DNA of 62,690 nt from IMG/VR virus record IMGVR_UViG_3300032883_000564, positions 1-62,690 of that record. One strand, written 5' to 3'. The position numbers and the translations under genes were made by a program. The notes under the pieces are model-generated. The model was not told the origin of the DNA, did no database searches, and was given only the letters and a program-made list of their open reading frames with translations. The DNA comes from a virus (Duplodnaviria > Caudoviricetes). Positions 1-62,690 of this stretch are shown one piece after another (the stretch's first letter is position 1; each line of letters starts with the position of its first letter).

Positions 1-122
1 CCCGAGGGGGAAATCGCGATTCCGCCTGGAGCGGCGGTAGGCGAGCCGAGCGCTTCGGCGGTCGCTATGCCCGAGGGGGAAATCGCGATTCCGCCTGGAG
101 CGGCGGTAGGCGAGCCGAGCGC
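1..122. repeat. Exact 53-bp direct repeat (1-53 = 70-122), 69-bp period, coding
   Basis: Direct comparison; corresponds to a recently duplicated repeat unit of the fibre gene. Confidence 0.9.
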
Positions 123-1343
123 CTGCGCTGACGCGATGCCCGGCGCCAGGCTCGTCTGAACTGCACTCGGGGTGCCGAGTGCCTCACCGCTGCTGACGCC
201 GACAGGCTGCAGAGTGACGCCGCCTGGGACAGCCGTCGGCACGCCAAGCGCCGCAGCAGTAGGGACGCCGGCCGGGGACACCGTCTGCCAGACATACGCC
301 GCCGGCTGGCCAAGGCTTTCTGCGCTGGCGATCGACGGAGGGGAGATCGATATCGGGCCCGGGACGGCGGTAGGGTTACCTAGGGCTTGAGCCGAGGCGA
401 TGCCGCCGGGCAGGACAATATCGGCGGTCACCGGCTGGCCGAGCGCTTCCGCGGACGGGATGCCGCTGGGCTGGACCGTCACGCCGCCAGCTACGATGGC
501 CGGGGTGCCAAGCCCCTCAGCAGAAGCGACCCCACCAGGCAGGACCGTGAGCAGGATCAGAGCCGAACCAAGCGCTTCGGCAGATGCAATCCCGGAAGGC
601 TGAACAGAGATTCCGCCCAGGGCGATCGTCGGAGAGCCAAGGGCTTCGGCCGTCGCGATGCCCGACGGGGACGCCACCACACCGCCCGGAGCGGCGGCTG
701 GCACGCCGAGCGCTTCGCAGGACGCGATGCCGGGAGGCTGAGCCGTATTATCGCTGGGGACGACCGGCGTCCCGAGAGCCTCCTCCGATGCGATGCCCGC
801 TGGCTCTAAGCCCAGGCCGCCGAGGGCGACGGTCGGGACGCCAAGCTGGTCGGCACCAAAACCGTCGTCGAACCCGTCGTCGAAGCCCGATAGAACGATG
901 CCTCGCAGTTGCAGCGAGATGCCGCCCAGGGCAATCGTTGGCTGGCCCAGGGCCTCGGAGCTAGCGATGCCAGGCGGCTGGACAGAGACAGCGCCCGGCA
1001 CGGCGCTGGGTGTCCCCAGGACCTCGGCTGTCGCGATGCCGCCAGGTGAAAGCCCGACACCACCCGGGGCGGCCGTCGGCGAGCCGAGAGCTTCGGCTGT
1101 AGCGACGCCGCTGGGGGCAAGCGTCACGCCACCCATCACCGGGACGGGAACGCCAAGAGCCTCGGCCGAGGCGATGCCACCAGGCGAGAGGGTCACGCCG
1201 CCGAGCTGAAGCGTCGGGCTGCCGAGAGCATCGCCAGAGGCGATGCCTGTGGCTGTTACAGTCTGGGGTTCAGCAGAGCGAAGATAGTCACCTGCTTGGA
1301 GCGCTGAGCCGCCAGTGGGCTTGCGAAGAGCGAAGACAGCCAC
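1..1343 (-). CDS. Tail fibre-like protein with ~23-aa GIASAEALGxP repeats (3' end beyond window; absent from the ORF track)
   Basis: GTG at 1343 after GGAG; my translation MAVFALRKPTGG...GIASGDALGSPTLQLGGVTLSPGGIASAEALGVP... stays open to position 1 with 18 repeat units. Confidence 0.85.
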   Translation of the reverse strand, partial: MAVFALRKPTGGSALQAGDYLRSAEPQTVTATGIASGDALGSPTLQLGGVTLSPGGIASAEALGVPVPVMGGVTLAPSGVATAEALGSPTAAPGGVGLSPGGIATAEVLGTPSAVPGAVSVQPPGIASSEALGQPTIALGGISLQLRGIVLSGFDDGFDDGFGADQLGVPTVALGGLGLEPAGIASEEALGTPVVPSDNTAQPPGIASCEALGVPAAAPGGVVASPSGIATAEALGSPTIALGGISVQPSGIASAEALGSALILLTVLPGGVASAEGLGTPAIVAGGVTVQPSGIPSAEALGQPVTADIVLPGGIASAQALGNPTAVPGPISISPPSIASAESLGQPAAYVWQTVSPAGVPTAAALGVPTAVPGGVTLQPVGVSSGEALGTPSAVQTSLAPGIASAQALGSPTAAPGGIAISPSGIATAEALGSPTAAPGGIAISPS

Positions 1344-1365
1344 AACGAGGCAGCTCCTTTACAGG

Positions 1366-1794
1366 CTAAGCCGGGAGCGGGCCCCCGAAGCGCTGCCGCA
1401 GCAGGCAGGCGTAGTACCTGATCATCGTCGGCTCGTCGACGTCGAAGTCGCTGAACGACGGTACAAAAGGCTCTGTCTCCGAAGACAGGATCGCCGCGAT
1501 GCCTTCCATGAACTCGGACTTGTCCGGCCAGTCTGTGACGATGGACTCAAGAAGTGCGAACAGCTTTCCCGGGTGTGCGCGCATGAACGTCTCTAGAGCC
1601 GCCGCTAGCCCGTCGAAGCACAGATTGACTCCGATGCCGGCGTCGAAGAGCGCCTTCGCTGCGCGGCGGAGGCAGGTGCTGCGATTGTACGGGTCAAACT
1701 TAGCACCGCTACGAGCCAGCGACTCGCGAACGGCATTCTCAGGACGCGTACCGTACTCGTTATCAAGATCGAGCAGCGACTTTACGTGCTTCAT
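1366..1794 (-). CDS. Hypothetical protein, coupled to the tailspike gene
   Basis: ATGA overlap with the tailspike stop; no motif recognised. Confidence 0.65.
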   Translation of the reverse strand: MKHVKSLLDLDNEYGTRPENAVRESLARSGAKFDPYNRSTCLRRAAKALFDAGIGVNLCFDGLAAALETFMRAHPGKLFALLESIVTDWPDKSEFMEGIAAILSSETEPFVPSFSDFDVDEPTMIRYYACLLRQRFGGPLPA

Positions 1795-3980
1795 TCGAGG
1801 TACTCCGCCCAGGTGACCTCCGCTCCAATGAAGTGGGCCGCAGCGGCACAGGTGTCGGTACCTTGTGTTCCGTCTCTGCGCACGTCGATCCTCAGCAGGT
1901 TCACTTGATCGAGAGAAGGAGCTACGGCAGACACAGCGGCCCAGATCTTCAAGAGACTGGCGGCGCTGCCCGAAGCTATTGTTGACTGTACTGTCGTTCC
2001 GGCAGCTATTACGTCGCCGCCGGCGACGATCAGCCTATAGTCGACGCTCCAGTACACGTTTCCGGCGGTCGCATCAGGCATAGCCCAGTGCACGTTGATG
2101 GCGATGTAGCCAACGCAGGTAGACGGAAGGACCAGAGTGCCGATACAGTGACCGTTATCCGCCTTAGCCATCACGCGAGTTGATAGCATGTCGTAGCCGC
2201 CGCCGAGCGAGCCGGAAGCTGCTCCGACGACCGCCTTGAACTTCTCGGCAGGAAGCCAAGCGGTCTTCACCAGACCGGTGTTTGCGGTCTTCGGGTTGTT
2301 GCCCAAACGCACCTTGCGACCGGTGCCGGTGTTGTAGTCCATGAACTTCTGGGCAGCAGCAACACCCGAGAAATCGCAGCCGACTACCGAATGCCGGGTG
2401 TTGTAGACGCCAGCCGTCACGGTAACTCCGTACGTGCCAGTACTAACCTCGACTTGACAACCGACCATTGACCACCGATCGCACTGCCCGTCGATCGTCA
2501 ACGCGTAGAGCCCGCCGCCGACGTCACAGTACCAGCTGCAGTTGGTGAAGCTTATGAGGCGCAGGTCGGTCAGCGCGGTGCTGGTTCCCGTGTGCTCGAT
2601 AAGCGAACGCCTGGAGAACTTGACGCCCTTAAACGCAAGCTCGTTCACTTGGGGTGCGTTGTCCCCAGTAGCGGTATTCACCTTGACGTGCAAGGCATCT
2701 CCGGGGTCGCCGTAGATCGTGGTATCAGTGAACCAGACCTTGCTGACAACATTTCCGTTGGATGCACTAGCGTCGATATCAACCGCGTAGTGGACGGCGA
2801 TTTCTATGGCACAGGACTGGATGCGAACGTGGGTAACATACTGGTACCCGGTCGCTGGAGGCCTGATCAACACGCAGGCTTGGTGGAAGTCGATGAACTC
2901 GATGGCCGTGAAGCGCGCACCATCTATCGCAGCGAGGTACAGACCCGCGTAGCCGCAGGTCGTGAACTCTGTCCCGTCGCTCCTCATTTGGGTCTGAACG
3001 GTGCCCTGGGAGAAGTAGTATCCCCAACCGCCGGCGTCCTGACTGATGTAAATGCCGGCAGCATCGGTGTTCGAGGAGATCGAGACCATATCGAAGGCGG
3101 TGCACGAGATCCACCGCGCCAAGCCGGTTATTGACAGGCATCGGAAGTGGCGGTGGGTCTCCTCGGTGTAGCCGTCCCACCAAACGTCTCGGAAGAAGCA
3201 CTTCTTGTTGCCTACTAGCTTGACTGTCGCGCCGGCTGTCTTGTCGACGCCGTCGACTTGGAAGCGCAGGTCCTGAACACCAATGCCGAAAGCGCCAGGA
3301 TCGAACACAAGGCCGTCTTGAGTCGCGTTCGTGAGCACGTAGACGGAGTTGCGGCCGGCACCCACGGAGACGGTGTTGGCATAGCAGGTGACGGAGGCAG
3401 TCGTCTTGTACCTGCCGATCGGATAGAGGACGATGCCGCCGCCGAAGGCGTTGGCCGCCGTGTAGGCTGCCTGGATCGCCGTCGTGTCGTCGGTTGTGCC
3501 ATCGCCGACGGCGCCGTAGTCCTTGACGTTGAACGTCGACGGGTTCCAGGGGCTGATGACCATGCGCTTATCGACGATCTGGTTGGCGTCGATGGCAGTG
3601 TCGCCCGCGGGGACGTAGACAGAAGCGAGGACAGCCGAGCTGGCAGGGATGGCCGGGAACACGGGGTTGGATGCCGCGGTGCCCTTCACCGCCGACTTGG
3701 TGCCGGCGGCGTTGACAACAATCAGGTCGAATCGCGCACTGGCCTCCGCGCTCAGGATCGTGACGTCACCAGCCGCGACCGCGACGGTGGTCCCGCCGAT
3801 CAGGACCGTGCCAACGGCCACCGCGACGAACATGGAGGCAGGGGCCTTAGCAGAAACAGCGCAACCGGAGAGGACTCCGGTGCGCTGAAAGGACAACGCC
3901 AGGATGTCGAAGTCTACCGCATCGGGCTCGGCCTGGCCAGGGAACGCCGCCGTCCCATAGTTCGGTATCGCGAAGGCCAT
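1791..3980 (-). CDS. Tailspike / receptor-binding protein with pectate-lyase-like parallel beta-helix
   Basis: FNVKDYGAVGDGTTDDTTAIQAA cap motif followed by beta-helix-type repeats; N-terminal virion-attachment-like region. Confidence 0.88.
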   Translation of the reverse strand: MAFAIPNYGTAAFPGQAEPDAVDFDILALSFQRTGVLSGCAVSAKAPASMFVAVAVGTVLIGGTTVAVAAGDVTILSAEASARFDLIVVNAAGTKSAVKGTAASNPVFPAIPASSAVLASVYVPAGDTAIDANQIVDKRMVISPWNPSTFNVKDYGAVGDGTTDDTTAIQAAYTAANAFGGGIVLYPIGRYKTTASVTCYANTVSVGAGRNSVYVLTNATQDGLVFDPGAFGIGVQDLRFQVDGVDKTAGATVKLVGNKKCFFRDVWWDGYTEETHRHFRCLSITGLARWISCTAFDMVSISSNTDAAGIYISQDAGGWGYYFSQGTVQTQMRSDGTEFTTCGYAGLYLAAIDGARFTAIEFIDFHQACVLIRPPATGYQYVTHVRIQSCAIEIAVHYAVDIDASASNGNVVSKVWFTDTTIYGDPGDALHVKVNTATGDNAPQVNELAFKGVKFSRRSLIEHTGTSTALTDLRLISFTNCSWYCDVGGGLYALTIDGQCDRWSMVGCQVEVSTGTYGVTVTAGVYNTRHSVVGCDFSGVAAAQKFMDYNTGTGRKVRLGNNPKTANTGLVKTAWLPAEKFKAVVGAASGSLGGGYDMLSTRVMAKADNGHCIGTLVLPSTCVGYIAINVHWAMPDATAGNVYWSVDYRLIVAGGDVIAAGTTVQSTIASGSAASLLKIWAAVSAVAPSLDQVNLLRIDVRRDGTQGTDTCAAAAHFIGAEVTWAEYLE

Positions 3981-4000
3981 CGGGCAATCACCCCCGTCGC

Positions 4001-4354
4001 CTAGATCTTGCCCAGGACCTCCTCCGACTCGATGCCCGGGGGCGCCACGATATCGCCGCCATCGCTGGGCTCGGCGGCCTCAGCCAGAATGAGCGACTCG
4101 TGCCGGGAGCTGGCCACACGCAGGGCGCCCTGTACGTCCTCCACCTCGGCGACCAGGGGAACCCGGGCTGCGGCTATCTCAGCGTCGGCCTCGGCCAGCG
4201 CCGCCGTAGCCCTTACCACCAGCTCCTGCGCCTCAGCCAGGGCCGTCGCAGCCTCGACCCGCTGCGCCTCAACCTCCGCGATCTGCTCTCGCAGGGCGTC
4301 GCGCTGCGTGATCAGGTCGTGAATCTCGGCCTCCACCTTTTCGATTTCAGACAT
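4001..4354 (-). CDS. Coiled-coil protein ending in a fibre-repeat-like peptide
   Basis: GGAGG before ATG 4354; heptad-rich; ends IVAPPGIESEEVLGKI. Confidence 0.75.
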   Translation of the reverse strand: MSEIEKVEAEIHDLITQRDALREQIAEVEAQRVEAATALAEAQELVVRATAALAEADAEIAAARVPLVAEVEDVQGALRVASSRHESLILAEAAEPSDGGDIVAPPGIESEEVLGKI

Positions 4355-4727
4355 GCCCATTACCTCCAGGAGGCGGGCCGGTCCGCACAACGGGCGTCCC
4401 AAGCACCTCCTCAGACTTCACTCCACCAGGCATCTTCCGGCGGAGATCCGAGTTCCAGGCGGCCTCTTTGGCCGCTTCAGCCTGAATGTCGGGGTTGTCC
4501 GTCAGGCCAAACGGCGCTCCCGAGCGGAGCAGGATGGCCTGGTCAAACGCGATGCCGGCCGCCTTCTGGAACTCCTCGGCCTTTGCAGCCATCGTCCGTA
4601 GCGCAGTGGCGAGGTCCTTAGCTGCCTCCCATGGCATCTCCGTCACGCGGCCATTTATCTCAAGCAGGACGTGATGGGCCTGCTGGCCGACGTTCACCGT
4701 CGTTCGCTCAGGCAGAATCACAGGCAT
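4347..4727 (-). CDS. Tail-module hypothetical protein ending in a fibre-repeat-like peptide
   Basis: GGGAG before ATG 4727; contains PGGVKSEEVLGTPVV near the C-terminus. Confidence 0.75.
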   Translation of the reverse strand: MPVILPERTTVNVGQQAHHVLLEINGRVTEMPWEAAKDLATALRTMAAKAEEFQKAAGIAFDQAILLRSGAPFGLTDNPDIQAEAAKEAAWNSDLRRKMPGGVKSEEVLGTPVVRTGPPPGGNGHV

Positions 4728-4754
4728 GGTCACTCCCGCTAATGGCGGATATGC

Positions 4755-5177
4755 CTACAACTTAAATATCTTCGTGGCTGGCGTGTTGTCCCACTGTATA
4801 GTGATGTTGCCTCCGTTCGGCGTCACCGGGTTGCCGGTGAACGTGTCCCACAGCGCGAGCAGGATCGACGTGTTCTCGGTACCGGTGTGATAGTACAGCA
4901 GGATGAGCTCGCACGGGTCGCCGGTGACAGCCGTGAGCAGCGCGTCGTCAGCGTCGGCCACGCCGAGGACGTTCGTCTTCGTGGTCAGCGTTGCCCAGTT
5001 GGCGAGCGCAGCCGGAACACGCCCCGCTGCCGCCACGTCCGAGATGTACTCGTGGGTGTCGATCACCGGGGTGTAGTCAGCGGCGTCAACCAGCCCTGCC
5101 TTGATCGTCTGGCTCGCCCAGAGGATATCGCCGGCCAGGATGTGCTGCCGGCCCTTTCCGTAAAGCGCGTTGGCCAT
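4755..5177 (-). CDS. Minor tail structural protein (MANALY-type)
   Basis: GGAGG before ATG 5177; sequence type recalled from phage minor tail proteins; position in tail module. Confidence 0.7.
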   Translation of the reverse strand: MANALYGKGRQHILAGDILWASQTIKAGLVDAADYTPVIDTHEYISDVAAAGRVPAALANWATLTTKTNVLGVADADDALLTAVTGDPCELILLYYHTGTENTSILLALWDTFTGNPVTPNGGNITIQWDNTPATKIFKL

Positions 5178-5314
5178 CGTCAACCTCCTCCCGCTCTCGC
5201 GGGCGTTTCTCGCGGGTTCAGCAGTCCGAATGTACACGGGCAGCGTGGGGAACGCTAAGGGCACCTTGGCACCGAGTGTGATCGGAAGGCGCCAGCAGGT
5301 TCATCCCACGCGCG

Positions 5315-5557
5315 TCACCCAGGATGCTCGGCTGGCGTCGCCTCCGAAGCGTGTTCTTGCTCGTGGCGCTGGGTCACGGCGTCCAAGGCGGCTTTCAGCA
5401 CCCTTATGGCCTGGTGCGGGTCGCAATCCAGCAAGGTGAGCAGCCAGCCGCCGCCATCGACAAGGCGGATGACGATAACGCCGGGCAGCGCAGTAGGCCC
5501 GGCACTGGGCGATTCGGTGGGCTGCCCTCCAGCCGACTCAACCCCGTTCCGGTTCAC
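5315..5557 (-). CDS. Hypothetical protein
   Basis: AAAGGAG before GTG; co-oriented in operon. Confidence 0.55.
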   Translation of the reverse strand: MNRNGVESAGGQPTESPSAGPTALPGVIVIRLVDGGGWLLTLLDCDPHQAIRVLKAALDAVTQRHEQEHASEATPAEHPG

Positions 5558-5789
5558 GCAACTCTCCTTTCAGGCCCAGCAATCTATCGTGGGGGTGCGG
5601 TAGAGCCCGGGCCTCGCTCGCCTCGCTCTCAGCCTGGGCCTTAGCTTCGATGGCTGCCACGACATCCGCGTCAGAGGCATCAGCGGCCACAACCACCGCC
5701 AGGGGGCGATTCCCGCTGCCATCAAAGACCGTAACGCCTAGTAACGTCGTACCGTTTACATGGCGGACTTCGGAGATCTCCCAGTTCAT
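5538..5789 (-). CDS. Hypothetical protein
   Basis: GGGAGG before ATG 5789 (MNWEISEV). Confidence 0.6.
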   Translation of the reverse strand: MNWEISEVRHVNGTTLLGVTVFDGSGNRPLAVVVAADASDADVVAAIEAKAQAESEASEARALPHPHDRLLGLKGELREPERG

Positions 5790-5800
5790 TCGCTGCCTCC

Positions 5801-8260
5801 CTACGTTGCTACAATCGCCTGGACCGCTACCGTCCAGTCCACCCACACCTCGACGCGGCCCTTCGTGACACTGGTGATTTCGATTGTATGAATACCAGGG
5901 ACGACTACGCCGTCCGCGTCCTGAAGGTACTGGGTGATGTCCAAGAGGGCAGGCGCGTTCCAGCCGCTGCCGCCGCCTAGCGCTGCCGTCCTATCGGTTC
6001 CATCAATCTTCAGGTGCAGGTAGGTGGCGGTGTCCCCCTCGTAGATGCCCCAGCTGAGCCCATGCGTATGATTCCACGTTGCCACCATCTCCGATGAGCA
6101 TGGCGGACCCGAATACGCATAGGCGGCCGAAGCGGCGTCGTAGCTTCCCACCCAAACCCTCGTGAAGATCCCTCCGGGGAGGTTCCAAAATGACAGGAGG
6201 CGTTGGGTGTGGCTCGGGTCCCACGTGCCATCGTCGGCGCCAACCTCGAATATTGTGTGCCGGTGGTTTATATCCCCGACAGCCACGGAGTTGTCGTCCA
6301 TCCAGCTATTGGCTGCCGCTGCCGTCGCCGAGCACCGCATCGCCTTCGGCTTTAGCCGCAGCCGGCAACGCAGGAGCTGGGTCACATTGTCATCAATCAG
6401 GAGGTCGAATCCCAGGGGGTGCGTGGAATCCAAGTCCTGGAGGACCGGCCCGCTTGTGTAGTTGCTGACGCTCGTCTGGACGTGCGTGCGGAAGCTGCGA
6501 GCCGTGTCCTCCACCTTGCCGATCAGCACCTCGTCGGTCGTCTGCAGGGCCCGGTCCAGGTCGCTGACCACCAGCTCCGACGTCTCCGTACCGTCCTTCG
6601 CCCAACGGCGCGTCCGTTCCAGCACGTACAGGTCGTCGTCGACGTCCAGGTACACGTGCCCGCCGCTCGCGTGCTCCGCGTAGCCTCGCCAACGCAGGCG
6701 CACCGCGTCGCCTGGTATCAGGGAAGCGGGCAGACCCTTGGCCGTCAGGCGGTAGGCGCGCTGCTTATCCTTCCAGTACCAGGCCAGCTGGGCCGCCGCC
6801 AGGTCGTACAGGGCATTGGCAGCTACCTCCAGCGCAGCCCGGTTATTCGACAGCGGCGCGACGTCCTTGGCGACGAAGGCCCGCTCTCGCTGACCATAGG
6901 CAGCGATCGACGGGGCGTCGGCGATGAAGTACACGTCCTTGCCGTCCGGGCCAACCATGCTTTGGACAGCGTAGGGCGTTCTCCGCGTGCTGTAGCGAAG
7001 CGTCAGCTGGTCAACGCCATCGCCGGCACCAAGCGGTAGCACCCAATTCCAGATCTCGCTCGACGTCTCCTCGACGGAGAGGCTGTCGACTGCTGCCAGC
7101 TTCTCGTCGTCGAGCAGCAGCTCGTCAGGATACCCGCCCATCAGCGTGATGCCCGACGGCACCATCCCGAAGATGCCAGCCTCCAACCCCCTCACCAGGA
7201 CCCCGCCGCTTTCGCTGACGCGCTCCCGGAGGTGCAGCGCTTGCTGCCCGAGCGCATCGAGGATCGCCTTCAGCTTCGACTCACCATCGAACCGGGCCGT
7301 GATCGCGGCGGCCCGCCAGTCGGCGGAGGACGCGCAGAGCTGCATGCTGGCAGGCGACTCATACCAGGCGCCGACCTGCTGCCTCCCACCCTGCGCCTGG
7401 ACGCCCACGTGGGCGTGGACGGAGATGAAGTCGGTGACCACCTCGCTCGGCTGCGTCGGGACAACGAGAGCAGCAGTGCCGGCCACACCGGTAGCCGAGG
7501 CGAGCGCGCCGTAGGAGGCGCCGGCCGTGTCGACTCCCAGCCAGCTGCTGGCGCCGGCGCTCATGATCGCGGAGCCGCCAGCGAGCGTAACGGTGACGTT
7601 ATGAAGGCCGGCAGTCGGGTTGACGCGCGCCCACACTTCGAGAAGCGTGACGCCAGCCAGCAGGACGCTACCCACGTGAGTCAGCGCCTGCGACCCCCAG
7701 TAGACAGTGCTCACCGTACGCGTCGCGTGAAGAACCGACACGGCCACCAGCAGCAGCTTCCCGCCGGCAGCGACGGTGTGCGGCCAGATCAGCGACGCGG
7801 CGTTCGTGTTAGCGGAGCTACTGCTGTCCCGACTGATGCTGGATCCGGCCGCAGGCTTCAGAGAGAGGGCGCCGAGGGCCCAGCCCTCCTGCCCTGTCAG
7901 CTCCCAGGCGAGATCAAGCGTGGTCAGGCCCGGAACGAGCCGCGTCCAGCCGCCGGTGTCCAGCAGCAGGTCGTCGACGAGCGCGCCGAGCGGGGACACG
8001 GAGTACTGCCGGTTCAGCAGCGTGTTCTTGTACAGCAGCTCCTGGAGCAGCGTGGGGCCCGAGATCTCGAGCGTGTCTTCAGGCTGCTGCTTGCGGGTCT
8101 CGATCTGGCCGGCGAACGCGAGGCCCTCGCCCTCGACGTAGTGCTTCCAGATACGGCCAGGCAGAGCCTCGGCCGTGCGGGGATCGCTAAGCGGGAGCTG
8201 GACAGTGAAGTTGCCCGCGGAGTCAAGCTTGTGGGTGACCGAGGCGCTCTGGATGCTCAT
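5801..8260 (-). CDS. Tail tip / baseplate hub (Tal-like) protein with an inserted beta-rich domain
   Basis: 819 aa, downstream of the Dit-like gene; LIPGDAVRLRW...VLERT resembles hub proteins. Confidence 0.7.
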   Translation of the reverse strand: MSIQSASVTHKLDSAGNFTVQLPLSDPRTAEALPGRIWKHYVEGEGLAFAGQIETRKQQPEDTLEISGPTLLQELLYKNTLLNRQYSVSPLGALVDDLLLDTGGWTRLVPGLTTLDLAWELTGQEGWALGALSLKPAAGSSISRDSSSSANTNAASLIWPHTVAAGGKLLLVAVSVLHATRTVSTVYWGSQALTHVGSVLLAGVTLLEVWARVNPTAGLHNVTVTLAGGSAIMSAGASSWLGVDTAGASYGALASATGVAGTAALVVPTQPSEVVTDFISVHAHVGVQAQGGRQQVGAWYESPASMQLCASSADWRAAAITARFDGESKLKAILDALGQQALHLRERVSESGGVLVRGLEAGIFGMVPSGITLMGGYPDELLLDDEKLAAVDSLSVEETSSEIWNWVLPLGAGDGVDQLTLRYSTRRTPYAVQSMVGPDGKDVYFIADAPSIAAYGQRERAFVAKDVAPLSNNRAALEVAANALYDLAAAQLAWYWKDKQRAYRLTAKGLPASLIPGDAVRLRWRGYAEHASGGHVYLDVDDDLYVLERTRRWAKDGTETSELVVSDLDRALQTTDEVLIGKVEDTARSFRTHVQTSVSNYTSGPVLQDLDSTHPLGFDLLIDDNVTQLLRCRLRLKPKAMRCSATAAAANSWMDDNSVAVGDINHRHTIFEVGADDGTWDPSHTQRLLSFWNLPGGIFTRVWVGSYDAASAAYAYSGPPCSSEMVATWNHTHGLSWGIYEGDTATYLHLKIDGTDRTAALGGGSGWNAPALLDITQYLQDADGVVVPGIHTIEITSVTKGRVEVWVDWTVAVQAIVAT

Positions 8261-8292
8261 GGCACTGCCCTTTGTGTTATAATGCGATCACC

Positions 8293-8805
8293 ATGAGTGA
8301 GCGCTGGATGCCAATCGAGGGGTATGAGAGCCTCTACAAGATTTCGGACCGGGGCCAGATTTACAGCGTTCGCCGACAGCGGCTCCGTCGCCCTTTTCAA
8401 GCCGGTGGATATCTCGTTGTAAGGCTCCATAGTCAGGGTAGGCGGCAAGCCTTCCTGGTCAGCCGACTTGTTGCTGCGGCGTTTCTCGGGCCTCCCCTCG
8501 CTGGCCAGGAAGCCAATCACCTGAGCGGCGATAAGGCCGACAACCGAGTTGAGAATCTGGCGTGGGTTTCGCCGTCTGGAAATGTACTCCACGCTCTTGC
8601 AACGGGACTCTCTCAGCCAGCGTCTCCCCCACGCAATGATAATCGCGGGGCGAGGAACGGCAGAGCCAAACTGTCTGAGGCCGACGTGCTGGACATCAGA
8701 AGTCTGCGCGGCAAAGTCCGGCTGGACGATCTCGCACAGAGATATGGTGTGGCAAGAGTTACGGTCTCGCAGATTATGGGCCGAAAACGCTGGCGTCATC
8801 TCTAG
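8293..8805 (+). CDS. NUMOD4-HNH homing endonuclease
   Basis: ERWMPIEGYESLYKISDRG (NUMOD4); NHLSGDKADNRVENLAW (HNH); C-terminal HTH; TGTTATAAT extended -10 at 8275-8283. Confidence 0.9.
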   Translation: MSERWMPIEGYESLYKISDRGQIYSVRRQRLRRPFQAGGYLVVRLHSQGRRQAFLVSRLVAAAFLGPPLAGQEANHLSGDKADNRVENLAWVSPSGNVLHALATGLSQPASPPRNDNRGARNGRAKLSEADVLDIRSLRGKVRLDDLAQRYGVARVTVSQIMGRKRWRHL

Positions 8806-8809
8806 TCCC

Positions 8810-9394
8810 TTAAGGTATGATCTGCCCTTTCACGGCCCCAGCCGCGTCCACGATCGCGGCCCGGTGGCGCGCAACCCCACCAAGCTCGTAGTACACCGTC
8901 AGGTAAACGTGATTGACCAAGGCCGTATGCGCCCCACCGATGACGGGATCTGAAGTCGCGCTAATAGCGATCCCAAACCCCGAATCTATGTCCCCGGGTC
9001 CCCACTGTTCACCCCACAGCTCCTCCGGTCCACCGTAGGACTTGTAGGCGCCGAGGGCTGGCGACGTGCCCCACACCGTCACCAAGTCTGCCATCTCGGT
9101 TGCCCCAATGACGCCGCCCTTCACGATCCGGATGCGGTAGTCGCGAACAGGGTTGTTGAACTGGCGACGCTTGACGCGGGCCGAGATGCCGCGTACCACC
9201 GCATTACCAGGCACCACAAGACCGAAAGCCGTCAGCTTCAGGTAGTGGGTTATCACGCTAGCACCAAAGATCGGCGCCGCCGCGAAGTTGGCGTCCTCCA
9301 CCTTGGCGTAGTCCATCAAGATCCAGGCGACCGTCCCCACAGAGGCGTCGTCGGCAACTGTGCCCGGGCTCAGGGGACCTAGCGCACGGCTCAT
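8810..9394 (-). CDS. Minor tail protein
   Basis: Beta-rich protein between the Dit-like and hub genes. Confidence 0.6.
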   Translation of the reverse strand: MSRALGPLSPGTVADDASVGTVAWILMDYAKVEDANFAAAPIFGASVITHYLKLTAFGLVVPGNAVVRGISARVKRRQFNNPVRDYRIRIVKGGVIGATEMADLVTVWGTSPALGAYKSYGGPEELWGEQWGPGDIDSGFGIAISATSDPVIGGAHTALVNHVYLTVYYELGGVARHRAAIVDAAGAVKGQIIP

Positions 9395-9397
9395 CGT

Positions 9398-10345
9398 CTA
9401 CGCCATGTGCGAGTGGAGCAACCAGACGTACAGCTTGAGGTTTGGCGTCCCAGCGTCCGTATAGCGCATGCTATTGGTGCCCGGCTGCAGCTCCATCAGG
9501 ACGGCCTGCGTGGCACCGAGCGCCAGGTTCGGCGTCTCGTCAGCCCACGAATACCCGCCGTCCGTGCTCAGGCGAGCTCGACCGAGGCCCGGGGCTGCGT
9601 TCACCGACAGGACGTGGTTCGCCGTGGCGCCGGTTCCGGTGACCTGGAACTGGGCACCTGTCGTCAGGTTCTCGATCTTCGGATTCGTGAAGCCGTTCAC
9701 GGCCTGGCTGGCAAAGCGGAAGACGACGCGTTGGCTCTCAAGGTCGCCGTCGTTGATCAGGTTGAAGGCGTAGCCATCAGGCGGGGCCGCGCTCGTGATC
9801 GTAAAGACGGCGAACGTGTAGTCGGGAGCGATCGGTTCGCCGACAACCGCTGCCGCCAGAGCCTCGGCCGTATAGCTGTGCGCCGTGAGCCACTCCGCCG
9901 TCAGCGGCGCGAAGAAGTGCGGGTCCGGAAGCCGGAAGTCGAGTGAGACGGGCAGGTGGATCGCGTTCTCCCTGTTCCTCTGAAGCGGCGGCCTCGCCGC
10001 GAGGCGGGCATAACTCCACCGCTGATCGCCGCCCGTGAACGGGTCATACCGCCAGAGCTTTCGCAGGCCGTCTACCCGAGCTGCACCGCAGGCAGCCAGG
10101 AGCATCGCGCGGTACAGAGCGTCGAAGTCGGCCACGGAGTCGGCGTACAGCGCGAAGCCGATCCTGGCCTCACCAACCGCCATCGGCGGCCGGCCAACAC
10201 CATGAAGGTCGAAGGCTCCATCCGCGCCAAGGGCTTCCTGAAGAGCCAGGCGGTACGGGACCCCGAGATCCTCTTCGCGCTCCAGCGTCGGGATCTCCCA
10301 CGGGTTCAGGTCGTCCAGATCCGTCAGCTTCCAGAAGCGCCTCAC
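9398..10345 (-). CDS. Distal tail (Dit-like) protein
   Basis: Directly after tape measure; DFRLPDPHF, INDGD, NPKIENLTTG and LQPGTNSM motifs. Confidence 0.75.
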   Translation of the reverse strand: MRRFWKLTDLDDLNPWEIPTLEREEDLGVPYRLALQEALGADGAFDLHGVGRPPMAVGEARIGFALYADSVADFDALYRAMLLAACGAARVDGLRKLWRYDPFTGGDQRWSYARLAARPPLQRNRENAIHLPVSLDFRLPDPHFFAPLTAEWLTAHSYTAEALAAAVVGEPIAPDYTFAVFTITSAAPPDGYAFNLINDGDLESQRVVFRFASQAVNGFTNPKIENLTTGAQFQVTGTGATANHVLSVNAAPGLGRARLSTDGGYSWADETPNLALGATQAVLMELQPGTNSMRYTDAGTPNLKLYVWLLHSHMA

Positions 10346-13300
10346 GGTATCACTCCTTTGGCACGCAGCGCCTGCACGAAGACCCGGCTGGCCACCTCAC
10401 CCACCTGGCGACCGACGTCCGCTGGCTGGCCGGTAGCCGCGACGACGTTCACGGTCAGGTCAACGTCGATCACGTTTGCCCGACCACCAGACGCTCCGCC
10501 GGCCAGAGACAGGAGCCGCTCCGTGTCGCCGTGCGAAAACACTCGCGTGTTCGGCGGAGCGTAGATCAGCTCAGTCCCTTGCTCACCGACCAGGCTGAAG
10601 CCGCTCGTGATTCCACCACTTTGAAATCCCTGCGGGATCTGGAGGCTGTTCAGAACCCAGGCCGCGTGGCCGGCTGCGTCGCCGAGATTCCAGGTCTTGG
10701 GGCCGGCATAGTTCATCGCGTCGCCCACGCCACGCGTCAAGCCCTGCGCGTAGTCAGCTGAGCCGGCCAGGGCGAGGTTCTTGTCGGTCACAGTGCCGGC
10801 CGAATCCCCGAGCTTCCGCGTAAAGAAGCCCAGGTAATCCGTGGCGCCACCAATCACGCCGCTCATGGTGTCGGTCTGCTTCACCGCGTTCGCAGTAGCC
10901 AGCGTGTGGATGCCTGTGGCCCAGGTAAGGTCGTTGACCTTCCCTGAGTAGATTCCGATGTTGGTCGTGATCGTCGCCACCATGTCTTTGAGCTCGCGCT
11001 CTGTCGGCAGCGTCTGGTCTGCCAGCGTCGCCCGATCCTGCATGACGCGATGCTCGGCGGTGTAGACAGCCTGCTGCGCCTGGAGCGCGGCGATCTGGTC
11101 CCGGATGCCCTGGGTCTGTTCCTGCGTCGCGCCAGCGGCCTCTTGAAGCGCCAACTGGTACTGAAGCGTGTCGATCGACAGCTGCAGGTTCGCGGTCTCC
11201 ACCGTCGGGCCGCTGAGGAGCTGACCAAGGGCGCTCTGAAGCGAGCTGACCAGCTCGGTGCCGACGCCGTATGCGAATTGGGCGGCCGCATCCCGGCCTT
11301 CACCGAAGCTCGTATTGACCTCCTGCATCGCCAGTTCGAAGTCGAGCGCCTTCCGCCCCAGGCCATCAACTCCAAGCTCGAGGCCGAGGTTGTACAGCTC
11401 ACGCACGCCGGCCTGCGCATAGCCCGGGATGTCCTGGAGCTGCACCGCGAACAGGCCGATATCGACCATCACGCCCCAGATGCTCTGCTTCAGGGCCTCG
11501 TGGGCCGCGATCTCGTCAGAGAACGCCTGGATGGCCGCGCCCTGTGCCGGCGCCAAGCCAAGCTTCAGGGTCTCAGCAAGGTTCAGCGTGCCCTCATTCG
11601 CCAGCTTCGCCGCCTCCCAGAAACGCCCAGCCTCCACCGTCCCGTAGGACTGCTTCAGCTTTTCCTGCTCGACTGCATAGCGATTTGCGGCCTCCGCGGC
11701 GTCCTTCTCCGCCTGGGTGCGGGCGTTCACCAGCTCCAGCTGGGCTTGCTGGGCGGGGTTCAGGTTCGCTCGGACCGCCTCAGCGAGCGATATCACGCCG
11801 TCGTCGAGGAACTTCCCCAGCTCGGTGTTCAGGGCCTCGGTGTCGCCCTTAGCAGCGGCCATCAGGACGGTGAAGCCCAAGAGGGCGGGGGTAACACCAG
11901 CATCGATGCAGGCGTAGAACAGTTTGAGAAGGTCAATCTGGTTCCGCCACGCCTTCTCGCCGGTAGTCAGCTCTGCAGTCGTAGCCGCCATCTCGAAGCG
12001 GGCTGCGGCCCAGGCGGGGATACCGTTGGCCGTGGCCTCGGCCAGGGTGATGGTGCCGTCGGCCAGGATGTCGACGACTTCCTTGGCCTTCTCGGACGCT
12101 CCGCCGGCGCCAGACACGGCGCCCTGGAAGTCGGAGACGCCCTTCGTGGCAGGCAGCGTGGCCGCGGCCAGCTGACCGAACTGGGTCAGCATCTTGTTGA
12201 TGTAGTCGCCAGCGATGCCCGGTACTTGGGTCACCATGGTCGGCATGTTGAACTTCGCTACGGCGAACGCGATGGGAATGGTGACGCCGGACGCCAGCAT
12301 GTCCATGAAGCGAACGATCTGGTTGGCCGCGAGGGCGTCGAGCAGCGGCAGGACCTGGATCATCATCTCCGTGGGCATCGCGAACAGCTGCTTAGTGATC
12401 GCCTCAATCTTGGCGGAGGCATCCGGGCCAAGTGCCTCGAACAGCCGCTGGCCCAAGATCTTCATCTCGTCCGACACGTCGGTCAGGTACTTGCCCATCG
12501 CGTCGAGCCTGGCGTTGACAGCGTCAAGCTCGCCTGCGGGCGCAGCCTTACCCAGCGCCTCCAGCTCGTTCTTGCGCCTTTCCAGCTGTAGCTGCTCGAG
12601 AGACAGGCCCAGCTTCGCGATGACGACGTCGGACAGGTTCGTGACGGCAGTCCCGACGCTCTTCACGTCGGTCAGGTAGGCCGCGAAGTCATCTGCGGCC
12701 CTTTGGCTGGCGCCGCCGGTGGCGTCGAGACCAGCCGCCAGCAGGATCAGCGCGCCGGGCAGCTGCGCAAGGTGCAGTATGGAACCGCCCAGCACTTCGT
12801 CGAACTTCTTCACCTCCGGGTGAAGCGCCAGGAAGTCGCTTGCCATCTTTTCAAGCTGCGGGTTCAGGTACTCGGCCAGCGCCGGAACCTGCGCGATGAT
12901 GTCCCGGAGCTCAGCCATCGTGGGGTTTGTCGCCATGACCTGGTCGGCGAGCAGCTTCATACGCTGCGTCAGGGCGTCGTAGATGTCGCTACGGAAAGCG
13001 CCCGGCAGCGAGGCGGCCAGGCGGTCAGCCTCGTCCTTCATCTGCCCAGCCAGGCCAATCCAGTACTGCATGACAGCCGCGTGCGCCTGCTCGGCCGTCA
13101 TGCCCTCCTTGGTAGCCTCGGTCAGCAGGTCGGTGGCGCTGCCGACGTCCTTTATCGCAGAGGCTGTGTTCTTCGCATCATTCTGCGTACCCCTGAACAA
13201 GGAGATGATCCCGGCACCAGTGAATTTCCTCGCGACCTGATCGAGGGCAACCAAGGCACCTACCACGAGCGCAATTGGTCCCAGCGTCGTGGCCATAGCA

Positions 13301-14361
13301 TCTCCGAAGGCTATGGAGGCGGCTCCAGCAACGCCCTCCGAAGCAGCAAGGCCCACCAGGGCAGTGGCATAAGCCACCGCCGGGGCGATGAAACCAGCTA
13401 TTGCCGTGAGTGCAAAAGCAGCCCCCGCAGTTAGAGCTGCTGCGGCTACCAGGCTCAGGGAAGAAGCTAAGGGGGTAAGAGCCTCAAGGAACGGCTTGAC
13501 GGCGTCTGCTGCGTTCTGAAACCCTTCGATGAGGCTGCTAGTGAACTCCCGTATCCGGGGCTGGACATCGGTAAAGCCTGTTGCCACGCTCGTTAATGCA
13601 GGCATAAGGGCCATGCCAATCTGCATCTTGACGCCAGCGATGGCCTCGTTCATGTCCCGCTGGGCGAAGGTGTAGGCTTTAATGGAAGCTACGTTGTCTC
13701 CAGTAAGGGTGACGCCCAGCTTATCCGCCTCGGCGGACAGTTCCTTTAGTCCCTCACTGCCAGCATTCAACAGAGGGATCATGTCCTTGCCTGAGCGACC
13801 GAAGAGCTGCATCGCTAGGCCGGTCTTCTCCAAGCCGTTGGGCATCGCCTTAAATTGGTCAGCCAAGGGGAGCAGGATATCCATCATGGGCTTGATGTTG
13901 CCACTAGCATCGGTCGCCTTGATGCCAATGTCCGCGAGGATCTCGCCCATGGACTTGCCGCCGGTCGTGACGCCCGTCTCCTCGTCGGAGACGCCCTTCA
14001 ACTTCTTGGCGAAGATGCCTATGGAGCGGCTTGCATCATCAGCGCCGAGACCGAAGTGCTTAAAGGCGAAGAGCAGTTGAGAGGAAGCTTCCGAGGATAA
14101 TCCAGTCTCACGACTGAGTTTGGCGACGGCAAGTCCTAGTTCCTGAGTAGCACTAATGGCGCCCGTGATCGTTCGGAAGCTCACGAATCCGGCGGCGGCG
14201 GCGGCGATGGCCGGCCCCGCGGCCAGGAGCGGCTGGGTCAGTCCAGAGGTGATAGCGTTGCCGGTCCTCGTCAGCTGCGAGGATGTCGTCTTCAGCCCAG
14301 AGTCCAGCTTGGAGGTATCCGTTGACAGCTCCAGGACGGCCTGGCCCAAGACCTCAGTCAC
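10342..14361 (-). CDS. Tape measure protein
   Basis: 1339 aa, Ala-rich helical; AMQLFGRSGKDMIPLLN; C-terminal FQSGG...LVGEQGTELI. Confidence 0.93.
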   Translation of the reverse strand: MTEVLGQAVLELSTDTSKLDSGLKTTSSQLTRTGNAITSGLTQPLLAAGPAIAAAAAGFVSFRTITGAISATQELGLAVAKLSRETGLSSEASSQLLFAFKHFGLGADDASRSIGIFAKKLKGVSDEETGVTTGGKSMGEILADIGIKATDASGNIKPMMDILLPLADQFKAMPNGLEKTGLAMQLFGRSGKDMIPLLNAGSEGLKELSAEADKLGVTLTGDNVASIKAYTFAQRDMNEAIAGVKMQIGMALMPALTSVATGFTDVQPRIREFTSSLIEGFQNAADAVKPFLEALTPLASSLSLVAAAALTAGAAFALTAIAGFIAPAVAYATALVGLAASEGVAGAASIAFGDAMATTLGPIALVVGALVALDQVARKFTGAGIISLFRGTQNDAKNTASAIKDVGSATDLLTEATKEGMTAEQAHAAVMQYWIGLAGQMKDEADRLAASLPGAFRSDIYDALTQRMKLLADQVMATNPTMAELRDIIAQVPALAEYLNPQLEKMASDFLALHPEVKKFDEVLGGSILHLAQLPGALILLAAGLDATGGASQRAADDFAAYLTDVKSVGTAVTNLSDVVIAKLGLSLEQLQLERRKNELEALGKAAPAGELDAVNARLDAMGKYLTDVSDEMKILGQRLFEALGPDASAKIEAITKQLFAMPTEMMIQVLPLLDALAANQIVRFMDMLASGVTIPIAFAVAKFNMPTMVTQVPGIAGDYINKMLTQFGQLAAATLPATKGVSDFQGAVSGAGGASEKAKEVVDILADGTITLAEATANGIPAWAAARFEMAATTAELTTGEKAWRNQIDLLKLFYACIDAGVTPALLGFTVLMAAAKGDTEALNTELGKFLDDGVISLAEAVRANLNPAQQAQLELVNARTQAEKDAAEAANRYAVEQEKLKQSYGTVEAGRFWEAAKLANEGTLNLAETLKLGLAPAQGAAIQAFSDEIAAHEALKQSIWGVMVDIGLFAVQLQDIPGYAQAGVRELYNLGLELGVDGLGRKALDFELAMQEVNTSFGEGRDAAAQFAYGVGTELVSSLQSALGQLLSGPTVETANLQLSIDTLQYQLALQEAAGATQEQTQGIRDQIAALQAQQAVYTAEHRVMQDRATLADQTLPTERELKDMVATITTNIGIYSGKVNDLTWATGIHTLATANAVKQTDTMSGVIGGATDYLGFFTRKLGDSAGTVTDKNLALAGSADYAQGLTRGVGDAMNYAGPKTWNLGDAAGHAAWVLNSLQIPQGFQSGGITSGFSLVGEQGTELIYAPPNTRVFSHGDTERLLSLAGGASGGRANVIDVDLTVNVVAATGQPADVGRQVGEVASRVFVQALRAKGVIP

Positions 14362-14371
14362 GGCGCACCTC

Positions 14372-14401
14372 TTGACACCTCGTTGCTACCAGCGCTAGAC
14401 T
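14372..14401 (+). promoter_or_regulatory. Sigma70-like promoter for the antisense lipoprotein gene
   Basis: TTGACA-N18-TAGACT, then AGGAG and ATG 14434. Confidence 0.6.
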
Positions 14402-14433
14402 GCGTTCGCCCCGCAGAAACAGGAGCGATTCTC

Positions 14434-14760
14434 ATGCGTTTCCTTCCTGTGGTCCTCTCTGCCGCCCTCATCGCGGTAGCCGTCTCCTGCTCGGGTAGCA
14501 GCGGGCCAGCTAGCACCAGACCCGAGCTCCACAGTCTCGCCGCCGAGATCTGTGGCGAGCTGAAGCCCTACTCGCTGGCGGATGGCCAGCATTTCCTCGC
14601 CGTCAACGGCTTGAACGCCGCCCAGACAGTCGTGGACAGGGCCGACCCTGGCCACATCGTCACGATTCAGGAGTACAGCGACGCACTCGACTCCGTGTGC
14701 CCCCAAACAGTAAGGCGCTTTCTCGGAGACCAGAGCTTCTACGACTGGCTGACTGACTGA
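14434..14760 (+). CDS. Putative lipoprotein (moron-like, opposite strand)
   Basis: MRFLPVVLSAALIAVAVSC signal peptide with lipobox-like Cys; own promoter and RBS. Confidence 0.75.
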   Translation: MRFLPVVLSAALIAVAVSCSGSSGPASTRPELHSLAAEICGELKPYSLADGQHFLAVNGLNAAQTVVDRADPGHIVTIQEYSDALDSVCPQTVRRFLGDQSFYDWLTD

Positions 14761-14762
14761 GC

Positions 14763-15059
14763 TCACGCCTGCCCCTCCGCGTGCTCCCTACTGAAGGCGA
14801 TCCCCTTGCTCGCCAGGAACTCCGGTGAAGGCGGTTTGTGCGCTGCGCCCCCGATCGCCTCACGCCAGCCATCCTGAATGCGCCGCGCATCGCTCTTCTC
14901 CAGGGTGCCAGAGCCCATCGCCACCACCTCGCACATCAGCATCGATTCCTGAGCCTGAAGGCCCCGCATCGCCAGCGCGTACGCCCCCACCAGGGGCAGC
15001 GGCACCTCCAACCAGTCAAGCGGGCTGCCGCCGTAGAACCGCTGCAGGGCTGGGATCAC
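14763..15059 (-). CDS. Tail assembly chaperone, frameshift (T) part
   Basis: In the -1 frame of the upstream chaperone; open from the slippery site at 15126-15132. Confidence 0.75.
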   Translation of the reverse strand: MIPALQRFYGGSPLDWLEVPLPLVGAYALAMRGLQAQESMLMCEVVAMGSGTLEKSDARRIQDGWREAIGGAAHKPPSPEFLASKGIAFSREHAEGQA

Positions 15060-15568
15060 ATGACCCCAGCCCGCTTCATCAGCATCATCAGCGGACCCGC
15101 CTTCCCTTTCTGCACCAGGCAGGCTAAAAAAGATACCCAGATGTCGGACAATTGGCCCGGCAGCAGGCGATCTAGCACCTCACCGGGCAAGTCCGGCAGC
15201 GCCGTCTGTACCAATCCGCGGAGGCGCTGCACGTACTCCGCTTCCTCCTCCGGCGTCGGCTCTACGAGCTTCTCCAGCTCCTCGCAGCGGTCGGTGAGAT
15301 GCTTGACGGCCAGACGCTGCTTCAGTCCCCAGGTGTCGCGGTTCGCCAGATCGTAGGCGACGCCATCGATCAGAACGAACTCGCGCGTCAGCGGGTCAAG
15401 TTGGGCCAGTGTCAGTAGGGGCTCGCGCCGCGCCGGGTCGACCAACGACACGGGCGGCAGCTCAGAACTTCGGGGCACGATCGGGGCTATCGGCTCAGCG
15501 GCGGCCCCCGCCGTCTGCGCCCGGGGCTTGGACCGGGGCTTGGCCTTGTCCGTTGCGGACTTCGCCAT
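15056..15568 (-). CDS. Tail assembly chaperone (G part)
   Basis: Between tail tube and tape measure; T TTT TTA slippery heptamer. Confidence 0.8.
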   Translation of the reverse strand: MAKSATDKAKPRSKPRAQTAGAAAEPIAPIVPRSSELPPVSLVDPARREPLLTLAQLDPLTREFVLIDGVAYDLANRDTWGLKQRLAVKHLTDRCEELEKLVEPTPEEEAEYVQRLRGLVQTALPDLPGEVLDRLLPGQLSDIWVSFLACLVQKGKAGPLMMLMKRAGVM

Positions 15569-15716
15569 CTGTGACCTCCTTAAAAGCTATGCCGTGAGCA
15601 CGGCAGAATCGCTCTAGCTCCTCCATGCGCCGTCGGGCCTCCCGACGGTGGAACTGCTGTGCCTGCTTATGCCGGCGCGCCTCGTCTAGGAGACGGGTCG
15701 CCTGGACAGGGATCAC
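15495..15716 (-). CDS. Small basic hypothetical protein
   Basis: GTGA coupling at 15716 (MIPVQATRLLDEARRHK). Confidence 0.5.
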   Translation of the reverse strand: MIPVQATRLLDEARRHKQAQQFHRREARRRMEELERFCRAHGIAFKEVTDGEVRNGQGQAPVQAPGADGGGRR

Positions 15717-16072
15717 CCGCCGACCGCCATGCGCTGGAAGTTCGTCACCACCCGCCGACCGAGCGTCGGATAGACCACATCCGCTGCGCCCCGCAGCGTC
15801 CCGTAGCGGCGTTCGAGGTGGATGAAGTACGGACAATCCCACGATCCCCAGCTCCCACCAGCCTTGCTGCCGAAACCGCTGGCACGGCGGAGAACCTTGA
15901 TGCTTCCCTCGGCCCGGCCAGTCCGGTTGCGCCAGCCGCGGTGGTTTGTCTTCGCCTCGCCAACGCAGGCCTCCATCGTCTCGTTGAGGCCTGCGATTGA
16001 GGCAGCCTGGGCCCGCTGCGTCAGACGCGGCCCGTTATAGCTCACGAGCCGCAGTCTGAGGATGCTGGCCAT
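15713..16072 (-). CDS. Neck / tail-completion protein (HK97 gp10-like)
   Basis: WRNRTGRAEGSI, YFIHLE and LRGAAD motifs; ATG 16072. Confidence 0.65.
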   Translation of the reverse strand: MASILRLRLVSYNGPRLTQRAQAASIAGLNETMEACVGEAKTNHRGWRNRTGRAEGSIKVLRRASGFGSKAGGSWGSWDCPYFIHLERRYGTLRGAADVVYPTLGRRVVTNFQRMAVGG

Positions 16073-16074
16073 GG

Positions 16075-16692
16075 CTAGGCTGGCGGCAGCGGGTCGGCGT
16101 CCATGGCCACCAGGTGGCCGAAGCGCTCGGCTTGAGTGGCAGCGTTCGGGTCGCTGATGACCGTCCACTCCGTGTCCAGGACCGCCATGTCATCCGCCAG
16201 GAACTTCACCGCTGGATTGCCGCTCTGGGAGACGCGGGTCAGGCGGTAGTCGAGGCCCAAGCTTGGGCCGCCGACCGGTATCGGCACGTTCCTGTAGGGC
16301 GACGGTGCCCGGATCAGCATGGCAATCTGGGCCACGGACTGGCCCTGGTACATCGTGACGGTCCGGTAGCCGGCCGCACCGATGACGGGCGGCGTGTCGA
16401 CGACGGTCACGTTGTTCAGGACCTTGGCGAAGTTCTCCAGTGTGAGGTCGGCCAGCGCGAAGCTGACGACCATCGACTCCTCTGTCCTGGAGATCTTGGC
16501 CGGCGCCGTGTCCTGATCGGCGCGCAGCTCCTTCAGTGTCTGGTTGTGCTTGGCGTTGACGCCGCCCTTCGTCCGCCCCAGGCGCACCCAGTTCCCTGCT
16601 GGGACGGCGTTGATGAGGGGGAAGGTCTCGCCCACCGGGGCCACATAGACCTCAGCGGGGCCAGCGATTATCTCAAACGGGGACTCTGACAT
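16075..16692 (-). CDS. Major tail tube protein
   Basis: IIAGPAEVYVAPVG, LGRTKGG, LADLTLEN; position in tail module. Confidence 0.85.
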   Translation of the reverse strand: MSESPFEIIAGPAEVYVAPVGETFPLINAVPAGNWVRLGRTKGGVNAKHNQTLKELRADQDTAPAKISRTEESMVVSFALADLTLENFAKVLNNVTVVDTPPVIGAAGYRTVTMYQGQSVAQIAMLIRAPSPYRNVPIPVGGPSLGLDYRLTRVSQSGNPAVKFLADDMAVLDTEWTVISDPNAATQAERFGHLVAMDADPLPPA

Positions 16693-16705
16693 GTCTTCAC
16701 CTCAC

Positions 16706-16768
16706 GAAAGAAAACAGCCGCGACTGCCCGGGCAGTCGCGGCTGCGCTAGTTGGACTCTAGAACGGCG
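16706..16768 (-). terminator. Leader element 1: -10-like TAGAGT, conserved 20-mer, hairpin and U-tract
   Basis: Minus strand TAGAGT-N5-TAGCGCAGCCGCGACTGCCCGGGCAGTCGCGGCTG-TTTTCTTT. Confidence 0.7.
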
Positions 16769-16774
16769 GATTAG

Positions 16775-17131
16775 CTACGTCTCACCCTCGTCTGGCACGG
16801 GCTCAGCCGCCATGCTCTCCACAGCGCTCTCGACGGCGGTCCCTTCGCTCCCAGGCACCCCCGACGCGCCCGTCCCAGGTGCTGGTATCGTCTCCGACGC
16901 CTCGCTCCCCGGCACCGGCATCTGAACGTAGGGCCAGCCTCTCTCGGGCTCAGGCGCTGGCTCGGGCCGCGGCGCATCCGTATCCCACTCGGCGCTGGGG
17001 TCCAGGAGCAGGCGCTGCGCCACGTCCATGTCCACCTCGATCGTCTCGCCCCTGGCCCACCTGAAGCCGGAGGTCGGATCGTCGAGGATGCCGCACGGGC
17101 CCATGTAGGTCATCTGAGCTTTCTTCTTCAT
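16775..17131 (-). CDS. Hypothetical protein with acidic/Pro-rich tail
   Basis: GGGGAGG RBS; co-oriented. Confidence 0.65.
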   Translation of the reverse strand: MKKKAQMTYMGPCGILDDPTSGFRWARGETIEVDMDVAQRLLLDPSAEWDTDAPRPEPAPEPERGWPYVQMPVPGSEASETIPAPGTGASGVPGSEGTAVESAVESMAAEPVPDEGET

Positions 17132-17174
17132 GTCGCCTCCCCCATGCGTCCAGCATCTGGTATACTAAGAATAC

Positions 17175-17633
17175 TCAACTGCCTGCTGCTACCACCTCCT
17201 GAGTGCCCACCAGGGCTTCGACCACGAGCTTGTTCTCCAGGACACCCGGTACGAGACCCTCCGTGTCCTCGGCCAGGCCCGTCGGCCCGCCGCGCACCTC
17301 GCTCCAGTGCACCAGGTACGACTTGCCAGTCGAGGGCTGCTCGACCACGCGCCGACCCTTCTGATGAAGGCAAGCGAACACGGCCCGTCCGATGGATGCG
17401 GCCGCGAAGTCGCTCGTCGCCAAGCAGCGACAGGCCATGCGGTGGCGGATCAGTGGCACGCCGGGGTCGGTTCGCTCTCCCAGGCCCTCCTCGTTGAGCG
17501 ACACGCAGCCAGCCTGCTGTTCCTCGAGGGAAGCGGGGCCGACCATGACGCCACCGGGGGCAGCCTCCTGAACGGCGGGATCGGCAAGGAGCAGAACCCT
17601 CACGATCTCGGGGACGCTAGGAATGTCACTCAT
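17175..17633 (-). CDS. Tail terminator-like protein
   Basis: Position after head closure; VRVLLLADPAV N-terminus. Confidence 0.65.
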   Translation of the reverse strand: MSDIPSVPEIVRVLLLADPAVQEAAPGGVMVGPASLEEQQAGCVSLNEEGLGERTDPGVPLIRHRMACRCLATSDFAAASIGRAVFACLHQKGRRVVEQPSTGKSYLVHWSEVRGGPTGLAEDTEGLVPGVLENKLVVEALVGTQEVVAAGS

Positions 17634-18013
17634 TGCAAACTTTCGGGCGCTCGGACCTCCCGGCAGTCCACCTCCAGGTGGTGGACGCTGCCGCTGCCGT
17701 TGTATACCTTCCGCACCAGGAGCACGTTCAGCCCCGTCGCCAGGACCTGCCCCGATGCCGTCTTTACGTCAATCGTGTCCGCCTCGCTAATGTCGGCGCC
17801 AGCACCGAAGTAGAGCCGGTGCGAGGCCAGGACCACATCCCGCGAGAGGCTCATCCTCAGCTTGCCCTGCGAGCGAAGGTTCACGGCCGTCAGGCGGCAG
17901 GGCTCCGCTGCAAGTTTTGGCGAGAGCGCCACCGTGGGCTGGCCGTAGCCGTCGCGCGCTTCACCCTTGGCGAACGTGTCGGCGCGGTGCCGCAGCAGCG
18001 ACCCAAAGGGCAC
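17630..18013 (-). CDS. Head closure (stopper) protein
   Basis: RDGYGQP, PCRL, DISEADTI, HHLEVDC motifs. Confidence 0.75.
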   Translation of the reverse strand: MPFGSLLRHRADTFAKGEARDGYGQPTVALSPKLAAEPCRLTAVNLRSQGKLRMSLSRDVVLASHRLYFGAGADISEADTIDVKTASGQVLATGLNVLLVRKVYNGSGSVHHLEVDCREVRAPESLQ

Positions 18014-18021
18014 GACCTACC

Positions 18022-18384
18022 TCACAGCCTATGGGCCTGGAACTTCACCTCGACCCCGCCGGCCACGACGTCGACATAGACATAGCCGAGGTCGGCGCCG
18101 CTCTGCTGATTGAACGTCTCCGGTGGGAACGGGCCCACCAGCCACACGTCGCCAGCAGCCATCGGGCCGACCGACAGCTCGGCAACGGCCAGGCCTTCCT
18201 CCACCCGTGGGGTCTGGACCGTCACGGTGTGAGGGCCGGCGCCGGTGTTCCGGATCAGCAGCGTCACCGCGCCGTCATTCGAGAACTTCGCACCGTCCGT
18301 CGTATGCGGAACGGTGTCAGCCGCCGTGAGGGCGGAAACCCCCGTGCGGGTCACCTGCACGACAGGGACGTTTGTGCGGGCCAT
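18022..18384 (-). CDS. Structural protein, hypothetical
   Basis: GAGGAGG RBS; beta-rich; head-tail region. Confidence 0.65.
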   Translation of the reverse strand: MARTNVPVVQVTRTGVSALTAADTVPHTTDGAKFSNDGAVTLLIRNTGAGPHTVTVQTPRVEEGLAVAELSVGPMAAGDVWLVGPFPPETFNQQSGADLGYVYVDVVAGGVEVKFQAHRL

Positions 18385-18443
18385 CCTATACCTCCTCGGG
18401 CCGATTCACTAGCCGACGCGGCCTGTGCCGGCCTCTGTCTCTT

Positions 18444-18704
18444 CTAGCTGCGCTTCGCCGGGGGCCGGCGCTTCGCTGACGTCGCTCTCCGGCTCGCTGC
18501 CTCCGGCACTTCTTCCGTCTCCTCGACCGGCGCCACGGGCAGAGGGGCGACTACCTTCGACGCGCACTTACCACACACACCCTGGCCGGCCAGCGCGGCC
18601 TCCTCGTCTGCGGCGTACACGTCGACCGCCTTCTCCCCGCAGTTCGAGCACTGCACAAGGACGCCGGGGCGCACGAAAGGCAGGCTCAGAATGCTCTCGT
18701 CCAT
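18444..18704 (-). CDS. Small Zn-ribbon protein
   Basis: CSNC...CGKC; GGAGG RBS. Confidence 0.6.
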   Translation of the reverse strand: MDESILSLPFVRPGVLVQCSNCGEKAVDVYAADEEAALAGQGVCGKCASKVVAPLPVAPVEETEEVPEAASRRATSAKRRPPAKRS

Positions 18705-18716
18705 GATGACCTCCGT

Positions 18717-19400
18717 TCAGAAGATGAGCTGGCCCCGGCCCACCTTGCCGGAACCCATGTACGGCTCCAAGCGCTCCAGCGCCTCGGGGGGCAACACGCC
18801 TCCCTTGCCTCCCTTGCCGTCCTTCTTCGCGCGTGTGTACGAGTAGTCGCCCAACTTCTCGCTCTCGATGCCGCTCACGCTCTGACCCCGCTGCCGGTAC
18901 ATCGCTGCCGCCGTGAGCGCGACGGCCTCGCGGACGGGTGCCGGCACCTCGTTCGAAGCCGTGTACGTTACGACAACGCGGTCGTAGGTCACGGGCTTGA
19001 CGTCTACCGACAGGAGCGCCTCACCCAGCCCTCCACGCCGCCGAGGGAAGGCAGGAGCACGTTCCGCGAAGGCCTCCACGTCGCGCAGTAGGCGCAGGCG
19101 GCCCAGGGGATGCAGCGAGTACTCGGCAGTCTGCAATTGGCGACCGCTGTCCGTCGGCGTCAGATAGGCAAAGAGCGTGACGCCGGTTGGCACCTCATCC
19201 TTCAGGGTCAACAGGTCGCCTTGCTGCACGCTGGGAAACGTCTCGGTGATGGCTCCACTGGCGTCCCAGTCCCGACCCGTGACGCGTTTGACCTCCTCGG
19301 AGGCGGCGTCCAGGAAGGGCTGCAGGACCGTTCCGGGAGCACTCTGGGCGTCCTCGTCCAGCCAGCGGCGTACATCAGCGGTCGTTGCGAGGCTCACCAC
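18717..19400 (-). CDS. Head-tail adaptor protein
   Basis: LATTADVR, VTYTAS..VPAPVREAV, ESEKLGDYSYT motifs. Confidence 0.8.
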   Translation of the reverse strand: MVSLATTADVRRWLDEDAQSAPGTVLQPFLDAASEEVKRVTGRDWDASGAITETFPSVQQGDLLTLKDEVPTGVTLFAYLTPTDSGRQLQTAEYSLHPLGRLRLLRDVEAFAERAPAFPRRRGGLGEALLSVDVKPVTYDRVVVTYTASNEVPAPVREAVALTAAAMYRQRGQSVSGIESEKLGDYSYTRAKKDGKGGKGGVLPPEALERLEPYMGSGKVGRGQLIF

Positions 19401-19816
19401 CAGGCTCCATGCGCGAGGGCTACACCAAGAATGACGCAGCCAATCGTAACCAGCACGCCTAGGATCGACCAGGCTGCTTTCCCCGTCAGTCCCATGCCGC
19501 TGGCGATGCCCTCAACCTTAGCCTTCCAGAGCTTGAGCGTGCTGACATCGCTGTTGATGCGCTTGACCTCACCAAGTATCTGCGTGTGGCTAGACTCGTT
19601 CCTCTTGCACGACTCAAGAAACTCAACGTCGCGGAAGCGGCGAAACTCGTCACGAAGTCCCGAGATGGCTTCCACCTTTAGAGCCTCGATGGCGCCGATC
19701 GTCTCGGACTTCAAGTCCGAGATCCCTTTGAGCGTCTCAGCGTGCACGAGTGCGGCTGCTGTTGCGGCAGCCGAAGCTGCGACGGCCGCTATCGTTTCAG
19801 TTCTTTCCTCTGCCAT
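19394..19816 (-). CDS. Coiled-coil protein with C-terminal transmembrane helix (holin/XhlA-like, uncertain)
   Basis: AAWSILGVLVTIGCVILGVALA hydrophobic segment. Confidence 0.55.
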   Translation of the reverse strand: MAEERTETIAAVAASAAATAAALVHAETLKGISDLKSETIGAIEALKVEAISGLRDEFRRFRDVEFLESCKRNESSHTQILGEVKRINSDVSTLKLWKAKVEGIASGMGLTGKAAWSILGVLVTIGCVILGVALAHGAWW

Positions 19817-19822
19817 CGTCCG

Positions 19823-20134
19823 TCAGTCCGACGGGACGAACGTCACGTCACAGGCACCGCTGAACATGGCCCGGATGCCGGTCGTGAACGCGACGCCGAT
19901 CTCGATCACCGGCGGCGGCGTGGTCGAGATCAGCACGGTCATCTTGATCGGGTCGGTGTCCAGGAGACCATCGCGCAGAGTGATCGTCCGGTTCGCCCCA
20001 GGCGGGGTGCCGACGATGATGCGGTGCAGGACAGCCTCCTTGGCGCGCACCTGCACCGTGGTGCCGCCGGCGCCGCCGGCCACCGGATTGCTCGCAGCAA
20101 GCGAGCTGTACAACACGTCATTCAAGGTGGGCAT
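19823..20134 (-). CDS. Structural protein, hypothetical
   Basis: GGAGG RBS; beta-rich; downstream of capsid. Confidence 0.65.
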   Translation of the reverse strand: MPTLNDVLYSSLAASNPVAGGAGGTTVQVRAKEAVLHRIIVGTPPGANRTITLRDGLLDTDPIKMTVLISTTPPPVIEIGVAFTTGIRAMFSGACDVTFVPSD

Positions 20135-20147
20135 CGCGGCCCTCCTT

Positions 20148-20747
20148 CTACGTCGTCGGCAGCGCGATCACCACCGTCGCGAACTTGCCAGCGGCCCCGC
20201 CGCCAGTCCCGTCGGCGATCGTGCAGATCAGCGGCGCTGTCGCGGGCAGGATGCCGGCACCAAGGAACACCTGGCCGATAGTCGCCGATGCGACCGGAAC
20301 CTGGTCGAGCAGCCCGTCGGGATCGGCAGCCCAGCCCCAGTCGAACGTAGGCTTCAACGTCACGGCGGCCAGCGTCTCGGTGCAGATCGCCACGACGATG
20401 CAGGCCCGGTCCTTCGTCGCGTGAGCGGCCATGAGCGCCACAGGGGATGCGTCGGCGTGGTCCACGTTCCCGCTCGTACCCAGGCCAGCGGCGATCGCGG
20501 CAGCCAGCGCAGCACCCTGCGCGAACTTGGCCGCCGTGAGCGTTCCGTCGGTCACCTTGACGGCTGTCACAGCGCCATCGGCCAGTTCGGCGGTGCTCAC
20601 CGAGCCCGGCGTCAGCTCGCCGGCCTGTATTGAGGCGACGATCAGATCAACCAGCTCTCCTATCCAGGGCATCACTGGCTGCCCACCGCCGCCGTAGCTG
20701 AACGTAGCTACGAGCTGCGCTCTCACTTGTTCAATCGCGGTAGTCAT
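20148..20747 (-). CDS. Putative head decoration / head fibre protein
   Basis: Directly after capsid; GSVSTAELADGAVTAVKVTDGTLTAAK fibre-type repeats; AAGGAGG RBS. Confidence 0.6.
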   Translation of the reverse strand: MTTAIEQVRAQLVATFSYGGGGQPVMPWIGELVDLIVASIQAGELTPGSVSTAELADGAVTAVKVTDGTLTAAKFAQGAALAAAIAAGLGTSGNVDHADASPVALMAAHATKDRACIVVAICTETLAAVTLKPTFDWGWAADPDGLLDQVPVASATIGQVFLGAGILPATAPLICTIADGTGGGAAGKFATVVIALPTT

Positions 20748-20766
20748 GGACACCTCCTTGGCGAGA

Positions 20767-20799
20767 GCGGGGCTGCACCGCCTAGCAGCGCAGCCCCGC
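20767..20799 (-). other. 10-bp GC hairpin 3' of the capsid gene
   Basis: GCGGGGCTGC...GCAGCCCCGC; no U-tract, so possibly an mRNA stabiliser or pause site. Confidence 0.5.
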
Positions 20800-20818
20800 G
20801 TCTCAGCGACCTATCGCG

Positions 20819-22129
20819 TTAGGCGATCTTCACGCGCCGGGCCTGGGCGTGCAGCTTCTCCCACGGCACCTGGACAGCCATCAGGCTCTCCAGGAGGAAG
20901 TCGTAGGAGGCACGCGTCCGGCCCAGCTCGATGAACGTCACCAGGTTGTCCACGGGCTGCCCGATCGGGTCGACGAGGCTCACCACAGAGGCGCCCCGGT
21001 CATTGGGGTTCAGGTTGACGAAGAAGAGGCTCTCCTCTCCGGCCCCCAGGTACCTCTTGCTGGCAGCGCCGCCGGGCCGCGTAAGGGGAGTCGAGTCCGA
21101 CCAGGCGGCCACGTTCCCCGTGATCTTGCCGTCGCCATCGCGGGTCTTGCCCGGGATGGTTGTGTACAGGTAGGCCGTACCGGCCCCACCGTCCACGTCC
21201 GAGCGGTAGATCTTGTAGAGCAGCGCGAGCGGGTCCGCCACCCAGGTCAGGTTGGCGATGTGCTCCGTCGCCCCCGACGTGCAGTTGCACTCGGCCGCGG
21301 CCCGCTGCTCGCCGTTCTCGTAGACCGCTGCCACCTGGTAGCGGTACACGCCGTTCGGCAGGCCGGCGCCAGTGGCGATGGCCGCAGCCAGGGTCCCCGG
21401 TGCCTGGGCGGACGGCTTGACGTAGTCCGTCTCCAGGATCGGATAGCCCCGGTACAGCGTCATGCGGAAGCCGCCCTCGTACTCCACCGTCTGCACGTCA
21501 CGCCGTGCCAGGGTCTGGAGGCCGGAGATCTTCGACACCATGCCCTTGCTGGCGACGAAGATGGCCGGGTCCTTGTCCGCGCCCCGGAAGCCCGTGGCCC
21601 CGTCGATCATGTCGTCGAGCAGCTTCAGGGTGATGACGGCGTTGTGGTCGATGATGTTGGTCACGATCTGCCGATCCAGCCCGTCGGGGATGTAGGGGTC
21701 AGCCGTCGCCCCCCAGAGGATGGCGAACTCGGCCTGGTTCGACATGGCCTCCACGCCGGCCTGCTGCTCCGCGACCAGCGAGTCGATGAACCGCTGGGCG
21801 GCGGCCCGCTGGAAGCCCGTTACGGCGCCCCAGTAGTGCAGGGGCTTCAGCGTGACCGTGGGCCGGTCGTAGGTCGACTGGACGGCGCCGGCCCGGTTAT
21901 CGACGAGCTCGCCCTCAAAGGCGGCCGCGCCGTGGGCCGTGCGGCGGACGATCTCGTGCACCCGCCCCTTGGCCTGCTTGATGGGCATCAACTGGAGCAG
22001 CGGCTGTAGCCGCAACAGCTCCTCGACGAGGGCCGGCTCAAGATCCTCAGGCTGGAGCGCCGTTCCCGACGCGCCTGCCGCCGTGAGGGCCTTGGCCAGC
22101 TCACCCGTTGCCTTGACTAGCCTTTCCAT
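20819..22129 (-). CDS. Major capsid protein (HK97 fold) with internal insertion domain
   Basis: ALQPEDLE, AAFEGE, ITLKLLDDMID, YRGYPILETDY; GGAGG before ATG 22129. Confidence 0.88.
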   Translation of the reverse strand: MERLVKATGELAKALTAAGASGTALQPEDLEPALVEELLRLQPLLQLMPIKQAKGRVHEIVRRTAHGAAAFEGELVDNRAGAVQSTYDRPTVTLKPLHYWGAVTGFQRAAAQRFIDSLVAEQQAGVEAMSNQAEFAILWGATADPYIPDGLDRQIVTNIIDHNAVITLKLLDDMIDGATGFRGADKDPAIFVASKGMVSKISGLQTLARRDVQTVEYEGGFRMTLYRGYPILETDYVKPSAQAPGTLAAAIATGAGLPNGVYRYQVAAVYENGEQRAAAECNCTSGATEHIANLTWVADPLALLYKIYRSDVDGGAGTAYLYTTIPGKTRDGDGKITGNVAAWSDSTPLTRPGGAASKRYLGAGEESLFFVNLNPNDRGASVVSLVDPIGQPVDNLVTFIELGRTRASYDFLLESLMAVQVPWEKLHAQARRVKIA

Positions 22130-22133
22130 GGGT

Positions 22134-23138
22134 CTACCTCCGCTGCATCCCGGCAAGGCCGGGGGAATACGTGTCGCCGGGACGGTCGGAGCGGGACTTC
22201 CTCTTAGGCTTCTCCTCCCGCGTGTCCTCGGCGTCCACAGCGATGCTCTTGTAGATGGGCCGCTTCGCCTGGGCGATGCCCTCGCGGATCATCTTCATCA
22301 CCTGACCGGCGGTTACCGGAGCCTCCTCGGACTGGACGGCCTCTTCTTCGCCGTCCCTCTTCTCCGTAGGCTGCTCCTGCCCCTCCTTCAGGGCTGCCAG
22401 TTGCTCCGCGAGTTCTCCCATGCCCCTGAGCACTTCGGCCTGGAACTCGTCGGCGACCTCGACCTCGACATCGCCGAGCTTCACCTTCACGGGCTCCGTC
22501 GACTTCACGCCGGCGCCGCCCAAGACCTCGGTCACCTTGATGCCGAACGCCTGGACGGCCGCTAGGACCAGCGGGAGCTTGGGATCGACGTCGCTCTCGA
22601 GCACGTTGTCGATGACGTCCATGAGGACCCAGAGGCAGGTCCAGATGTCGTCTTCCGCAGCCTGGGCGGCGTAGGCCGTGTTGAAGTCGGTCTTCTCCTG
22701 GGCCTGCTTCTGCCGGTCCAGCATGGCCACGGCGACCTGCCCGGAGCGCGGAAGTTCCGACATGTGCTCCGCCAGGAAGCCGACGGCACCGGCGACCGTC
22801 AACGGCTCGACGGGTGCGGGCGGTTCAACTGCGGCGGGAGCAGCCTCAGGGGTAGCCTCGGGAGCTGCAGCCTCGGCTTCCGGCTCCTCGGCCTTGCTCA
22901 CTGTCTCCGTGGCCTCCGGTTCTGTGGCCTCCGGCTCCTCGGGATGCTCCTCAGCCGTGGCTTCCGGCTCCGGGACCTCGGGGTCATGCTTCTCTTTGGC
23001 CACTGTGTCCTCCTCCTGGCGCTTCATAAGCAGGAACTCGCGCCCAATGGCAGGCGAATCCACCATGCTGACGATGGTTACCGTCAGCTCTTCGAGGCGG
23101 TAAGCTGCGGGGTCTTCGGTGTTCGCTCTGCTCTTCAT
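22134..23138 (-). CDS. Scaffold protein with N-terminal protease-type strand
   Basis: RLEELTVTIVSMVDSPA at the N-terminus, then acidic low-complexity and coiled-coil regions; precedes capsid. Confidence 0.7.
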   Translation of the reverse strand: MKSRANTEDPAAYRLEELTVTIVSMVDSPAIGREFLLMKRQEEDTVAKEKHDPEVPEPEATAEEHPEEPEATEPEATETVSKAEEPEAEAAAPEATPEAAPAAVEPPAPVEPLTVAGAVGFLAEHMSELPRSGQVAVAMLDRQKQAQEKTDFNTAYAAQAAEDDIWTCLWVLMDVIDNVLESDVDPKLPLVLAAVQAFGIKVTEVLGGAGVKSTEPVKVKLGDVEVEVADEFQAEVLRGMGELAEQLAALKEGQEQPTEKRDGEEEAVQSEEAPVTAGQVMKMIREGIAQAKRPIYKSIAVDAEDTREEKPKRKSRSDRPGDTYSPGLAGMQRR

Positions 23139-23142
23139 GACA

Positions 23143-23207
23143 TCAAAAAAGCGACTGCCTGTTTGGGCAGTCGCGGCTGCGCTAAAGCGACCCTAGACGC
23201 TAGGCGG
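23143..23207 (-). terminator. Leader element 2: -10-like TAGGGT, same 20-mer, hairpin and U6
   Basis: Minus strand TAGGGT-N5-TAGCGCAGCCGCGACTGCCCAAACAGGCAGTCGC-TTTTTT. Confidence 0.7.
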
Positions 23208-23216
23208 CGTCACATC

Positions 23217-24269
23217 CTACGGCGGCGTGGCACTAGCGAGCGCCTCCACTCCTGCGGGCAATTCCTTGACAGGGATGCGCAGCCCGCGGCCCATGATCGA
23301 GAAGCCGCGCAACTCGCCGCTCTCCACCTGCCGCCACACCTCCTCGTCCATGACCTTGACGGACATGACCCAGTCGCCGGCGCCCACGGGCTGGTCACCC
23401 AGCTCGAAGTCCACCGGCGCCTGGTAGCACTCCACCACGCGCAAGAGAGGGTTGACGACCTCGTTGTGCATCACGTCGAGCTGTTGGAAGGCGATCATGT
23501 ACTTCTCCATCGCCTTCCAGATCTCGTCCGGCTCGACATAGTCGTCCTGGTAGTCGACGGTGTTGGCCGCCAGGACATGACCTGTGACGACGCGCCGCTC
23601 GCTGTTTATCTTCAGGATGGGGGCGAAGACCGACCAGCGTCCGTCATCCTCGACCTTCAGAACAGGACGCATCTCGGGAGCCACGCGCTTCCCCTGGGCC
23701 TGCCCGAGTTGATCGAGGACGGAGCGCACGTGGCCGATGGCCTGCTCAGCCGCGTCGATGGCGTTGCGGAGCGTCTCCTCGTTCTTCGCCGAGAGGACGC
23801 GTCCTTCCTTGGACAGCCCGTCGCCGTCTGCCTTCTGCTGCTTCCAGGGGGGAGTGCGCGAAAACTGCTCATAGTGTCGGGCCAAATGTGCCTTGACCCC
23901 GTCGAGGTCGCCGGAGGCGCCGACCACTTGATCCATACGCCCGGCGGCTGCGGAGAGCCCATCGAGCACCACCGCGCCTTGCCCGGACTTTGCAGCCTCA
24001 TGGTGCGGAAGCTTCAGGTCGCCGAAACTGTCAGCGATCCCATCGCCGTCGGCGTCGCCGAACCAGGCGAAGTGCTTCGTGATGCGCTTCTTCTCGGCGT
24101 CGCTCAGGTCCGCCCAGGTACTATCGGTGAAATCGCTTAGGTTCGGCTTCGACCAGGCCGTGTCCTCGGGCGCCTTAGCGGTCTCGTGGGTGGGCACGGC
24201 GCCCTTGGCGAGGTCCTCACGCTCTAGCAGGGCCAGCAGGTTCTTCAGGGCCTCGCGCAGTTCAGTCAT
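23217..24269 (-). CDS. XkdF-like prohead serine protease with N-terminal extra domain
   Basis: ERRVVTGHVL, DYQDD, DVMH, GDWVMSVKV.DEEVW..VESGELRGFSIMG. Confidence 0.85.
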   Translation of the reverse strand: MTELREALKNLLALLEREDLAKGAVPTHETAKAPEDTAWSKPNLSDFTDSTWADLSDAEKKRITKHFAWFGDADGDGIADSFGDLKLPHHEAAKSGQGAVVLDGLSAAAGRMDQVVGASGDLDGVKAHLARHYEQFSRTPPWKQQKADGDGLSKEGRVLSAKNEETLRNAIDAAEQAIGHVRSVLDQLGQAQGKRVAPEMRPVLKVEDDGRWSVFAPILKINSERRVVTGHVLAANTVDYQDDYVEPDEIWKAMEKYMIAFQQLDVMHNEVVNPLLRVVECYQAPVDFELGDQPVGAGDWVMSVKVMDEEVWRQVESGELRGFSIMGRGLRIPVKELPAGVEALASATPP

Positions 24270-24499
24270 TCCTCACCTGTCTCGCTCAACATCTCCCGCA
24301 ACTGGCGGCGCAGCGACGGCGACAGGCCCGAGCCTAGGGCGCCCTTCACGATCTCGGCGATGCCGATCCGGTTCTCGTGGTGCTCGCCGTGGTGTCTCGT
24401 GCCCACCAGTACGCTGTCTCCATCGACGATCAGCACCGGCGTCCGGCAGCGCGGCTGACTACACAGGAGCGTCGTGCGCTGGCCGGCCATCAGGACCAA
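24266..24499 (-). CDS. Small metal-binding hypothetical protein
   Basis: CSQPRC...RHHGEHH; stop overlaps the protease start. Confidence 0.55.
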   Translation of the reverse strand: MVLMAGQRTTLLCSQPRCRTPVLIVDGDSVLVGTRHHGEHHENRIGIAEIVKGALGSGLSPSLRRQLREMLSETGEE

Positions 24500-24854
24500 A
24501 GGTCTGCTCCACCTGTTCCGGGAAGGCGCCGCGCGACGCCTCGCGGGCTTCCTCCTGGCTGATCTCCGGGTACAGGCTGCTCATGACGCCAGGGTCACGG
24601 CAGATAGCAGCGCGCAGCACCTTCAGGCGACTGCGCGTCATGCCCGGTATCGCCAGCAACTCCGCGTCCGTCCGCTCGTCCAGCATCTGGGCGCTCACGG
24701 TACGAAGCCCTCCGCCCAGCTCAATCTGATACCAGGGCCACCCCTTGCGGATGACCTCGCGGAGCGACTCGGGGATGTTCAGCTCTTCTAAGTACATGCT
24801 GCTGTCAGGGCCGGGCTTCTGGACCGTCCGATTGATGATGGCCGGAAACGGCAT
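24459..24854 (-). CDS. Helix-hairpin-helix / alpha-CTD-like protein
   Basis: TDAELLAIPGMTRSRLKVLR; GGAGG RBS. Confidence 0.6.
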   Translation of the reverse strand: MPFPAIINRTVQKPGPDSSMYLEELNIPESLREVIRKGWPWYQIELGGGLRTVSAQMLDERTDAELLAIPGMTRSRLKVLRAAICRDPGVMSSLYPEISQEEAREASRGAFPEQVEQTFGPDGRPAHDAPV

Positions 24855-24920
24855 CCGTACACCTCCATGCCCAGCCTAGAAAGGCGGGCGCTCAGCACAA
24901 AGCTTGCCGTGGCAACGCCA

Positions 24921-25301
24921 TCACCCGGCGCCAGCCTTCTTTGTCTCGCAGAACCCACCAGCACTCGGCGACGCAGGCGGCACAGACCGACGAAAGAGGC
25001 CCCATACCCAGCGGCCGCCGAAGATTGTCCGCAGGAGGACGACCACGGCCCGGGCCTTGAAGGGCCGGCAGGAGAAGACGTCGGCATATCCCTGCGAGTC
25101 GTGAATAGCGATGGCTATATGCGATTCGGCGATGAGCACGAAGCCCTGCCCGTACTCCTCGGAGATGCAGGCTGGGGCTATCTTTGTTAGGCCGGTGAGA
25201 AGCCGGGCACGCAGAAGGAAGCGGGCGATGTCCCCCTGCTGGCAGGTTACGCCCTCGCCGTTGGCGATTAGATGATAGCCTCGAATCGTTGTCTTCCCCA
25301 C
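24921..25301 (-). CDS. speD: S-adenosylmethionine decarboxylase-like pyruvoyl proenzyme
   Basis: GYHLIA, GFVLIAESHIAI self-cleavage motif, YADVFSCRPF; substrate not determinable from sequence. Confidence 0.8.
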   Translation of the reverse strand: MGKTTIRGYHLIANGEGVTCQQGDIARFLLRARLLTGLTKIAPACISEEYGQGFVLIAESHIAIAIHDSQGYADVFSCRPFKARAVVVLLRTIFGGRWVWGLFRRSVPPASPSAGGFCETKKAGAG

Positions 25302-26027
25302 TCACGCCGCCTCCTCCAGGTCGCCGCCGAGCCAGGGCGACTCAGGTCGGTCGGCCTCGTCATACTCGACTTCTAGCGAATGAGAGCAGTTCACATGCAG
25401 CGGAAGTGACCAAGTGTAGCCCTCCTCCAGCGACACCCAGTCCTCGGCGACCAGGTCCTCGCAGTCAGGGCAGACCGCATCCTGGGGATCGACCCTGGCC
25501 CGTCCCGTGAGCTCGTTGTGGTAGATGAAGTCTACCTGGGCGTAGTTGCGCGCCGTGCCGAGTTCGGTGGCACTGATGCCCGGCAGTTGCTTCTGCCAGC
25601 GTGCGGCGTCCCAGTCAGATAGCCTTTTCAGGTAGGTGGACCTATTGGCCGTGGCTACGTCTTCCCCGATGCGAGCGATCTGCCGGCGCATCTCGGCGTT
25701 GTACGTGTCGCTGATGCTGCTCGCCGCGAACTGGGCCCGGCCGCGCAGGTCGCCGAGCACCATCGGGTCCGTCAACTTGAGGGTGCCAGCGAGGTCATAG
25801 CCCGCCACCCGCGCCTCCTGGAGGATGGCCGCGCCGAAGTCGCTCGTTGCCTGCTCAAAGAGTTCCTCTGTGAGGAGGTCGGTGTAGCTCGGGCCGACGC
25901 TGAAGGCCTCGTAGACCATCTGTTGGACCGCCGTGAGCTGCTGCTTGGCCACCGGGGCGGGATAGGCGAGCGAGAGGATGGCGCTCTTCGCCTTGCAGTA
26001 CCCCTCAGGGCTTCCGAAAGGCAACAT
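25302..26027 (-). CDS. MuF-like minor head protein
   Basis: ISATELGTAR, CPDC, PLHVNCSH; TGATG-coupled ATG 26027. Confidence 0.75.
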   Translation of the reverse strand: MLPFGSPEGYCKAKSAILSLAYPAPVAKQQLTAVQQMVYEAFSVGPSYTDLLTEELFEQATSDFGAAILQEARVAGYDLAGTLKLTDPMVLGDLRGRAQFAASSISDTYNAEMRRQIARIGEDVATANRSTYLKRLSDWDAARWQKQLPGISATELGTARNYAQVDFIYHNELTGRARVDPQDAVCPDCEDLVAEDWVSLEEGYTWSLPLHVNCSHSLEVEYDEADRPESPWLGGDLEEAA

Positions 26028-26227
26028 CACAACTGCTTGCCGCAGTACCGGCAGCTCGGCGGCCCATTCTGGTACGTCATCTGCCAGCGCCCGCAGTGAC
26101 CGCACTTGACCGACCGAGCGTAGCTTCCGCCCAGCGGCGACGGTGCCTCCGGCCCACGAGGTGCCACCGGCGGGCTGGCTTGCCGCCCCGCCCGGGCCGC
26201 TCTTCCCTCAGCCCAGCGCTTGCCCAA
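26027..26227 (-). CDS. Small Zn-ribbon protein
   Basis: CGHC...CRYC; translationally coupled. Confidence 0.5.
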   Translation of the reverse strand: MGKRWAEGRAARAGRQASPPVAPRGPEAPSPLGGSYARSVKCGHCGRWQMTYQNGPPSCRYCGKQL

Positions 26228-26474
26228 CTTCGACCTCCTGCCTGGCTACCGCTCCTCCGCTTGTGGCAGCGCCCGAAGCTTGGGTCGACGACCCGGCTTG
26301 CCGGGCCCGTTCGGCCTCTGTGTCAGCAGCCGCTCTCCGTTGAGCACCTTCCGGCCCTTTGTGATTCCCTCCGGGCCGGCGCGGCTGCCGGTAGCCGCAC
26401 TGAAGGCAGAAGTCCTCGTTCTCGGAGATGTCCAGGGCCATCTGACCCCTCTGGCAGCGAAGACACCCTCTCAT
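26208..26474 (-). CDS. Small Zn-ribbon protein
   Basis: CLRC...CLQCGY; coupled to the portal stop. Confidence 0.6.
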   Translation of the reverse strand: MRGCLRCQRGQMALDISENEDFCLQCGYRQPRRPGGNHKGPEGAQRRAAADTEAERARQAGSSTQASGAATSGGAVARQEVEVGQALG

Positions 26475-28126
26475 CAGAGTCCCGGTATGTCCGCCTCCCT
26501 CAAGGCGCCAAGGCGCTCCTCGCGCATCTTCGAGGTCAGCTTCGTCAGCCGCTTCAGCCTGTCCTTGTAGCGCTCGCCAGCCCAGGCAGGGAGCTTCTCT
26601 GCGAAGTCAGCTTTCTCGACGTTCAGGAGGCCGTCGAAGAACGCGCGCACGGCCTCGGCGTCGGGGCCCAACTCTGCGAGTCTGGCACCTATCGTCTCCA
26701 GGACGTCGGGGGGCAGGACTGCGGAGCGGAACGGGCGGGGTGGCGCCTCTCCCTTAGCAACCCGCATCGCGAAGCGCTTCCAGCGCCGCAGCTCGTCGAG
26801 TTCGGCCTGCGAATCTCCGGGCGCCCGGAGATCTCCACGCTTCTTCGTCGCCTCGCCCACCACCTGAGAGTTCGACGGCATGTAGTAGCGCTCGCCACCG
26901 GAATAGCCGGGTTGGCCGTGCTTGGCCCGCTCCTCGTTCGGATTGCTCAAGCCGTACTGGACACGACGGACAGCATTCGTCGTCTCCGTCGTGTCATCGC
27001 CAAACGCAGGCCGGCGGAAGCGGAAGAGCCAGTTGTGGATGCCCAGTCCCTTGAACCACAGGTTCATCGTCTCTTCGACCGGCTCTTGAAGCGGGCGGGA
27101 CTCCTGGCGATATACGATTTCGATGAGCTGTCCGAGGGTACTCCTGTTTATGTCCTCCACGGCGCCAAGGACCCCGGCGGGCGTGCCGATGATGCCAAGC
27201 ATCTCATCGCGGTTGAACTTGCGACCCCTGAGGTACTCCTGGTCGCGGCCGAAGGCTTGGCCGAAGGACTTGTACTCGGTCAGGCCCTGGATCGCTGCGA
27301 ACGCCTTGTTAGCGTTCTCCACGCCGCCATAGAGGTTATCCAGGGTCTCGCGGTTCTCCCGCATGATGTCCTCGCTGAGATCGGGGCCAAAGACAAAGGC
27401 GCCGGGCGGAGTCCGGTTGTTCTTGAACGTATTACGATTCCAGACCTGGGAGTAGAGGTCAGTAGTTGCGGCCATTTCCAGGGACTCCAGGTCGGAGACA
27501 CCCAGGCGGCCATCCACGTCAGGGATCTCGAAGCGGATCACCTCGTCCTGCGCGAACGGCTGGCGCCCGCCAGGCATGATCTGAACGTAGGCCTCGTCGC
27601 GGTTCAGGAACTGGCCGAAGCGGTCCACCCTGGGAATCACGGCCCCGAACATCACCTGAAAGTCAATGATGTCATCGAAGCCGTTACGAACAACTTCCCA
27701 GTAGACCTCCGAGAGGAGCTTGAGGCGGGCAAAGGTGACGTAGAACTTCTGCTTGGGCAGGCTCCACTGCCTGATGTTGACGACGTCGCCGATCTCCGGC
27801 TCAAAGAACGCCGTGAGGAACGCCAGCTCCTCGTCGGCGCTGGCGTCCTGCTCTTGCTCGGAGGGCACGAACTCCCAGCCCTCCGAGACGGAGATGTGGG
27901 CGATGCGGCGGATGCCGGCCCGGACCCAGGACTCGCGGCGCCAGAGGCCGAGCAACTCCTGGCGGCTGACGTAGGGGCTGCCAATGCCGGCCCCGCCAAC
28001 CAGGCCAGCAAGACCGGTCGTGCCTGGCAACATGCCGGAGCGGATGCGCGGCTGGTCCTTCTCGCTCTTCTCGACGGAGGCTTGCTGGTGGTGAGAGTCG
28101 GGGACCCAGATGGAGACTTCAGCCAC
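26474..28126 (-). CDS. Portal protein
   Basis: YWEVVRN, GVSDLESL, FKNNRTPPG, LSNPNEER; follows terminase. Confidence 0.9.
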   Translation of the reverse strand: MAEVSIWVPDSHHQQASVEKSEKDQPRIRSGMLPGTTGLAGLVGGAGIGSPYVSRQELLGLWRRESWVRAGIRRIAHISVSEGWEFVPSEQEQDASADEELAFLTAFFEPEIGDVVNIRQWSLPKQKFYVTFARLKLLSEVYWEVVRNGFDDIIDFQVMFGAVIPRVDRFGQFLNRDEAYVQIMPGGRQPFAQDEVIRFEIPDVDGRLGVSDLESLEMAATTDLYSQVWNRNTFKNNRTPPGAFVFGPDLSEDIMRENRETLDNLYGGVENANKAFAAIQGLTEYKSFGQAFGRDQEYLRGRKFNRDEMLGIIGTPAGVLGAVEDINRSTLGQLIEIVYRQESRPLQEPVEETMNLWFKGLGIHNWLFRFRRPAFGDDTTETTNAVRRVQYGLSNPNEERAKHGQPGYSGGERYYMPSNSQVVGEATKKRGDLRAPGDSQAELDELRRWKRFAMRVAKGEAPPRPFRSAVLPPDVLETIGARLAELGPDAEAVRAFFDGLLNVEKADFAEKLPAWAGERYKDRLKRLTKLTSKMREERLGALREADIPGL

Positions 28127-28201
28127 GGCTACACCCAGACCTTGCAGCGGGACAGACCGTAGAGCGGACAACGGACACGGTCAGAACCTCTAGCCGACAG
28201 C

Positions 28202-28495
28202 CTAGCGCGTGGTTTCGCCTGCCCCTACTCTCTCCTGGCGCAAGCGTCTGATGATACTGCTCACGGTGTCGGCCTTGAGACCGAGGCGGCGGGCGATCTC
28301 CTGCCGGGAAAGACCGGACCCGTGGAGACGCATCACCTCGGCCCCACGCTCAGCCACACGCAGACCGTAGATGCCCTGGGGCAGGTCATAGCGGCACGTC
28401 GGCAAGGGACAGACCAAGCAGGAGTCGTGCTCTTCACAGCCACCGTCGCGGCGGTTCAACCTCTCAGGAGATGCTACATTGTGCCGCTTGCCCAT
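28202..28495 (-). CDS. Cys-rich HTH transcriptional regulator
   Basis: DGGCEEHDSCLVCPLPTCRYD plus GLSRQEIARRLGLKADTVSSI. Confidence 0.75.
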   Translation of the reverse strand: MGKRHNVASPERLNRRDGGCEEHDSCLVCPLPTCRYDLPQGIYGLRVAERGAEVMRLHGSGLSRQEIARRLGLKADTVSSIIRRLRQERVGAGETTR

Positions 28496-30094
28496 CTACA
28501 CCGCCTTTATGCGCTGGCCGCGGCTCTCCAGCCGGGAGGCGGCAAGTACCCGGATGCAGTCGGCGCCGTCATCTGGGTTACTCCGGCCCGTGTTATCCGC
28601 TGGCTCCTCGGCATAGACCCCCGACGCGACCTGTTTGCGGTGGTACTGGCCCATGTCCCGCCGAAGCCAGCGGCAGCGCGGGTGCACCAGTAGGCCTCGA
28701 TGGCCCTGGGCGTCACGGATAAGGCGCCGGACCTCCTTGACTCCATCTATAACGCCGGTCTTCGTGGGCGCCCTGACGGGCACGCCGAGCTGGCGAATGT
28801 AGGACTGGAGTTGCTTGTCGGTGACGCCCGCGTAGCAGACTCCCGGCTTGCGGTAGGCTTTCGCCTGCCCTGTGAGTTCGGCCTTCCGCCCTTCATCCCA
28901 CACCGTCTCCTGCCAGTACCAGATGCCCGTCTCACGTTCGGCCGCGTCCAGCTCCCGCTTCCCGGAGAGCCAGCGCATGACCTCCTCATAGAGCGTCATG
29001 TTGGTGTAGAGCTCGTTGAACACGTGCACGTCGCCGTTGCCCATCTCCTGGACCGCCAGGACAACGAGAGGGTCGGGGGAGTACCCGTCATCAACCGCCC
29101 AGGCCACCGGCAACTCAGGGTTGTACTCCGCCTCCTCGGTCACGTTGGAGTCCGGGTCGCCGGGCGCGTCCAGCCAGTTCTCGTAGACCAGGCCCTTGCG
29201 GGAAGCCGTCCGGCAGAGGCTCTGGACATTCCACGTGTCATTGTCTGACTGCAGCCGCCGGTTGATCGCGTCCACCTTCTTGATGTGGCCCGTGGCCTGG
29301 CGCACGCGCCCCTGGCAGTCCTCCCACAGCAGGCAGTCGTAGGGCTTCGTCTCCACGCCCCGCTTCACGCGCTCGGCGTCCTCGCAGGTGGCGCAGGGTT
29401 CCATGACATCTAGAAGACAGGAGACGTACACTTTGATGCCCCGGCTGGGCGCCTCCGTCAGCAGCCGGTTCATGGGGCCGAAGGATGTGACCATAGCCGA
29501 GGCATACAGCGTCTGCGCCGGGTAGCGGTCGCTGGACATGGGCATCCCGACGAACTGCTGGTAGACATCCCAGGCCATGAGATCGAACTCGTCGGCGACG
29601 GCGAAGTTGGGGTGCGGCCCGGAGGTCGCCCCAATAGTGCCCGGTAGCACCTCCAGCCGGCTCCCGTTCTTCCAGCGCGTCTCAGACATCAACGGGTCCT
29701 GGGCCAGGGCCCGGCGGAAGTGCGGGTCGCGGAAGTATTCCTTCAGGTAACCGTAGTTGAGGTTCGCTTGGCGCATGATGGCGCCCACATGGGAGGTCTG
29801 GAAGCTATCACGGTAGTGGTGATGCAGCAGGTGCAGGATAGACAAGTCCCTGGTCTTTCCAGAGCCGCGGGCGCCGTGGACGGCAGCAGAGGACACGCGG
29901 ATGAAGTAGACGTCGGCCAGGAATTGGAACGGCGCCGTGTGCTCAGGGCAGACGGCCCGCCAGGCGATGTGGAAGCCCAGGACGTACCAGATCCAGTACC
30001 AGAGCTGCTCGTCGGTCTGGGGCCCAGCCTCCTTGAGCCGCCGGAGCGACGCGACCGCCCGTTCGCGCTGGTACTGCTCAAGGGCCGTGGTCAC
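28496..30094 (-). CDS. Terminase large subunit
   Basis: Walker A GARGSGKT, Walker B AVADEFD, nuclease VDDG and DDGADCIR. Confidence 0.92.
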   Translation of the reverse strand: MTTALEQYQRERAVASLRRLKEAGPQTDEQLWYWIWYVLGFHIAWRAVCPEHTAPFQFLADVYFIRVSSAAVHGARGSGKTRDLSILHLLHHHYRDSFQTSHVGAIMRQANLNYGYLKEYFRDPHFRRALAQDPLMSETRWKNGSRLEVLPGTIGATSGPHPNFAVADEFDLMAWDVYQQFVGMPMSSDRYPAQTLYASAMVTSFGPMNRLLTEAPSRGIKVYVSCLLDVMEPCATCEDAERVKRGVETKPYDCLLWEDCQGRVRQATGHIKKVDAINRRLQSDNDTWNVQSLCRTASRKGLVYENWLDAPGDPDSNVTEEAEYNPELPVAWAVDDGYSPDPLVVLAVQEMGNGDVHVFNELYTNMTLYEEVMRWLSGKRELDAAERETGIWYWQETVWDEGRKAELTGQAKAYRKPGVCYAGVTDKQLQSYIRQLGVPVRAPTKTGVIDGVKEVRRLIRDAQGHRGLLVHPRCRWLRRDMGQYHRKQVASGVYAEEPADNTGRSNPDDGADCIRVLAASRLESRGQRIKAV

Positions 30095-30413
30095 TGTTTG
30101 TCCTCGGCGCGCCGCGCCTGGGCATCGGCCGGCGCCTGGTGCCTCGACCTAAGGGCGCCTTCTGGATCGGCACCGTCCCCGCCATCGCCAGCGGCATCGC
30201 CGCCCAGCCGTTGTCGGAGAGCTGCAGGTGGCCGCCGCGCTCCATCAACCGGAGCAAGAGTGGCAATTCCGCCTTCTCCGTCCTGGCCGCAACCGCCAGC
30301 GCCTCTTGCTCGGTCTCCGCTTCCACCAGTTGTTCGATCACCACGCGATGGCGTACTTGCCACTTCATCCTGGCCTCCGTCACACCCACTCCCTCGCGCA
30401 CTCCACCAGCCAC
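30078..30413 (-). CDS. Hypothetical protein (start uncertain)
   Basis: VEAETEQEA motif; overlaps the terminase start. Confidence 0.45.
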   Translation of the reverse strand: MAGGVREGVGVTEARMKWQVRHRVVIEQLVEAETEQEALAVAARTEKAELPLLLRLMERGGHLQLSDNGWAAMPLAMAGTVPIQKAPLGRGTRRRPMPRRGAPRTNSDHGP

Positions 30414-30537
30414 CGCCTCATCCGCCGTCTCCAGCGACGGTGCCGGAGATGTCTCCAGTAGCGGGCCATGCCCGGCCTCCTGTTGTGCGCGCTCCCCAGC
30501 CCAGAAGCTTCCACTGGCGGCGGTTCATGCAAGGACC

Positions 30538-30566
30538 TTGACCTCATCCGGCGTTCTTGTTACGCT
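30538..30566 (+). promoter_or_regulatory. Sigma70-like promoter, leaderless ATG at 30574
   Basis: TTGACC-N17-TACGCT with extended TG; 7 nt to ATG. Confidence 0.65.
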
Positions 30567-30645
30567 CCGTCACATGAAGGCTATCTGCCCCCAGTATCCG
30601 GCGTTCTTGTTACGCTCCGTCACATGAAGGCTATCTGCCCCCAGT
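30546..30645. repeat. Exact 50-bp tandem duplication
   Basis: 30546-30595 = 30596-30645. Confidence 0.95.
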
Positions 30646-31037
30646 GTGGCTGCGGTGGCGGCAAGCACAATCGACACTGCCCGGTGAGTTATGGGGGCCA
30701 GGCACCGGAGGCAACCGAGGCCCCGCCGTTGCGCCGCGTCACGCCGAAGCGGCGCAGCCCTGCCCCTACGGTGACGGAGCGTCACAAGGATTCTCGGCCT
30801 TTCGACTGGGGCGACATGCTGCCCTGTCCCTGCGGCTGCGGCGAGATGGTGAAAGTCCGACCAGTCTACGCCCGTCCTGCCTGCCGAATGCGGGCCATGA
30901 GGAACCGCAACAAGGCCAATCCTAGCCATCCACCACCTTCGCCTCGACATCGATCACGGGCCCGAGTTGCGGCGGCTCCCGCCCTGTCCGCTTCTGGAAG
31001 ACGGCGGCGACCACCGCGGTTATCTCATCGTCCGTAG
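30624..31037 (+). CDS. Antisense double Zn-finger protein A
   Basis: MKAICPQCGC...H..HC and CPCGCGEMVKVRPVYARPACRMRAMR. Confidence 0.7.
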   Translation: MKAICPQCGCGGGKHNRHCPVSYGGQAPEATEAPPLRRVTPKRRSPAPTVTERHKDSRPFDWGDMLPCPCGCGEMVKVRPVYARPACRMRAMRNRNKANPSHPPPSPRHRSRARVAAAPALSASGRRRRPPRLSHRP

Positions 31038-31587
31038 GCTCGCCAGTGGGGGGCGTGCCCATCGGCAGGAAGACGCCGAATTGGGCTGAAGGGCCCGAGC
31101 GGGGGTTCACGCCTATGTCCTGGCCTATCCGCCACATCATCTCGCCGACCCGCAGCAAGGTCTCGACGGCCTTGTCGACGCCGGGCATAGGGGCGGGTAG
31201 CCCCCCCTCCGTCTCCGTGGCCCGCGCCAACCGTTCCTCAGCCAGCCGGTAGACCTGTTGCAGCGACTGGAACAGGTCGATCTTGACATCGAGGTCCTTG
31301 AGCTTTCGCTCCACAAGGCCCGGGGGCAGTATCTCGGCCGGCGGCATGTGCCTGTCCCGCCAGCGGGAGATCGTCCGTGCAGAGGGTAGGGGGGTCTGCT
31401 CCAGCAGTTGCCCGTACTGCCAACGCATCATGCTAACGATGGTCTCGGGGCTGAAGCGGTGCCGCAGAAGCTCGTGGATTTCCTCGAAGAGGGGATGCTG
31501 CTCGACGGACTCGCCGAACCTGTCCTCGGCACCAACCGGCAAGCCTATCTTTTCGGCGTCAGGGACCTTCTTGTTCCGGGCGGGCAA
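30922..31587 (-). CDS. Terminase small subunit candidate 1 (N-terminal HTH)
   Basis: PSARTISRWRDRH; upstream of the large subunit. Confidence 0.6.
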   Translation of the reverse strand: MPARNKKVPDAEKIGLPVGAEDRFGESVEQHPLFEEIHELLRHRFSPETIVSMMRWQYGQLLEQTPLPSARTISRWRDRHMPPAEILPPGLVERKLKDLDVKIDLFQSLQQVYRLAEERLARATETEGGLPAPMPGVDKAVETLLRVGEMMWRIGQDIGVNPRSGPSAQFGVFLPMGTPPTGEPTDDEITAVVAAVFQKRTGREPPQLGPVIDVEAKVVDG

Positions 31588-31667
31588 GCAGCACCTTCTG
31601 TGTCACTGGATGGACACGGCCCATCTTCGCCCGCCCCGTGGGGCAGCTCTAAGACGGCGGTGGCAAA

Positions 31668-31696
31668 TTGACACGTGAATATTCGCGTTCTATGCT
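31668..31696 (+). promoter_or_regulatory. Sigma70-like promoter, leaderless ATG at 31703
   Basis: TTGACA-N17-TATGCT; 6 nt to ATG; palindromic spacer. Confidence 0.75.
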
Positions 31697-31702
31697 TCAG
31701 GC

Positions 31703-32059
31703 ATGGGCAAGTTCTGTGCATGTGGACGAGAGACGTGTCCAATCTGCAAGGGCAAACCTGCTATTGATGGGGGAATCCTAGGGAGTACCCCTTCAAGAGG
31801 CCGGGCGGGGCCGAAACGGGGGCGAGGCCGCCTTTCCAAACCCCCGCCAAACGCGAACATTCACGTCGCGACGTCCTCTAGGTCTATCGTGGCCCGGCGC
31901 AATCCGGTGCGGGCAGAGGTTGAGGAGGACGGAGCGATAGCGGTGGACTGTTCATGCGGTTGTGGTCAGAAGGTCTACCTCAAACCCGCCTACTTCTCCT
32001 CGGCCTGCAGGGCTAGGGCGTGGCGGAGGAACAGGAAGAAGCCGGCCAGACAGCCCTAA
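31703..32059 (+). CDS. Antisense double Zn-finger protein B
   Basis: MGKFCACGRETCPIC and CSCGCGQKVYLKPAYFSSACRARAWR. Confidence 0.75.
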   Translation: MGKFCACGRETCPICKGKPAIDGGILGSTPSRGRAGPKRGRGRLSKPPPNANIHVATSSRSIVARRNPVRAEVEEDGAIAVDCSCGCGQKVYLKPAYFSSACRARAWRRNRKKPARQP

Positions 32060-32579
32060 GACTACTGTGGCAGGGGCCCACAAAGGCAATGAGGGAATTA
32101 ACGACTTGCGGCGCCAGGCCGAGGGCGAGAAGCTGCTGCTTCAGAACCATGTTCGGGTTCAGGTTGAAGGCCGGACGGTCTACCAGAACGCCACGGGCAT
32201 GGGCGATATCGTCAGCCGCCGCACTGGCCACGGCCAGGAAGCGGGCACGGTCGCCATCCTTGATGCTGGGGTTCTCGGCCAGGGCCATCGCCTGATTGAG
32301 GACCAGCCGCTTGGTCGCGATGTAGTCGACTATCGCGCTGGCACCGGAGACGGCGGAACCCGCCCCGCTGAGTTCTTCGATGGCCTCTCGCCGAACGATC
32401 TCTAGGTCCTCGCGGATGATGTCCTCAAGGGCTGTCTCGCCTTCGACCAGGGCGGGGGCCTGGGCCTTTAGCGTCGCGATGATCGTGGGGATTGATGATC
32501 CTATGAGGTCAAGGCGCCGGACGTGGTGGCGGCGCTCCGCTATCTTGTCGGCTGGGAGCGGGGCAGTCTGCTCACCCAC
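32013..32579 (-). CDS. Terminase small subunit candidate 2 (HTH)
   Basis: RRHHVRRLDLIGSSIPTII...IIREDLEIVR; follows the ParB-methyltransferase. Confidence 0.55.
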   Translation of the reverse strand: MGEQTAPLPADKIAERRHHVRRLDLIGSSIPTIIATLKAQAPALVEGETALEDIIREDLEIVRREAIEELSGAGSAVSGASAIVDYIATKRLVLNQAMALAENPSIKDGDRARFLAVASAAADDIAHARGVLVDRPAFNLNPNMVLKQQLLALGLAPQVVNSLIAFVGPCHSSLRAVWPASSCSSATP

Positions 32580-33744
32580 GCTGCGCCTCCTGGCCTGTGA
32601 ACTGCTCCCAGCGCTTGACCGCCACGTCAACGTAGCGCGGCTCGATCTCCATCCCGTAGCACCGCCGGCCCAGGCGTTCGCAGGCGATCATGGTGGTGCC
32701 GGAGCCGAGGAAGGGGTCAACCACAAGACCGCCGTGCGGACTACTGTTGCCGACGGCTCGGTCACAGAGCGCAACCGGCTTCTGGGTGGGGTGAAGATCG
32801 TTCTTGCTTAGCCGAGGATATTCCCAGAGCGTGACCTCGTTCTTGCTGCCACCCCAATAAGCACGCGGTCGCGTCGCGTAGAAGATCGGTTCATGCTGCT
32901 GATGGTAGCGAGCGCCGAGGTTCCCGAACTGCGCCTGCTGCTTCGCCCAGATGATGATAGCCGATGGCGTAAAGCCAGCCGCGAGAAGGGCTGCCTCCGT
33001 ATGTCTGGCACGCAGACCGGCGTGCCAGACATACGCCGACGCGTTTTCCGTCCAGGGCACCACCTTCAGGAAAGACAGAACACCTGCGTCCGTATCACCT
33101 GCCAATGTCTCCCGCCGCTTGGTGCCTCCGTCGTAATCCACGCCGTAGGGTGGATCGGTAACGCACAGACCTGCCTTCTCCCCCGCCATCAGCCGCTCGA
33201 CATCCTCCGCCTTCGTGCTGTCGCCGCACAGCAGGCGGTGGTCGCCGCAGACCCAGAGGTCACCCGCCTTGCTGATAGGTTCGGATACCTCTGGCACAGC
33301 GTCGGGGTCGGTCAGCCCAGGCTTGGGCTGCATGTAGAGCCGCAGTTCCCCCTCCGTGAACCCCGTCAGGCTCAGGTCCGCTCCGGCCAGCCGCAGGCCG
33401 TCCGTCACCAGCGCCAGCTTGCTCTCGTCCCAGCGGCCCGCGATGCGGTTCAGGGCCACGTTCAAGAGCAGGGCATCTATCTCAGAGACATCGACCTCCA
33501 CCACGGGCACGGTCTCTATGCCGAGTTCAACCGCCGCCGCGATCCGCTGGTGCCCGCCGATCACCTCGCCATTCTCACGCCGCACGATGATGGGGTCGAC
33601 GAACCCCCACTTGGCGAGCGACCGCTTCAGCGCCGCCATCTCCTCGGGCGGCATGAGGCGCGGGTTCTGCTCGTTCAGGTTGAGGCTTGCGGGGTCGACG
33701 TAGCGGATCTGGAGCGGGCCGTTAGCCTTCGTCATCGCAGCCAT
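32572..33744 (-). CDS. ParB-N domain fused to N6/N4 DNA methyltransferase
   Basis: NPR, GFVDPII, IGGHQR; TDPPY; HPTQKP; DPFLGSGTT. Confidence 0.92.
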   Translation of the reverse strand: MAAMTKANGPLQIRYVDPASLNLNEQNPRLMPPEEMAALKRSLAKWGFVDPIIVRRENGEVIGGHQRIAAAVELGIETVPVVEVDVSEIDALLLNVALNRIAGRWDESKLALVTDGLRLAGADLSLTGFTEGELRLYMQPKPGLTDPDAVPEVSEPISKAGDLWVCGDHRLLCGDSTKAEDVERLMAGEKAGLCVTDPPYGVDYDGGTKRRETLAGDTDAGVLSFLKVVPWTENASAYVWHAGLRARHTEAALLAAGFTPSAIIIWAKQQAQFGNLGARYHQQHEPIFYATRPRAYWGGSKNEVTLWEYPRLSKNDLHPTQKPVALCDRAVGNSSPHGGLVVDPFLGSGTTMIACERLGRRCYGMEIEPRYVDVAVKRWEQFTGQEAQRG

Positions 33745-33769
33745 CTTGCCCCGGGGGGGCCTGGGAATC

Positions 33770-34042
33770 CTAGAGTCTGCTGGCGCAGAACTCAGGCTCC
33801 GCCGCCGCCACCTCCTCGGGGAACACCATCGTGATCCGCCCATCACTCAGGCGCATCACGTCGATGCCGATACCGCAGGTCAGGCAGCCACAGTTGCAGA
33901 CCTCAACGATGTCGCCAGGCCTGAGCGGGTACGGCTCCGGGCCCCAATCCTCGAACACCTCGTCAGGGTTGTAGCCCAGAAAGCGGAGACGCTGGCCGGG
34001 GAGGTTCTTGAGGCTGCCGCACCCGCAGGCGCCGGTGCTCAA
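33770..34042 (-). CDS. Hypothetical Cys-containing protein
   Basis: TTGA coupling; co-oriented. Confidence 0.5.
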   Translation of the reverse strand: MSTGACGCGSLKNLPGQRLRFLGYNPDEVFEDWGPEPYPLRPGDIVEVCNCGCLTCGIGIDVMRLSDGRITMVFPEEVAAAEPEFCASRL

Positions 34043-34743
34043 GCGGCCACCACGACGAGCCGGCCGGCCCTGACCGTCCGCTTGAGGCCATAGCGCTCAT
34101 AGTAGTCGCCGACGTCGGGCGGCACAGTCTTGTAGCTCCGCGTCTTGGGCGCCCGCAGCAACGCCTCGACAGCCGGACGCCTGAGCTCCGATGGGTCTAC
34201 CCGCCAGCAGTTGCGCCGCTTGTCGAACTGCCCCCTCAGAGTGCCGGCGGCAAGGAGCAGCCGCACCCGATGGTACGGGCAGCGGTACTCCTTAGCGATC
34301 TCAGCCGCCGACAGGTAGCCCTGCATCGTGCGGGCTTTCAGCCCCAGGCCCTTGCTACCCAGCTTCGACCGGACGGCGCTCACAGAACGATGCAGGTCAC
34401 GCCCTATCGCCTTCAGCGTCTTGTTGCCAGCGTGCTCTAAGAGGTAGGCAACCTCGGTCTCGGTCCAGTCGAGGTTCCGCAAGGTCACGCGGGACGGCTT
34501 GACGCCGGCCGCCAGCCAGGCACGGGCCATGCCATGGAAATACCCGAGGACCCGGCTCGCTGGTGGCCAGTCCATGTGGCCCTTCTTCAGGTGGGTGTAG
34601 GTCGCATCCCGACACGGCAGAGCGCCGGTTAGCTCGGCTGCCGCACGGCGAAGGCCTTCCAGGACGGCCTCACGAGTCCAGTAGCGCTTGTTCCCATAAG
34701 GCGATGCTTGCCAGCGCGGCGATCTCACGCCGGGCTCAGGCAC
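34039..34743 (-). CDS. Multi-HTH DNA-binding protein
   Basis: YWTREAVL, WTETEVAYL...TLKAIGRDLHRS, LSAAEIAKEY. Confidence 0.7.
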   Translation of the reverse strand: MPEPGVRSPRWQASPYGNKRYWTREAVLEGLRRAAAELTGALPCRDATYTHLKKGHMDWPPASRVLGYFHGMARAWLAAGVKPSRVTLRNLDWTETEVAYLLEHAGNKTLKAIGRDLHRSVSAVRSKLGSKGLGLKARTMQGYLSAAEIAKEYRCPYHRVRLLLAAGTLRGQFDKRRNCWRVDPSELRRPAVEALLRAPKTRSYKTVPPDVGDYYERYGLKRTVRAGRLVVVAA

Positions 34744-35464
34744 TCCTCGCCTCCAATCGCGCCAGCCGTCCAGCGCAAGAGCCGAGAGGTCGACGCAGGC
34801 AGGCCGCTATCACCGCCAGAGGTTTGCCCTCCCCCCTCAGCGAGACGAGCTGCACGTCTTCCTGCGGAGAGAAGCGCACGGGCCTCTTCCCCTTCTTGCT
34901 CCATTCACAGGGGAGGACAAAGCCCTGCAGGTCTGATTCCCTCACGAGCCAGTTGCCACGCCGAACAGCCGGCAGGAGTCCCGCTTGGACATACCTCAGG
35001 ACGGAGTAATGGCTAACACACAGGACACGTCCCGCCTCACGCGTCGTGAGGAAGCGGACGCCGTTTAGCATCTCGGCGACCCACGAGCCGAGGGACGGCT
35101 CAAGTACCCCGGGGCTCCACAGGTGCCAATAGCGGTCGTCCTCCAGAAAGCGCAGGAGCGCGTCCTCCGTCACATACCACATCCTGTGCGGTCCATCTCC
35201 CTGGCACCGCCTGGCCTTCAGGTATCCGGTCTTGATCCACTGCGCCACGGGCTTGCTGCAGGACAGGCCAAGCCTCCTAGCTACTGCACGAGCAGAGAGC
35301 AGGAACCGCCGACGGGGCGGTATCCGATTGCGCTTTCGGGCGACTGCAACCGCCACGGCACTGCGGCCCAAGGACTCGCCGATCTTCCGGTCCGTCCAGC
35401 CGCGGGCGAGCAGTTCCTCCAGCCGCAGCAGATCCTCGGAGCTCCACTTCCAACGGCTCCTCAT
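34736..35464 (-). CDS. Multi-HTH DNA-binding protein (Myb-like and excisionase-like repeats)
   Basis: WSSEDL..TDRKIGESLGRS, LSARAVARRLG, LTTREAGRVL, FSPQED. Confidence 0.7.
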   Translation of the reverse strand: MRSRWKWSSEDLLRLEELLARGWTDRKIGESLGRSAVAVAVARKRNRIPPRRRFLLSARAVARRLGLSCSKPVAQWIKTGYLKARRCQGDGPHRMWYVTEDALLRFLEDDRYWHLWSPGVLEPSLGSWVAEMLNGVRFLTTREAGRVLCVSHYSVLRYVQAGLLPAVRRGNWLVRESDLQGFVLPCEWSKKGKRPVRFSPQEDVQLVSLRGEGKPLAVIAACLRRPLGSCAGRLARLEARSA

Positions 35465-35760
35465 GACGCCTTCTCCTGCCCATCCCCCACGAACCGCCTC
35501 AGCAGAAGCGCGGCGTTCATGGGACCTTCGGCACGCCTCTCCAACTCTCGAAGTCCGCGGCGCAGGAAGTCGTACAGCTCCTCATCAGTCAGGGTTCCGA
35601 GCGCCTTCTTCTGCCGGTACGGCCCGGGCCACTGTTCCCAGACGATCTCGAGCGAGCCACGCATGGCTGCAGGGATGGGGCGCAGCATCTCTTCTTCGAG
35701 GTCCCGCCACGAGGGCTCGGGGTCTATGACCGCACCTCCGCCAAAGCCTTCTCGACACAC
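35461..35760 (-). CDS. Hypothetical protein
   Basis: Co-oriented and coupled; start uncertain. Confidence 0.45.
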   Translation of the reverse strand: MCREGFGGGAVIDPEPSWRDLEEEMLRPIPAAMRGSLEIVWEQWPGPYRQKKALGTLTDEELYDFLRRGLRELERRAEGPMNAALLLRRFVGDGQEKAS

Positions 35761-35960
35761 CTGCAGTCCTTAGGCTCCCGGGCTCCTGTGCCGGCGTATT
35801 CGCTCTCCGTCATGACCAGCAGCGCCTCATAGCCGCCGCCATGCCAATGCCGGCCTTGTGAACGCTCCTGTTCCCTGAGGGCCCGGCGGAGCACGCCGCA
35901 GCCTTCGGCGTGGCGGGTCGCGCGGAAGGCCCCGTTCATCAGATAGCGGACGATCATCAT
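35724..35960 (-). CDS. Hypothetical protein
   Basis: ATGA coupling; HAEGC and CRC. Confidence 0.5.
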   Translation of the reverse strand: MMIVRYLMNGAFRATRHAEGCGVLRRALREQERSQGRHWHGGGYEALLVMTESEYAGTGAREPKDCRCVEKALAEVRS

Positions 35961-36760
35961 GGCTCGTCAATCGCAGCCAGCTCTCGCAGTACGGACAGGC
36001 CGCTCTTCTGCAGCCCGTCGGATCCGTACCGACACTCAAGCCGCTGAAGGTAGTCCGACATGGCTCTGAGCACAGCCGCTTCGCGGTCGAATTCTCGTAG
36101 CACCTGGAACACGCCGCGCAGTCTATGGGCCAGCTCGCTCACCGACCAGTCCTCGGGTTCTTTGCCCAGGTACTCCTTGACGATGTCCAGTAGAGCCGCC
36201 AGCGGCTCCTCCAGCTCGTGCTTCGTTCCAGCCAGACGACGGGACACGTTGTAGCCCCAGGTCTTGCAGTCCTTGACCTCGCCATTCGGGCCGAACACCA
36301 TCCTGGTGCGCAGGTCACGGTACGCTCGGTAGTCCTCATACCCTCGGTAGAGCAGGGCCAGGACGGCATCGGCGGTCAGGGCTGGCGGGAGATGGCTCTT
36401 GGCAGACTTCACTACCGTCCAGCCCTTGCTGCCCCTGAGAATCAGGCCGGCATCGTCGGGAACATCCTCGACACGGATCACGCCTGTCGGAGCGGCGAAG
36501 AACACGCGGTGAAACACCTGCAGATAGCGGCGCCACTTCTGCGAGGCCACGTCCCTCTGGAAGTCAGACCGGACTCCCTTGACCTCATAGGCGCGAATGT
36601 CCTTCCGCGCATAGACGTGCGGCTTGACGGCGGCGACGTCGACGCGCCCGTCCATCCCACCATCACCGGTGCCGGGGACCTGGACCTCCGTGAACGTCAG
36701 CCATCCCGCCTGCCTCAGGTGCTCAGCCAAGTCGTGTTTCAGGCTCCGGTCAGCGTCCAT
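35957..36760 (-). CDS. MmcB-like PD-(D/E)xK nuclease
   Basis: GRVDV, AYEVKGVRSDFQRD, KWRRY, FFAAPTG, VPDDAGL. Confidence 0.8.
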   Translation of the reverse strand: MDADRSLKHDLAEHLRQAGWLTFTEVQVPGTGDGGMDGRVDVAAVKPHVYARKDIRAYEVKGVRSDFQRDVASQKWRRYLQVFHRVFFAAPTGVIRVEDVPDDAGLILRGSKGWTVVKSAKSHLPPALTADAVLALLYRGYEDYRAYRDLRTRMVFGPNGEVKDCKTWGYNVSRRLAGTKHELEEPLAALLDIVKEYLGKEPEDWSVSELAHRLRGVFQVLREFDREAAVLRAMSDYLQRLECRYGSDGLQKSGLSVLRELAAIDEP

Positions 36761-36763
36761 CGG

Positions 36764-37062
36764 TCAGCGTTCCTCTATCGCCATTGCCACCGCTATGGTG
36801 GCCGCCAGGGCCAGTGGGAAAGGGCAGCCTGCTGCGAGGAGGGCAAGACCCAGGATTCCGCAGAGCGCGAACCGTATCACCTGCAACTCCCTAACGCCAT
36901 GTAGGCAGCGGTCAGCATCAACAGGTCGCCGACTATGACGCCCACGAGGAAAGCCACCAGACCCCAGATCACGAGCGCCCTGGTGCTGAACTCCCACGTC
37001 GTCTCACCATTATTGGTAGCGGCGGGTGGTGACCTATCACCACCCTTGTCTGTCCGACTCAT
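36764..37062 (-). CDS. Two small coupled membrane proteins (36877-37062 and 36764-36880)
   Basis: Hydrophobic segments ALVIWGLVAFLVGVIVG and FALCGILGLALLAAG; GTGA overlap. Confidence 0.45.
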
Positions 37063-37116
37063 GGCTGGCACCCCGGCCACGGCTGCCACGTCTCGCCCGC
37101 GCGCTGGTAGATGATG

Positions 37117-37620
37117 TCAGGAGTCACGGCGAACAAGTCTCCTCTTCGCTTGCCTTCGGGTCTCCGCATCCGCTCTGCATATCCGGCACTGGCGATGGCC
37201 CTCTGGCGAGCGATACGTGTTGAATAAATCAAGTCGGTGCCCATGAACGCAGGCCGTCTTGTAGGCGTTCTCGGCCGCGCTACTGGTGCCCCTGAGCACA
37301 TTGACACGAAAGAGAACCGCCTCTAAGTGCCCTGGTCGAACGCAGGATGGGTTACGACAGAGATGGTCAAGCACAAGGTCTTCTGGAATGGGGCCGTAGG
37401 TGAGTTCATAAGCGAACCTGTGTGGCCAGACCCAACGGCCTTCAGAAAGGAAGAAGGAACCATAGCCTTGGCGATTGCGCGCCCCCGTCCAAAGCCAGCA
37501 CGGGCCGAGGTCTGGCCGGTTGCTAGGCAGAGGGCCATCTTTGTTGACCTTGGGCCAGAACCGTTCTTCTGCGGGTTTGCGGGTATAGAAGCGCTTGCGG
37601 GTGGTAGAATAGACGCGCAT
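37117..37620 (-). CDS. HNH homing endonuclease
   Basis: ERFWPKV, CWLWTG, HRFAY, DHLCRNPSCVRPGHLE, CVHGH; upstream TGGTAGAAT and AAAGGA. Confidence 0.9.
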   Translation of the reverse strand: MRVYSTTRKRFYTRKPAEERFWPKVNKDGPLPSNRPDLGPCWLWTGARNRQGYGSFFLSEGRWVWPHRFAYELTYGPIPEDLVLDHLCRNPSCVRPGHLEAVLFRVNVLRGTSSAAENAYKTACVHGHRLDLFNTYRSPEGHRQCRICRADAETRRQAKRRLVRRDS

Positions 37621-37712
37621 CGGCAGGTCCTTTCTGTCGGTGTCGGGCGGGCGGGTGCTTACCACACCGCGTCCGCCATCTGTTTGAGGCACCTTCATTC
37701 TACCATATCCGC

Positions 37713-38276
37713 TTATTGCTTGCACGCCCACGGTCCCCACCCCTGGTCGAGCCACAGGTCGTAGGCCACCCGAAGATTTGCTACTGGGTCAAGCATCTGG
37801 GCCCAGGAGTAACCCAAACGTTCCGCCCTGGCCCGATGGATTACATTCAGTTGGGTTAGGCCCCAATTCTGTCCATCGGGTGAGACCGCTTTGGGGTTTC
37901 CTCCTGACTCGCACTGAATCAGTGCCCAGAGGTTCGCCCACTCTTCAGGGGGCCAGTACCATTTGGCCGCCCAGTCACCTGGCGGTTCGCCAAGCGTGCC
38001 CTCTGCATTCCGTCCAGGCGCTCGGCCTGGCTCAAGGCCAGCAGCCCCTTGCGGATCGCCCGGAGATTCGGACCCCTCCGCCTGAGCGCTCGCATCTCCT
38101 GGTGGCTCAGCCGTGGCCGACGCCGTGGGCGTCCATTGCGGAGCCGGCTCAAGAGCCAGGACACCGCACACGAGAGGATCAACACACTCAAGCCGTACAG
38201 GATCGCCGTTCTTATCACCCCCTCTCAGTAGTACAGCGACGGTGGCGCATGCCAAAATCAAGGCGCTCACCGCCAA
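37713..38276 (-). CDS. Exported lytic transglycosylase (SLT-like)
   Basis: N-terminal hydrophobic segment; CESGGNPKA, GLTQLN, DPVANL, GWGPWAC. Confidence 0.85.
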   Translation of the reverse strand: MAVSALILACATVAVLLRGGDKNGDPVRLECVDPLVCGVLALEPAPQWTPTASATAEPPGDASAQAEGSESPGDPQGAAGLEPGRAPGRNAEGTLGEPPGDWAAKWYWPPEEWANLWALIQCESGGNPKAVSPDGQNWGLTQLNVIHRARAERLGYSWAQMLDPVANLRVAYDLWLDQGWGPWACKQ

Positions 38277-38526
38277 CAGGTGCCTCAGCGGACTCCTGCT
38301 CCACTAGTCCCTCGCTTTTCCATCTTCGAGACCTCCTTGCCATTTTCGCGGCCCCAACGAGCCCTTCGGCCTTGAGGACAGCCTCAATGACCGCCCAGTG
38401 CCGCACACACAGCGAGGCAATCTTCCTCTGGCTGTACGCACGACGGTTCCGAATGTAGATGTCGACCACGACCTTGCCCTCGATGGGCGTGCCGCAGAGT
38501 ACGCACACGGAGACGGGACGGGGCAT
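38215..38526 (-). CDS. Hypothetical Cys-containing protein
   Basis: CVLCG...LCVRH; ATG 38526. Confidence 0.45.
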   Translation of the reverse strand: MPRPVSVCVLCGTPIEGKVVVDIYIRNRRAYSQRKIASLCVRHWAVIEAVLKAEGLVGAAKMARRSRRWKSEGLVEQESAEAPVGGERLDFGMRHRRCTTERG

Positions 38527-38739
38527 GTCAGATCCTCGCTTCCTGCGGTACTTCTCTCGGCCAATCACCCGGCGGCCACTCGGACGGATCGCCGGCGCGG
38601 GTGCCCCGACCAAGGTTGACTCTAGCCCAGGAGGTACCGAACTGCTTCACGAACGCGGCACAGCGCGCCTCTCGACACTGGGCCACGGCAGCAGCAAGCC
38701 AGGCGGGGTCGCAAGGGCGGAATCGTGATGTTCAGCCTC

Positions 38740-39000
38740 TTAGTCGACTGCATCGGTGGCTTTGCCTACACCCTCTTCAGTTACCGGTGGCTGCCACTCC
38801 GGTGGGTCCCAGCGGTCCACGGTCTCAGGCCGGCCGAGCACGTACTTGATGCCCCGGCGGATATAGTTCTGCCCGCTTATCCGGCCCTTGTCCTCCTCCG
38901 TCGTCCCCTGCACGGCCAGAAGCCGGTAGCCATGCTCCAGGTACAGGTTGGCCTTGATCCGCCGGCATTCGGCCACTTCCACGACGTCCCCTAGTTCCAT
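38740..39000 (-). CDS. Hypothetical protein
   Basis: AAAGGAGG RBS; ANLYLEHGYRLL. Confidence 0.65.
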   Translation of the reverse strand: MELGDVVEVAECRRIKANLYLEHGYRLLAVQGTTEEDKGRISGQNYIRRGIKYVLGRPETVDRWDPPEWQPPVTEEGVGKATDAVD

Positions 39001-39013
39001 GCCGTGCCTCCTT

Positions 39014-39305
39014 TCAGCTCAATCCTTCTGGCCACAGAATGTCCGCCGCCTTCACCATCCCTCGTCCCGGGTACTCGATGGCGCCCAGGGTTCTCAGGCG
39101 GCCCAGGTTGTTAAAGTAGCCGCCGCTCGTGGGCGACACGCCCAACTGGACGGCCAGATCGTCTTTCATCCGCGCCTCGGGATAGACCTCGATCAGGGTT
39201 CTGAGGATAGCGGCCTGCGCGCGTGGCAGGATTCGATACCAGGACTCGTGGAGCTCCCTGGATCGCCGCTATCCTGCGCTGGTGCCCCTTATCAGGCTTC
39301 TTCAT
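39014..39305 (-). pseudogene. Frameshifted winged-helix gene
   Basis: MKKPDKGHQRRIAAIQ joins ELHESWYRILPRAQAAIL...SPTSGGYFNNLGRLRTLGAIEYP if one G in CAGGGAG is removed. Confidence 0.65.
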
Positions 39306-39486
39306 GGGCCAGCTCCAGCAGCTCGTTGCGCCTCGCCAGCGGGTCGTAGCGTTCCAGCCCCTCTTCCACGAGGCGCCGGATCGCCTCCGTGCGGTTCACC
39401 TCCCAATCGACGGCCAGGTAGTCGATCATCTTGACGAGCCTCGACGGGAGCCACACGTGGACGGCTTTGTCGCCTTTACGCGGCAC
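39292..39486 (-). CDS. Ribbon-helix-helix DNA-binding protein
   Basis: VHVWLPSRLVKMIDYLA...NRTEAIRRLVEEGL. Confidence 0.75.
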   Translation of the reverse strand: MPRKGDKAVHVWLPSRLVKMIDYLAVDWEVNRTEAIRRLVEEGLERYDPLARRNELLELAHEEA

Positions 39487-40174
39487 TGGTCACCTCCATC
39501 TGCAGTAGGGAGTCGAAGGCCGAAAGGCGTTCTGTGAGCCGCTCGACCTCCTCCCTCTCACCAGCCAGGTCAAGCTCGAGCTTGCCTGCGCGCTCCCTGG
39601 AGTAGGTCAGGTTGGACTCCAGCCGCTCCCATTCATCCTTCAGGTAGCGGAGCTTGTGCCCAAGACCGTCATTGGCGCACAGGAAGCAGGCAGGAGCCTC
39701 CGGCTCACGGACCGTCTCGCCGGCGAACGTGCGGACGAGGCCAGCGGTTATCCACGGGTTGCCCAGGACGAACTGCGGGCCGCGGCCGTTGGCGCAGTGG
39801 TACTGCTCGCAGCACTTGTCCATTGCGGCCCGAAAGGCCTGGACGTTCGGATGGCTTTGCTCGATGTGTCCGTGGAAAGGAACATGGTTCCCTGCGCCCT
39901 CGGCGGGGTCGCGAACCTGGGTGTGCCACGCGTCCACGCGGGCATCCTCGTCGACCCCGATTGCGGCGCGGGTCGCCGCCAGGTCGCGCCAGCTCCACTC
40001 GACGCCCTCGTAAGACGGCAGAGACACCCCGAGTGCGATGGGCTGGTCCGCGTTGACGAAGGCGAGGTCGAACTCGCCATCATCGGGCAGCCACAAGCCG
40101 CCGGCATAGCGCAGCCAGGGGCCAGAGCCCTCCAGCGGGCGGAAGAGGTAGGTCTCCGCGTAGTGTCCTCTCAT
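39476..40174 (-). CDS. Hypothetical protein with C-terminal coiled coil
   Basis: ATGA coupling; 232 aa. Confidence 0.6.
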   Translation of the reverse strand: MRGHYAETYLFRPLEGSGPWLRYAGGLWLPDDGEFDLAFVNADQPIALGVSLPSYEGVEWSWRDLAATRAAIGVDEDARVDAWHTQVRDPAEGAGNHVPFHGHIEQSHPNVQAFRAAMDKCCEQYHCANGRGPQFVLGNPWITAGLVRTFAGETVREPEAPACFLCANDGLGHKLRYLKDEWERLESNLTYSRERAGKLELDLAGEREEVERLTERLSAFDSLLQMEVTSAA

Positions 40175-40425
40175 GATGCTCTCTCTTTCAGTTGCGTGAC
40201 CTTCTTGGCCAGATCGGCGCGCAGCTTCTCCCAGGCGACCCGGCCGTTCGCGAGCAGGCCGTCCATCTCCTCCTGGGTCGTTTCCGCCGTCACGCCGGAC
40301 ATGGAGACGAAGGCGCCGGCGCTGTTGTAGTTGCCCAGGTTCACCTTCATCTCGACCGAAAGGGACAGCGACGGCCCCTGCTTCAACTCAAGTTGCTCTC
40401 CTGGTAGCTCGTCTGTCCGTGCCAT
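40171..40425 (-). CDS. Small phage protein
   Basis: GGAGG RBS; KVNLGNYNSA motif. Confidence 0.65.
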   Translation of the reverse strand: MARTDELPGEQLELKQGPSLSLSVEMKVNLGNYNSAGAFVSMSGVTAETTQEEMDGLLANGRVAWEKLRADLAKKVTQLKERAS

Positions 40426-40573
40426 AGCTCACCTCCAAGAATTCCGACGGTCCATCAGGCGCGGCGCGCCTCAACGTCTCCACAGCTATGCCGACGCCGC
40501 GCATCTGTGCTAAAATGACGCAGCCGCGACGGTGGGGGCCGCCCGGCTGCATGGCACCAGGAGGTAGATCCCG

Positions 40574-41149
40574 ATGCTTCCTCAGTGTACACAACCACCT
40601 TTGCCCTTGGAAGCCGAAGAGTGGCGTCCACTCTTGGGATACGAAGGACTCTATGAGGTCTCTAGCCTCGGGAGGGTTCGCGGGATGCCGCGTCCGCATG
40701 CATACCCGCGTCGAGCCGACCGCCTGCTCTATATTGGGCCCAATCGTCCTGGCCCTAGAGGCTATCTCCAAGTGAGACTTTGCAGGGACGGGTTGGAAGT
40801 CACCCGGAAAGTCCATCGCCTCGTCGCCGAAGCCTTTCTTGGGCCTCGCTCGGCTCCGTTTGAGGTCAACCACATCGATGGTGATAAGACGAACAATCGA
40901 GCGAGCAACCTTGAATGGGTATCCCCGGACGCGAACGTCCGACATGCCTATGCGTCCGGCCTTAAGGTGGCAGCCCGATTGACCGGGGAGAGAAATGCAA
41001 ATGCACGGCTCACCGCTTCCGCCGTTCGTTCGATTCGGCAGGCTGTGGCCAGCGGTGTCACCCAGGAGTGCTTGGCGCTGCGATATGGCGTTAATAGAAC
41101 CACCATCGAAGCTGTGGTAACAGGGCGGAGTTGGCGGCATATCCGTTAG
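40574..41149 (+). CDS. NUMOD4-HNH homing endonuclease
   Basis: EEWRPLLGYEGLYEVSSLGRV, VHRLVA, NHIDGDKTNNRASNLEW; TGCTAAAAT at 40508-40516. Confidence 0.92.
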   Translation: MLPQCTQPPLPLEAEEWRPLLGYEGLYEVSSLGRVRGMPRPHAYPRRADRLLYIGPNRPGPRGYLQVRLCRDGLEVTRKVHRLVAEAFLGPRSAPFEVNHIDGDKTNNRASNLEWVSPDANVRHAYASGLKVAARLTGERNANARLTASAVRSIRQAVASGVTQECLALRYGVNRTTIEAVVTGRSWRHIR

Positions 41150-41154
41150 GCCGT

Positions 41155-41574
41155 TCACTTCAGGATCGCTTCCACGGCTATTTGTACTCCGGCCTCGTAG
41201 CCGTAGCGCTTGTCGACTAGCAGGCTGGCCACCTGGGCATCGTCGTGATAGACCGTGCCCGACAAAGCGTCCTCAACCAGCCTGAGCAATTTGCTAGAAT
41301 CCGGCTTCGTCACCTTCCAAGCCGGGGGGTGGCGCTTCGGGGCCGACTTCGGGAGCGGGAAGACGAAGACGAGCCAGAGCCGAACCGGACCTTCGAGCGG
41401 CGGCCCCTGCCACTCGTTCTGCACGACCCACTGGATCGCGCGCTCCCAGGTCCGCATCTTCGGAGCGTTCTGGTCGAAGATAAGGACCCGGCTAGTCGCC
41501 TTGTGGACGACGCCGCGCTTAGAGCCCTTCGGCTGGGGCAAGCCCTTCACCCATACGCTAAACGGCAGCGTCAT
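41155..41574 (-). CDS. rusA: RusA Holliday junction resolvase
   Basis: PQPKGS, KPDSSKLLRLVEDALSGTVYHDDAQV, KRY. Confidence 0.88.
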   Translation of the reverse strand: MTLPFSVWVKGLPQPKGSKRGVVHKATSRVLIFDQNAPKMRTWERAIQWVVQNEWQGPPLEGPVRLWLVFVFPLPKSAPKRHPPAWKVTKPDSSKLLRLVEDALSGTVYHDDAQVASLLVDKRYGYEAGVQIAVEAILK

Positions 41575-41774
41575 CCGACCCCTCCACGTCGCCTTGGAGG
41601 ACGCAGCGCCAGCGGCGCCGACTGGATGGGGTGTCCCGTATGCCAGCGCCGACACTGCCTGCAAAGATAGGCCGTCAGCCAGCCACGCTGGCCCTCTCGC
41701 ATCAGCTGCCTCGCAGCACGTCTAGCCGCCTCCTGGCTCTCGTAGACCGTCCGCTGGCACCCGTTCCGCTTCAT
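41571..41774 (-). CDS. Small Zn-binding phage protein
   Basis: AYLCRQCRRWH; GAGAGG RBS. Confidence 0.6.
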   Translation of the reverse strand: MKRNGCQRTVYESQEAARRAARQLMREGQRGWLTAYLCRQCRRWHTGHPIQSAPLALRPPRRRGGVG

Positions 41775-41932
41775 GCCGCCTCTCTCAGGGTGACCATGAG
41801 CCTCAGGCCTCGCCTCGTAGCGCGGCGCCTGCGCCGGTGGAGGAGGGCCTTCCAGAATGCGGCCCGGCCTGGCTTCCGGGACTCTATCACGAGACCGCGC
41901 TCCCTCGCGTCGTGTGCTTTCACGGCGCCGGC

Positions 41933-42442
41933 TCACGCCCGGTAACCCCGCGGCGGAAGGCTGTCGCAGAAGAGAACGGCAGCCAGCGCCAGCCCTCCGA
42001 GGACGACGCCCAGGGCGGCCTCGCCGATTAGCAAAGCGCCCACGGAGGCAAGCCCCAGCAGGCCGGCCGGCACCAGGTCGGACAGGCCGCCAGCTAGGGG
42101 TACCCTGCCGATTCCGTAGCAGGCCGGGCAGGGCTTCGTGCACTCCTCCGCAACGTCGGCCAGCCCGACCTCGAACAGGGTCTCATCACCAACCCGGAAG
42201 CAGATCGTGCTGCCGTCCAGGATCGCATCGGCCGCTTGTGCGGCCGTGATGGGCGCGAAGTCGGCAGGCTCTCCCAGCGCCGTGACGAGGCTGTCCAGGT
42301 TCAGATCATCATCGGCATCGAAGCCGTACTCTGCGAAGCAGGCCAGCAACGCGGCCCGACGGTCTTGTGCCTCGATGTCGTGCCAGGTATCGTGCCAACT
42401 GTCCTCACCGTGATGCTGCTTGTAGCCCACACTGAATTTCAT
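41933..42442 (-). CDS. Hypothetical protein (acidic, CPAC, hydrophobic C-terminus)
   Basis: GGGGAGG before ATG 42442. Confidence 0.55.
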   Translation of the reverse strand: MKFSVGYKQHHGEDSWHDTWHDIEAQDRRAALLACFAEYGFDADDDLNLDSLVTALGEPADFAPITAAQAADAILDGSTICFRVGDETLFEVGLADVAEECTKPCPACYGIGRVPLAGGLSDLVPAGLLGLASVGALLIGEAALGVVLGGLALAAVLFCDSLPPRGYRA

Positions 42443-42989
42443 CAGAAGCCTCCCCTTCCCGCCCTGCGTATGAGTAGGGCGAAGACGACCAACTGCGCAG
42501 CGAACAGAGAGAGGATGACCGCCCACTCACCGGCAGACATGGTCGGTTCCGTTCGACATAGCAACGCTGCGCCTCAAAGGGCCGACGTGCTCATCACAGC
42601 TCGCCCCCGTCAAGTACCCGATGTCGTAGGCCAGCCAGACGCTCGTCCGGTCGCACCAGTCACAGGGCAGGCTGCCGCAGCCATCCTCCACGCGCTGCAC
42701 CTTGATGAAGTTGCGCCTGCGGTTGCTCCTCTCGACGGAGGAGGCACCAACCGAGCCACCCGGGTACCCGCTCACGAATACAGCGCTCCTCTCAACGGCC
42801 GAAGGCCCGACCTTGTAGGGAGGATGCAGTGATCGTCGCCTCGGGCTCCGGCGGGCGGTAGGTCTGCAGGTGCTTGCACGTCCTGGGGAATGTCCGGCAG
42901 TAGTGGAAGGCCGGGCAGGAGCAAGTTGCCCTGAGGCGTGCGGTCGATCTCATACGTCACGGTGGCCGTGGTCTGCGAAGGGATCGTCG

Positions 42990-43205
42990 CTAGGACCGGC
43001 ATGGCTTCTGCTCCAGCAGGCAGCTCGCACCCAGCACCATCGTCTCGCGGTAGCGCCCACCTCCAGCTCTCTTCCATAGGGCGATTCTGGCTACAGGCTC
43101 GCCGTAGAGTGCCAGCGTCTTCTCGTCCGCCCGAACTTCCTCCACCAACGCCCGGCTGCCCTTGAGCCTCGTGTAGACGATCTGCCCGACCCGCAGCCCC
43201 TCCAT
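42990..43205 (-). CDS. Hypothetical protein, first gene after repeated promoter
   Basis: AGGAG RBS. Confidence 0.55.
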   Translation of the reverse strand: MEGLRVGQIVYTRLKGSRALVEEVRADEKTLALYGEPVARIALWKRAGGGRYRETMVLGASCLLEQKPCRS

Positions 43206-43229
43206 CTCCTGTCTCCTTCCTGTTTGGTT

Positions 43230-43272
43230 CCTATGTTTATGGTAGCACCCTAACGCATGTTTGTCAATAGAA
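43230..43272 (-). promoter_or_regulatory. Repeated promoter, copy 1
   Basis: TTGACA-N17-TACCAT with extended TG; near-identical to 51667-51709. Confidence 0.8.
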
Positions 43273-43312
43273 AGAGGAGGAGTTTGTCAAAGATTTTTCG
43301 TCCGAGAACAGA

Positions 43313-43972
43313 CTAGGCGTCCGGCCAACAGCCCTCGGAGCCACCGCGCAGCCGCTGGACCCGGGTCACGCCGTTCTGCTTGGAGAAGCGGTAGGCTACA
43401 TCCCCCGCCTCGGCCAGCTCCTCGCGATGTGTCACGAGGACAAGCTGGAATTTTCCTTCTTCACTGATGTGCCGCAGGAGCGCGGCAGCTTGGGGAAGGA
43501 AGTCGGCGGACAGCTCAGACAGGGTCTCGTCCAGCACCAGCAGCCGGGCCAGGGCTGGGCGAGTGGCGAGCAAGACGAGTACGAGCAGGAGGAAGGAAGT
43601 CACGTTCACCAGGCCGCCCCCTTCGGCCTCCATGATCTCGGTCTCCAGGCCCGTGCTGTCCTTAATGCGGAAGCGCGCTACGGGCAGGTCCGCCTGCACG
43701 CCCATCTCGACCACGAGCTCCAGCGGCTCGCCGAAGACACCGGTCAGTCCCCGGCTCACATGCTCGCCAACGGCAGCCTCGAAACCCCCTCGCCATACCT
43801 CCTGCGCCGCAGTGAGCAGAGCCACCACGTGGTTCAGGACTTCAGCGCGCTTCCTGTGCGTCCTGGCGTCGTACTCAAGGACACCGGCCTGGCGCTGTAG
43901 CAAGGCACGGGCGCCGACCCGTTCCTTCAGCAGGTCACCCAGGCGTGCAAGGTCCCTATCCAGCTCGTCCAC
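43313..43972 (-). CDS. SbcC/Rad50-like ATPase, C-terminal half
   Basis: Signature-like EGGG, Walker B LVLDE, H-loop VTH. Confidence 0.85.
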   Translation of the reverse strand: MDELDRDLARLGDLLKERVGARALLQRQAGVLEYDARTHRKRAEVLNHVVALLTAAQEVWRGGFEAAVGEHVSRGLTGVFGEPLELVVEMGVQADLPVARFRIKDSTGLETEIMEAEGGGLVNVTSFLLLVLVLLATRPALARLLVLDETLSELSADFLPQAAALLRHISEEGKFQLVLVTHREELAEAGDVAYRFSKQNGVTRVQRLRGGSEGCWPDA

Positions 43973-44168
43973 CGACGGTCTCCCTCGGGCCACGCAGCGC
44001 AGCCCGCGCCACGAAACCCACGCCCAGCTCGACGCAGTCCCGATACGTGGAGAACAGGCACCAGTCGACAAGAAGCAGGCCACGATCGTTCAGGACGTCA
44101 GCGTATTCCCGCCGCATCGCTATCAGGCGTCTCAGTCTGGTCAGGCGCTCAGCCGCCAACTCCATCAC
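43956..44168 (-). CDS. Hypothetical protein
   Basis: GTGA coupling. Confidence 0.5.
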   Translation of the reverse strand: MMELAAERLTRLRRLIAMRREYADVLNDRGLLLVDWCLFSTYRDCVELGVGFVARAALRGPRETVGGRAG

Positions 44169-44416
44169 CGGGCCTCCGCCTGTAGGGACGCGAGGTCCCG
44201 CCGGATGGCCTCCTGCTCGGCCTGCACTTCGGCGGTGCGGGCCTGGAGCTGCTCTTCCAGGTCACCATCGGAAGAGAAGCCCAGCGTCTCGATCTCGGCA
44301 CGCAGCCGCCCCATCTCATCGTCCCCCGCCGCCATCAGGGCCTCCAGGCGTGTCACGTCGGCGGAGGCGCGCTCGACATCCGAGCGCAGCTTTAGGACTT
44401 CGTCGGCGGTTGGCAT
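44165..44416 (-). CDS. Short coiled-coil protein (possible SbcC arm segment)
   Basis: Heptad pattern; GGAGG RBS. Confidence 0.65.
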   Translation of the reverse strand: MPTADEVLKLRSDVERASADVTRLEALMAAGDDEMGRLRAEIETLGFSSDGDLEEQLQARTAEVQAEQEAIRRDLASLQAEAR

Positions 44417-44961
44417 CTTCCACCACCTCCACGTTCACCACGAGTCGCAGCCGCGACAGCGAGGCTCACCGCCAGCCGCTCGCGGGCCCAGCGCTCGACC
44501 GTCGCCTTAGCCCGCTCCACCTTCTGCTCCCAGGTCGCGCCCCGCCAGCGCTCCCACCAGTTGGGCGGCCAGACGTAGACGACGGGGGAGTCGCCTCCTC
44601 CCGGGCTGTGAATCCCCTTGTTACCCACTGGCTCACCATCGGAGGCAGACCCGGCGGAGCGTCGGCAAACAGCACCGCCTCCACCTTCACGACACCAGCC
44701 AGCGGCGTCACGAGGACCTCATAGCGCTCGGCAGTCATACGTGGCTCCCATTCTCAGGCAATTCCCGCAGCGCCCTCATCAGCAAGCCGCGGACCGCGTA
44801 CGTATCCATATTCTGCGGGGTGCACAGCACCAGGCTGCCAGCCCCTTCGCCCTGCTTCACGCCGAGGAGTAAGACCGGCGTCGCCACCTCGACGGCCAGC
44901 TTGTAGGACCACACTCGCAGGCGCTGCTGGCAGATGGCCAGCGCCTCCGGGCTCTCCACGG

Positions 44962-45282
44962 CTACGGGTCCTTTATCTTCGGGTGGGGCAGCGTCGCCTG
45001 GCCCCGAGAGAGGATCGCTCGGATGTCCTCCGGGCCTAGCTCCTCCGAGATGTCGACCAGGTCGCCGCCCTCCAGCACGTAGGGCGTCATGCAGCGCGCG
45101 CAGATCTTGATGCCTGACGGCGCGGCGTAGTTCTTCCAGCGCTCGATCTCGCTGCCGTCCAGCCCGGTCATCCCGCCCGTGTGGAGCACCACCAGGCCCC
45201 AGTCGTAGAACACGGCCGAGCCGCACTCGCCGCTTTCTGTCCTCGCGGAGCACCTCTTGATCATCTTCAGTGGGCTGTCCAT
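44962..45282 (-). CDS. Zn-binding hypothetical protein
   Basis: AAGGAGG RBS; C...C and CARC. Confidence 0.6.
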   Translation of the reverse strand: MDSPLKMIKRCSARTESGECGSAVFYDWGLVVLHTGGMTGLDGSEIERWKNYAAPSGIKICARCMTPYVLEGGDLVDISEELGPEDIRAILSRGQATLPHPKIKDP

Positions 45283-45316
45283 GCCGCCTCCTTTTAGCAT
45301 TCTACTGCACAATTTG

Positions 45317-46291
45317 TCAAACCGAAGGAACGCCTGAGGCCCGTGCCAGGTACTCGCGGGCCACCTTCACCACCTCGGGGTCCGCCCGCTCCTCCAGGCT
45401 CCGCAGGATCTCGTCCAGGGACAGGTGCTCCAGGGAGAGGCCAGTCTCCAGCGCGGTCACGTAGCCAGCGAAGAGTTCTGAATTTCCGAGCGCCCGGAGA
45501 TTCTCAGACCAGGCGAACACCTCCTTCCCTGGCCGGGCCGAACGCAGGGGCACCTCCTCAAAGGCCGGCTCCTTGCCCTTCTCCAGCGTCACGATGAGCA
45601 CCGCCGGCACGCGCTCCATCTCACCGATGGAGCGGCTCGTGCGGGCCACCGAGCCGGGCCCTGCGAACCAGCAGCCGTTCACCTTCTGCGGCTTAGTCCG
45701 CCAGTGGGTGTCGCCTTGTAGTAGCACATCTATGCCCGCCGTCAGGATCTGCTCCATGGCGATAGCCGGGAACGGATAGCCGCCCTCGCCGCGAAGGATC
45801 ATGGCGTGGGCAACCTTCACGGCGAAATCGGCCCGCGGGTCGCGGTCAAGGCCCAGCCACTCCGGATGCTCCTCTATGTTCGGGCGCCAGTTGGCAGGCG
45901 AAAGCTGCACGCAGAGGCCATCCCTCTGAACCAGGAGGTCTTCATTAAGCCACTCCAGCGGGCCTTCGCGCAGCGCCTCTAGGACCACGCCGATGGGCTG
46001 ACGGCCGATGCTATCCAGGCCGTCGGGACCGAGATCGTGCTGCCCCATGAGAGCCCATAGGTCGTGCGGCCAGTCCCGGTACAGCCTCATCACCCGGATC
46101 TTCAGCCGGTCACTGATCTCGGTCGCGCGTGGCCAGTGGAAGTGATCCCCTGCGTGCACAGTCAAGTCGCACGTGCGGGCCAGGTCGCGCACCTCCTCAA
46201 GCTTCGCAAAGATGTCGTCGCAGTACGACGGTGCCCGCGCCAGGGGCGGGCGCTCGGCGATGTGCGTGTCGCTGAACAGGAGGAGTCTCAT
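45317..46291 (-). CDS. SbcD/Mre11-like metallophosphoesterase nuclease
   Basis: SDTH, AGDHF, GQHD, GDTH, PGSVAR. Confidence 0.9.
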   Translation of the reverse strand: MRLLLFSDTHIAERPPLARAPSYCDDIFAKLEEVRDLARTCDLTVHAGDHFHWPRATEISDRLKIRVMRLYRDWPHDLWALMGQHDLGPDGLDSIGRQPIGVVLEALREGPLEWLNEDLLVQRDGLCVQLSPANWRPNIEEHPEWLGLDRDPRADFAVKVAHAMILRGEGGYPFPAIAMEQILTAGIDVLLQGDTHWRTKPQKVNGCWFAGPGSVARTSRSIGEMERVPAVLIVTLEKGKEPAFEEVPLRSARPGKEVFAWSENLRALGNSELFAGYVTALETGLSLEHLSLDEILRSLEERADPEVVKVAREYLARASGVPSV

Positions 46292-46979
46292 TGTTCCTCT
46301 CTCACTCCTACTTCACCGGCGACCACCCACTTACCATCAGCGCGGCGCCAGTGCCTAGTCGGGACAACACGCGACAGCAGGCGCTCGACCCGTCGTACCT
46401 CACGCCTGTTCGGGCAGACTGCGTACGCTATCCCTGACGCGCTCACCAGCCCTTGCTCTATACCGAGCACCCGCCTCAGCGCGATGTTGCGGTCGCCACC
46501 CCAGTGCATGGCAAGCACACGCGCCAGCTTTTCCCTCTCGGACAGAGCCTTCTTAGGGGCTGGCAACGGCAACTCCCTCCGCCACTGGCTCCAGCCTGAG
46601 CTCCACCTCGCGGCCGCAGTCAGCACAAAGCTGAGGCATGGCGAGCAGGTTCTCGTCCACCACGCAGGGGACCATACCAAACAGCGAGTGCCACGGAGGT
46701 TTCGCCCGGCGCTTCCGCCCATGCACCGGACACCTCACCTCCACCAACACGATGGGCCTGCGCACATGCCTGCTCACTCTTCGCATCCGTGCACCTCGCG
46801 CAGATGGCGTTGGCGCGCCAACTCGCAGGCCTCCGCCTCGCTGTTGGCCTGCACCGACGTGATGCTGTGCCTCCGTCCGCAGGAGCAGACCGGGCAGGCC
46901 AGGTAGACCTTGTATTCGCCCAACCATCCATACAGACACGCCACGGCGACGATCACCTCAACGACCGCCTGGACGCCAG

Positions 46980-47924
46980 TCATCTCATGCTTCTCTCGCA
47001 GATCGGGCACATCTCCAGGCTGTCCAGCACGGAGTGGAGCTGCTTCTCTGAGGCATCGAGGCGTTGACGCGCCTCGGCAAGCTGCCGGCACATGCCCTCC
47101 TGCCTCGCAGCTACCCCAACCCGCGCTGCAATGACGCCGGTGGCCCTCACCAGGGCATCAGCACGCCCCGTGAGCGCGGCCATCCGGTCTGGGAGGGTAG
47201 CGTCTTTCCAGCCCGCCCTGAGCGCCAGGAGCCGCCGCAGCCGCCCCGACGCGACCCGCGCGGCGTCCAAGCCCTCCTCGGCCTGTTTCGCCGCCCTGTG
47301 CCTCTCCTGGAGCCCCTCCCAGCGCGTCAGAAGGGCGGGGTAGTCGGGCATCGCCCCCAGCTCGGTGCGTACCGTCTCCGCCCGCGATTCTGCGTCGGTG
47401 GCCAGGCGCTCGGTACGGTCGCGGTCCCTCTTCGCCTCCACTTGTGCACGTACGACGTCGTCCATCTTAGACACGTGGGCGAGGAGCTTCGCCGCCTGCC
47501 CACCCGTGCTGGCCAGGAGAAACGGCTCGTCATGCTGGCAGTCGAAGTTGGGGCGGATGCGCACCCCGTCCACCTGGAGCTCGCGTATGCCCGTCAGCTC
47601 GGCGACGTTCGGCGGCAGCTCCCGCCCCAGGCGCGTCAGCAGTTGCTCACCTTCGGCCGTCCGCAGCCGGTAGCTGGCACCGCCCTTGGCGGGCTTCTCC
47701 CAGGTCACGCTCGCCTCTTCGAAATCCAGCGTGACCTCACCGGATGTTGCGCCGGCACGGACAAAGCGGGGGCCCGGCGTCCAGTTGAACAGGCACGCTC
47801 GAAGGGAGCGGACCAGGGCCGACTTCCCACTGCGCGAGGGGCCGACGATGACCGTAACCTGGCCCAGCTCCAGGTCAACATCGGCCAGGCTCTGAATGTC
47901 GCGCACCCTAATCCGTTTCAGCAT
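46980..47924 (-). CDS. SbcC/Rad50-like ATPase, N-terminal half ending at the Zn-hook
   Basis: Walker A GPSRSGKS, Q-loop QHDEPFLL, coiled coil, terminal CPIC. Confidence 0.88.
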   Translation of the reverse strand: MLKRIRVRDIQSLADVDLELGQVTVIVGPSRSGKSALVRSLRACLFNWTPGPRFVRAGATSGEVTLDFEEASVTWEKPAKGGASYRLRTAEGEQLLTRLGRELPPNVAELTGIRELQVDGVRIRPNFDCQHDEPFLLASTGGQAAKLLAHVSKMDDVVRAQVEAKRDRDRTERLATDAESRAETVRTELGAMPDYPALLTRWEGLQERHRAAKQAEEGLDAARVASGRLRRLLALRAGWKDATLPDRMAALTGRADALVRATGVIAARVGVAARQEGMCRQLAEARQRLDASEKQLHSVLDSLEMCPICERSMR

Positions 47925-47930
47925 GTGTGC

Positions 47931-47959
47931 AGTCTACCGCACAAATGGCAGGGCGTCAA
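47931..47959 (-). promoter_or_regulatory. Sigma70-like promoter, leaderless ATG at 47924
   Basis: TTGACG-N17-TAGACT; 6 nt to ATG. Confidence 0.7.
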
Positions 47960-47964
47960 CGGTC

Positions 47965-48201
47965 TCACTTCAGCGCCTCGATCTCGGCGCGCTTCTCAGT
48001 TACGTGTGGTCGAGGCATTATCTTGTGGTAGTCCCCCGCCTCTACCCCCACATCGAACGCCTCCAGCGCCAAGTCGCGGGCGGCGGCCAGCAGGAAGACC
48101 CACTCTTGTTCTGTGTCCCCGGTTCCGCCGCGCAGCCGGGCCTTGTTTACCAGGGCTGCGGCGGCGTCTTCCAGTGTGTACCACTTGTCCTGCACGCTCA
48201 T
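47965..48201 (-). CDS. Hypothetical protein
   Basis: AAGGAG RBS. Confidence 0.5.
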   Translation of the reverse strand: MSVQDKWYTLEDAAAALVNKARLRGGTGDTEQEWVFLLAAARDLALEAFDVGVEAGDYHKIMPRPHVTEKRAEIEALK

Positions 48202-48204
48202 TGC

Positions 48205-48546
48205 TCACTCCTTCAGCAGATGCGCGAACGGGGCATAGGCAGCGACCAGAGGCGCAAGGTCACCCTCGCCCAAGTCCCCAGCATCCCACCGCCACTTCAC
48301 AACCTTTGCCGCCCGCACCAGCGCCCGCACCAACGCCACCAGCTCGTCGGGCTCGACGTCCAGCCGGTCACAAGCCGCGACTGCTGCCAGCACCCTTTTC
48401 ATGTCTACGGCAACGGGTTCCAGGTCATGCCGGGGCTCTAGCAGTCGAACAGGACACCGGCGCTGGTAATGATCTACCTCATGTTCACCACAGTTGCGGC
48501 AGCGATCACTCTCACGAGGGTCTGGCTCGAACTTGCTTTCACTCAC
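48205..48546 (-). CDS. Hypothetical protein
   Basis: GGAGG RBS; CRNC..H..H..C. Confidence 0.55.
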   Translation of the reverse strand: MSESKFEPDPRESDRCRNCGEHEVDHYQRRCPVRLLEPRHDLEPVAVDMKRVLAAVAACDRLDVEPDELVALVRALVRAAKVVKWRWDAGDLGEGDLAPLVAAYAPFAHLLKE

Positions 48547-50164
48547 GCTTCACCTCCGACTTCTCCTCCACCCTATCGCCCAAAAGCAGGGCCAGCGTCG
48601 CCTCCAGCCGGTTCGGAAGCCACCTCGTCTGGTAGTCCTCATAGGCGCGGTCCAGGCTCCTTACGAGCCGCACGGAATGCACCAGCAGCAACGTTTCCTC
48701 GCCCAGGGCCTCAAGGGCCCGCAGCACGGCGTCTGGCTGGCCACCAAAGGGAGGCAGGTTCACGCCCAGGAACTCCAGTACCTCCGCGATCTCGTACTCC
48801 AGGCGAGCATCCTGCTTGAGGCCGTCGCGCCGGATCAGGCCCGCGGCGAGCACCTTCGTCGGGTTCGCCGCCAGGAGACGCGCCGCCGCCAGAGCCCTCT
48901 CCTTCAGCCCGTCCTGCGCCGCCTCGACCCGCCGTTCCTTTTCCTGGTCGCGTACCTCCTTCGCCGACTTGCCTTCCTCCATCTTCTTCTTGCGGCAGGC
49001 CAGGTTCATACACAGGACCCGGACGCGATCGCGGGGCCCGCCGTACATGCTGCGCGACGGAGGGCAGACCAGGAGCGCACGGCCGGCACCTTTGCCTCCC
49101 CAGGCGGGGCAGGCGCGGCAGCCGTCCTTGTCAGCCACGTGGGGCAAGACGAACGCTAGGGGCGCCGCCTCAGCCCGCTTGGAGTAGATGCTGTCGCTAA
49201 AGCTAACAGGCAGGGCAGGCATCCCATCGACGTCCCCGGCGCTCATCCCGTAGACCCCGTCCCCGGCGCTCATCCCGTAGACCGGCACGAGAGGCGACAG
49301 GTCATAGTAGACCGGCAACCCCTCGGCGTCCTTCCCTTTACCCCCCAGAAACGCCTTGAGGTCGGACTCCATCTCCTCGCGGTGGACGGCGGCCACGGAC
49401 GCCACGTAGTTGGCGGGGTTTGTGCATACCGGCTTGCCGTCCGGCGCAGTGCCGAGACAGCCCTTGGCGGCGCACTCTTCCTTCCAGTCGAAGGGAGTCT
49501 CCCTGTCCAGCGAGATGGTCCGCGCCTGGAAGATGCCCCCGACTGTCTGCTCCACGCGCTCCTCGGTAGCATCCGGCTTCTTGCGGACGCCGTCGATTCC
49601 GTCCTCCAGGACACCGAGCTGCTCCAGCGGCGCAAGGGCCCGGGCCTGGGCTGGCGTAACTACCCGCTCCTGCATGGCCTCCTGAAGCTTCTCGGGGAGC
49701 GCCAGCAGCGACAGACGCTCCTGGACGTAGGAACGGGAGCGCCCAATGGCCTGGGCCAGTTGATTTAGCGTCCAGTCCAGCTCCTCCATGACGGCCTTGA
49801 ACTGCCGGCCCTCGTCAAGCGGATGCAGGGACGCGCGCTGCAGGTTCTCGCTCAGCCCTGCGCGCGCCGCCTCGGCGTCGTCGCACTCGACCACCTCGAC
49901 GGGGATCGTCACCCATCCCAGGCGACGCGCCGCCTCGACGCGACGGTGGCCGGCGATCAGCTCCAGGTGCCCGTCGACCCTTCGGGCCCGCGGCGGCAGC
50001 AACAGACCGTCGCGCTCTATCGACCCCACGAGCTGAACAAGGGCCTCCTCGTCCTGGACAGTCCGCGCCAAGCTCGGTGAGGCCGAGATCTCCTTAAGGT
50101 CGCACGGGATCACTGTCCCCAGAGGCAGCTTGGGCATCGATTCTTCAGCCTTCTTCTTCGGCAA
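48539..50164 (-). CDS. ParB/RepB/Spo0J-family protein with long Cys-rich C-terminus
   Basis: SIERDGLL, LIAGHRR, ENLQRASL, HTH QLAQAIGRSRSYV; TTG start at 50164 after AAAGGAGG. Confidence 0.88.
   Translation of the reverse strand: MPKKKAEESMPKLPLGTVIPCDLKEISASPSLARTVQDEEALVQLVGSIERDGLLLPPRARRVDGHLELIAGHRRVEAARRLGWVTIPVEVVECDDAEAARAGLSENLQRASLHPLDEGRQFKAVMEELDWTLNQLAQAIGRSRSYVQERLSLLALPEKLQEAMQERVVTPAQARALAPLEQLGVLEDGIDGVRKKPDATEERVEQTVGGIFQARTISLDRETPFDWKEECAAKGCLGTAPDGKPVCTNPANYVASVAAVHREEMESDLKAFLGGKGKDAEGLPVYYDLSPLVPVYGMSAGDGVYGMSAGDVDGMPALPVSFSDSIYSKRAEAAPLAFVLPHVADKDGCRACPAWGGKGAGRALLVCPPSRSMYGGPRDRVRVLCMNLACRKKKMEEGKSAKEVRDQEKERRVEAAQDGLKERALAAARLLAANPTKVLAAGLIRRDGLKQDARLEYEIAEVLEFLGVNLPPFGGQPDAVLRALEALGEETLLLVHSVRLVRSLDRAYEDYQTRWLPNRLEATLALLLGDRVEEKSEVKRE
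49231..49283. repeat. 27-bp-period in-frame tandem duplication in ParB (VYGMSAGD x2)
   Basis: 49231-49256 = 49258-49283. Confidence 0.85.
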
Positions 50165-50441
50165 GGGAACCTCCTTTCGTCTCTTCATCGACTTCGTAGT
50201 CCTCCGAGTTGGCCGGATCGTCCACTTGGAATTCGTAGAGGCGGGCCGCGTCGTCCCAGAGGCCGTCAAATTCCCAGGCATCCTCTGTAGTTCCCCAGGC
50301 ATAAGTGGCCTCGCTATCATCGTCATCGGGCCGCCGCGGCTGCCAGGCGGCCATGGCCTTCTCCGGAGTCGAGTAGGCGCCCCGAATAAGCCTATCGCCA
50401 TGAAAGCTCGTCTCAAGCACCCATACCTTCTTCTTCGCCAA
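50145..50441 (-). CDS. Acidic hypothetical protein flanked by direct repeats
   Basis: KKVWVL...IRGAYSTPEKA motif; TTG start after AAAGGAGG. Confidence 0.65.
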   Translation of the reverse strand: MAKKKVWVLETSFHGDRLIRGAYSTPEKAMAAWQPRRPDDDDSEATYAWGTTEDAWEFDGLWDDAARLYEFQVDDPANSEDYEVDEETKGGSLAEEEG

Positions 50442-50460
50442 GGGAACCTCCTTTCGTCTC
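50149..50460. repeat. 35-bp direct repeats (50149-50183 and 50426-50460, one mismatch)
   Basis: Each copy contains the RBS, TTG start and first codons. Confidence 0.9.
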
Positions 50461-50823
50461 GAAACGCGCCAACGGGATCGTCGAGCCGGTCAGCCTGACG
50501 ACGACCTCAAGATCCATACGCCGGCAGCCGTCCAGCTCGGCGATTAAGCCCTCCAGCCTGAGCAGCCAAGCAGCCAGGTCCTGGCCGTTGCCCCGAACCA
50601 TAGCCCTGCCAGCGACCGTCAGTCTCATGGTCCGCGGCTTGCCGGGCTCCCATTCCAGCCAGCCCAAGCGCGCAGCCGCCCTCGCCTGATACCAAGCAAC
50701 AGAAGTCGAGGACAGGCCCAGGCCGCGCTGTAGCTCGCGGGTCGTGGGGCCAAAGCCGTGCTCCAGCCAGAAGCCGTCCAGAAAGCTCAGCAGGGCCGTC
50801 AGTACCTCCCGGGGCAGCGTCAT
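50413..50823 (-). CDS. LexA-type N-terminal winged-HTH protein, no peptidase domain
   Basis: HGFGPTTRELQRGLGLSSTSV...GWLEWEPGKPRTMRL. Confidence 0.8.
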   Translation of the reverse strand: MTLPREVLTALLSFLDGFWLEHGFGPTTRELQRGLGLSSTSVAWYQARAAARLGWLEWEPGKPRTMRLTVAGRAMVRGNGQDLAAWLLRLEGLIAELDGCRRMDLEVVVRLTGSTIPLARFETKGGSLGEEEGMGA

Positions 50824-51059
50824 GGCAACAGCCCTGCGCGCACGGCCCGAACGCTGGCCTCCGTCCGGCAGGAGGCGCCCATCTTCCGGCGGATGTGCTG
50901 CACGTGCTTCCTGGCGGTCAAGGGACTGATGCCGAGGTCAAAGCCGATCTGCTTGTCCGCTCGCCCCTCGGCCACGAGGGCGAGGACCGCCAGCTCGCGC
51001 GGGGTCAGCTTGTGGGAGTTCTCTGTCATGGGCTCATGGTCTCCATGTGCTATCATCAC
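50820..51059 (-). CDS. Stand-alone LuxR-type HTH protein
   Basis: LTPRELAVLALVAEGRADKQIGFDLGISPLTARKHVQHIRRKMG. Confidence 0.85.
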   Translation of the reverse strand: MMIAHGDHEPMTENSHKLTPRELAVLALVAEGRADKQIGFDLGISPLTARKHVQHIRRKMGASCRTEASVRAVRAGLLP

Positions 51060-51150
51060 CTTGGCGGTGCTGGATAAGGCCGCCGAGGGCGCTCGTCGCC
51101 TAGCCTTAATCGGTGCCGGCGGCGGGCGTCTTGTTCGGGCATATCAACCC

Positions 51151-51372
51151 TCATCCGTACACAACCTCAACGACGGCGCCGCAGCCACAACACTCCCACT
51201 CCCTCAGCAGACCGCCGCGGCGGCCGTCGGCGTCAGCTCCATACGACCGGTCCGTGCCGATGCAGCGCCAGCTCGGGCAGCCGCACTCGCACGGGTCCGG
51301 CATCTCCCTCTCCATCTCCTCGTACGCCGCGTCCCGGCGGGCGTCCTCCCGCAGTTCCTGGAGCGTGCTCAC
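51151..51372 (-). CDS. Small Zn-ribbon protein
   Basis: CECG, YGADADGRRG, CCGC. Confidence 0.6.
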   Translation of the reverse strand: MSTLQELREDARRDAAYEEMEREMPDPCECGCPSWRCIGTDRSYGADADGRRGGLLREWECCGCGAVVEVVYG

Positions 51373-51445
51373 AACCGCCTTCTCCTACGCAGGTAGAACG
51401 TAGCTAGGATCACTGGCTTCTCCCCTCTTTGCAGCGGAGGCTGCA

Positions 51446-51637
51446 CTAGCTGTACTTGGCCCCCGTAGCAGTGTGGCCATCCGGATAAATGTAGACGTAG
51501 GAGTGCCGGCCGGTAGGACTGATGGGACAGTGCTCGGGGCCCATCGTCCTGTGGTAGTCTTCCACGGCCAACGTCTTGCCGCAGCGACACCGGTAACACC
51601 CCTTCTTCGGCTCGGCCACCGCACCCTTCGCCATCAT
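51446..51637 (-). CDS. Small Cys/His protein, first gene after repeated promoter
   Basis: GGAGG RBS; CRC...CP..H. Confidence 0.5.
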   Translation of the reverse strand: MMAKGAVAEPKKGCYRCRCGKTLAVEDYHRTMGPEHCPISPTGRHSYVYIYPDGHTATGAKYS

Positions 51638-51666
51638 CTTGCTGCCCTCCTGCCTGCTTCCCTGTA

Positions 51667-51709
51667 CCTATGTTTATGGTAGCACCCTAACGCGTGTGTG
51701 TCAATAGAA
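51667..51709 (-). promoter_or_regulatory. Repeated promoter, copy 2
   Basis: TTGACA-N17-TACCAT; matches 43230-43272. Confidence 0.8.
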
Positions 51710-51767
51710 CAGGAGGAGGAGAAGGAAGAATTTCTCAAGATTTCCGGGCGCCCGGAGATTGGCAGGG

Positions 51768-52169
51768 CTAGGGCTTGGGGCTCTGAGAGGGGCGGTGCCA
51801 GCCACGCGCCTTGCGGAGCTGCCAGGCTGCGCGCCAGTTAGCCCGCAGCTCGGTCTGACCGTCGGGGCCCCTTAGGCGCTTCTTTGCCCAGCGGTGGTAG
51901 CGCGTCCGCTGCTGGGCCCGCCTCACCTCCAACGTCTGTGTCGGCCGAGCCTTCGTGTGGCAGCGGTCTATGCCAAGCCGGTCGCAGAGCTGCGCGTACC
52001 ACCATCGGGATATCCCCAGGCCCGTCTCCTCCCGAAGCGCCTTCAGCACCTCGGGGAAGGGCATCTGGGCAAGCGGCGGGTGCTTCTTGCACTGCTTTAC
52101 AGCTCTCTGCCCACTGTGGCGCAGGAGGAAGTCGATGCGGATCTTGGCGAGGGCAGGATCGGAGCTCAC
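51768..52169 (-). CDS. Basic putative DNA-binding protein
   Basis: GTG 52169 lies 7 nt after TTGGCA-N17-TAGAAT (52177-52205). Confidence 0.55.
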   Translation of the reverse strand: MSSDPALAKIRIDFLLRHSGQRAVKQCKKHPPLAQMPFPEVLKALREETGLGISRWWYAQLCDRLGIDRCHTKARPTQTLEVRRAQQRTRYHRWAKKRLRGPDGQTELRANWRAAWQLRKARGWHRPSQSPKP

Positions 52170-52205
52170 GGCTCCCATTCTACACCGCCAACGCGTCGAT
52201 GCCAA

Positions 52206-52397
52206 TTATCGGGCCGCGCGCCGGCAGCTCAGGCAGCGCCCTTCATAGAGCCGCTTCTCCACGTGGTCCGGACCGGCCAGTATCCCGCAGTCCCGGCATC
52301 GCGGATGCCCGCGCGCTTGACGGCCGCAGACAGCGCACTCCATCGCCGAACTGCTTGGTGCCGGCCGCTCAACCACAAGTCCGGTGTCTGTTCTCAA
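52206..52397 (-). CDS. Small Zn-finger protein
   Basis: CAVC, HPRCRDCGILAGPDH, CLSC. Confidence 0.6.
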   Translation of the reverse strand: MRTDTGLVVERPAPSSSAMECAVCGRQARGHPRCRDCGILAGPDHVEKRLYEGRCLSCRRAAR

Positions 52398-52587
52398 ACG
52401 CCGCCAACCTCCTGCTCGCCCGATCCACGACCACCGCTAGCTCTCCACCCGCGAGAGCCACGTTCACTCTCACCTCGGCCAACTGCCCACAGCGGCAGCC
52501 CAGCCGTACCTTCACCATTGGCCCCGCCTCCTCCAGGTCCGGCACGTCCAGCCACAACTGCGGATGGACTGGATGCGCCAGCCGCAA

Positions 52588-52887
52588 CTAGCCCTCCTCG
52601 GGAGCCTTGATGTTCACCTTCGTCCGCGGCTTGGTCTCGAAGCTCACACTCCGGGACTCCACGGGCTTGACCTCGATGACGAAGCGGCCGCAACGAAGGC
52701 TCGTCGGCTCCTCGTAGCCCATCTTCAGGATGTCGCCCTTCACACTCTCATCGAGGTCGCGGTAGGCCTTCGACACGGCTCCCTTCTCCGCCTTGGCGCT
52801 CTCACGCCTCTCCAGCCGCTGCTCCAGGTCGGCGTCCTCCAGGACCTTCTCGTCGAAGCTCCCCTGTGCCTTTGCCTTAACCGGCAT
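52588..52887 (-). CDS. Small coiled-coil/beta phage protein
   Basis: Co-oriented; GGGG RBS; charged helix followed by beta strands. Confidence 0.6.
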   Translation of the reverse strand: MPVKAKAQGSFDEKVLEDADLEQRLERRESAKAEKGAVSKAYRDLDESVKGDILKMGYEEPTSLRCGRFVIEVKPVESRSVSFETKPRTKVNIKAPEEG

Positions 52888-53686
52888 TCGTGCCCCCTTT
52901 CTTCAGTCTCACGTCCTTGCCTGTGCAGGCCACCACTCCTCGCCCGAACCGGCTGAGTATCCGGGGGTCCAGCCGGTCCGGATCCACGTTGCTCGTCACG
53001 ATAGTCGGAAGAGACGCGCCGTAGCGGGCGTCCAGCATCAGCCACAGCCGCTCACCCGCCCACTCCGTCGCCTTCTCGGTGCCGAGATCGTCAAGCACGA
53101 GCAGGCAGCGGCCCGTCATGAACGGGGCCATCAGATCCTCTATGGCGCCGACAACCCTTTCCTCCTCCGGGGTCCGCCTGTCCGCCTCATAGGCGTGCCG
53201 CCAGTAGTCCAGGAGATGGGGTACGGCACGGAACATGGCGCCGGGGTGCACCGTCTCTTTCATCGCCGCCACAGCCAGGTGCGTCTTTCCTGTGCCACAC
53301 TCCCCAATTAGGAGCGCCCCCCAGAGCCTGCCGGCCGCCACGGCCTTCGCCGCCCTGAGCGCGCGCTCCATACCCGGGTTCAGCGATAGGTCGAAGCTGG
53401 CGAAGGTGCAGACGTGAAAGCGTGGCGGGACCTGCTGGCGCCTGAGCCGCTGCTCTTCGGACTCGTCCAGGATGCACTGGCAGGGCAGGGCCTTACCGAA
53501 GTCAGGGTGGCCGAGGGGGACGCCAGCCCGGACGTAGCCGGCGTCGCCGCATAGCGGACAAGCCGGATCATCCTGAACCGGGGCACACCCGCTCCCCAAC
53601 GAGTCTTCGGGCGAACTCTCCCGGCCCTTCTCGATGATCTCGGCCAGCTTCCTCATCCCGCCTCGTGGCCCGCCTGCCAGCGTCAT
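52877..53686 (-). CDS. DnaC/IstB-like AAA+ helicase loader
   Basis: CPLC..GY..PCQC; GECGTGKTHLA; LVLDDLGTE; TIVTSN; RILSR. Confidence 0.9.
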   Translation of the reverse strand: MTLAGGPRGGMRKLAEIIEKGRESSPEDSLGSGCAPVQDDPACPLCGDAGYVRAGVPLGHPDFGKALPCQCILDESEEQRLRRQQVPPRFHVCTFASFDLSLNPGMERALRAAKAVAAGRLWGALLIGECGTGKTHLAVAAMKETVHPGAMFRAVPHLLDYWRHAYEADRRTPEEERVVGAIEDLMAPFMTGRCLLVLDDLGTEKATEWAGERLWLMLDARYGASLPTIVTSNVDPDRLDPRILSRFGRGVVACTGKDVRLKKGGTNAG

Positions 53687-55449
53687 GCCGCGCATTGCTT
53701 GATCCGTCTTCCGATCCACTCGATCACGTTCACCGTCACGGCGTCTCCGAGGGCGGCGTACCGCCTGCCATCGGGGCACCGTGAGCATGGGTCATTGAAG
53801 GGGGGATCGTTGTGGGTATGAACCCACTCATCAGGAAAAGCCTGAAGTCTGGAACACTCGACTGGGGTTAGTCTTCTAACAGAATAAGGGGCGTGTTCTG
53901 ATTGCGCTTGAAGGCCAGAGGATGACCCCACTTCTTGAAGCGCAGATAGTGCTTGTTGCAGTAACCGAGCCCCTTCTGGGGTTTTCCACAGATCACACAA
54001 GGGATGATGATAAGGTGTTCGTGAACGTGGCAACTGCGGCATATGCGCTCTAGGTTGCTCAGGGCTTGATTCGCATGATTCCCGTCCTTGTGGTGTACAT
54101 CCTTTGCGTTCAACGCGCCGCAGCGGCTGCATGGCCCCGGCGGTATCAGTTTTCGGGCGTGATAGTGAGGCGTTGATTGACCGTTCGCTCGGCTCACCCT
54201 CGCATCGAACGCCTGACTCATACACTGACGGTTGCAATACTTCCGCCGTCCGAAATGGAGCAAGGTCTCCAAGTCGCCGTCGCGCTCCCTCTTGCGAACC
54301 AGCAGCATCCCGCAGAAGGCGCAATACTTGATCGGGGTCGGCTTTCGTGGCATCGGCATATGCTTCTAGCATATGCCTCATACCTTCTACTGTCAAGGGT
54401 TCCCATCCTCCGTCGGGGTCAGGCGGCGCACAGATAAAGGTTTCGGATTCGGCATCGATTCTTCGGTTTGGGCCTGGGTGGGCATCGAGGGCAAGGGCGA
54501 TGAGGTTGTCGGCTCCGTCACCTCTCGGCCCTGAGTACCCGTGGTGCCCATCGCTGGCTTCAAGGGGAGCGGCGACTCCGTGTTGATGGCCCCGTTGGAG
54601 CGAGTACATTGGCCCCTCTCGGTATCCCCGTCCGACCTCTGGGCCACCGGATTGCTTGCCGCTGATGTCTTCGAGGGCGATGCAGGTTGTGCCGGTGTGT
54701 TCGTCAACGCCACGAGGGCTGCTTCTAAGTGCGTGGGCAACGCTCTCCCCCGCCTTTCCGCCCGCCGGAGTATCCCCGCCGCCGCCCTCGGTGAAAGCGA
54801 GTATTTCTGCGGCGCGGCCAGTTGGAGAATGTCCTTGAGAGAAGGGTGGGAACAGGGCGAGGACAAACACCCTACGTCTTCGCTGAGGAACCCAGTGCTG
54901 GGAGTCGATAATCCGCCATGCAAGGTCCACTGCCCCGCATTCGGCCAGCGAATTGAGAACCGTCCCGAAGTCTCGACCACTAGCTGCGCTGAGGAGACCG
55001 GGGACATTCTCGAATAGAGCGACGGTTGGAAACCGACCATTGGAAGCGACCCTCATCTCACGAATGATCCGAATGAACTCAAAGAACAGGCCAGAACGAG
55101 CACCGCCTATGCCTGCCCGCTTGCCGGCGACTGAGAGGTCTTGGCAGGGGAAGCCGCCGCAGATGAGATCAACAGACATTGCCTCTCGCCACCCCAGCGG
55201 CCCTCGCCCCTGAGCGGATAGGCCAAGCCCTCCTGCCATTCCAGGTTCGCCCCGTTCTCCCTCCCTCGCTGCATCAGGGCCAAAGGTTCGCACGTCTCCC
55301 CATCGGGGCACGTCGGGCCAGTGTCGGGCAAGGACTTGTCTTCGCCAGTCATCTATCTCCACCTGCCACTTGCACTCCCAGCCCGCCCGCTCCAGCCCCA
55401 GGTCGAAGCCGCCGATGCCTGAGAAGAGCGAGCCGAAGGTCACGCCCAC
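53683..55449 (-). CDS. DNA (cytosine-5) methyltransferase with overprinted genes
   Basis: SLFSGIGG, GGFPCQD, ENVPG, PQRRRRVF, VRRLTPVECSRLQAFPD, RYAALGDAV. Confidence 0.92.
   Translation of the reverse strand: MGVTFGSLFSGIGGFDLGLERAGWECKWQVEIDDWRRQVLARHWPDVPRWGDVRTFGPDAAREGERGEPGMAGGLGLSAQGRGPLGWREAMSVDLICGGFPCQDLSVAGKRAGIGGARSGLFFEFIRIIREMRVASNGRFPTVALFENVPGLLSAASGRDFGTVLNSLAECGAVDLAWRIIDSQHWVPQRRRRVFVLALFPPFSQGHSPTGRAAEILAFTEGGGGDTPAGGKAGESVAHALRSSPRGVDEHTGTTCIALEDISGKQSGGPEVGRGYREGPMYSLQRGHQHGVAAPLEASDGHHGYSGPRGDGADNLIALALDAHPGPNRRIDAESETFICAPPDPDGGWEPLTVEGMRHMLEAYADATKADPDQVLRLLRDAAGSQEGARRRLGDLAPFRTAEVLQPSVYESGVRCEGEPSERSINASLSRPKTDTAGAMQPLRRVERKGCTPQGRESCESSPEQPRAHMPQLPRSRTPYHHPLCDLWKTPEGARLLQQALSALQEVGSSSGLQAQSEHAPYSVRRLTPVECSRLQAFPDEWVHTHNDPPFNDPCSRCPDGRRYAALGDAVTVNVIEWIGRRIKQCAA
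53868..54359 (-). CDS. HNH endonuclease nested in the methyltransferase gene, different frame
   Basis: CAFC, RKYCNRQC, VHHKDGNHANQALSNLERICRSCH, GYCNKHY. Confidence 0.88.
   Translation of the reverse strand: MPMPRKPTPIKYCAFCGMLLVRKRERDGDLETLLHFGRRKYCNRQCMSQAFDARVSRANGQSTPHYHARKLIPPGPCSRCGALNAKDVHHKDGNHANQALSNLERICRSCHVHEHLIIIPCVICGKPQKGLGYCNKHYLRFKKWGHPLAFKRNQNTPLILLED
54355..54396 (-). promoter_or_regulatory. Internal promoter and 10-bp hairpin over the HNH start codon
   Basis: TTGACA-N17-TATGCT; GGCATATGCT-N3-AGCATATGCC at 54355-54377. Confidence 0.75.
54393..55040 (-). CDS. Alternate-frame polypeptide in the methyltransferase gene (beta-subunit-like)
   Basis: SLKDIL..PQKYSLSPRAAAGILRRAERRG; ends with VRRLTPTE. 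Confidence 0.6.
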   Translation of the reverse strand: MVGFQPSLYSRMSPVSSAQLVVETSGRFSIRWPNAGQWTLHGGLSTPSTGFLSEDVGCLSSPCSHPSLKDILQLAAPQKYSLSPRAAAGILRRAERRGRALPTHLEAALVALTNTPAQPASPSKTSAASNPVAQRSDGDTERGQCTRSNGAINTESPLPLKPAMGTTGTQGREVTEPTTSSPLPSMPTQAQTEESMPNPKPLSVRRLTPTEDGNP

Positions 55450-55452
55450 ATC

Positions 55453-56229
55453 TCAGCCCCACATCTCCTCGCGCCGCTCAACGAATCGCGTCACGGCCTC
55501 GCCGCTCGCCACGCGCTGGCCACCCTCCCGCCTTTGCTTGCTGCCTTGCAACACCTTCTCCATGTAGTCGGCGGGGCCGGCTGCCGCATGGCCCGCCGCG
55601 GCCATCAAGGCGTCGATCACGTTCTGGCCGTGGCCGTAGCGTTTGACGAGTCCTGCCGCCCGACCTCCATTCAGCGGCTCGGCGAACAGCAGATGACTGG
55701 CATCGACAAGGGCGGCGATCTGCTCGTTTCGTTTGTCTGAGGCGAGGAAGCGGTGGCGGCAGGACTGTAGGGTCAAGGCGGGTTGTGTCATCGGGTCCAC
55801 CTCCGGGGGCGGCAGATCGCCGTGAGGCGATCTGAAACTGTTGGTACTTCTATGGATCTTCCCCCCGACGTTTTGTTGGGACCCCCTGGGCGCTACGTGC
55901 CGCGACCCGCCAACAGAGCGTTGGCGGGTTTGTGGGGGTTGCCGGGCCAGATCGAGCAAAGTTGGCTGCGTAGCAGCACCCATGATGTACTCATTGCTGT
56001 GGCCCTCTCGTGGGCGGACGAGGATGTAGCCGCCGCGCTCTAGAAAGCGGATGAGCTTCCGGACAGTCTCATCGTGTAGGCCCGTTTCAGTCGCAAGTGT
56101 GGCCCGACTGGGCCATGCGGTTCGGTCGCCGTTGCAATGGCTGGCCAGCGTCAAGAGCACCAAGCGGGCGTTCGGCCGCAAGCCCTGCTGCTCCCTCGCC
56201 CAGCGAATGGGGTGGGTGCCGTGTGACAT
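55453..56229 (-). CDS. Replication initiator-like protein with N-terminal wHTH
   Basis: ARLVLLTLA, AWPSRATLATETGL..TVRKLIRFLERGGYI, SNEY. Confidence 0.82.
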   Translation of the reverse strand: MSHGTHPIRWAREQQGLRPNARLVLLTLASHCNGDRTAWPSRATLATETGLHDETVRKLIRFLERGGYILVRPREGHSNEYIMGAATQPTLLDLARQPPQTRQRSVGGSRHVAPRGSQQNVGGKIHRSTNSFRSPHGDLPPPEVDPMTQPALTLQSCRHRFLASDKRNEQIAALVDASHLLFAEPLNGGRAAGLVKRYGHGQNVIDALMAAAGHAAAGPADYMEKVLQGSKQRREGGQRVASGEAVTRFVERREEMWG

Positions 56230-56234
56230 CTGGC

Positions 56235-56615
56235 CTATCTCCCCTCACCAGTAGGCGCCGGGCCCGCAAAGGCTATGAACTTCTCCAGGTCGGTATCCTT
56301 CTCCGGCAAGTCCCAGCACTGTGCATAGTTCAAGTTCTCCCAGCCGATGAGCTGGTAGTAGGTCTTGCTGTCCTCACGGCGCAGGGCCAGGAGCCGGGCC
56401 AGCACGTTAACTGCGTACTTCATGAGGCCCCGCATCTCTGACTGGGTGATGCGGGAGTAGCCGGGGTCCTGGCTGCAAGTAGGGCAGGGCTGGCCAGCGT
56501 GGAGGTTCTCTAGCGGGCCGTTACGAAAGGCAACGGCGACGAGCGCCTTGGCCTCGACGGCATCTAGGGTGTTGAACACAGGATGGATTGAGGAGGACGG
56601 GGGCTCCTCGGCCAT
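56235..56615 (-). CDS. Hypothetical protein with CPTC motif
   Basis: AFRNGPLENLHAG.PCPTC; AAAGGA RBS. Confidence 0.65.
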   Translation of the reverse strand: MAEEPPSSSIHPVFNTLDAVEAKALVAVAFRNGPLENLHAGQPCPTCSQDPGYSRITQSEMRGLMKYAVNVLARLLALRREDSKTYYQLIGWENLNYAQCWDLPEKDTDLEKFIAFAGPAPTGEGR

Positions 56616-56648
56616 GTGCTGAATCCTTTCCCTGCTGCCAGTGGCGGA

Positions 56649-57539
56649 CTACTCGCCTTCGGCGCCCTCCACAACGGCCTGGGCCTCGGCCAGCACACAC
56701 TCCTCCGGCGCCGGCAGCCGCTCCATCCAGCCCACGCGGCTGCAGTCCGGGCAGCGCGCCCAGACACGGTCTGCCGAAGGCTCCGGCTCCGAATTTTCGA
56801 GCGCCCGGAATTTGCGGCGCGGTCGCCCCCTCTTGAGCTCCTTGACGATATGCCGCGCCGGCTCGCGAGCATCCCGCATCTCGCCAGCCATCTCGAGCGC
56901 CTGCACGGGGTTCTCCGCCTTCCCCACCTCGGCCAGCACGTACCGGCCCAGGTTGCCCAGGACCTCCAGGCGCCAGCCTGACGCCTCCAGCGCCGTCGCC
57001 GTCGAGTCGCGGTCGTACACGGTAGCGGCTGCCATAGGACGGCCCGTGACCTCACGGATCAGATCTGCCGCCCGCACGTACCACTCATCGCCATAGCTGC
57101 TGTAACGCTCGTGGAAGCCCTTCGCCGCCAGCGCCTCGAAAACGACGCCCTGTTCCTCCCACCGGGCCCCGCAGTCCCACAGATGAGCAAGGCTCTCGTC
57201 GTCGAGCTTGGGCAGGAGGCCGGCCAGGATCTCGATGTCTACGTCTGCGGGCCCGTAGTCGCCCTCCAGGACACGGGGCGAGAGGGCACGGACCGACAGG
57301 ACCTCGCCGGTCTTCGGGTCAACGCAGTAGGCGATGGGGCCGTCAACACGGATGACGAAGCGCTTGGCGTGCACCAAGTCGTGACAGCGGCGGCATAGCG
57401 GAACGCGCTCGTGATCGTGGTCGAGGCTGGAGCCGCCCATGCCCACAGAGGAGCGGTCCGGCGGCTGGTGATGCTCGCCATGCGGAGCAGCCGGGCGACC
57501 GCACCGTATGCAAGGGAGGGTGAGATCGGAGTCGCTCAC
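56649..57539 (-). CDS. Protein with N-terminal HNH-like Zn domain
   Basis: CIRC, EHH, GMGG, VPLCRRCHDLVH; C-terminal CPDC. Confidence 0.7.
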   Translation of the reverse strand: MSDSDLTLPCIRCGRPAAPHGEHHQPPDRSSVGMGGSSLDHDHERVPLCRRCHDLVHAKRFVIRVDGPIAYCVDPKTGEVLSVRALSPRVLEGDYGPADVDIEILAGLLPKLDDESLAHLWDCGARWEEQGVVFEALAAKGFHERYSSYGDEWYVRAADLIREVTGRPMAAATVYDRDSTATALEASGWRLEVLGNLGRYVLAEVGKAENPVQALEMAGEMRDAREPARHIVKELKRGRPRRKFRALENSEPEPSADRVWARCPDCSRVGWMERLPAPEECVLAEAQAVVEGAEGE

Positions 57540-57751
57540 GGCGCTGATCTCACCCCCCGAGCGACGATGTGGCATTCGGCAATGAGCCCCCTAGCATTGG
57601 CGTCAGCGGTAAGGGGGCCTCGCAAAGTAGAACGGTAGACGACTAGCTGTCCGCAGGAACGCAGAGTAGCTAGGAGTCGCCTATCAGCCGGAGTGAGTTC
57701 GTGCTGCAGCCGCGGCACGAGACCCGTTTCGTCTAACTTGGGATCAGCCAT
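57536..57751 (-). CDS. Small hypothetical protein
   Basis: TGATG and GTGA coupling on both sides. Confidence 0.4.
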   Translation of the reverse strand: MADPKLDETGLVPRLQHELTPADRRLLATLRSCGQLVVYRSTLRGPLTADANARGLIAECHIVARGVRSAP

Positions 57752-58380
57752 CACGGCCCTTCCTTCCCGACACACTGCGAGCAAAGATCGGGCTCGACCC
57801 ACGAGCAGCCGCCCGGGCAGGCCACGGTCGACGTGCAACCGCACACCCGGCAGCGCTGCCCTTCGTCAAGAACCACGGCCACCAGCGTCACGTCGCCGCC
57901 AGGGAGCCCCAAGACTGACAGCGACCACGGCCTTCCTAGGTCCTCAGCAGACAACGTCACGCTGCCGCCTGCCCGCGCCACGAGCGGCGCGATGATCTTC
58001 GTCATGTTGCCCTCAATCTCCGCCCTCAGATTGGCCACCTGATCGGCAATCAGCTTGTTGAGCCGCTCAGACAACTCACCGGCCTCTGCGATTTCCTCCA
58101 CGGCCTCACGCGGCTGGCTCGCCCAGTACTTTTCCGCCGTCAGATCGATGACCTTGCCGACCTCGATCTCGGTGATCCTGAACCGGTAGCACAGGAGCAC
58201 CTTGATCACCCGCTGCGATTGGTCGTCGGACAGAACAACATCCACGCGGGCGGTCGGCTCCTCGCGAAACGACTGGAGGTCCAACCACACACCCTTGGTG
58301 TTGAGATCTGGGGGGAGTCCGAGCGCCTTCAGCAACTCAAGGAGAAACTTCTGCTGTGGGTTCTCCGGAATCAAAGCCAC
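57751..58380 (-). CDS. Hypothetical protein with C-terminal Cys cluster
   Basis: CRVCGCT..ACPGGCSWVEPDLCSQC; GGAGG RBS. Confidence 0.65.
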   Translation of the reverse strand: MALIPENPQQKFLLELLKALGLPPDLNTKGVWLDLQSFREEPTARVDVVLSDDQSQRVIKVLLCYRFRITEIEVGKVIDLTAEKYWASQPREAVEEIAEAGELSERLNKLIADQVANLRAEIEGNMTKIIAPLVARAGGSVTLSAEDLGRPWSLSVLGLPGGDVTLVAVVLDEGQRCRVCGCTSTVACPGGCSWVEPDLCSQCVGKEGP

Positions 58381-58382
58381 CG

Positions 58383-59666
58383 CTAGCCTCCCGTCACCAC
58401 GGGCGGCTTGTTGCCCACGGCGTTCTGCCTCAGAAGCTCCCAGGCGCGAGCCAGATCGACCAGGGGCGCGGTCGGCTGCAGCTGCTGGCCCAGCACCTTC
58501 CAGACCTCGCCTGATAGGTAGCCGAACTCTCGGTTGGCGCGGGTCAATAGCTCGCCCAGCGTCTTCGGCGGCTTCTTGTCCGGCATCAGCATGGCCTGCC
58601 GGGGCTCCGGGTCGGCCGCCTCAGATCTTCGGGCGCTCGGAGATCCCGCCTCAACCGGCGGCTCAGCCGGCACCTCAACCGCCTCGCTCTCGATGGGCTC
58701 GTGCTTCTGGCAGTAGGCGTTGCCGTCCTGGTCGTACACCTCCACCGGGCCACCACAGACGATGCAGGCGTCGTCAGAAGCGGAGGCCGGCCCAGGCGAG
58801 ACGGACGAATCGACCGGGCCAGCCTCCACGCTTCCCTGCGGCTCTAGGCCGCCTCCCTGCCCGTCTTCGCTCTCTTCCTCGGCGTACACCTCCGCGAGTT
58901 CGTCTTCGTCGATCGCCGGCGGCGCCAGGAGCGCCTTCTCCGGGAGCGACTGAGCGGCGCGCAACAGGTCCTCGATGGTGAAGCCTGGCAGGCTCAACTC
59001 CAAGACATGTACCGTCTTCTTCTTGACGTTGGGCGGCGCCACCTCGCGGGGTACGAGGCGAAGTTGCAGCGGCAGGCCGCGGATGCGCCCGCCGGTCACG
59101 GAACGGATCAAGGCCACGCTGTCGAGAAGCGCTCGCACACCGTGGATCGACCGGGTGTCCAGTTGCCAGGCGCCTATGCCCCTCACCTTCGGAAGCAGGA
59201 AGAAGAAGTTGAGTGAGAGCCGGCACTGCGGTCTCTCGCCGCTCTGCATCGGGCAAAGCTCTGCGGCGCATGGGATCGTGCGCGGCACCCAGGCCTGAGT
59301 GTGTTTGTTTGCCCATGTGCCGGCGTCAAGGCCCTGCGGACGGGGCCCGTCCTGGTTCGGGTCCCATTTGGCTTCGGCCACTTCGCCGTCGCCTCGACAC
59401 ACCGCCTTCCAGGACTGGCTGAACATCCGATAGAACGGGTCACACCAGTCCTCGACGTCGTCCGTCGGCAGCATGATGTCCAGCTCGCGGGGTTCGGTCT
59501 TGTAGACCTCCAGGAACGCCTCGACCGCCGAGCGGGACGTGCTGCTGTCCTCGCGAACACAGAAGTGATCGAGGGCGTGCGGCACGCCCCTCTCGTCACG
59601 GTAGCCCAGGCGTACCTTGCCGATGCGCGGGAGCCTTCTTCGGTCTGTGAGCCCCTTGACTGCCAT
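58383..59666 (-). CDS. Gp3-like (recombination directionality factor-like) protein
   Basis: KGLT..RLPRIGKVRLG, CRGDG, CP..C, GAWQLDTRS, GGRIRGLPLQLRL; family recalled from phiC31/phiBT1 gp3. Confidence 0.78.
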   Translation of the reverse strand: MAVKGLTDRRRLPRIGKVRLGYRDERGVPHALDHFCVREDSSTSRSAVEAFLEVYKTEPRELDIMLPTDDVEDWCDPFYRMFSQSWKAVCRGDGEVAEAKWDPNQDGPRPQGLDAGTWANKHTQAWVPRTIPCAAELCPMQSGERPQCRLSLNFFFLLPKVRGIGAWQLDTRSIHGVRALLDSVALIRSVTGGRIRGLPLQLRLVPREVAPPNVKKKTVHVLELSLPGFTIEDLLRAAQSLPEKALLAPPAIDEDELAEVYAEEESEDGQGGGLEPQGSVEAGPVDSSVSPGPASASDDACIVCGGPVEVYDQDGNAYCQKHEPIESEAVEVPAEPPVEAGSPSARRSEAADPEPRQAMLMPDKKPPKTLGELLTRANREFGYLSGEVWKVLGQQLQPTAPLVDLARAWELLRQNAVGNKPPVVTGG

Positions 59667-59684
59667 AGGTCGCTCCTCTGGCGG

Positions 59685-59915
59685 CTAGCCGGCGACGCCA
59701 GCCAGCTCCGCCGTGTAAACCAGCCGGTTCTCCCGGAGATCCGCCCTCATCTCTAGGGCGTCCGCCTCAGCATGTCTCACCGAGTCCAGGGCAAAGGCCA
59801 GGCAGCCCTCGCAGACAGCAAGGCGGGGCGCGACAGGGCCCAGAAGGGCGACCGGAACGTCCTCCTGGCCACAGACATCGCAGACGTGGTTCATGACCCT
59901 GATGGTAGGTTGCAT
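59685..59915 (-). CDS. Small Zn-ribbon protein
   Basis: CDVC...CEGC; AAGGAG RBS. Confidence 0.6.
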   Translation of the reverse strand: MQPTIRVMNHVCDVCGQEDVPVALLGPVAPRLAVCEGCLAFALDSVRHAEADALEMRADLRENRLVYTAELAGVAG

Positions 59916-60391
59916 AGCGTGCTCCTTAGGTGGTGGTTTCCGCCCAGAACCGAAGGGGCAACGAAGACCCGTCCGTGCCTACCGGGGCGCTGGTGGCAAG
60001 AGGAAGCCCCGGCAGACAGGACGGGCGTTCCAGGGCAGGAACTCCGGAGGATGGAGAAATCTCTGAAGCAAGAAGTGTGAGGGGCCGCCCCCGCGCAGCC
60101 CGAGCACCGCCCTCAAGTTACCGTCCCCTTTCTCAGCCTTCCGCTACGGTTTTCACCGCCCCCTGTCGAGAATTGTTACGTGAGGCGTACCCCGATCGGC
60201 CGATGTCGGCAGATCTTTTTTGCAGATATCGACAGATTCTCGGTTCGACGCACTTGACAACATGGTGTAAAATGTTTGCAATGTGCTCGTCGGGCGGGGT
60301 GCGAGCGCAGACCGGTTGGACGGTGAGACATGGGTCTCGCCTAGAGCAGGAGGTTTAGAGCATTAGAGGCACGCTCGGCCAGCGTCCCCCT

Positions 60392-61606
60392 GTGCGGTTG
60401 CAGAGGACGCTCTCGAAAGGGCTGGTGAACGCTTCTCCTCCGGCCCTACCCCATGTCCAGGGAAAGCGCAGACCGTTCATCCACGGCCTCGTTCTCTTAC
60501 TCGTCGTGGGTTCTGCGGTTTACACGGTGTTTTCCCCCGGCCATTTGTTCTCCTCTTCCCATTCTGGCGCCAATCCCGTGGCCCGCCTCTCACTGCCGGG
60601 CGTGGCTGCCGCCATCCCGAAGGGCTTCAACCCGGTGCAGACGCCGCAGGTGCTGACCAAGGACGTGGGGCTCTCCGCGGAGGTGAGCCGGTTGGAGCAG
60701 ATGTCCGTGAGCCCCCAGCCGGAGGAGCCGGTCAGCCGCGTCTTCGCCGCCGCCGTGACCCCCGAGCCGGGAGCGACTCCTCCAGCGGCAATCCTGGAGC
60801 CGCCGCCGATCTTCACCGTCTACGAGGTGCAAACTGGCGACACCGTGAGCAGCATTGCCGCTCGGTTTGGCCTCCAGCCGGAGTCCATTGCCTGGAACAA
60901 CGTCGAGATAAGTGACAAGGATTTTCTGGCCGTAGGCCAGCTCCTGCGCATCCCGGCCACGGACGGCGTCATCCACGAGGTGAGGCTGGATGAGACCCTA
61001 ATCGACATCGCGGACCGCTACGCGGTCGACCTCAGCGCCATCACCACGTTCACCTCCAACGGCATCCAGACGCCGAACGACATCCAGGAGAAGCAGCTAG
61101 TGTTCGTGCCGGGCGGGACGGTGCCGCCGCCACCGGAGCCCGAGCCGGCGGCAGCGGCGGTGGAGCCCGCGGAGCCCACCGGCGACGCTGCTGCGCCAGC
61201 GGCGTCGGAGGCGCCGTCAGTGCCCTTCACGCCCTCTGCGGGGCTAATCTGGCCCACGAGCGGGCCCATCTCCAGCTACATGGACGGCTCCCACCCCCTG
61301 GGCATCGACATTGATTTGTACAACAACCCTAACGCGCCCATACTGGCCGCCACCTCCGGCGTCGTCACCTTCGCCGGCGGCGACCCCTGCTGTTCCTACG
61401 GGCTCTACGTCGTCATCGTCAGCCCGGGCGGCATCGAGACCCTCTACGCGCACCTGAGCAGCATCAGCGTCGTCCAGGGTCAGCAGGCGGCGCAGGGCAC
61501 CGTTGTCGGCTACGCGGGCTGCACAGGGTACTGCACAGGCAACCACCTCCACTTCGAGGTCATCGACAACGGCGTCCGCGAGAACCCGCTGAGCTACTTA
61601 CCCTAG
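60392..61606 (+). CDS. Host LysM-domain M23 metallopeptidase (start uncertain)
   Basis: TM helix; two LysM (YEVQTGDTVSSIA, HEVRLDETLIDIA); HPLGID, YAHL, HLHFE. Confidence 0.92.
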   Translation: MRLQRTLSKGLVNASPPALPHVQGKRRPFIHGLVLLLVVGSAVYTVFSPGHLFSSSHSGANPVARLSLPGVAAAIPKGFNPVQTPQVLTKDVGLSAEVSRLEQMSVSPQPEEPVSRVFAAAVTPEPGATPPAAILEPPPIFTVYEVQTGDTVSSIAARFGLQPESIAWNNVEISDKDFLAVGQLLRIPATDGVIHEVRLDETLIDIADRYAVDLSAITTFTSNGIQTPNDIQEKQLVFVPGGTVPPPPEPEPAAAAVEPAEPTGDAAAPAASEAPSVPFTPSAGLIWPTSGPISSYMDGSHPLGIDIDLYNNPNAPILAATSGVVTFAGGDPCCSYGLYVVIVSPGGIETLYAHLSSISVVQGQQAAQGTVVGYAGCTGYCTGNHLHFEVIDNGVRENPLSYLP

Positions 61607-61633
61607 CCCTCGCAGAGGGCGCGGTTGGTCCGA

Positions 61634-61655
61634 AGGCCAGGCTTAAGCCTGGCCT
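61634..61655. terminator. Palindromic hairpin between convergent host genes
   Basis: AGGCCAGGCTTAAGCCTGGCCT. Confidence 0.6.
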
Positions 61656-61708
61656 CGTTGTGTTCGTGCAGCGCGGCGCCCGGCCGGCCTGCTGGCCTGG
61701 GGGCCGCG

Positions 61709-62350
61709 CTATCGCTTGTAGTCTAGAACGGCCACCTGGGTCTCGTGAGGAAGGCTGCTGTGGGTGACCGAGAGGCGCGGCTGAGAGGTTAGAGTGGGAG
61801 AGGCGCCCATCTCCTTCAGGAAGCGATCCAGAGGGTCCAGATTGCGCGTGGTCACCGGCGTGGCGTAGTGCATGGGGATGACCAGCTTGGGCTCCAGTAG
61901 GCTCACGGTTTCGGCGGCGGCGGCGGCGTCCAGAGTGTTGCCGCCGCCCACGGGCACCAGCAGGATGTCAATGCCGCCCATGGCCTCCACCTGCTCCGGC
62001 GTCGGCAGGTGGCCCAGGTCGCCGAGGTGGCAGAGGCGCAGGGTCTCCGCCTCGATGATGAAGGCGGTGTTCATGCCCCGCCGGGCACCCCGCTCACTGT
62101 CATGGTAGGTGCGGATGCCGGTGAGGAGAACGCCGGCCATCTCGTACTCGCCGGGGCCGCGCACGACCCGCGGGGAGCCAGCCACGCCCTCGACGGCGTT
62201 ATGACCCTCGTGGTCGTGGCTCACCGTGACAATATCAGCCGTGGGGCGCCCCATGTTGTAGCCGACGCTCTTGGGGCAGGGGTCCGTAAGAACGGCGGCT
62301 TCACGGGCGCGCAGCCGGAAACACGAATGGCCCAGCCAGACAATCTCCAT
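61709..62350 (-). CDS. Host MBL-fold Zn-dependent hydrolase
   Basis: WLGHSCF, SHDHEGH, HLGDLG, IPMHY. Confidence 0.9.
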   Translation of the reverse strand: MEIVWLGHSCFRLRAREAAVLTDPCPKSVGYNMGRPTADIVTVSHDHEGHNAVEGVAGSPRVVRGPGEYEMAGVLLTGIRTYHDSERGARRGMNTAFIIEAETLRLCHLGDLGHLPTPEQVEAMGGIDILLVPVGGGNTLDAAAAAETVSLLEPKLVIPMHYATPVTTRNLDPLDRFLKEMGASPTLTSQPRLSVTHSSLPHETQVAVLDYKR

Positions 62351-62596
62351 CGTTCTCTCCGAACGTGCTCTAGCCTATCATATCCGGCCCGGGACCTACC
62401 GTCACGGGGCCTCTTCCTTGACCCCCTGAAGCGGCCGCTGATAGACTGTTAGTGCTAGCTTCGTTCGTGGTTCGCTTCGCGCCCGCCCACGCGGTCTTGC
62501 TCGCCCAGGGCGGTCCTATTCCCAGAGTGAGGTAAAACGCACGCCTTGAGCACCCCGCGTCCGAGAGCAGGCACGGCGACGCCCGCCGAGAGGTGC

Positions 62597-62690
62597 GTGG
62601 TCGACAAGGAGCGCATCGCGGCGGCGGTGCGCGAGATCCTCGAGGCCATCGGCGAGGACCCGGAGCGCGAGGGGCTGCGGCAGACGCCCC
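62597..62690 (+). CDS. folE: GTP cyclohydrolase I, N-terminus only (alternative TTG start at 62546)
   Basis: [30 protein letters not shown]; promoter-like TTGACC-N18-TAGACT at 62418-62447. Confidence 0.88.

Follow-up and report, generated by a model that had tools for sequence, protein, structure and literature searches.

M.EcoHK31I is described as an enzyme whose alpha subunit carries motifs I-VIII, motif X and the TRD, and whose beta subunit carries motif IX (PMC2836561, PMC3404938); beta is encoded by a small ORF in another frame inside the large gene. M.AquI, described as two polypeptides and as an instance of a fold that tolerates division (PMC3404938), is split end to end in the variable region into I-VIII and IX-X, with no nesting in another frame. 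Hidden HNH insertions, termed the ShiLan domain, have been reported in mycobacteriophage DNA methylases (Arsenault, Gosselin and Gogarten 2025, PMC11855218; Gosselin et al. 2023, PMC9957025), and the idea of an overprinted homing element, which the earlier note advanced for the locus described here, is already in print there for another methylase family (PMC11855218).

The DNA analysed in this work (the window) is the whole 62,690-nucleotide stretch of the IMG/VR virus record IMGVR_UViG_3300032883_000564, a contig of phage origin. Frame A denotes the frame of the methyltransferase ORF and frame B the +1 frame relative to it; the C5 methyltransferase motifs are named according to the standard nomenclature. 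The features of the locus are the following:

53683-55449, minus strand: frame A ORF of a predicted C5 cytosine methyltransferase, 588 codons, GTG start (ORF scan)
55408-55425, minus strand: motif I in frame A, FSGIGG
55141-55149, minus strand: motif IV in frame A, PCQ
55003-55011, minus strand: motif VI in frame A, ENV
54871-54885, minus strand: motif VIII in frame A, QRRRR
53857-53880 onward, minus strand: new in-frame motif IX in frame A, VRRLTPVE
53731-53748, minus strand: motif X in frame A, GDAVTV
54393-55040, minus strand: nested beta-like ORF in frame B (+1), 215 codons, ending in SVRRLTPTEDGNP and a stop codon
54714-54842, minus strand: core of the B-peptide, SLKDILQLAAPQKYSLSPRAAAGILRRAERRGRALPTHLEAAL, read in frame B and conserved at 69 distinct loci
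54408-54431, minus strand: VRRLTPTE in frame B, what remains of the recipient's original motif IX, cut behind the Glu codon
53857-54407, minus strand: inserted cassette of 551 nt, from sequence comparison
53868-54359, minus strand: ORF of a predicted HNH endonuclease in frame B, 163 codons, ATG start
53794-53856, minus strand: donor-derived 3' flank CSRLQAFPDEWVHTHNDPPFN, which completes motif IX in frame A and is common to locus L162
54368-54396, minus strand: sigma-70-like site TTGACA-17 nt-TATGCT (score 10/12), ending 9 nt 5' of the HNH ATG; a weak lead

The main frame runs open for 588 codons straight through a complete HNH ORF, as the earlier note had seen. That note was equally right that VRRLTPTE lies near the stop of the third ORF and VRRLTPVE in the main frame, 551 nt away; as this spacing is 2 mod 3, the two VRRLTP stretches are in different frames. 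Its description of a locus coding in three frames has to be corrected, since the 54393-55040 ORF lies in the same +1 frame as the HNH ORF, with four stops between them (*Q*KV*GIC*KHM), and the locus consists of three ORFs in two frames. The 215-codon ORF begins with a "shadow" of motifs VI-VIII, continues with the B-peptide and a linker rich in P, S and T, and closes with the first eight residues of the old motif IX, DGNP and the stop. GC content, 0.65 for the window, falls to 0.49-0.61 over about 54450-53830.

The window gene is predicted to encode a C5 cytosine methyltransferase on the strength of its match to Pfam PF00145 (E 1.3e-48; 166.6 bits, the cut-off being 22; two stretches) and of motifs I, IV, VI, VIII, IX and X, all present in frame A, IX only as the downstream copy. 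Throughout the window's subclade motif X has GD in place of the usual GN. Read in frame A, the cassette gives about 175 residues (GWEPLTVEG...SEHAPYS) followed by the new VRRLTPVE, and this domain can be aligned with in-frame domains of the proteins P0012, P0022, P0054 and others. The AlphaFold model of the window protein has a mean pLDDT of 56.7, with residues 221-358 and 382-485 below 50; being poor beyond the catalytic core, it carries little information on whether the insert is harmless.

The third ORF of the window is not a chance frame; it is a member of a widespread, unannotated family of ORFs nested in the +1 frame of phage methyltransferase genes. The ORF-B translation lies in the +1 frame at 107 of the 122 loci with a match to the N-terminal domain. 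Its conserved part, which we call the B-peptide, has about 40 residues, lies 3' of motif VIII and follows the consensus S.LS.ILE....KY.LS.KAC.GILRRA.RRGK.LP..L..AL; motif VIII is found one frame back in 69 distinct loci and in the same frame in none. The diversity of codon positions in 36 non-redundant loci changes accordingly along the gene. Over motifs I-VIII the most variable position is the third of frame A (0.58-0.72), while over the B-peptide segment it is the first of frame A, i.e. the third of frame B (0.61-0.68, against 0.43-0.55 for the third of frame A), and the pattern flips back afterwards. For the B-peptide, purifying selection acts on the +1 frame. With tblastn, the nested +1 segment matches 169 deposited phage records, that of P1 dmt among them. 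Upstream of the B-peptide frame B is open for 35-205 codons (median 112), with mixed significance (p<0.05 in 16 of 65 loci, median p 0.14), and over the N-terminal two thirds of the 215-codon ORF codon-position diversity in the 36 loci reveals no frame-B selection across the family. In most of this family motif IX sits in frame A. Gp127/gp128 of mycobacteriophage Omega, of the same family, are split in a manner similar to M.AquI.

The window's insertion-free relatives differ from the bulk of the family in that the +1 ORF extends over a low-complexity linker and all of motif IX. At 22 of 22 distinct loci with motif IX in this frame, the frame is open as far back as the B-peptide, and at 19 of them frame A too is open from motif VIII to X. 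In 18 non-redundant loci the diversity over motif IX is 0.45-0.56 at the first position of frame A versus 0.08-0.18 at the second and third; at motif X the third position is again the highest. In frame B loci L157-L160 read SVRRLTPTEC.RLQ.FPDGWT, whereas frame A of the subclade gives over the same stretch a meaningless CAP.DPDG..GVPRWL and then motif X. The earlier note had placed motifs IX-X of the ancestor on the alternate frame and had suggested alignment with insertion-free homologues as a check; that alignment bears the idea out for motif IX, with all 22 loci and the codon positions in agreement, and contradicts it for motif X, which is always in the main frame. From B-peptide to motif IX, frame B is open in 19 of 19 sequences where 11.3 are expected by chance, only a moderate excess in sequences that are GC-rich and related. 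A profile of beta matches motif IX of M.HaeIII (E 0.0017).

This layout is, by description and not by sequence, exactly that of M.EcoHK31I, with a small +1 ORF inside the large gene both in the window and in its relatives. The beta of the window's clade also bears the B-peptide, unlike that of M.EcoHK31I, and the window gene departs further in having a full motif IX in cis on alpha while its beta retains only VRRLTPTE; the window is a derivative of the M.EcoHK31I type and not a strict member. Two-chain activity, demonstrated for M.EcoHK31I, would be expected by analogy in the window's clade. Structure prediction is consistent with an association of alpha and beta: the complex scored 0.82 versus 0.00 for the best control, a mark that 58 of 80 solved complexes and 2 of 110 mismatched pairs attain; the pass may be due to likeness to solved single-chain methyltransferases. 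Contact agreement between runs was at least 31% and partner pLDDT at least 51. In the model beta motif IX would lie on motifs I, VIII and X of alpha, and beta residues 9-17 against alpha residues 156-163.

It is unlikely, if the strongest of the other explanations, that the +1-frame B-peptide protein is real and yet no methyltransferase subunit, but for instance a regulator or an anti-defence protein. The nested product has no Pfam match and a single weak one to phrog_16143, the enzyme looks complete without it in the greater part of the family, where motif IX is in frame A, and the basic, helix-like GILRRA.RRGK could conceivably bind nucleic acid. Against a separate function stand three observations: motif IX, which is integral to the fold, is encoded by this very ORF in the subclade; the first half of the B-peptide resembles the classical in-frame segment after motif VIII; and the complex model places beta 9-17 against alpha 156-163.

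That resemblance can also be read as a sign of frameshifting, in which no separate beta would exist and ribosomes would shift +1 after motif VIII and back again, twice in the alpha/beta subclade, to make one chain. The shifts would recreate the classical order of motif VIII, L.DIL..KY.LS, TRD, IX and X; gp45 of a Staphylococcus phage has an L.DILE...YYLS segment in frame, PDB 3lx6 has both parts on one chain (the match is weak), and no separate selection is seen on frame B upstream of the B-peptide. We regard this as improbable. Two to four efficient shifts per chain would be required, a local shift does not need the 35-205 open codons upstream that are significant in 16 of 65 loci, and M.EcoHK31I, of the same layout, is described as functioning as two polypeptides (PMC2836561, PMC3404938).

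The ORF inside the cassette is predicted to encode an HNH endonuclease. It matches phrog_1271 (E 3.1e-11) and, at 14.9 bits and below the 21.4 cut-off, the Pfam HNH family PF01844 (E 0.029), and it shares 45-58% identity with its counterparts in loci L001, L003 and L004. Invariant in four aligned homologues are H89, H90, N102, H111 and H115 together with the Cys pairs 13/16, 42/46, 77/80, 107/110 and 121/124. Homologues of near full length were found at 52 IMG/VR loci. The sigma-70-like site before the ATG is not conserved across the other cassette loci.

The HNH cassette is dual-coding, and the proof of this is quantitative. The HNH+2 frame is open over the entire HNH in 50 of the 52 IMG/VR loci and the other frame in none; the open ORFs have 177-997 codons, and the GC content of the loci ranges from 0.26 to 0.68. 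In a set of 48 distinct sequences, made up of the IMG/VR homologues, the window and a Staphylococcus phage, the methyltransferase frame is open in 46, where permutation of synonymous codons predicts 0.07 in total. Over 39 sequences frame A contains 0 stops, against a shuffle mean of 273. Within the HNH the third codon position is the most variable (0.57 versus 0.37 and 0.35), and frame A identity within the cassette is 0.334 versus 0.264 in the shuffle null, an excess which can be explained by common ancestry and stop avoidance. Staphylococcus phage CUB-EPI_14 carries its HNH ORF, itself unannotated, in the +1 frame within the annotated methyltransferase gp45. A Shine-Dalgarno-like sequence is present at 24 of 45 cassette copies (5.6 expected).

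Motif IX starts at most 30 codons away in 45 of 48 cassettes, and in 29 of 48 the HNH stop overlaps its R[RK]L. In the window the HNH gene ends ...GAA GAC TAA CC, i.e. L-E-D-stop, and the downstream motif IX is spelt GTT AGA AGA CTA ACC because the stop TAA lies within cTA Acc.

Read-through, and not splicing, was the earlier note's explanation of how the element is tolerated, and the 46 open frames and the lack of an Rfam intron match agree with it. A group I or II intron or an intein with an HNH gene, whose splicing would restore a normal methyltransferase, is very improbable: phage group I introns often carry HNH genes (as stated in PMC11855218), the eight-residue repeat at both ends could be taken for an exon-like guide, and the 551-nt distance would link frame B to frame A; however, an Rfam search of 52500-56500 on both strands gave zero matches at E up to 1, frame A has no Pfam intein domain, a segment that is spliced out has no need of a frame kept stop-free in 46 of 48 cases versus 0.07 expected, the upstream repeat is absent in the other cassettes, and excision of 551 nt would leave motif X in a frame other than that of motifs I-VIII. 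None of the RNA runs searched contains the stretch.

Just as hard to maintain is a dead methyltransferase whose long frame and third ORF are chance products of GC-rich DNA (0.65 in the window) around the HNH as sole real gene, for which speak the chance openness from B-peptide to motif IX expected in 11.3 of 19 relatives and the two HNH homologues of 48 with a closed host frame (L132 and L136), and against which stand the 0.6% of 500 synonymous shuffles of the window HNH that leave frame A open, the same arrangement in loci of GC 0.26-0.35, the intact catalytic motifs and the codon-position signatures of purifying selection on each frame in its own segments. At L136, the one of the two that was inspected, the gene is in pieces, so that invasion can also break the host gene.

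Compared with its alpha/beta relatives, the window gene has a net insertion of 582 nt or 194 codons, of which 551 nt are the cassette and 31 nt were added by the 3' flank. Locus L162 has the same junctions and flank (frame A ...DGGWEPL followed by ASEHAPYSVRRLTPVEC...) with the HNH ORF deleted; it is a relative in which the HNH was later lost and the in-frame motif IX retained. The other 47 distinct cassette sequences contain no upstream VRRLTP copy. As had been proposed, the insertion gave the main frame a complete motif IX. The upstream VRRLTPTE, however, is no duplicate produced by the element: it is the recipient's own, and the downstream copy came with the 3' flank of the cassette. On the whole the sequence features of the earlier note proved real, and its interpretation was supported in part.

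On the observed anatomy, conservation, frame-specific selection and patchy distribution, we put at about three in four the probability that the window holds a two-frame methyltransferase invaded by a dual-coding HNH cassette which re-supplied motif IX in frame A. The host gene would belong to a large phage C5 methyltransferase family with a second gene nested in the +1 frame, selection acting on frame A over motifs I-VIII and then, for the about 40 codons of the B-peptide, on the +1 frame. Before the insertion, alpha would have carried motifs I-VIII, the TRD and motif X, and the nested beta the B-peptide and motif IX. A homing cassette with its HNH ORF in the +1 frame, frame A kept stop-free and the HNH stop overlapping the first codons of motif IX, would then have landed behind the VRRLTPTE of beta's motif IX, and conversion from the donor gene may have brought in the 3' flank with a full motif IX in register with motif X. 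By this route alpha would have gained 194 codons, namely a read-through linker, mostly disordered, and a motif IX in cis, with all ten motifs now on alpha; beta would have been shortened to the B-peptide and eight residues of motif IX, and the HNH would be produced by internal initiation. The invaded enzyme would probably have remained active.

The parallels with ShiLan, as it is described in PMC11855218, are close. Both are inserts in a phage methylase gene which leave the methylase frame without stops, both contain an out-of-frame HNH ORF with its stop at the very end (TAA in the last four bases, TAAC, of ShiLan; GAC TAA CC in the window), known signs of an intron or intein are absent in both, the residues that open the insert resemble those past the site, and a patchy distribution suggests homing. 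The HNH has 163 residues in the window and 195 in ShiLan; the ShiLan description in PMC11855218 reports no ribosome binding site, whereas Shine-Dalgarno-like sequences occur here in 24 of 45 copies, and the word "cytosine" does not appear in the text of PMC11855218 and PMC9957025. Unlike ShiLan, the window element entered a two-framed host gene and changed the frame carrying motif IX. With the window HNH as query (tblastn, E up to 1e-3) against 50,697 phage records, no mycobacteriophage was among the matches listed, and with the HNH of L091 (E up to 1) against the same records none was among the 40 of 141 records listed. A tblastn search with the C-terminal half of a mycobacteriophage C5 methyltransferase did not return ShiLan among the 60 of 84 records listed, in which relatives of phage Omega were the only mycobacteriophages. 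The cassette HNH, compared with ShiLan by description, is probably of a different family and sits just 5' of motif IX of C5 methyltransferases.

Like intron-encoded and free-standing HNH homing endonucleases, the cassette encodes an HNH core flanked by Cys pairs, is aimed at a strongly conserved motif in its host gene and is patchily distributed. Unlike them it comes with no ribozyme that Rfam detects and the host frame reads through the endonuclease gene, the cassette being neither spliced out nor placed between genes. It is absent from the window's nearest methyltransferase relatives, and the window HNH shares 58-67% identity with HNHs that reside in hosts whose catalytic domains are only 37-46% identical to that of the window. 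Of 347 pairs, 132 have an HNH identity more than 0.15 above that of the hosts, and 7 show the opposite. The HNH would be expected to cleave empty alleles.

Published cases of hidden HNH genes, in the papers cited, are from mycobacteriophages, and the repository and supplements of these papers contain more HNH examples lying out of frame; here the HNH is probably of another family, in phages of GC 0.26-0.68. The more interesting by-product is that the third ORF led to hundreds of phage methyltransferase genes with a coding +1 segment on which purifying selection acts. It is possible, and we say so tentatively, that the M.EcoHK31I layout is not a one-off and that a very large phage C5 methyltransferase family (P1 Dmt, Bcep22, Omega-like mycobacteriophages) depends on an unannotated nested +1 gene, which would supply the segment after motif VIII in trans and, in one subclade, motif IX as well. 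Since motif IX lies within the conversion tract, HNH cassettes would switch such enzymes between two-chain and one-chain states. If the nested product is a subunit, these genes are incompletely annotated, recoding them for heterologous expression would silently destroy it, and homing elements would visibly remodel the subunit architecture of their host enzyme.

The C5 methyltransferase gene of the window (an IMG/VR virus record of 62,690 bases with an estimated completeness of 77%) lies on the minus strand and matches Pfam PF00145 with an E value of 1.3e-48. Motifs I, IV, VI, VIII, IX and X are all present in its main frame, here frame A, which, as the earlier note had stated, is open for 588 codons straight through an HNH ORF. 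The same note described a locus coding in three frames, but only two are used: the nested "third ORF" and the HNH ORF share one frame, +1 to frame A and here called frame B, with four stops between them. The B-peptide is the conserved frame B segment following motif VIII. The two VRRLTP copies are 551 nt apart, as had been noted, and GC over about 54450-53830 falls to 0.49-0.61 from 0.65. The features are the following.

53683-55449, minus strand: frame A methyltransferase ORF, 588 codons
54393-55040, minus strand: nested third ORF, 215 codons, frame +1 to frame A, C-terminal end SVRRLTPTEDGNP
54714-54842, minus strand: B-peptide of the window, frame B
54408-54431, minus strand: VRRLTPTE, upstream copy
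53868-54359, minus strand: HNH ORF, 163 codons, frame +1 to frame A
53857-53880, minus strand: VRRLTPVE, downstream copy

The methyltransferase gene is flanked on one side by a gene for an HTH_36 replication-type protein (55453-56229 (-), E 1e-12), whose stop lies 3 nt ahead of the methyltransferase GTG start, a gap which suggests translational coupling. On the other side is a DnaC/IstB-like AAA ATPase ORF (52877-53788 (-); PF01695, E 2.7e-7); the first ATG listed for it overlaps the final 105 nt of the methyltransferase gene, and the true start may be further downstream. The AlphaFold model of the window protein is confident in the catalytic core only, being too poor in the insert and in the target recognition domain (TRD). 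A Gly/Arg-rich extra stretch at frame A residues about 57-93 (about 55170-55280 (-)), located between motif I and motif IV, is common only to the window, the protein homologues P0002 and P0028 and the related locus L162; its residues 68-82 have a pLDDT below 50.

In tblastn searches the third ORF of the window matched 87 phage records, every match lying under a methyltransferase gene; in Akkermansia phage Chantilly the match is in a 192-codon ORF, +1 to the annotated gene. The nested ORF of a related locus, L027, matched as query 872 database proteins of about 145-227 residues without a Pfam domain, and also 169 deposited phage records, phage P1 and mycobacteriophage Omega among them. In P1 (AF234172.1; L291:1895-2383 (+)) a 162-codon ORF located +1 within dmt (locus CDS 1594-3858) has the B-peptide as its C-terminal end (..YFLSSKACAGILRRGEKRRKSLPPLLQMAL) and is absent from the 21 features annotated there. 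In Omega (AY129338.1; L292:1584-2888 (+)) the C5 methyltransferase is divided between gp127, with motifs I-VIII, and gp128, with motifs IX and X, and a 157-codon +1 ORF (1759-2232) holds the B-peptide. Phages related to Omega include records with two 'DNA methylase' features; one is annotated 'coding region not determined'.

A nested-ORF translation was found in the +1 frame at 107 of the 122 loci with a methyltransferase N-domain. Its N-terminal motifs are what methyltransferase motifs IV, VI and VIII give when read at +1. In 36 non-redundant loci, variation over motifs I-VIII is highest at frame A third positions (0.58-0.72); over about 40 codons after VIII, in the same loci, frame A first positions, equivalent to third positions of the +1 frame, vary most (0.61-0.68), and frame A third positions reach only 0.43-0.55. 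Beyond these codons the signature reverts. Selection on the whole nested ORF was ruled out for the N-terminal part, which is a motif shadow with saturated frame A third positions; conservation of the alternate ORF holds for the B-peptide and for motif IX of the subclade treated below, both by their +1-frame signature.

The B-peptide is sharply conserved in the +1 frame (C-terminal ..KAC.GILRRA.RRGK.LP..L..AL) and lies always one frame ahead of motif VIII in 69 distinct loci, the same frame being used in none. Openness of frame B upstream of it gave a mixed result. Programmed frameshifting in place of a separate nested gene is an unlikely explanation. A natural in-frame B-peptide in L029 was considered and rejected: L029 and L014 are near-identical contigs with indel differences, and in each the gene is fragmented into three ORFs. 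In both the region concerned is about 1390-2830 (+), and the break in L029 joins motifs I-VI in frame with the B-peptide; the two are either real pseudogenes or assembly errors.

The nested frame carries motif IX in relatives of the type of the closest proteins (P0001, P0002, P0004 and P0008; 60-66% identity), which are without the insert. At the place of motif IX the frame A of these proteins reads CAP.DPDG...GVPRWLDP, and DNA of relatives of this type shows the CAP.DPDG stretch to be motif IX in a reading shifted by one base. Their +1 frame there encodes SVRRLTPTEC.RLQ.FPDGWT and continues open upstream through the whole B-peptide. All 22 distinct loci in which motif IX is +1 to motif X and a B-peptide can be detected have a continuous +1 ORF from B-peptide to motif IX, and in 19 of those 22 frame A too is open between VIII and X; in at least 13 further loci motif IX belongs to frame A. 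The proposal that the ancestor carried motifs IX and X on the alternate frame is supported for IX by these insertion-free loci and fails for X, which is in frame A.

Codon-position diversity in 18 non-redundant loci shows selection alternating A-B-A-B-A along the gene: at motif IX frame A first positions have 0.45-0.56 and the other two positions 0.08-0.18, and at motif X the highest value is back at frame A third positions. Between B-peptide and motif IX the +1 frame is open in 19 of 19 against 11.3 expected, moderate support for a nested gene.

A complex prediction of alpha, the frame A product (from L160), with beta, the nested frame B product, scored 0.82 against 0.00 for the best control. 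Among solved complexes 58 of 80 attained this mark, among mismatched pairs 2 of 110. Since single-chain methyltransferases are already solved, this pass may reflect likeness only. The runs had at least 31% contact agreement and a partner pLDDT of at least 51, and in the predicted complex motif IX of beta rests on motifs I, VIII and X of alpha. A beta profile matched motif IX of M.HaeIII with E 0.0017. M.EcoHK31I is described as having beta within the gene of alpha in another frame, with motifs I-VIII, X and the TRD in alpha and motif IX in beta (PMC2836561, PMC3404938). This layout, invoked by the earlier note, is matched at the sequence level by the insertion-free relatives of the window (alpha I-VIII and X, beta IX). 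A two-chain enzyme of alpha and beta is predicted in the subclade from the sequence and the complex model.

The 163-residue HNH product matches phrog_1271 (HNH endonuclease) with E 3.1e-11; its Pfam HNH match is only E 0.029, under the cut-off. Staphylococcus phage CUB-EPI_14 has an HNH copy 44.6% identical to that of the window (tblastn), located in the +1 frame within the annotated 601-residue DNA-cytosine methyltransferase gp45, which reads through the HNH and whose domain is alignable to the frame A insert of the window. The same in-frame domain, about 190 residues in length, is also present ahead of motif IX in the long frame A homologues P0012, P0022, P0054, P0070, P0084, P0096, P0108 and P0010. 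When the frame A insert domain was searched against phages by tblastn, only motif IX matched, and a first viral scan with the domain alignment, with a pattern of motif IX only, gave two or three relevant loci.

Of the 72 loci returned by an IMG/VR scan with an HNH alignment, 52 have a near-full-length HNH. In 50 of these 52 the frame starting two bases after that of the HNH stays open along the full HNH length (ORFs of 177-997 codons, locus GC from 0.26 to 0.68), and the remaining frame is open in none. Dual coding was tested on 48 distinct sequences, among them those of the window and of the Staphylococcus phage, with 500 synonymous-codon permutations per HNH ORF: 46 open methyltransferase frames were observed against 0.07 expected in total, and for the window alone frame A was open in 0.6% of the 500 shuffles. 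An Rfam scan of 52500-56500 matched no family. These results agree with the earlier suggestion that the element is tolerated by overprinting.

The HNH stop codon falls on the R[RK]L codons of motif IX in 29 of the 48 sequences, and motif IX starts no more than 30 codons away in 45. In the window the HNH ends L-E-D-TAA within cTA Acc, an overlap that accounts for the odd AGA AGA CTA codons of motif IX. Diversity at the codon positions of the HNH frame is 0.37, 0.35 and 0.57 at a pairwise identity of 0.53, and within the cassette, the inserted 551-nt segment, the HNH frame is more constrained than frame A. Frame A identity there is 0.334 against a shuffle null of 0.264, an excess due partly to stop avoidance and shared ancestry. 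Shine-Dalgarno-like words are enriched 5-17 nt ahead of the first in-frame HNH ATG (24 of 45 loci, 5.6 expected), which points to internal initiation as the likely route by which the HNH would be made; the window has only a weak AGAAG. A promoter belonging to the HNH was set aside as a weak lead, the 10/12 site of the window being unconserved at other loci. The sequencing-run search for the stretch listed no RNA run, just small DNA shares.

In the window the +1-frame motif IX of the recipient is broken after VRRLTPTE, where the cassette begins. The donor-type 3' flank CSRLQAFPDEWVHTHNDPPFN after the cassette is 31 nt longer than the matching stretch of the alpha/beta relatives, and 551 plus 31 nt make 582 nt, or 194 whole codons, so that frame A runs on into motif X with a full motif IX in phase. 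The insertion did put motif IX on the main frame, as the earlier note had it. The upstream VRRLTPTE, taken there for a duplicate made by the element, is the host's own motif IX, since no upstream copy was seen in the other 47 distinct cassette sequences. The first observation is real with one correction, and its interpretation is partly right.

L162 (1886-3166 (+)) has the junctions and 3' flank of the window without the HNH ORF, its frame A reading ...DGGWEPL and then ASEHAPYSVRRLTPVEC...; the HNH ORF deletion is in frame, and the +1 frame reads VRCLRPTGDGNPWHQNTPLILLDD, a decayed old motif IX fused to the HNH tail. L162 represents a subsequent state: the endonuclease has been lost and motif IX retained in cis. 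The window HNH shares 58-67% identity with HNHs from genes in which the catalytic domain has only 37-46% identity to that of the window, which is evidence for mobility of the cassette, a figure needing caution since double coding would slow HNH divergence too.

Several variants were seen among the loci. The methyltransferase frame is closed in two of the 48 HNH homologues, L136 and L132; in L136 (1-2250 (+)) the HNH is a separate ORF amid classical methyltransferase fragments, with motif VIII and the TRD start upstream and motif X downstream. In L122-L125 the open frame through the HNH spans just 177-251 codons and ends directly after VVRRLTPL, the remainder of motif IX appearing to run on in another frame. 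The 743-codon frame of L003/L115 (1154-3385 (+)) closes with a second motif I (MGSLFSGIGGFELV) following motifs VIII, IX and X, which suggests two methyltransferase genes fused or read through. L005, L009, L011, L038 and L048, methyltransferases without HNH, show similarity only to motif IX and the final 50 or so residues of the insert domain, and could be further HNH-less remnants like L162. Matches of this kind were also given by L014, L029 and L057, and no HNH-family ORF was found within the methyltransferase region 1300-2830 of L014 and L029.

A 'ShiLan domain' has been described in mycobacteriophage DNA methylases by Arsenault, Gosselin and Gogarten in 2025 (PMC11855218): an insert of 202 residues in the methylase frame without stops, with an HNH of 195 residues hidden in another frame, its TAA placed in a terminal TAAC, no reported signs of intron or intein, and an insert start resembling the residues following the site. 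The cassette of the window has all these features, as compared by description. No mycobacteriophage was among the tblastn matches listed for two HNH queries; with a mycobacteriophage C5 methyltransferase as query, only Omega relatives were found among mycobacteriophages in the best 60 of 84 records, and ShiLan was not listed. The word 'cytosine' is absent from both ShiLan papers (PMC11855218, PMC9957025), whose repository gives additional cases. Going by description and the tblastn listings, no sequence family shared between the window HNH and ShiLan was detected, and the overprinted HNH appears to be a new family and a new site of the kind published in 2025. A full-text literature search on hidden HNH and nested methyltransferase coding returned only the ShiLan and M.EcoHK31I papers, and the nested +1-frame coding of the host enzyme, together with its remodelling by the cassette, appears to be unpublished. 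Within the locus, greater interest attaches to the third ORF.
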